A stretch of 38,962 nt of DNA from Octopus sinensis (lineage: Eukaryota), in assembly GCF_006345805.1 (NCBI RefSeq), contig NW_021835759.1:1-38962 (forward strand), given 5' to 3'. Shown one piece after another: positions 1 to 38,962 of the stretch (positions within the stretch are counted from its first letter, which is position 1; each line of letters starts with the position of its first letter). Position numbers and translations under genes: made by a program. The notes beneath the pieces were generated by a model. It worked only from the letters and a program-made list of their open reading frames with translations. It had not been told where the DNA came from and made no database searches.

Positions 1-131
1 GCCCAAAAGTGTATATAGATACTTAAATGTATTTATATATTCATCTATACACCATGTATGTATAATGTGCGTGTATATATTTCCATAGAGGTAACCATTC
101 AATCCATACAAAGTTTTTTAGGACGAAAATA

Positions 132-970
132 TTTATAATAAAAGAAAGGTTGTGTGTCTGTCTACTCCGATTTAGATTCCTAACTACTCCCACATTTTGC
201 GATGCAGTTTAACCAAAACCGGTATCTTATAGTCGTGATTCATATCGAGCCCTTCTGGGTATTAGCGCGCGTCTACGATGAGTCTATGATTTTACAAATA
301 ATTTACCATCATTTTTTTCCATTTTAATGCATATTTTTTTAAATAAAGGGAAGTAACTCTCAAACTTCACACCAATATGCGTGCTCATATGCGACGTAAT
401 ATCACATCGGCAGCATTTCCTCACACCCTCCTTGCACTTGGCGAACGCAAAATACCAGGGATGAAAATGGTAATATTGCCATCGATTCCATTTGTACCAT
501 TGTTAAGACGCCTTCTGATATCAGAGATGCAGTGTTCCCAGATCTACAAGCTAATTATCAGAATATGGATTGGATTGGCAAAAGGCTATACTGGCCCCGA
601 GGAATAAAACTGTTCACCATATTAATGATGAAATGCTAAACTCATTCCTGGGGAAGTCTATGTATATCAGTCTATCGATACAACTCCTGACCCAGAGGAC
701 GTCATCACTATCCAATAGAGGTACTCAATTCCTTTGAGCACCCCGGACTACCACCACACTTTCTCAAACTTAAAGTTGGTGCCCCTATAATGCTCATCAG
801 AAACTTGGTTCCCCCAAAACAATGCAATGGCACACGTTTGATCGTTAAGTCCTTATCTCCCACCGTAAACTTATATCAATATTTGCCTGAATAATCGTCA
901 TAATTCAGTGCAATCATTAACAGTACTTTCAAGCAATTCAGCCCCGAGCAACGCCGGGCAATTCTGCTAG
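132..970 (+). mobile_element. Non-autonomous Helitron carrying a helicase remnant
   Basis: Helitron-type AT-rich 5' end (atttataataaaagaaaggttgtgtgtctgtc). 3' hairpin CCCGAGCAACGCCGGG (943-958), then CTAG at 967-970 followed by T. Internal PIF1 helicase remnant. Confidence 0.85.
415..870 (+). pseudogene. Frameshifted Helitron RepHel PIF1-type helicase fragment
   Basis: Manual translation across frameshifts gives DAVFPDLQANYQNMDWIGKR / AILAPRNKTVHHINDEML / [49 protein letters not shown], typical PIF1/Helitron helicase motifs. Confidence 0.85.
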
Positions 971-1506
971 TCTTCTATATATATAAACGCAAAATGTCTG
1001 TGTGTGTGTCCTTAATACAAATCCACAATATTAGTTAGAGAGCTCGCACTTTCTATAGTCATTTAAAACCGTCCAAGGGAGGTCGTGCACATCTTTACAT
1101 TTCCTCAGTCACCCCGCAAAGCCATTAAAAAATCAATACAAGTGACTTTTTTGTGAGTTTTCTATCCAAAACCCAATCAAAATTCCCATTTCTTTATTAC
1201 CCACAAGGGGCTAAACATAGAAGGGACAAACAAGGACAGACATAGGTATTAAGTCGATTACATCGACCCCAGTGCGTAACTGGTACTTAATTTATCGACC
1301 CCGAAAGGATGAAAGGCAAAGTCGACCTCGGCGGAATTTGAACTCACAACGTAAAATTCTCGAAACTTGATACGCCAATTGAATTCCAGCTAGCTGTATG
1401 TGATTGGTCGGAGATTTGGACAGTACTTGCGTATATGTGCGCACGCACGCAGCTGTATATGCAGGCGCTAGCACTATGACCCAGCAACGCCGGGTCATTG
1501 GGCTAG
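971..1506 (+). mobile_element. Second non-autonomous Helitron, directly abutting the first
   Basis: Starts TCttctatatatataaacgcaaaatgtctgtg immediately after the first CTAG. Ends with hairpin GACCCAGCAACGCCGGGTC (1478-1496) and CTAG at 1503-1506 followed by T. Contains a nested SINE. Confidence 0.8.
1192..1353 (-). mobile_element. 5'-truncated tRNA-derived SINE (family M, Meta-domain-like core) nested in Helitron
   Basis: Reverse complement matches copies at 2202, 24975 and 36476 (GAGTTCAAATTCCGCCGAGGTCGACTTTGCCTTTCATCCTTTCGGGGTCGAT...AAGTACCAG). Confidence 0.9.
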
Positions 1507-2049
1507 TATTTAATATTTTGAATCAAATTCGTAAGAAACGCTTGCAAAAAAAAAAAAAAAAACGTTAGATGGAATTGCTTCACATATACTAACAATGGAA
1601 AATATTCAAACCAAGATGGTCTTGCCTAGATGTCTTTGATATTCCATCAGGACTGAACTGGAACTAAGCAATAACAACAATTACGGCCTAGATTGATGAT
1701 ATTAATGTTCTGTCCAGCTCTGAATGTCGTGCGACAATGTCAGAGGGTTAACTTATCCTTTGCATAAAATTTGAGGTTTGGTAAACAGATTTCGAAAATG
1801 GCGTAGGTATACACTTTAGTACCATTTCTCTGACAAGACCTCTGATAGTCTCTCATAAATTGTTCGTAGGATGTTATTCCACTTTCTCCAAGCATTTGTG
1901 TACAACTGCAGAAAATGGTAGCATATTTTGTTTATTAATAAATAATTAGATAAATTAGCTGCAACTAAAACTCTAATGTTTGTAAAACTCTCTTCGGGAT
2001 GAGCAATAAAGGAGAAATGGATATACATCTTATTGTTGTACATAGACCA

Positions 2050-2200
2050 GCTTTTTGCGTTCTGAGTTCAAATGTCACTGCGGTTGACTTAGCCGTTCAT
2101 AGTCTGTGGGTCGGAAAAATAAGTACCAGTTGAGCAGTGGAGTCTATGTAATCAACTCGTCCATCCTCACAAAATTGTAGGCCTTGTGCCTATAGTAGAA
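2050..2200 (+). mobile_element. Old diverged SINE, family M-related subfamily
   Basis: gttctgagttcaaat...gttgacttagcc...aataagtaccagttgagc...ggccttgtgcctatagtagaaag; same layout as 27938-28145. Confidence 0.7.
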
Positions 2201-2201
2201 A

Positions 2202-2410
2202 GGCGGCGAGCTGGCAGAACCGTTAGCACGCCGGACGAAATGCGTAGCCGTATTTCGTCTGCCGTTACGTTCTGAGTTCAAATTTTCCTTTCATCCTTTC
2301 GGGGCTCGATAAAATAAGTACCAGTTACGCACTGGGGCCGATGTAATCGACTTAATTCGTTTGTCTGTCCTTGTTTGTCCCCTCTATGTTTAGCCCCTTA
2401 TAATAAAGAA
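2202..2410 (+). mobile_element. tRNA-derived SINE family M (internal deletion)
   Basis: Head GGCGGCGAGCTGGCAGAACCGTTAGC, B-box-like GAGTTCAAAT, core, and tail ...agccccttataataaagaaa. Confidence 0.9.
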
Positions 2411-2429
2411 ACATAATAAAGAAACATAT

Positions 2430-2828
2430 CGTAGAAAGAATTGCTGTTGCTTCACATCGAGGCGACCCCGATCGTGAAGATCCCAAATGAAAGACGTTTC
2501 ACTCGTGATCATCTCATGTATATCTTCCGATAGATGGAAATATATTCTGCAGAATGCCGTCTTTAAAACATATCGAATAACAGTATCTTTTATATCCTCC
2601 TTAACTTGGATGTCTAATGAGGAAGCGCTGAAATTGAGTGAAAAGATAGTTCCAGCGCCCATGACAGGCGGTTCACGTCCGCTACGATATATGTTAGCGC
2701 GCTCAGTAACACACGCCTATATAAAGAACCTCTCAAGTCGAATATACAGCAGTATTCGGTGTTTTCATAATACATCAGGTTTATTAAGATATAAAGATTG
2801 CCATTCGTCATTAATGCTGCTTCTGTCG

Positions 2829-2887
<59 letters not shown>

Positions 2888-3460
2888 TTAACCTTCAATG
2901 ACCAAAACACTGTTATATCGTTATATCGTTGGCAGTGAGATTTGGCTGGTATACGGGAACCGAGGCTTGCTACTGAAGAAGAACAGTACACTGAAATCAC
3001 CTGATCTGGCAGTTCCAACGTACATTCCAGAGGTCTCTCGTCTGTTATGATATATATTTGTACTCTTAGCCCCATACGCCTGTATAAGAGGATCTTTCAA
3101 GGCGTAAACCACAGTAGACATCATTCTAATAATATACCTTCGTTACATAGGATATAAAGATTACCATTAGTTGAGTACCCTGAACACATTGTCACAAATA
3201 ATTCACGAAGTGTCAAATAAATCAGGACGACCCAGTATTTCACAAATTTCAGAAGAGGAAGCGAAGCGGACAAAAATGGAGTTTTAGACTCACGCGTACT
3301 ACTTAAGTACTGCGAGGCATTTTTACTTCGCAATGTTTTCAGTTCATATACTCCACCGCTCTCGGTAATAATTTCTTTTGTGACAGGACGACCAGTTGAA
3401 TGCATACATTTCATTTCTAAGATATTATTTAATATATTAACGGAGTGAATATATGGAACC
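2430..3460. repeat. Three highly diverged ~280-360 bp tandem units (HHR-like on +, cadherin-like peptides on -)
   Basis: Homologous anchors recur: CTAATGAGGAAGCG (2614), CTGAAGAAG (2973), CAGAAGAGGAAGCG (3250); ataaagatt(g/a)ccatt at ~2791 and ~3154; gttcca after the core in two units. A (TA)n interrupts at ~2832-2882. Confidence 0.65.
2967..3012 (+). ncRNA. Candidate minimal type I hammerhead ribozyme (unit G)
   Basis: TTGCTA / CTGAAGA / AG-aacagtaca-CT / GAA / ATCA-cc-TGAT / C cleavage / TGGCAG. Stem I has 6 bp with 2 G-U pairs; stem II only 2 bp. Confidence 0.5.
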
Positions 3461-3518
3461 TGAATCTACTACGATACGCATACATACATACATACATACA
3501 TACATGCATGCATGCATG

Positions 3519-3550
<32 letters not shown>

Positions 3551-3804
3551 CATACATACATACATACATATGTACACACACACATAAAAACATGCATGCA
3601 TACATACATATGTATGCATATATGCATGCATGTATGTATGTATATAATATATATATTTATGTGTGTGTGAGCAATGTTTTAGATTTTCTTATAGCCATTA
3701 TATACATATACATACATATATATATATATTAACACACACACACACACATATGTGTATGTACACACATACATGCACGCATAAACACACACACTCACGCACC
3801 ACAT

Positions 3805-3839
<35 letters not shown>

Positions 3840-3971
3840 CAAACGTTGTAGAGCTGTGCAGATTTCTTTTGCTACACATTATGTTCCCAAGTGCTGGGAG
3901 GTGGAAGGGTCTTTGGAATGAATGGTACGTAGCATTTGATAAATCTATGATAAATCTATTTCAATGGAAAG

Positions 3972-4084
3972 CTGTGCTAAAGAAGGATGTGAAATATATA
4001 TGCAATGTATATGAAATATATATCAAAAATATATATGAAATATATATTCAATATGTTTATAATCCAGAAACATGATGTTCACAG
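3972..4084 (+). ncRNA. Hammerhead ribozyme motif B1, core-mutated
   Basis: CTGTG / CTAAAGA (G5>A) / long stem II GGAT...ATCC / GAA ACAT-g-ATGT T / CACAG. Confidence 0.5.
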
Positions 4085-4614
4085 ATAACCACCAGACTTC
4101 GTTTTCAATATCTATTCCTTCTGTTTTGCATATGTGAATTACAGGGTTTGTCGTGCCCGGAGTCCCACTTTGATAGAAATAAGCATTCTTGACCGCTATT
4201 TCTATTTTTTCGGTATGCGGTCAAGCAACCTGTTGCCTGTCCCTTTTTCTTATATACGATATATATACTGAACTTTACAGAAGTTCCTGCCGGTAATCGG
4301 CTATATTTACATACCGAATTCTACCAGTAAATAATTGTGGTTTTTTTAAAAACCTTTATAGAAATTATTTACCCTTATTATTATATTACTAATTGGATTT
4401 TTCACTCCCTTACGACAACCCAATATTTCCTACTCCTATGGAACTATTTTTGTAGTGCGCATGGCAAAATTTTGGAGGGAAGATTTACGAATTCAAACGT
4501 CTATGTAGGTTTAGCCTTTGCTCGCTTTCTTCAAATATTTTGATGTCGCATGGTCAGAAGATTTGAGGTACGTAGCATTTGATAAATCTATGATAAATCT
4601 ATTTCAATGGAAAG

Positions 4615-4728
4615 CTGTGCTGAAGAAGGATGTGAAATATATATGCAATGTATATGAAATATATATCAAAAAAATATATATATGATTATATTCAATATGT
4701 TTATAATCCAGAAACATGATGTTCACAG
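4615..4728 (+). ncRNA. Hammerhead ribozyme motif B2
   Basis: Stem I CTGTG/CACAG (5 bp), core CTGAAGA 4620-4626, stem II GGAT...ATCC (A.A mismatch at its base), GAAAC 4711-4715, stem III ACAT-g-ATGT, GUU site, predicted cleavage after 4723. Confidence 0.65.
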
Positions 4729-5067
4729 ATAACCACCAGACTTCGTTTTCGATATCTATTCCTTCTGTTTTGCATATGTGAATTACAGGGTTTGTCGTGC
4801 CCGGAATCCCACTTTGATAGAAATAAGCATTCTTGACTGCTATTTCTATTTTTTCGGTATGCGGTCAAGCAACCTGTTGCCTGTCCCTTTTTCTTATATA
4901 CAATATATATACTGAAATTTACAGAAGTTCCTGCCGGTAATCGGCTATATTTACATACCGAATTCTACCAGTAAATAATTGTGGTTTTTTTAAAAACCTT
5001 TATAGAAATTATTTACCCTTATTATTATATTTAATATATATATAATATATATTATATATATATATGC

Positions 5068-5240
5068 ATCTATACGACAGGCTTCTTAGAGTTTCCGCCT
5101 AACAAATCCACTCACAAGGCTTTGGTCGGCCCGAGGCTATAGTAGAAGACACTTGCCCAAGGTGCCATGCAGTGGGACTGAGCCCGGAACTATGCGGTTG
5201 GTAAGCAAGCTACCTACCACACAGCCACTCCTGCACCTAT
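5068..5240 (-). mobile_element. tRNA-derived SINE, CORE-like family
   Basis: Reverse complement: A-box GGCTGTGTGGTAG, B-box-like GGGCTCAGTCCC, core GCACCTTGGGCAAGTGTCTTC. Confidence 0.85.
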
Positions 5241-5275
5241 ACATACACACACACACACACACACACACCACACAT

Positions 5276-5317
<42 letters not shown>

Positions 5318-5494
5318 GTATATATTTATTGACATGTTGATATATATATTGATATACAGAGGGTTTTGTTTGTGATCTCCTATTTGTGTCAGGCCTCTGA
5401 AAATACGACGATTAACCAAGCTTATATGGCGTGTCGTTTATTTCCTGGCAGTTGTCCGAATCTCATTTTTTCAGACACATGAGACTAATAGCAG

Positions 5495-5610
5495 CTCGCA
5501 CTTAAACCACTCAGCCGGTAAAAATGTCTAATCGTGCGACGGACCGGTTCTCCATCCACAGTGAAATATATATGCCAGAGAAACCGGGAAACCGGCCCTG
5601 TTATTCTTAC
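5495..5610 (+). mobile_element. Degenerate 3' remnant of SINE family V
   Basis: gcgacggaccgg...agaaaccgggaaaccggccc matches the 3' part of copies at 11293, 27045 and 31932. Confidence 0.6.
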
Positions 5611-5739
5611 GGACTAACCACTGAAACTCTCTGTATATTAAATAATACTTGTCTTTTAACAGTTGGAATAATTTATTTTTGATCTCAATAATAACATTAC
5701 ACACACTCATACATATATATATAGTTGAAATTACGGAAA

Positions 5740-5905
5740 AACAAAAGAGGAAGACAGAGGTATGAACAACAAGCAGGTGCATTTGTTTGACGCTCGGGAA
5801 AGTGAGAAAGTCCTTTATGTTTCGAGCCTGCGCTCTTCAACAGAAACGGATGCGAGAAAATAGACAGAGAGGATATAAAAAATCTTGTGGATTTAGCGAT
5901 CAACA
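5740..5905 (-). repeat. Interspersed repeat family F (second copy 20875-21035) with HHR-like hairpin
   Basis: Both copies share gaagacag...acaacaa.cag.tg...tttcgagcc..cgctcttc.acagaaa...tagcgatc. Confidence 0.6.
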
Positions 5906-5907
5906 CA

Positions 5908-5944
<37 letters not shown>

Positions 5945-6305
5945 TGTTTTTATTGGCTAAACTGGCAAAATGACCATTCCGAAATATACAATATATAAAT
6001 ATATATATATATATCGTTTATCCGTAATAATGAAGGGTGAAATTAATTAATTGGAATATTATCAATTACACCAAGTAGTCGTCGGCATGTACAACGCCTC
6101 ATTCGAGGAAAATTTAAGTATACTAAGCAATAAAGGGTTTAGCAACGAATTGCCTTACACATACCGAATTTAGAAATAGCAGTCAAAGAGTTATAGCATT
6201 TCTTCTACTAAAAAGGGAGATCTCAGTAAAAACAGCAATTGGAAGGCAGACACAAACAGGTAGAGAGAATGAATTGACGGCAATCTATCATACAATTTTA
6301 AGTTA

Positions 6306-6406
6306 TCTACGGACGTACGTTTCGAAATCAAGTTTTTAGGAAAGCATAAGAATTAAATATTAAATAATTCTATCTTACCAAAAACTTCTTTTCTCTTCAG
6401 CGTAAA
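6306..6406 (-). ncRNA. Type I hammerhead ribozyme A1
   Basis: Reverse complement: TTTACG / CTGAAGA G-stem II-C / GAA AC-GTAC-GT C / CGTAGA. Stem I has one G-U pair; predicted cleavage between 6312 and 6311. Confidence 0.85.
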
Positions 6407-6899
6407 TACTATAATCATAAATGATTATATATTGAATTTTGAGATACTAGAAGGCACCAACTCAACTCAGTATCAGAGCGAGCGAGCTAGAATCCGCAAC
6501 TATTATCACCAAATTCAATGCGTGAATGAAAAGATTGTGTCCCCAGCCCCTTCCCACCCGCGTGTAGCCAAAACAAGATGCTGTGGTCATCTACTGAGAT
6601 AAAATATGGTTATCCGTAATAATGAAGGGTGAAATTAATTAATTTGGAATAATTATCAATTACACCAAGTAGTCTTCGGCATGTAAAAGCCTCATTCGAG
6701 GAAAATTTAAGTAATACTAAGCAATAAAGGGTTAGCAACGAATTGCCTTACCACATACCGAATTTAAAATAGCAGTCAAAGAGTTATAGCTATTTCTTCT
6801 ACTAAAAAGGGAGATCTCAGTAAAAACAGCAATTGGAAGGCAGACACAAACAGGTAAAGAGAATGAATTGACGGCAATCTATCATACAATTTTAAGTTA

Positions 6900-6999
6900 T
6901 CTACGGACGTACGTTTCGAAATCAAGTTTTTAGGAAAGCATAAGAATTAAATATTAAATAATTCTATCTTACCAAAAACTTCTTTTCTCTCAGCGTAGA
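6900..6999 (-). ncRNA. Type I hammerhead ribozyme A2, 1-nt core deletion
   Basis: Same as A1/A3 but the core reads CTGAGA(G); stem I TCTACG/CGTAGA is perfect. Confidence 0.7.
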
Positions 7000-7438
7000 A
7001 TACTATAATCATAAATGATTATATATTGAATTTTGAGATACTAGAAGGCACCAACTCAACTCAGTATCAGAGCGAGCTAGAATCCGCAACTAGTATCACC
7101 AAATTCAATGCGTGAATGAAAAGATTGTGTCACCAGCCCCTTCCCACCCGCGTGTAGCCAAAACAAGATGCTGTGGTCATCTACTGAGATAAAATATGGT
7201 TATCCGTAATAATGAAGGGTGAAATTAATTAATTTGGAATAATTATCAATTACACCAAGTAGTCTTCGGCATGTAAAAGCCTCATTCGAGGAAAATTTAA
7301 GTAATACTAAGCAATAAAGGGTTTAGCAACGAATTGCCTTACCACATACCGAATTTAGAAATTCGCTCTGATACTGAGTTGAGTTGGTGCCTTCTAGTAT
7401 CTCAAAATTCAATATATAATCATTTATGATTATAGTAT

Positions 7439-7539
7439 TCTACGCTGAAGAGAAAAGAAGTTTTTGGTAAGATAGAATTATTTAATATTTAATTCTTATG
7501 CTTTCCTAAAAACTTGATTTCGAAACGTACGTCCGTAGA
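7439..7539 (+). ncRNA. Type I hammerhead ribozyme A3, intact
   Basis: TCTACG(7439-44) CTGAAGA(7445-51) G...C(7452-7521) GAAAC GTAC GTC(7531-33) CGTAGA(7534-39). All conserved core nucleotides are present; stem II gaaaagaagttttt/aaaaacttgatttc pairs at 12 of 14 positions. Confidence 0.9.
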
Positions 7540-7733
7540 TAACTTAAAATTGTATGATAGATTGCCGTCAATTCATTCTCTCTTACCTGTTTGTGTCTGC
7601 CTTCCAATTGCTGTTTTTACTGAGATCTCCCTTTTTAGTAGAAGAAATAGCTATAACTCTTTGACTGCTATTTCTAAATTCGGTATGTGGTAAGGCAATT
7701 CGTTGCTAAACCCTTTATTGCTTAGTATTACTT

Positions 7734-10720
<2,987 letters not shown>

Positions 10721-11051
10721 ATCTGTGTGCAGTTAAACGAACTAAGAACAAAAACTCTGTGTAATCGCACGAAGTGCTAGAAATATTCAGTAAAACTCCC
10801 TAAAGTCATACACAACGGCCTTGAAAACAAAGATACATGAATAATGTAATCCTAAAGGAAATACGAGATGGTCATATTTGGAGTTATTTGATCATAATTT
10901 GGTCAATCAGTTGCTTACTTGACTTAAATACGGCAAAATAAAACTCGATGATGGGGACTCCACTTAGACATTGAAAAGCATATCTTACCGAATTAACACA
11001 AAAGGGTGATATGATTGCTCTGATTATTTTCAGTACGAGTAATACAATATT

Positions 11052-11210
11052 GTGGAGGTGCGTAGATTAGTGGTTAGGGTGTTGGACTAACGATCGTAAG
11101 ACTGTGGTTTCGTTTCATGGACCGGGCGATGCGTTGTGTTCTTGAAAAAACAAAAAAAAAACGTCACGTTGCTCCAGTCCGCTCAGGTGTAAAAAAGAGT
11201 TTCGCCTGGA
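11052..11210 (+). mobile_element. 5' part of a tRNA-derived SINE (family H)
   Basis: ggaggtgcgtagattagtggttagggtgttggac...gtttcgtttc: tRNA-like head, then core-like gttgctccagtccgctcag. Confidence 0.7.
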
Positions 11211-11292
11211 GAGGGATAGGTTATGCCAGGCTTTCTTATGCGCCCAACGACCTCGCTCCCAAGGGTTAATTGTCAATTGTCAATCCAATATT

Positions 11293-11604
11293 TAATTTGT
11301 TTTATGCGCCTTTTCAAGCCTAGTCAGGCTCATGGGCCCGGTTTCCCGGTTTCTGTGGCGTATGTCCCCCCCCCAGCTGGACTGGACACCAGTCCATCGC
11401 AGCGTTACTCAAGAAACAGGAAGAAAGAGTGAGAGAAAGTTGGGGCGAAAGAGTACAACAGGGGTCGCCACCACCCCCTGCGGAGCCTCGTGGAGCTTTA
11501 GGAGTTTTCGCTCCATATACACACAACGTCTGGTCCGGGAATCGAAATCGCGATACTCCGACCGCGAGTCCGCTGCTCTAACCGCTGGGCCATTGCGCCT
11601 CCAC
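11293..11604 (-). mobile_element. Full-length tRNA-derived SINE family V (V-domain-like core)
   Basis: Head GGAGGCGCAATGGCCCAGCGGTTAGAGC, core GCGATGGACTGGTGTCCAGTCCAG; 12-bp TSD caatccaatatt at 11281-11292 and 11605-11616. Confidence 0.92.
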
Positions 11605-11659
11605 CAATCCAATATTAGAAAATCCAATTTCTACTGCTGCATTGTGGGTTATAAACTTA

Positions 11660-11975
11660 TGGAAAAAGAATAGTACTGGCACTACGTCGGTTACAACGAC
11701 AAGGGTTCTAGATGATCTGATCAACAGCACAGCCAGTTGGTGAAAATAACGTGCAAGCGGCTGAGCACTCCACTGACACGCGTACACTTAACGTAGTTCT
11801 CATGGAGATCCAGCATCGCACGGGGTGTGATATGGATGGCTTTTTGAAATACAGGTACTATTCATTTTTACGAGCTGAGTGGATTGGAACAACTTGGGAT
11901 AAAGTGTCTTGCTCAAAAAAAAAACACTTCGCGCCACCGGGAATCGAACTCACGATCATGATCCGATTACCACAA
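11660..11975 (-). mobile_element. SINE family H, diverged copy
   Basis: Reverse complement has B-box GAGTTCGATTCC, ttgagcaagacact and gttccaatccactcagct, homologous to 11052-11210. Confidence 0.7.
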
Positions 11976-12413
11976 AACCACCAAAGAGAATATCAAGTAT
12001 AACATTAGGCACCGTTTAAGTCTAATCTGTACAGCTTTAAGGCATGGACTCTTTTGAGTCAAAACTACTGAAAAGGTTGCAAGACGCAACGAAAATTTTA
12101 GGAAAATAAAAATAAGAAAATAGTGGAAAGTTTTTCCGGTGTGTGTGTGTGCGTGTTACATTATAAGGCACAAAAAGAAAATGACTCTCCGTAGACACAA
12201 CAGAATATGCTTCAACACACGAACTCATATAAAGAATCTTGCAAACCAAATCCAAAAACGAAATATATATTTTAGCTTGCTCTCAATAAGTAAATACTAC
12301 AGGGGCCAAAGCGTTGATTTGCCCACATGCCTAAAATGCTGCCGAGCCGGCTGTACGCGTAATCCTGATGCAAGGAAAACGAGATTGCTTAATCGGGAGT
12401 TAGAAAAACCTCA

Positions 12414-12833
12414 GGATCTTTTCGATTTGAACGACAGTTTTTCTAGCGGTTTCATATGAAATTATCACCCATAATTATGACTCTAGTATCGATCTATTGC
12501 ATTTCAATCTATTTTAGGGTTAGGGTTAGTTAGGGTTAGGGGTGGGGGGAAGGGTATCTTTTCTTTCTTCACAAATGTAAATAAACCCAACCTGTTTCTT
12601 AAACGAGGGACATATTCAAACGGCACAGAATGTTTTCACCTCAATAGACGTCATTATTTGAAATTGCAGAATTGAAGAAAAAAACAACAAATATCTTAGA
12701 AACTATAGAATTTTCTCAATAAAGCCAAGAGAAAAAGATGTTTTATAAACACATTCTAGCAGTATACGAAGTTTAAGATTTTTTATTTACCTGGAAATTA
12801 TGTTAAAAACTGCCGTTCAAACCGAAATGATCC
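12414..12833. mobile_element. MITE with 29-bp TIRs, 8-bp TSD and internal TTAGGG repeats
   Basis: TIRs at 12414-12442 and 12805-12833 (26/29 match); TSD aaacctca (12406-13) / aaacctcg (12834-41); ttagggttagggttagttagggttagggg at ~12514-12542. Confidence 0.8.
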
Positions 12834-12964
12834 AAACCTCGCTATGTTAGCTTACAGGGTATTTTATGTATCCGTATTTTTGATATTTGTTTGTGTAAGG
12901 CTTTGCCATATCCACAGCACATTTATAATAATTCTGTTATTTCGGTTTATGCTTCATTCAACAG

Positions 12965-13045
12965 CTTAGAATTCGGCAATTTGCTGATCTGGAATATGGC
13001 CTTATTGCTTTATATCATGTTGATATAGACTTCAAGACTATAAAG
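12965..13045 (+). CDS. Candidate internal exon of an unidentified gene (LRIRQFADLEYGLIALYHVDIDFKTIK)
   Basis: Pyrimidine-rich acceptor ...gcttcattcaacag| and donor AAG|gtatga; 81 nt, open only in phase 0. No family recognised. Confidence 0.4.
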
Positions 13046-13249
13046 GTATGATAACGAAAGCCGTATAAGTGATGGTTTCTTATGTTTGGAGATGAGATTT
13101 ATGGAGATAAATGTGCAGGACATTTTCTCAAAGATATTGATGGGAAAAACAAAAAAAAAATCAGAAACATTCCAGCTGGAAACAATTCTGAGTGAGTATA
13201 GAAATAAAAACAAAAAAAAGAAAATATTTATTGAGGTATGACCTGTGTG

Positions 13250-14194
13250 TATATCTGATGTGTGTGTGAATAAATATACACATATTCACCATATATATGC
13301 ATATATATATATATATATATATGTATATGCACACACACACGCACACACACACACCATATATATATATATACACACACACAAATGCATTAGTTTTATTTTA
13401 GAAAAATATATATTCTATATATTTTTCTGTACATTTTCTACAATTATATGTAATTTATTGGGAAATGTGGCATATTTTTAGAAACGTCTTCATCTCTCAC
13501 AAAAACCTGCTTTATATGTACACACACACACACACACCATACATACATACACACACATATAAAGAACACACGTGAGGTTCAAAATTCACAACAGACGTAT
13601 TATATATATATATATGTATGTATATATATATGCATATATATTACATATATATATATATATATATATTATATTATATTATATATTTATATGTATGTATATA
13701 TACATATGAATGTAGTATGCCAACACCACTCGCACACGCATATTTATACATCCTTATTACACACATGCACACACTCACCAATGCAAATACATTTATCTAT
13801 ACACACGCACACACATACATGCGCACACAAATAACTAAAGTGAGAAAGAAAAAGATTTGACCTTTGCGCTTTTGCTTTGATTTTATTCGACTCCAAGACT
13901 ATGTCGTAAATACCCGACTGCCGTACATCGCGTTCTTTTCTTTCCTTTTTCCTTCCCACTTTACACTTGTTTGCGTGGTGCAAATTTATTGCCATGCATT
14001 TCCGAAGCTAAATTTTCGCAGAGAATTTACTAGAATCGTCCTCCTTCTGTTTCATCGGTTTCTAAATACAGTTACGTCTATAAAATGGCTTCTCTGGCGA
14101 TAACCAATCAGATTTATTTCTTGCTGGTCGTTGAAGCAAATGTGTTCTGCATACGTTTTCAGACATTCCTCTTCACAGTTCGCTAATGCATGCA

Positions 14195-14274
<80 letters not shown>

Positions 14275-14306
14275 GTTATGTATATATATATGTATATATC
14301 TATATG

Positions 14307-14396
<90 letters not shown>

Positions 14397-14441
14397 CGTA
14401 TATATATATATATATTATATATATGTATGTATATATATATG

Positions 14442-14493
<52 letters not shown>

Positions 14494-14564
14494 ATATATA
14501 TTATATTATATATTTATATGTATGTATATATACATATATGTATATATGTATGTATATATGTATG

Positions 14565-14613
<49 letters not shown>

Positions 14614-15470
14614 GTATATATGTATGTATATATGTATAAAATACAACGGAATTTCTCTAAATCTTCCCTTATCATTCACACCATTTTCTTTTTTTCTTTC
14701 TTTCTCTCTTTCTTTCTTTCTTTCCTTTTTCTTCCGTTCTCTTTTCTCTTAGTGGATTCACGCACGCACTCACAAGGACTAATGACATGGAAACACACTT
14801 ACATGCTGCTCTTTTCTGCACACACATACATAAATACGCATACGCATACACACTTGTGATCTTCCGTGCACACAGACTCATAAACCCACACGCACACGCG
14901 AACGCATACACACACACACACACACAACACACTCGTGCGATGATGCAAACGATCCTCTCTCCACACACACAAACGCCCGTACCGAAACACACAAGTACAC
15001 ACAGAAATGCACAAAGGCGTACGCAAAAGCGCACGCACTTTTACTCACACACACACTCTCACACACACACATACACACATACACACACAGACATACACAT
15101 ACACCCCCACACACGTACACACAGAAATGCACGAAAGCGTACGCACTTTTACTCACTCACACGCACACAAACACAAACACACATACACACATACACACAA
15201 ACACACACGCATACACATACACGCACACGCGAACGCATACACACACACACACACACTCACACTCGTGCGATGATGTATATGTGTTTGAGTATCTCAATTT
15301 TGGTAACGTACGTACACACCGCATACACATACAACCCCCCACACGTACGTACACACCGCATACACATACACACACCACACACATAGACACACACTTAAAT
15401 ATACTTAAAACTCTCTCTCTCTCTCTCGCCATTTCTCTTCTTTTCTCTCTCTCTCTCTCTCCCTCTCTCT
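13250..15470. repeat. Microsatellite field: (TA)n, (CA)n, (TTTC)n, (CT)n, with duplicated CA-rich minisatellite blocks at 14890-15275
   Basis: Seen directly; e.g. acacagaaatgcac...gcgtacgca occurs twice and gcacacgcgaacgcatac...ctcgtgcgatgatg occurs twice. Unique island at ~13850-14180. Confidence 0.85.
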
Positions 15471-16205
15471 CTCCTTTCGTCTGTTTTTTCAGCAACCCTC
15501 TTTCCTTCACAAACTCCATGTTTCCTGCTCGTGCAATCAAACAGTGAATATCCTCCACGTTCCGTCATCTCATTCCGAATGGACAACTGCCTTTATTACC
15601 TTGGTAGTTAAATCAACTTTTATATTATGAAATAATGTCTTTTACATTCCAACCAATATCTCTCTCCTCCAGCTTTTTCTATCCAAATCCTTCCTTCCAC
15701 GTTAACTTTCCGATCTATCTCTACACTACAAACATAAAACCATGACCCCCACCACACAACACCAACAACCGGACTCTAAGCAATGTTTCACAAGTACGAT
15801 GTATATTTTGTTTTATATCTAAACTTTGTATTTCAATCCTCTTTTCCCTGTCAGAAAACAATCTCCACTATTTTATTTGATTTCTTTTTCCGCCATTAAC
15901 TGGCAAAATTTGAAGCCTTCTCGGGCCATTTTCTGCTCATTTCTATTATATTTACATACTGACAATATCTCGATACTTTGCTGTGTGTAATTCTGTAAGT
16001 GGTGTAACATATAAGGGCGATTGAAGTAATTTCTCGTTTACATCGCAGAAACCGCATGAAAAAAATAACATTTATAATAAGGCGTAGTGTGATGTTGTGA
16101 TGTTAATACTTGTTTTAAGTGTTATAACCGCATAAATAAACTGAATATGACTTTAACAGTTAATTCTAATTGTATCACAAATGCGTAGTACCAGGAGTAT
16201 ATTAG

Positions 16206-16326
16206 CATCATGCTGCAACATATGAACATATAAAACCATATCTCACACACATAGAAGACACTCAAACATTGAACCATCCACATAAAATCCGGTACGACCT
16301 CAGATTATGCATATATAATGATGCAG
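16206..16326 (+). CDS. Candidate exon (HHAATYEHIKPYLTHIEDTQTLNHPHKIRYDLRLCIYNDA)
   Basis: Open frame between a weak acceptor ttag| and a strong donor CAG|gtaggt. Confidence 0.25.
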
Positions 16327-16698
16327 GTAGGTTGCTGCAATTTTTCCCCAAGTTAAATCTAATCCAACAGAAATACGATGAAGTTAAGTCGCGACTATCT
16401 CAATTTTGGTAACTGTCATGGTGTATCTGGGATTATGTATAATAAATTATCTTCTTTTAAAGCCTGTCCTTTGGGACAGTTTTGACTGATTCTATCCACA
16501 GTTCAAGTTGATATTCAAAGAGTTCCATGTTGGTTCATTCATAGCCTTCTTTATTTGGAAATCTCTTGATTGTAGTTCTACAGTCATAAATCTACACTTT
16601 AGTTTACAGAAGTGTAAAGTAGCATCGGAACATCTTCTATGTGAATCGAAGGCTAGTGTATAGTATCTCAGGCATCGTACAATCGTTATCTCTGACAG

Positions 16699-16949
16699 GA
16701 TTTGATCTTGAAGTCAAGACAGCAACAATTGACCCATGTCTCCAGACAGTATTGTTTTCGCATTTCCCTTCTATCGCCTGTAACTCTGGATAGTTTACTC
16801 CTTCCTGAGCGACAAGGATCTTTTGAGCACAGTTTAGTCAAACAAATATTTGGCACACATTCACTGATTTTGTTTTCATGCACTGTGTCTTATGTAGAGC
16901 AAAGAACCACGACATATTTTATCTTTCACCCAATGAGCCCCGTGAAAAG
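16699..16949 (+). CDS. Candidate exon (or two exons split by a short intron)
   Basis: Acceptor tctctgacag|, donor AAG|gtataa; 251 nt open in the ORF-track frame (DLILKSRQQQ...HPMSPVK). An alternative frame ends ...HDIFYLSPNEPREK in phase with the next candidate. Confidence 0.3.
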
Positions 16950-17019
16950 GTATAAAACTTAGATATGTGAACTATAACAAAAACCCTCGGCAATTACACA
17001 ATTATCCTATTTTCTACAG

Positions 17020-17135
17020 CAGGGAACTGTTCCTCCACATGAAGCCTATTTACACCCAAGTAAATCGAGCCACCGAGTCTTTGTTAAATGTCTTAAGTAC
17101 GGAAAGAAGATAAAGCTTCTTTTGCCGGTGATCAG
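17020..17135 (+). CDS. Candidate exon (QGTVPPHEAYLHPSKSSHRVFVKCLKYGKKIKLLLPVI)
   Basis: Strong acceptor tcctattttctacag| (NAGNAG) and donor CAG|gtacga; open in phase 0; follows a 70-nt intron candidate. Confidence 0.4.
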
Positions 17136-17509
17136 GTACGAACTACGGATCCATGGATCAATAAAATGTAGCCATGATAAATCTATACAAGTGTTGCAGA
17201 TATATATTAGAAATCCCGGTCCTTCAAACGGAACTCGATGTCGTTTCATTATTGGTTCCTTCCAATAATTCCACGTGGAATCATTAAATTATCTCTTTAT
17301 CAAAACTTGCATCTGAGAACCTGAAAAGTTCTCTGAAATATTTCCATCTGCCTCTCGGTTATGACGACACTCATAACGTATATTGATCAGGAAATCTTTC
17401 ACAATAGAAATTCGACATGCGTACATACATCCACTAATACACACATGTATAAAGATGTATGAATGTATACGGAAGTATATGTATGTATGTATACATATAC
17501 ATACATACA

Positions 17510-17543
<34 letters not shown>

Positions 17544-17746
17544 AATATATATATATATATACATAAATAGCTAAATGGCTATATATAGTTACATACGTAC
17601 ATACATAATACATACATACATACATTAATGCATACACACACTAATACATATACATATATGGAGAGAGAGAGCGAGAGAGAAAGAGAGAGATATATGCGGG
17701 TATTTGCGTGTATTTGCGTGTGTGTGTACGGAGATACATTGATACG

Positions 17747-17792
<46 letters not shown>

Positions 17793-17989
17793 CGTACAAT
17801 GTATAAGTGAATATATAAATGCCCGTGTAGGCATATATATTGGTGCAATACATAACCTTACGCAGGCAAACGAAACAATAACCAAACACATGATCCTACA
17901 CACACGCGCACAATCACGCGTGCGCACACACACTCACACACACACACAACACATACTCACACATACACACACACGTAGATAGTTATCAA

Positions 17990-19100
17990 TAAATTGATTC
18001 ATTATATTCGAGTAACTTTTTAAATTTCAGGTTTGCATGATTAGCTGTGAAAAGCCTCTTCAATATGGAGGAATCCCTCAGAAGTTTTCGTAATCTCACG
18101 GGATTACACAAGATAAGATATTTCATTGAATAAGGCGGTCAAAATTGGTGAAGAGAAGCCGATAGTCTAAGAATATTTTGGCAGAAAGAATCGTTATCTG
18201 AGGGTTAGATTCTTAACAAAAATGAAGAATGGTTCTGTAAAATGAGAAAGATGTTCATTAGGATTAAATTGGTTAATTTGCTGATTGCGAATATCATCTC
18301 CATTTAAGGTTAATTAATATTTCTCTGGACATTGGTTAGCTGGTCATTGTGGGTAGCCATGTCTTGCTGATAACAATTACTCTCTAAATTGTACACATGA
18401 AGGAATTCCTTTGGCTGTTAATTCCTACAAACTTTATTCTTCATGATTAATTATGATGATGATGATGATGATGATGATCTTCATCGCTGTCACCACCTGT
18501 GCCACAGTCGTTACGGCCATCATCATCATCATCATCGTCGTCGTCATCATCATCATCCCCATCAGCCCCATCTTCTTCCTCCTTCCCCCACCCCTCCTCC
18601 TCCTTCCTTCTTCCTTCTCTTCCATTTCCTCTTCCTCCTCTTCCATTTCCTCTTCCTCCTCCAGCTCCCCTCCTCCAATCTCTAACTCTCCTCACATCCC
18701 CACCTCCACCTCCCCACCTCCCCTCTGCTCACTCCCCCACACCTTTTACTCCTCCACTCCTCCCCACCTCCCCTCTGCTCACTCCCCACTCCTTTTACTC
18801 CTCCACTCCTCCCCACCTCTTCTACTCCTTCCTCCCTCTTCTTCCTCTTTCTCATCACAATATATATTGCATGTGTACTGTGCATACACTGTAAATATCT
18901 ACATTCTATACATTCTATGTACATATAATGTTTATACATTATACATACGCAGTATATATATTCTGAACATGTATGATAAGAAGTCTGCCTCATGTTCAAT
19001 TCCATTCCGTGGCATCTTCAGGAGGTCTCTTCAATTAGGTCGTCAAGTATGAAATTTGTAGTAAGGTTTATTGGTAAACTTTGACAGCTGCTCATTTTGC
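17990..19100 (-). mobile_element. Degraded retroelement remnant, probably Penelope-like, split by simple repeats (18430-18960)
   Basis: Stop-ridden protein-like frame on - (FNPNEHLSHFTEPFF...LFNEISYL...SEGFLHIEEAF) and an upstream decayed HHR (CTGAAGA TGCC...GGCA GA) at ~18979-19030. Family assignment is from recall. Confidence 0.4.
18435..18860. repeat. (GAT)n/(CAT)n and C/T-rich polypyrimidine tract with a ~43-bp tandem duplication
   Basis: Seen directly; cccacctccccctctgctcactcccc is repeated. Confidence 0.9.
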
Positions 19101-19191
19101 GCCATTATTATATTTTGACAAGCTTTATTTTTTGTCACAAAGTTAACACATCTATTTCTTTATTCTAACACATTTTGCTCTTTATAAAGTA

Positions 19192-20275
19192 CTTGCAGTA
19201 TCATCCGGTGTTGCTCGGGTTTGTTTTGACCCTTTAGAATTGAAATTTTTGAAAAGTAAAAATTTTGCATTATGCAACTTGTTATTCTCTTTAAGTGAAC
19301 ATTTTTCCAGTTGAAATACACCGAAAAATGGTGACACAGCAGTCAAAAATCGTAAAAAATAGGGATTGTCATAGAAAAAAAAGCACCTTTTTGATGTAAA
19401 TAATTATTTGGTGTTAACAAGGTCCGATTTGAATTTTATCTTCTACAGAATGAAGAGCAAGCCTTTTTCTATCATACTCTCAATTTTGGTCAACTTGTGT
19501 TGCAGGGTCTCGAAGGAGATAGTGTTAGTTGAAGGCCAGCTTTATATATATAGATTTGATACACACTACTTTCCATCCTTAATAATGAAACATGGTAGAT
19601 CCAAAAGTTAAACACACAGACACATACACAGATACACATACAGACACACAAGTTGAGTTTTATATATATAGATCTCTCAACGGGGTTTTCAGGGAAGCGT
19701 TTCAGGGAGTCGCTGGTGATGTGTCGTGATGATCAAAAATCCGGCCTGCTAAAATTTGGTTGAAGTGATTCAAACTGCAGTCTCAACGCAAAATGGTCAC
19801 ATTTAATTCAAAGCATTAAAAATGTTATGAAAACAATTGTCCTATGTTCACAAAGTCCAAACGATTAATACGAAAAAACCCTCCAGGCTACATCCCGAAA
19901 ATTCATTTCTTTGCCGAATTTCTACAATGTTTACGGAGATTCATTTTTTTATCTTGATGTTTTATTTTTCATGCAATTTACGCATGCTTGCACGCGTGGT
20001 GAACACAGTTCACACCAAACAGCTGACTGAGTAAAGTTCACTATTCAATGCTTTGGGATAAGGCCTAAACAAACACATTATCGATTTTTGCACTTGCGAG
20101 ATGAATTTCGGAACAGAAATAGCGCAGTTCAATTTTTATTCGCCTAAACTTTAAGTGACCCATTTTTGGTGGTTCAACGATTTGTTGGCTAAGAGATGTG
20201 CCGGGAATTTAAACACACAGACACACACACAGATACACACACAGACACACATGTTGAGTTTTATATATATATAGA
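19192..20275 (-). mobile_element. Cluster of non-autonomous Helitrons on the minus strand
   Basis: Three A|TC-tatatatataaa 5' ends (19554, 19672, 20275). One 3' end with hairpin CCCGAGCAACACCGG and degenerate CAAG (19195-19192), the same motif as the 970 end. Confidence 0.7.
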
Positions 20276-20309
20276 TTTATAAATCGGTTTTTGCTATTTT
20301 TATCTAGAG

Positions 20310-20649
20310 ATGGAATAATCAAAAATTCGTACAGTTTTGAAATATGAGTTCTTTCTTGGAAATACACCATCACAGACAGCTCGGAATATTAATGGAGTAT
20401 TTCATTCTAATGTTATTACAAAAGAGACAGTATCAAATTGGTTTGCCAAATTTCGTTCTGGAACTTTGAACTGAGCAACGCGGTCGACCAGAAACAAAGG
20501 TGGATAATGACGGACTGAAAGCCACCGTCGAGCCAGATCCATCTCAAAGTGCCTGTGAATTATTGTTGTTGTTTGGTGTTAGCAAAAAAACATTAATGAC
20601 TCACTTAGCTGAAATCGGTAAAGTAAAAAAGTTGGATAAGTGGGTTCCA
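20310..20649 (+). pseudogene. Mariner (Mos1/SETMAR-type) transposase N-terminal fragment
   Basis: ME*SKIRTVLKYEF.LGNTPSQTARNINGVF...TVSNWFAKFRSG...RGRPETKVDNDGLKATVEPDPSQS...GKVKKLDKWVP (HTH plus WVP motif). Confidence 0.9.
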
Positions 20650-20664
20650 CCATCGCTTGACAAC

Positions 20665-20828
20665 CGATTCCGGTGCATTTACGTCCCCGTAACTTAGCGG
20701 TTTGGCAAAATATACCGATAGAAAAAGCACTAGGCTTACAAAGAAAAAGTCCTGGGGTCGATTTCTTCGACTAAAAGCGATGGTCCAGCATCACCGCAGT
20801 CAAGTGACTGAAACAAATAAAAGAATAA
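20665..20828 (+). mobile_element. SINE 3' half (variant tail; related remnant at 35085-35225 on -)
   Basis: ccccgtaacttagcggtttggcaaaa...cctggggtcgattt...cgcagtcaagtgactgaaacaaataaaagaataa. Confidence 0.65.
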
Positions 20829-20874
20829 AAGAATATAGAATATATATATAGGGGAGAATTCACACACACAAAAA

Positions 20875-21035
20875 AAAAGATGAAGACAGATAGTGTAGAC
20901 AACAAACAGATGTGAAAAGGTCTTTAACGTTTCGAGCCGACGCTCTTCCACAGAAAGTTACACAGTAAGAAACAAAGAGAGAATATAAAGAATGTGTACT
21001 AGCTAGCGATCTATCATGGCGAGTGCCGGGCAGAT
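20875..21035 (-). repeat. Family F repeat, second copy
   Basis: Homologous to 5740-5905. Confidence 0.6.
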
Positions 21036-21061
21036 ACATATGTATACATATGTATATATAT

Positions 21062-21115
<54 letters not shown>

Positions 21116-22133
21116 CACGCACACAGACACACACACACATATATATGTGCATATATATATATATATATGTGAGTGTGTGTATATAAATATGTGCTGCATA
21201 AATGCATAATCATTGTACACCCTCTGTACATAGAATGTCTATACACTATAAACAGAATACATACTCCCTCTTCACGTATCTGGAGTTCGTTCCATGACTG
21301 ACAACTCTCTCCTCTCCGTCCCTGGCTATAACTTAACCGAAGTAGACAAAGATGGTAATGAGATAAAGAAGACGGTAATGAAGGGCAGAGAATGTAATCC
21401 AGGTTGTGATTTACGATGAAAGAGATGTGAATTGTTTCTAATAAATGAAGATTGTCACTTTATCTCATTGATCATGCTTTATTGACCAGGGAATGGCCAG
21501 CTGTGGCCCCGAATGCTTCTCGGTTTCACACGGATACGCACACACACTCACGTCGTGCGGCCACATCCACATACCTGCACACACACACACACACACACAC
21601 ACATACAAACACACACACACACACACCCATATGTACATTGTACACAAATACACACAAGACACAAAAGATGTATACACACGCAACACAGTACACTAATTTT
21701 TGCATAATTTTTAGTCACCTCCTTCTCAATTCTGCCTTAATATAACTCTTCCTCTTACTCACTCACTCACTCGCTCACTCACTCACTCACTCACTCGCTC
21801 ACTCACTCACTCAGTCTCTCTCTCTCTCTCTATCTCTCTTTCTCTCTCTCCATATCACTATCACACCCTTGACCACCGCAGTCTCTCAGCTGTCGTCATC
21901 TCATCTTTCAAAAGATTTTAGTATTTGAAACTTTTACTTCCAAACCTTCATTCATTCACACGCGCACACGCATGTACACGTACGCCGCACACAGTCAAAT
22001 GCACACATACACACACTCAGTGGCTCATGCACACACGCACACACACATACACAAACATGAATATACGCACATATGTGAATGTATTTTCACTTGCATTCGT
22101 TTTTGTATCTATCTATCTACCTACCTACTTATC

Positions 22134-22173
<40 letters not shown>

Positions 22174-22207
22174 CATATCCATGCATACACACACGCAGGC
22201 ACGCAGG

Positions 22208-22244
<37 letters not shown>

Positions 22245-22251
22245 CGAGAGA

Positions 22252-22791
22252 GAGGGTCATTAAAAAGCAACTCTCTATTTTAAAATACTTATAAATATTT
22301 TATTAATTGTAATTTTGACAAACAATGGATAGAAGAGGAAAGCTTTTAGTATGGAGGATTTATTTTTATTTAAAATTCGATATGGCTTCTATATGTCGCC
22401 ACCAGCTTCTCGAGTCGTCCAGGAATTGCGTCAACTGATTTCAGCAAGAACTCTTGTGGGATGCAAGAAGACGTATCTTCTTATATAGGCCCTTCAGGTT
22501 TTTCCAAATTCTTTGGTTTTGTACAGTAAATTTGTTCCTTTGACCACCTCCAAAGAAAGAAGTCACCGGGTGTTAAATCGGGACTCCGAGTTGGCAATAC
22601 ATGCGGACCACGACGACCCATCCTTCTCCCAGAAAAGTGGGCATTTAGATATTAACGAACGGCATGTGCAATATGATTACACATTAAATTCTCATACTTC
22701 AAAAAAGAAACAAAAATATTTGAGAAAAAATCACAATTAATAAATAATTTATTAGTATTTTAAAATAGGGACTTACTTTTCAATCACTCTG
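22252..22791 (-). mobile_element. Internally deleted Tc1/mariner element with ~65-bp TIRs
   Basis: TIRs (g/c)ag(g/a)gt(c/g)att(a/g)aaaag...ctattttaaaatact...ttattaattgt; TA at the right end; C-terminal transposase remnant GRRGPHVLPTRSPDLTPGDFFLW. Confidence 0.85.
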
Positions 22792-22974
22792 TACACACAC
22801 ACACACACACACACGCACACACACACACATACACACACACACTCACATACAAACACACGCTCACAGGCACACACATACTCAACATACACGCGTGGACACA
22901 CGCATACACATGCGTACATGAATCTACTTACATACGTACATACATACATATCCACACACACACACATACACATA

Positions 22975-24231
22975 TTGGGGTTGGACAAAATAATGCCAAC
23001 ACCTTAAAGTTTCAAACACATTTATTTTAATATGGATAGGACCACCTTTGGCAGTAATTACAGCTGGGATTCTACGAGGTACGGACTCGTACAAAGTTTG
23101 AATTGTTTCCAAAGGAAATTTTGTCCATTCTTCAACTAAAACAGTCTGCAGTTCATATAGTGATGATGGTGGAGGATAACGACTCCTTACATGTTTTTCT
23201 AAAATGCACCATAAATGTTTAATAATATTGAGATCTGGGGACTGTGGTGGCCACATTAGATGTTCAACTTCACTAGAATGTTCCTCGTGCCATTGAGTAG
23301 CAACTTTAGCTGTGTGAATTGGTGCATTATCATCCTAAAAGATTGCGTTACTCTCCGGAAACAGTTCCACAACCATAGGATGAATTTAATCAGATAAAAT
23401 TCTTAAATAGTCTTGACTATTAAATCTGCCATGAAGGGAAACCATTGGGCTAACGGATTTCCAAGATATAGCCGCACCAGATCATCACAGATCATCCTCC
23501 ATGTTTAACTGTTGGAAGAAGGCAGATTGGGTCAAATGGTTCTTTTGGTTGCCTCCGCAAGTATACTCGGCCGGTGGTCGGAAATAAGGTAAAGGATGAT
23601 TCGTCCGAGAAAATAACATCCTTCCACTGTCCTAGGGACCAATTCTGTAAGTTTGTATTCCACTCTAAACGCTGTGCAACGTTTGTTTTTGAAAGTAGTG
23701 GTTTTCTGATTGCAGCCTTCCCGTGAATTCCGGCTTTGTGCAGTTCCTGGCAAACAGTTTTTGTGGAAACTGGGTTCTGGAGGTGGTCATTAAGCTTTGC
23801 AGTAATTTCGGGAGCTGTACTTTTGTGATCCTTTCTAAGATTTCGCGTAAGAGTCCGACGGTCCCTCTCTGAAAGTTTTGGTTTTCTTCTGGAGTTTTAT
23901 TTCGATTATGAGGTTTTTCCCTCTTTTTCAAAGGTTATCATTACTTTCGAGACAGTACTTCTTGATACACCAAATATTTCGGCTGTTTTCGTTACGCTAG
24001 CGCCTGTCATACGAGCACCAACAATTTGACCTCTTTGAAAGTCTGTTAGATCTGTTATTTAAATGAATTTTAATTACCTTTTTCTGATATCTGAAAAGAA
24101 ACACCAATTTTAGCAAAACGTATTAAGCAACGTTAATAATAAATGAAAAACATAAAAGTAAACAAAATTTTTACGTTTTATAAATATTTCAAAATTATGA
24201 TGCTAGGTGTTTCCATTATTTTATCCAACTC

Positions 24232-24234
<3 letters not shown>
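22975..24234 (-). mobile_element. Near full-length decayed Tc1-like transposon
   Basis: 29-bp TIRs (23/29 match), TA on both flanks; frameshifted transposase with VIFSDES and WPPQSPDLNIIKHLW...VITAKGG. Confidence 0.93.
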
Positions 24235-24276
<42 letters not shown>

Positions 24277-24974
24277 TATATATATATATATATGTATGTA
24301 TGCATATATGTATATATGTATATATAAATATATATATGTATATACATATATATATATACGTATATATATATATACATATATATATATGTATATATATATA
24401 TGTGTGTGTGTGTGTTTGTGTATATAAATTAGGGACCTGCATTTTTGTATAAAATTCACTTCGTAGTGGTCAAGAGATTTCAACTGAGCAGGTAGCGCAA
24501 TAAATGTAAGGAGAAGTAAGTAAGGAGAAGTCGATATACAAAAATATGAAAAACACTTAATACAAAAAACGTAAATATGTATACATAAATTGTTCAACTT
24601 ACACCGAATTCCTGATATCATTGCTGTCCTGTGTAAGTCGGACTTTTGGTACGTATGTATGTATACGAGGCAACGTGCACGTATAGACACACGTCATAAA
24701 GCATCGTCTCATTTCTATGATAAATCCGTGCCTGGCATAACTTAGATGTAAATCTGATTTCTGACAATCTTGCTTCGAAAAACAACAACTCACTTTACCC
24801 ATTGGATTGTATTTAAATCTTATTAGACCATAATGCTTAACATCTGTTTTCCTTGACCAAAATTAATAGCGGATTCAACCACGAAACCCCAAACGTGGGC
24901 AAAGATATTAATTTACTTGTTTGTTTGTATTATATTACAGTCAACGAACTCTGATGAGTTTCTGATGTTTTGTG

Positions 24975-25160
24975 TTAGGGTATTTCGTCTGCCGTTACGT
25001 TCTGCGTTCAAATTCCGCCGAGGTCGACTTTGCCTTTCATCCTTTTGGAGTCGATTAAATAAGTACCACTTACGCACTGGGGTCGATATATTCGACTTAA
25101 TCCGTTTGCCTGTCCTCTTTTGTCCTCTCTGTGTGTAGCCCCTTGTGGGCAGTAAAGAAA
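24975..25160 (+). mobile_element. SINE family M, 5'-truncated
   Basis: Near-identical to the other family M copies; tail agccccttgtgggcagtaaagaaata. Confidence 0.9.
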
Positions 25161-25447
25161 TATGAAATACGTATTCGCTGAATTTCAAAAATGCTCCAAT
25201 ATGTCTCACATCATATAATTCTGTCAGTTTTCCCTACTATTCCCTTTTTGTTTTGTCTCGCAAAATTATAGGAAAATTCATTAATATTTGGTTTTTGCAA
25301 TGGTTAAGTTTGGATAAATGAGAACTTGGGCGTGGTTAAGGAATGTTATGGCTTGAGATATTATACAAATTTAATTCAAAGACTAAGTTTTATAATAGTT
25401 TTACGTGATTCTGGGTACTTTAATTAGGAAAAATACGCAATATATAT

Positions 25448-25448
25448 T

Positions 25449-25507
<59 letters not shown>

Positions 25508-38962: not shown

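What the first reader, a model, noticed from the sequence alone, without database searches (positions are those of the whole stretch)
6018..7733. Tandem-plus-inverted array of ~591-nt units, each carrying a type I hammerhead ribozyme (retrozyme/Penelope-like)
Seen: two near-identical tandem units, a partial third and an inverted 370-bp copy, flanked by (TA)n, with no ORF. A3 (7439-7539) has every canonical core nucleotide: CUGAAGA, G-C closing pair, GAAA, GUC site and 6-bp stem I. A1 is also intact; A2 lost one core nucleotide. Known: Penelope-like elements carry type I HHRs in tandem or inverted pseudo-LTRs, and non-autonomous retrozymes are tandem HHR repeats that release monomeric or circular RNAs. 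Inference: a minus-strand transcript cut at 6906/6905 and 6312/6311 would release a 594-nt monomer, larger than typical animal retrozyme units, suggesting a possibly undescribed cephalopod family.
Basis: partly seen in the sequence, partly recalled or inferred. Interest (0 to 1): 0.92.

Follow-up and report, generated by a model that had tools for sequence, protein, structure and literature searches.

The report
Octopus hammerhead retrozyme, Penelope-style insertion
This 1.7-kb repeat is one insertion of a young, non-coding mobile element whose ~591-base unit carries a hammerhead self-cleaving RNA motif, a new octopus family of the known animal "retrozyme" class, probably copied by Penelope-like retrotransposon enzymes.

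Summary
Window 6018-7733 contains two 591-594-bp tandem units, a partial third and a 371-bp inverted copy. It has (TA)n on both sides and no ORF over 59 aa. Two copies (A3, A1) carry a complete type I hammerhead (HHR). A2 has a one-base deletion in the CUGANGA box.

Rfam does not score the motif, because helix II is a 70-nt hairpin. The structure is nevertheless constrained. Genome-wide, helix I pair 2.6-1.6 reads U-A 619 times and C-G 325 times, against 10 mixed cases. Helix II pair 10.2-11.2 switches A-U to G-C 69 times, with 5 G.U and 0 A.C. Where the 7-nt box was left free, 98 of 99 listed family copies keep it, differing only at N7.

The family has about 2,000 units on all chromosomes and is 96-99% alike. 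Every 3' end examined abuts (TA)n. The 3' ends are fixed and the 5' ends are truncated at variable points. This is target-primed reverse transcription in the Penelope-like tandem/inverted style.

Self-cleavage, circular RNA and the autonomous partner are not shown. It is a new member of a known kind. This scan had already found sibling families elsewhere in this genome, on other DNA. The 591-nt unit lies within the published retrozyme size range.

The parts
5985..6015 (.). Left flanking (TA)n-rich target microsatellite
   Evidence: Read from the sequence. All 3' ends of family copies abut (TA)n.
6018..6608 (-). Tandem unit 1. It is the 3'-most unit on the element's sense (-) strand. Its outer end is the 'long' 3' terminus (unit position ~590).
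   Evidence: unit positions 1-590, 96.8% identical to unit 2.
6306..6406 (-). Hammerhead A1, intact core. Helix I carries a U.G where the other copies have C-G. H17 is 6312, so the predicted cut is 6312/6311.
   Evidence: Descriptor scan; sequence.
6900..7000 (-). Hammerhead A2. It has a one-base deletion inside the CUGANGA box, between 6989 and 6990; the rest is intact.
   Evidence: Most contigs of four organism labels read an extra base here (table 4). The window is a whole unplaced 39-kb contig, so an assembly indel is possible.
7200..7362 (-). 5'-truncated third unit (unit positions 431-591), joined head-to-head to the inverted arm
7363..7733 (+). Inverted, 5'-truncated copy (unit positions 125-491). 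Its outer end is the 'short' 3' terminus.
7439..7539 (+). Hammerhead A3, complete. Helix I 7439-7444/7534-7539; CUGAAGA 7445-7451; helix II 7452-7521; GAAA 7522-7525; palindromic helix III 7525-7532; C17 7533.
   Evidence: Cofold of two copies gives an 8-bp intermolecular helix III.
7734..7801 (.). Right flanking (TA)n target microsatellite
   Evidence: TRF.

Best explanation
The region is one insertion of a young, non-autonomous retroelement family with a ~591-nt non-coding unit. It belongs to the metazoan non-LTR retrozyme class, that is, Penelope-like-element (PLE) dependent elements.

Shown here:
- Each unit encodes, on one strand, a type I hammerhead. The hammerhead has a 6-bp helix I, an 8-nt palindromic helix III of the kind that works as a dimer, and an unusually long 70-nt helix II.
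- These helices are kept by compensatory substitutions across sublineages.
- The family is dispersed, at roughly 2,000 units.
- Copies have fixed 3' ends, variable 5' truncations and (TA)n at the 3' end, and occur as head-to-tail arrays and head-to-head inverted arms. This is the signature of target-primed reverse transcription in the PLE style.
- GIY-YIG reading frames up to 883 aa exist in the genome.

Inferred:
- Arrays are transcribed from the hammerhead strand.
- Two hammerheads pair through helix III and cut after C17, releasing 594-nt monomers.
- A host tRNA ligase circularises the monomers.
- A PLE reverse transcriptase/GIY-YIG endonuclease, acting in trans, nicks a (TA)n tract and copies the RNA. 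It goes round a circle or jumps between monomers, which yields multi-unit arrays.
- The second nick primes a second cDNA, which gives the inverted arm.
For: Motif. All core nucleotides, G10.1-C11.1, A15.1-U16.1 and C17 are present in A3 and A1. The descriptor found 0 hits in 300 shuffled windows.

Structure under constraint.
- Helix I pair 2.6-1.6: U-A 619, C-G 325, C.A 4, U.G 6.
- Helix II pair 10.2-11.2: G-C 69, G.U 5, A.C 0, against an A-U background.
- Further compensated pairs are visible in the rows. They include 10.3-11.3 and, in mid helix II, U-A to U.G to C-G.
- RNAalifold on 15 copies recovers helix I and helix II and leaves both core strands unpaired. All 90 helix I cells pair.
- With the 7-nt box left free, the first 100 rows gave 92 CUGAAGA, 6 CUGAUGA, 1 broken and 1 unrelated.

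Comparison with Rfam. Helix III has the same layout as the Rfam RF00163 consensus.

Predicted folds. The predicted dimer is -60.4 kcal/mol against -48.0 for two monomers, with an 8-bp intermolecular helix III. The circular 594-nt monomer folds with z = -3.9 at 34.5% GC.

Mobility.
- The unit gave 138 scored matches of 1,388 candidates at 96-99% identity on many chromosomes.
- Every 3' end abuts (TA)n. The 3' ends fall at unit position ~486 or ~590, and the 5' ends vary.
- All 14 clear head-to-head structures have one arm of each end type.

Other organisms. The family and its unit-to-unit junction are present in contigs of four organism labels.

Literature. PLE features, namely tandem/inverted copies, a one-sided tail and (TA)n bias, are in PMC8557442. 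The palindromic short helix III and dimer action are in PMC4209133. Retrozymes as PLE non-autonomous derivatives are in bioRxiv 10.64898/2026.07.22.740005.
Against: - There is no Rfam hammerhead hit, even at E<=10.
- Helix II is 70 nt, so the usual loop 1-loop 2 contact cannot be assumed.
- Self-cleavage was not tested.
- No run on record as RNA holds the unit. Only assembled contigs could be laid, and they show no pile of ends at the cut site.
- No PLE was found that shares sequence with this unit.
- Covariation counts follow sublineages, so they reflect a few events inherited by many copies.
- Indels are not enriched at the cleavage/ligation site, so a circular intermediate has no direct trace.
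Confidence: 0.78

Rival explanations
1. Same retroelement, but the hammerhead is not needed for spread. New copies are made from long read-through transcripts of existing arrays. The ribozyme fold is kept for another reason, such as recognition by the reverse transcriptase, or is slowly decaying.
For: - The 3' ends (unit ~486 and ~590) and the variable 5' ends do not coincide with the cut site at unit 294/295.
- There is no excess of indels at the cut site.
- Contigs bridge the cut site uncleaved (record 1 of X1).
- PLE hammerheads show low activity in vitro (PMC4209133).
Against: - Linear templates with 5' truncation can only shorten arrays. Yet young arrays of 7-8 units per arm exist (rows at C1:95.52 Mb).
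- The exact core is kept with only N7 varying, and the helices are compensated. This is the constraint pattern of a working hammerhead, not of a generic hairpin.
Confidence: 0.15
2. Ordinary satellite or segmental tandem repeat amplified at the DNA level. The hammerhead-like motif is a relic with no role.
For: The tandem organisation, AT-rich sequence and flanking microsatellites look satellite-like. TRF does not report the array because its period limit is 500.
Against: - Copies are dispersed over many chromosomes as short arrays.
- 3' ends are precise and recurrent at two positions, and 5' ends are variable.
- (TA)n lies at every 3' end.
- Inverted arms always carry one end of each type.
DNA-level amplification does not predict any of these.
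Confidence: 0.03
3. The hammerhead match is a chance resemblance inside a repeat.
For: No Rfam hit. The AT-rich helix II folds only moderately better than shuffles (z -2.5).
Against: - 0 hits in 300 shuffles.
- Controls read backwards gave 0-13 hits, against hundreds to thousands of real hits.
- Several independent compensated pairs.
Confidence: 0.02

Closest known systems
Metazoan non-LTR retrozymes (Cervera and de la Pena 2020, PMC7229834; Li, Clavereau and Pollet 2026, bioRxiv 10.64898/2026.07.22.740005)
   Same: Non-coding, low-GC tandem units, each with a type I hammerhead. Dispersed and multi-copy. Thought to spread through unit-length linear or circular RNA using PLE enzymes. The unit length lies inside the 51-972 bp range reported in 2026.
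   Different: The unit of 591 nt is above the 170-400 nt of the 2020 description. Helix II is a 70-nt hairpin instead of about 4 bp plus a loop. Expression and circles are not shown here. The host is a cephalopod; no paper in the searched library describes retrozymes in cephalopods.
Hammerheads in pseudo-LTRs of Penelope-like elements (Cervera and de la Pena 2014, PMC4209133; Craig et al. 2021, PMC8557442)
   Same: Type I hammerhead with a short palindromic helix III suited to dimer action. Insertions occur as partial tandems with an adjacent inverted 5'-truncated copy. An extension is present at one end only. There is a bias for (TA)n microsatellites.
   Different: There is no RT/GIY-YIG reading frame, and the repeat period is the 591-nt unit itself. 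The one-sided extension is about 105 bp (unit 487-591) rather than 30-40 bp. (TA)n bias was described for Naiads, which lack canonical hammerheads.
Rfam Hammerhead_1 (RF00163): newt satellite 2 and Schistosoma type
   Same: Same core, same 6-bp open helix I, and the same GAAAC-NNNN-GUC eight-base palindromic helix III layout. Canonical members exist in this genome.
   Different: It falls below the model's reporting thresholds. Helix II is A-U rich and about 60 nt longer.
Sibling octopus families noted earlier in this scan (units of about 349, 355, 484, 491 and 505 nt)
   Same: Same genome and same reading: a hammerhead unit with a Penelope-style insertion. One note mentions (TA)n targets and one a long helix II.
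   Different: There is no significant sequence similarity between the 591-nt unit and the other hammerhead-bearing loci I fetched. The stems and unit length also differ.
Plant LTR retrozymes (PMC4918200)
   Same: Non-autonomous, carry a hammerhead, and have circular RNA intermediates.
   Different: Plant elements have type III hammerheads inside true LTRs, with a primer-binding site and polypurine tract, and depend on Ty3-type enzymes. None of that applies here.

Membership tests
Hammerhead ribozyme, type I | Conserved core C3-U4-G5-A6-N7-G8-A9 and G12-A13-A14 | tested here: met
   Present in A3 (7445-7451, 7522-7524) and A1. A2 lacks one base. 98 of 99 listed family copies keep the box, and only N7 varies.
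Hammerhead ribozyme, type I | G10.1-C11.1, A15.1-U16.1 and a non-G nucleotide at the cleavage position 17 | tested here: met
   G7452-C7521, A7525-U7532 and C7533. All are invariant in 15 aligned copies.
Hammerhead ribozyme, type I | Three helices around the core with helix I open, supported by covariation | tested here: met
   Pair 2.6-1.6: 619 U-A, 325 C-G, 10 mixed. Pair 10.2-11.2: 69 G-C, 5 G.U, 0 A.C. RNAalifold recovers helices I and II. The counts follow sublineages, so they represent few independent events.
Hammerhead ribozyme, type I | Score at or above the Rfam RF00163 gathering threshold | tested here: not met
   No hammerhead hit at gathering score or at E<=10. The likely cause is the 70-nt A-U-rich helix II. 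Other long-helix II variants in this genome reach only 27-34 bits.
Hammerhead ribozyme, type I | Site-specific self-cleavage | not testable with these tools
   Needs in vitro transcription or raw RNA reads. Only assembled contigs were available.
Metazoan non-LTR retrozyme | Head-to-tail non-coding repeats, each unit carrying a type I hammerhead, with low GC | tested here: met
   GC is 34.5%.
Metazoan non-LTR retrozyme | Dispersed multi-copy family with marks of retrotransposition | tested here: met
   roughly 2,000 units, fixed 3' ends, variable 5' truncation.
Metazoan non-LTR retrozyme | Accumulates as unit-length linear and circular RNA | tested here: inconclusive
   Small contig sets guessed to be RNA hold the unit and bridge the unit junction. 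A tandem DNA or RNA template gives the same picture, and no listed holder is on record as RNA.
Penelope-like element (autonomous) | Single ORF with telomerase-like RT and GIY-YIG endonuclease | tested here: not met
   No ORF above 59 aa in the array. The period equals the 591-nt unit. GIY-YIG frames exist elsewhere in the genome.
Penelope-like element (insertion style only) | Partial tandems plus an adjacent inverted 5'-truncated copy, a one-sided extension, and a microsatellite target | tested here: met
   compared with PMC8557442. In all 14 clear inverted structures, one arm ends near unit 486 and the other near unit 590.

The most novel reading that the evidence does not exclude
The strict rule seen here may be a direct footprint of how Penelope-like enzymes integrate. 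In every head-to-head insertion, one arm ends at unit ~486 and the other about 105 nt further on, at ~590. Both ends abut (TA)n. The reading would be that the two 3'-OH ends of a staggered break in a (TA)n tract prime cDNA at two different, defined sites of a multimeric or circular hammerhead RNA. That would explain the long-puzzling one-sided 'tail' and the tandem/inverted pseudo-LTRs. Alongside this, the element's hammerhead would be an obligate dimer with a 70-nt helix II that dispenses with the usual loop-loop contact.
Probability: 0.25. Interest if true: 0.6.

Novelty: new member of a known kind. Interest (0 to 1): 0.4.

Why it matters
The finding adds a cephalopod family, with sister lineages of 583-606-nt units, to the animal retrozymes. 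It shows by covariation that a hammerhead with a very long helix II, invisible to Rfam, is under structural constraint. This suggests that covariance-model surveys undercount such ribozymes in invertebrate genomes.

The family is young and abundant, and its ends are unusually regular. That makes it a convenient natural data set for working out how Penelope-like enzymes build tandem and inverted insertions in (TA)n tracts. It does not reveal a new kind of system.

Tried and rejected
1. Rfam over the whole window at gathering score, and over 5900-7850 at E<=10, gave no hammerhead. The only hits were microsatellite look-alikes of miRNA families.
2. I looked for sequence similarity between the 591-nt unit and the other hammerhead-bearing loci fetched from this genome (canonical RF00163 hits and long-helix II variants). 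Nothing was significant.
3. I looked for excess indels at the predicted cleavage/ligation site as a trace of circular or template-jumped templates. There were 2 events in 66 copies, no more than at other positions.
4. RNA evidence: no listed holder is on record as RNA, and a second search restricted to libraries described as RNA listed none. Laid contigs show no pile of ends at the cut site and cannot separate circles from tandems.
5. Autonomous partner:
   - ORFs flanking family copies gave only a LINE-type RT and an APE endonuclease next to one array. These belong to an unrelated host element.
   - L079 turned out to be a fragment with an assembly gap.
   - A sister-lineage hammerhead lies 2.3 kb upstream of a GIY-YIG match on contig C4.
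6. Pfam on the eight longest window ORFs gave nothing.
7. Earlier findings searched by place (near) and by sequence returned nothing.

Full report
**What is in the window**

- There are two near-identical units, at 6018-6608 and 6609-7199.
- A third, partial unit covers 7200-7362.
- An inverted copy covers 7363-7733. Its arms are up to 143 nt long and 100% complementary to the units.
- (TA)n-rich sequence lies on both sides (for 7734-7801).
- No ORF in the region exceeds 59 aa.
- TRF did not list the array, because its period limit is 500.
- The window is the whole of an unplaced 38,962-bp contig of a 2.72-Gb, 13,516-contig genome. Earlier notes of this scan call the genome an octopus.

**The hammerhead motif**

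The elements of copy A3, on the + strand, are these.

| Element | Coordinates |
|---|---|
| Helix I (6 bp) | 7439-7444 with 7534-7539 |
| CUGAAGA | 7445-7451 |
| Helix II, closed by G7452-C7521 | 7452-7521 (70 nt) |
| GAAA | 7522-7525 |
| Helix III, palindrome ACGUACGU | 7525-7532 |
| C17 | 7533 |

- A descriptor scan I wrote finds only A3 and A1 in the window. A1 is on the - strand, with H17 at 6312. The scan finds nothing in 300 dinucleotide-preserving shuffles of the window.
- A2 lacks one base of the CUGANGA box, between 6989 and 6990.
- Most contigs from four organism labels carry an extra base at that place (table 4), and 58 of 59 close genomic copies have the full box. A2 is therefore a private defect or an assembly indel.
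- The single-strand fold gives helix I and a long helix II, with z = -2.5.

**Why Rfam is silent**

- Rfam gives no hammerhead, at gathering score or at E<=10.
- The same genome does hold canonical RF00163 members. Eight score over the cut-off, and the best reaches 48 bits. It also holds ~105-nt variants with long helix II that reach only 27-34 bits.
- The Rfam consensus models helix III as a four-pair palindrome, ACGcgCGU. The motif here has exactly that layout.
- The shortfall most likely comes from the 70-nt, A-U-rich helix II. This is an inference; I could not test it with an edited sequence.

**Is the structure constrained?**

The closest copies are too alike to say. I therefore searched the genome with patterns, which retrieved diverged sister lineages.

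- A loose core pattern gave 5,540 hits against 3 for the backwards control. It revealed lineages 80-94% identical to the unit.
- Helix I pair 2.6-1.6 reads U-A in 619 full motifs and C-G in 325. It reads C.A in 4 and U.G in 6.
- Helix II pair 10.2-11.2 reads G-C in 69, G.U in 5 and A.C in 0, against an A-U background.
- The rows show further compensated pairs:
  - 10.3-11.3 changes from A-U to G-C;
  - a mid-helix II pair goes from U-A through U.G to C-G;
  - another mid-helix II pair switches between A-U and G-C.
- On 15 copies held as loci, RNAalifold independently predicts helix I and helix II and leaves both core strands unpaired. All 90 helix I cells and all 60 helix III cells pair.
- A pattern that fixed only the flanks and left the 7-nt box free gave 1,935 hits. 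Its first 100 rows were 92 CUGAAGA, 6 CUGAUGA, one broken box and one unrelated hit. Only N7 varies at appreciable frequency. A third N7 state, G, appears in another sublineage.

These counts follow sublineages. They stand for a handful of events inherited by many copies, not hundreds of independent ones. Even so, several different pairs changed on both sides while the catalytic positions stayed fixed. That is what a working hammerhead predicts.

**Dimer and monomer folds**

- Two copies cofold at -60.4 kcal/mol, against -48.0 for two separate monomers. They form an 8-bp intermolecular helix III.
- This is the double-hammerhead arrangement described for metazoan and PLE hammerheads with a short palindromic helix III (PMC4209133).
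- The 594-nt cut-to-cut monomer, folded as a circle, has 67% of its bases paired, z = -3.9 against shuffles, and 34.5% GC.
- These values are compatible with the low-GC retrozyme RNAs of PMC7229834.

**A mobile family**

- The unit matched 138 scored places out of 1,388 candidates, at 96-99% identity, on many chromosomes.
- I mapped the unit onto 30 loci. On the hammerhead strand, the 5' ends of arrays fall at many different unit positions.
- The 3' ends fall at only two places: unit ~486 (486-495) or unit ~590 (588-591, sometimes plus one base).
- Every 3' end abuts (TA)n. Most 5' ends do too, but three do not.
- Arrays hold from one to at least seven or eight units per arm.
- Fixed 3' ends with variable 5' truncation indicate target-primed reverse transcription. 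They also mark the hammerhead strand as the RNA strand.
- The cut site at unit 294/295 does not coincide with either terminus.

**Inverted insertions follow a rule**

In all 14 clear head-to-head structures, one arm ends near unit 486 and the other near unit 590, never two of a kind. These are the window plus L006, L007, L008, L014, L015, L018, L019, L021, L025, L027, L028, L029 and L088; L085 and L078 agree with the rule. If each arm chose its end independently, at the frequencies seen in single-orientation arrays, this outcome would have a probability of roughly 3 in 100,000. That figure is my own estimate. In the window itself, the minus-strand arm ends at 6018 (unit ~590) and the inverted arm ends at 7733 (unit 491).

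Craig et al. 2021 (PMC8557442) describe matching features for Penelope-like elements:
- partial tandems;
- an adjacent inverted 5'-truncated copy;
- a short extension present at one end only;
- a (TA)n preference, in Naiads.

Here the one-sided extension would be unit 487-591, about 105 bp.

**Enzymes**

- The element encodes nothing itself.
- The genome has GIY-YIG matches in 147 scored places of 5,029 candidates. Some sit in open frames of up to 883 aa, and seven sit in frames of exactly 781 aa. Intact PLE-type genes are therefore plausibly present.
- Earlier notes of this scan mention young Hydra-clade PLEs inserted in TA microsatellites. I did not check them.
- I found no PLE that shares sequence with this unit.
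- One lead remains open. A sister-lineage hammerhead at C4:108,833,153-243 lies 2.3 kb upstream of a GIY-YIG match on the same strand. I could not fetch that DNA.

**Other organisms and RNA**

- Contigs of runs under four organism labels hold the unit and bridge the unit-to-unit junction.
- Two of these runs are small contig sets guessed to be RNA, but no listed holder is on record as RNA.
- Contigs cannot show ends or tell circles from tandems.
- Expression and processing therefore remain open.

**Comparison with what is known**

- The element works like the metazoan non-LTR retrozymes. It meets their structural definition: tandem non-coding units with a type I hammerhead, low GC, and dispersed copies with retrotransposition marks.
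- The RNA criterion is untested.
- It is not an autonomous PLE, but it shares the PLE insertion style.
- Its unit length is above the 170-400 nt of PMC7229834 and inside the 51-972 bp of the 2026 preprint.
- In the searched library I found no paper describing retrozymes in cephalopods. The giant squid genome paper lists 235 Rfam hammerhead_1 hits (PMC6962438). A 2026 Octopus vulgaris repeat annotation lists Penelope-like families but no hammerhead elements (PMC13282606).
- This scan had already reported sibling families with 349-505-nt units elsewhere in the same genome. The 591-nt unit shows no significant similarity to the other hammerhead-bearing loci I fetched.

**Verdict**

It is a new member of a known kind. 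The points of some wider interest are the Rfam-invisible long-helix II hammerhead backed by covariation, and the very regular two-terminus rule of the inverted insertions.

Noticed in passing
L048-L077 (e.g. L048:1500-1565 and 2848-2913; G000 contig C1): A different and far more abundant hammerhead-like family supplies most of the 5,540 hits. It has a 66-nt CUGAAGAG...GAAA core, a helix III palindrome ACACGUGU and an A at position 17. It often occurs as inverted pairs 0.2-1.3 kb apart, like PLE pseudo-LTRs.
   Followed up: partly
L053:1486-1590 and L089 (G000 C1:2.78 Mb and 12.24 Mb): Another family shares 75-78% identity with unit positions ~397-583, the region holding both 3' termini. Its hammerhead stems are quite different (helix I ACUGUG/CACAGU). 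This suggests a shared 3' module, perhaps the part recognised by the reverse transcriptase.
   Followed up: partly
G000 C4:108833153-108833243 (+) and C4:108835540-108835803 (+): A sister-lineage hammerhead (C-G form of helix I) lies 2.3 kb upstream, on the same strand, of a GIY-YIG match in a 337-aa open frame. This may be an autonomous relative. The DNA could not be fetched.
   Followed up: no
G000, places listed: Seven GIY-YIG matches sit in open frames of exactly 781 aa, and one sits in a frame of 883 aa. This points to young, possibly intact Penelope-like elements.
   Followed up: no
L038, L043-L047: These are RF00163 matches of 103-109 nt, with about 60 nt inserted in helix II (GACCC...GGGUC stems). 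They score 27-34 bits. Long helix II is recurrent among the hammerhead families of this genome.
   Followed up: partly
L002:2-1408 (-) and L003:2494-3018 (+): A LINE-type reverse transcriptase fragment (RVT_1, E 1e-14) and an APE-type endonuclease fragment flank one three-unit array. That array sits among unrelated LINE remains.
   Followed up: yes
window 6018-6608 versus 6609-7199: Many of the differences between unit 1 and unit 2 that I saw when reading one search are one-base length changes in short runs, including the A2 core deletion. The window is a whole unplaced contig, so some may be assembly errors rather than mutations.
   Followed up: partly
L082, L083, L087, L091 (G000 C1): A sister lineage has 599-606-nt units, is 91-94% identical, and carries 7-14 extra bases (repeats of a short AU-rich motif) in the helix II loop. 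It also has A1.4 changed to G, giving a U.G pair in helix I. Another lineage (rows) has a ~584-nt period.
   Followed up: partly
window 5241-5356, 7855-7912, 8571-8930: There are dense (AC)n, (AT)n and (CA)n microsatellites around the insertion. Rfam's weak miRNA 'hits' here are microsatellite artefacts.
   Followed up: yes
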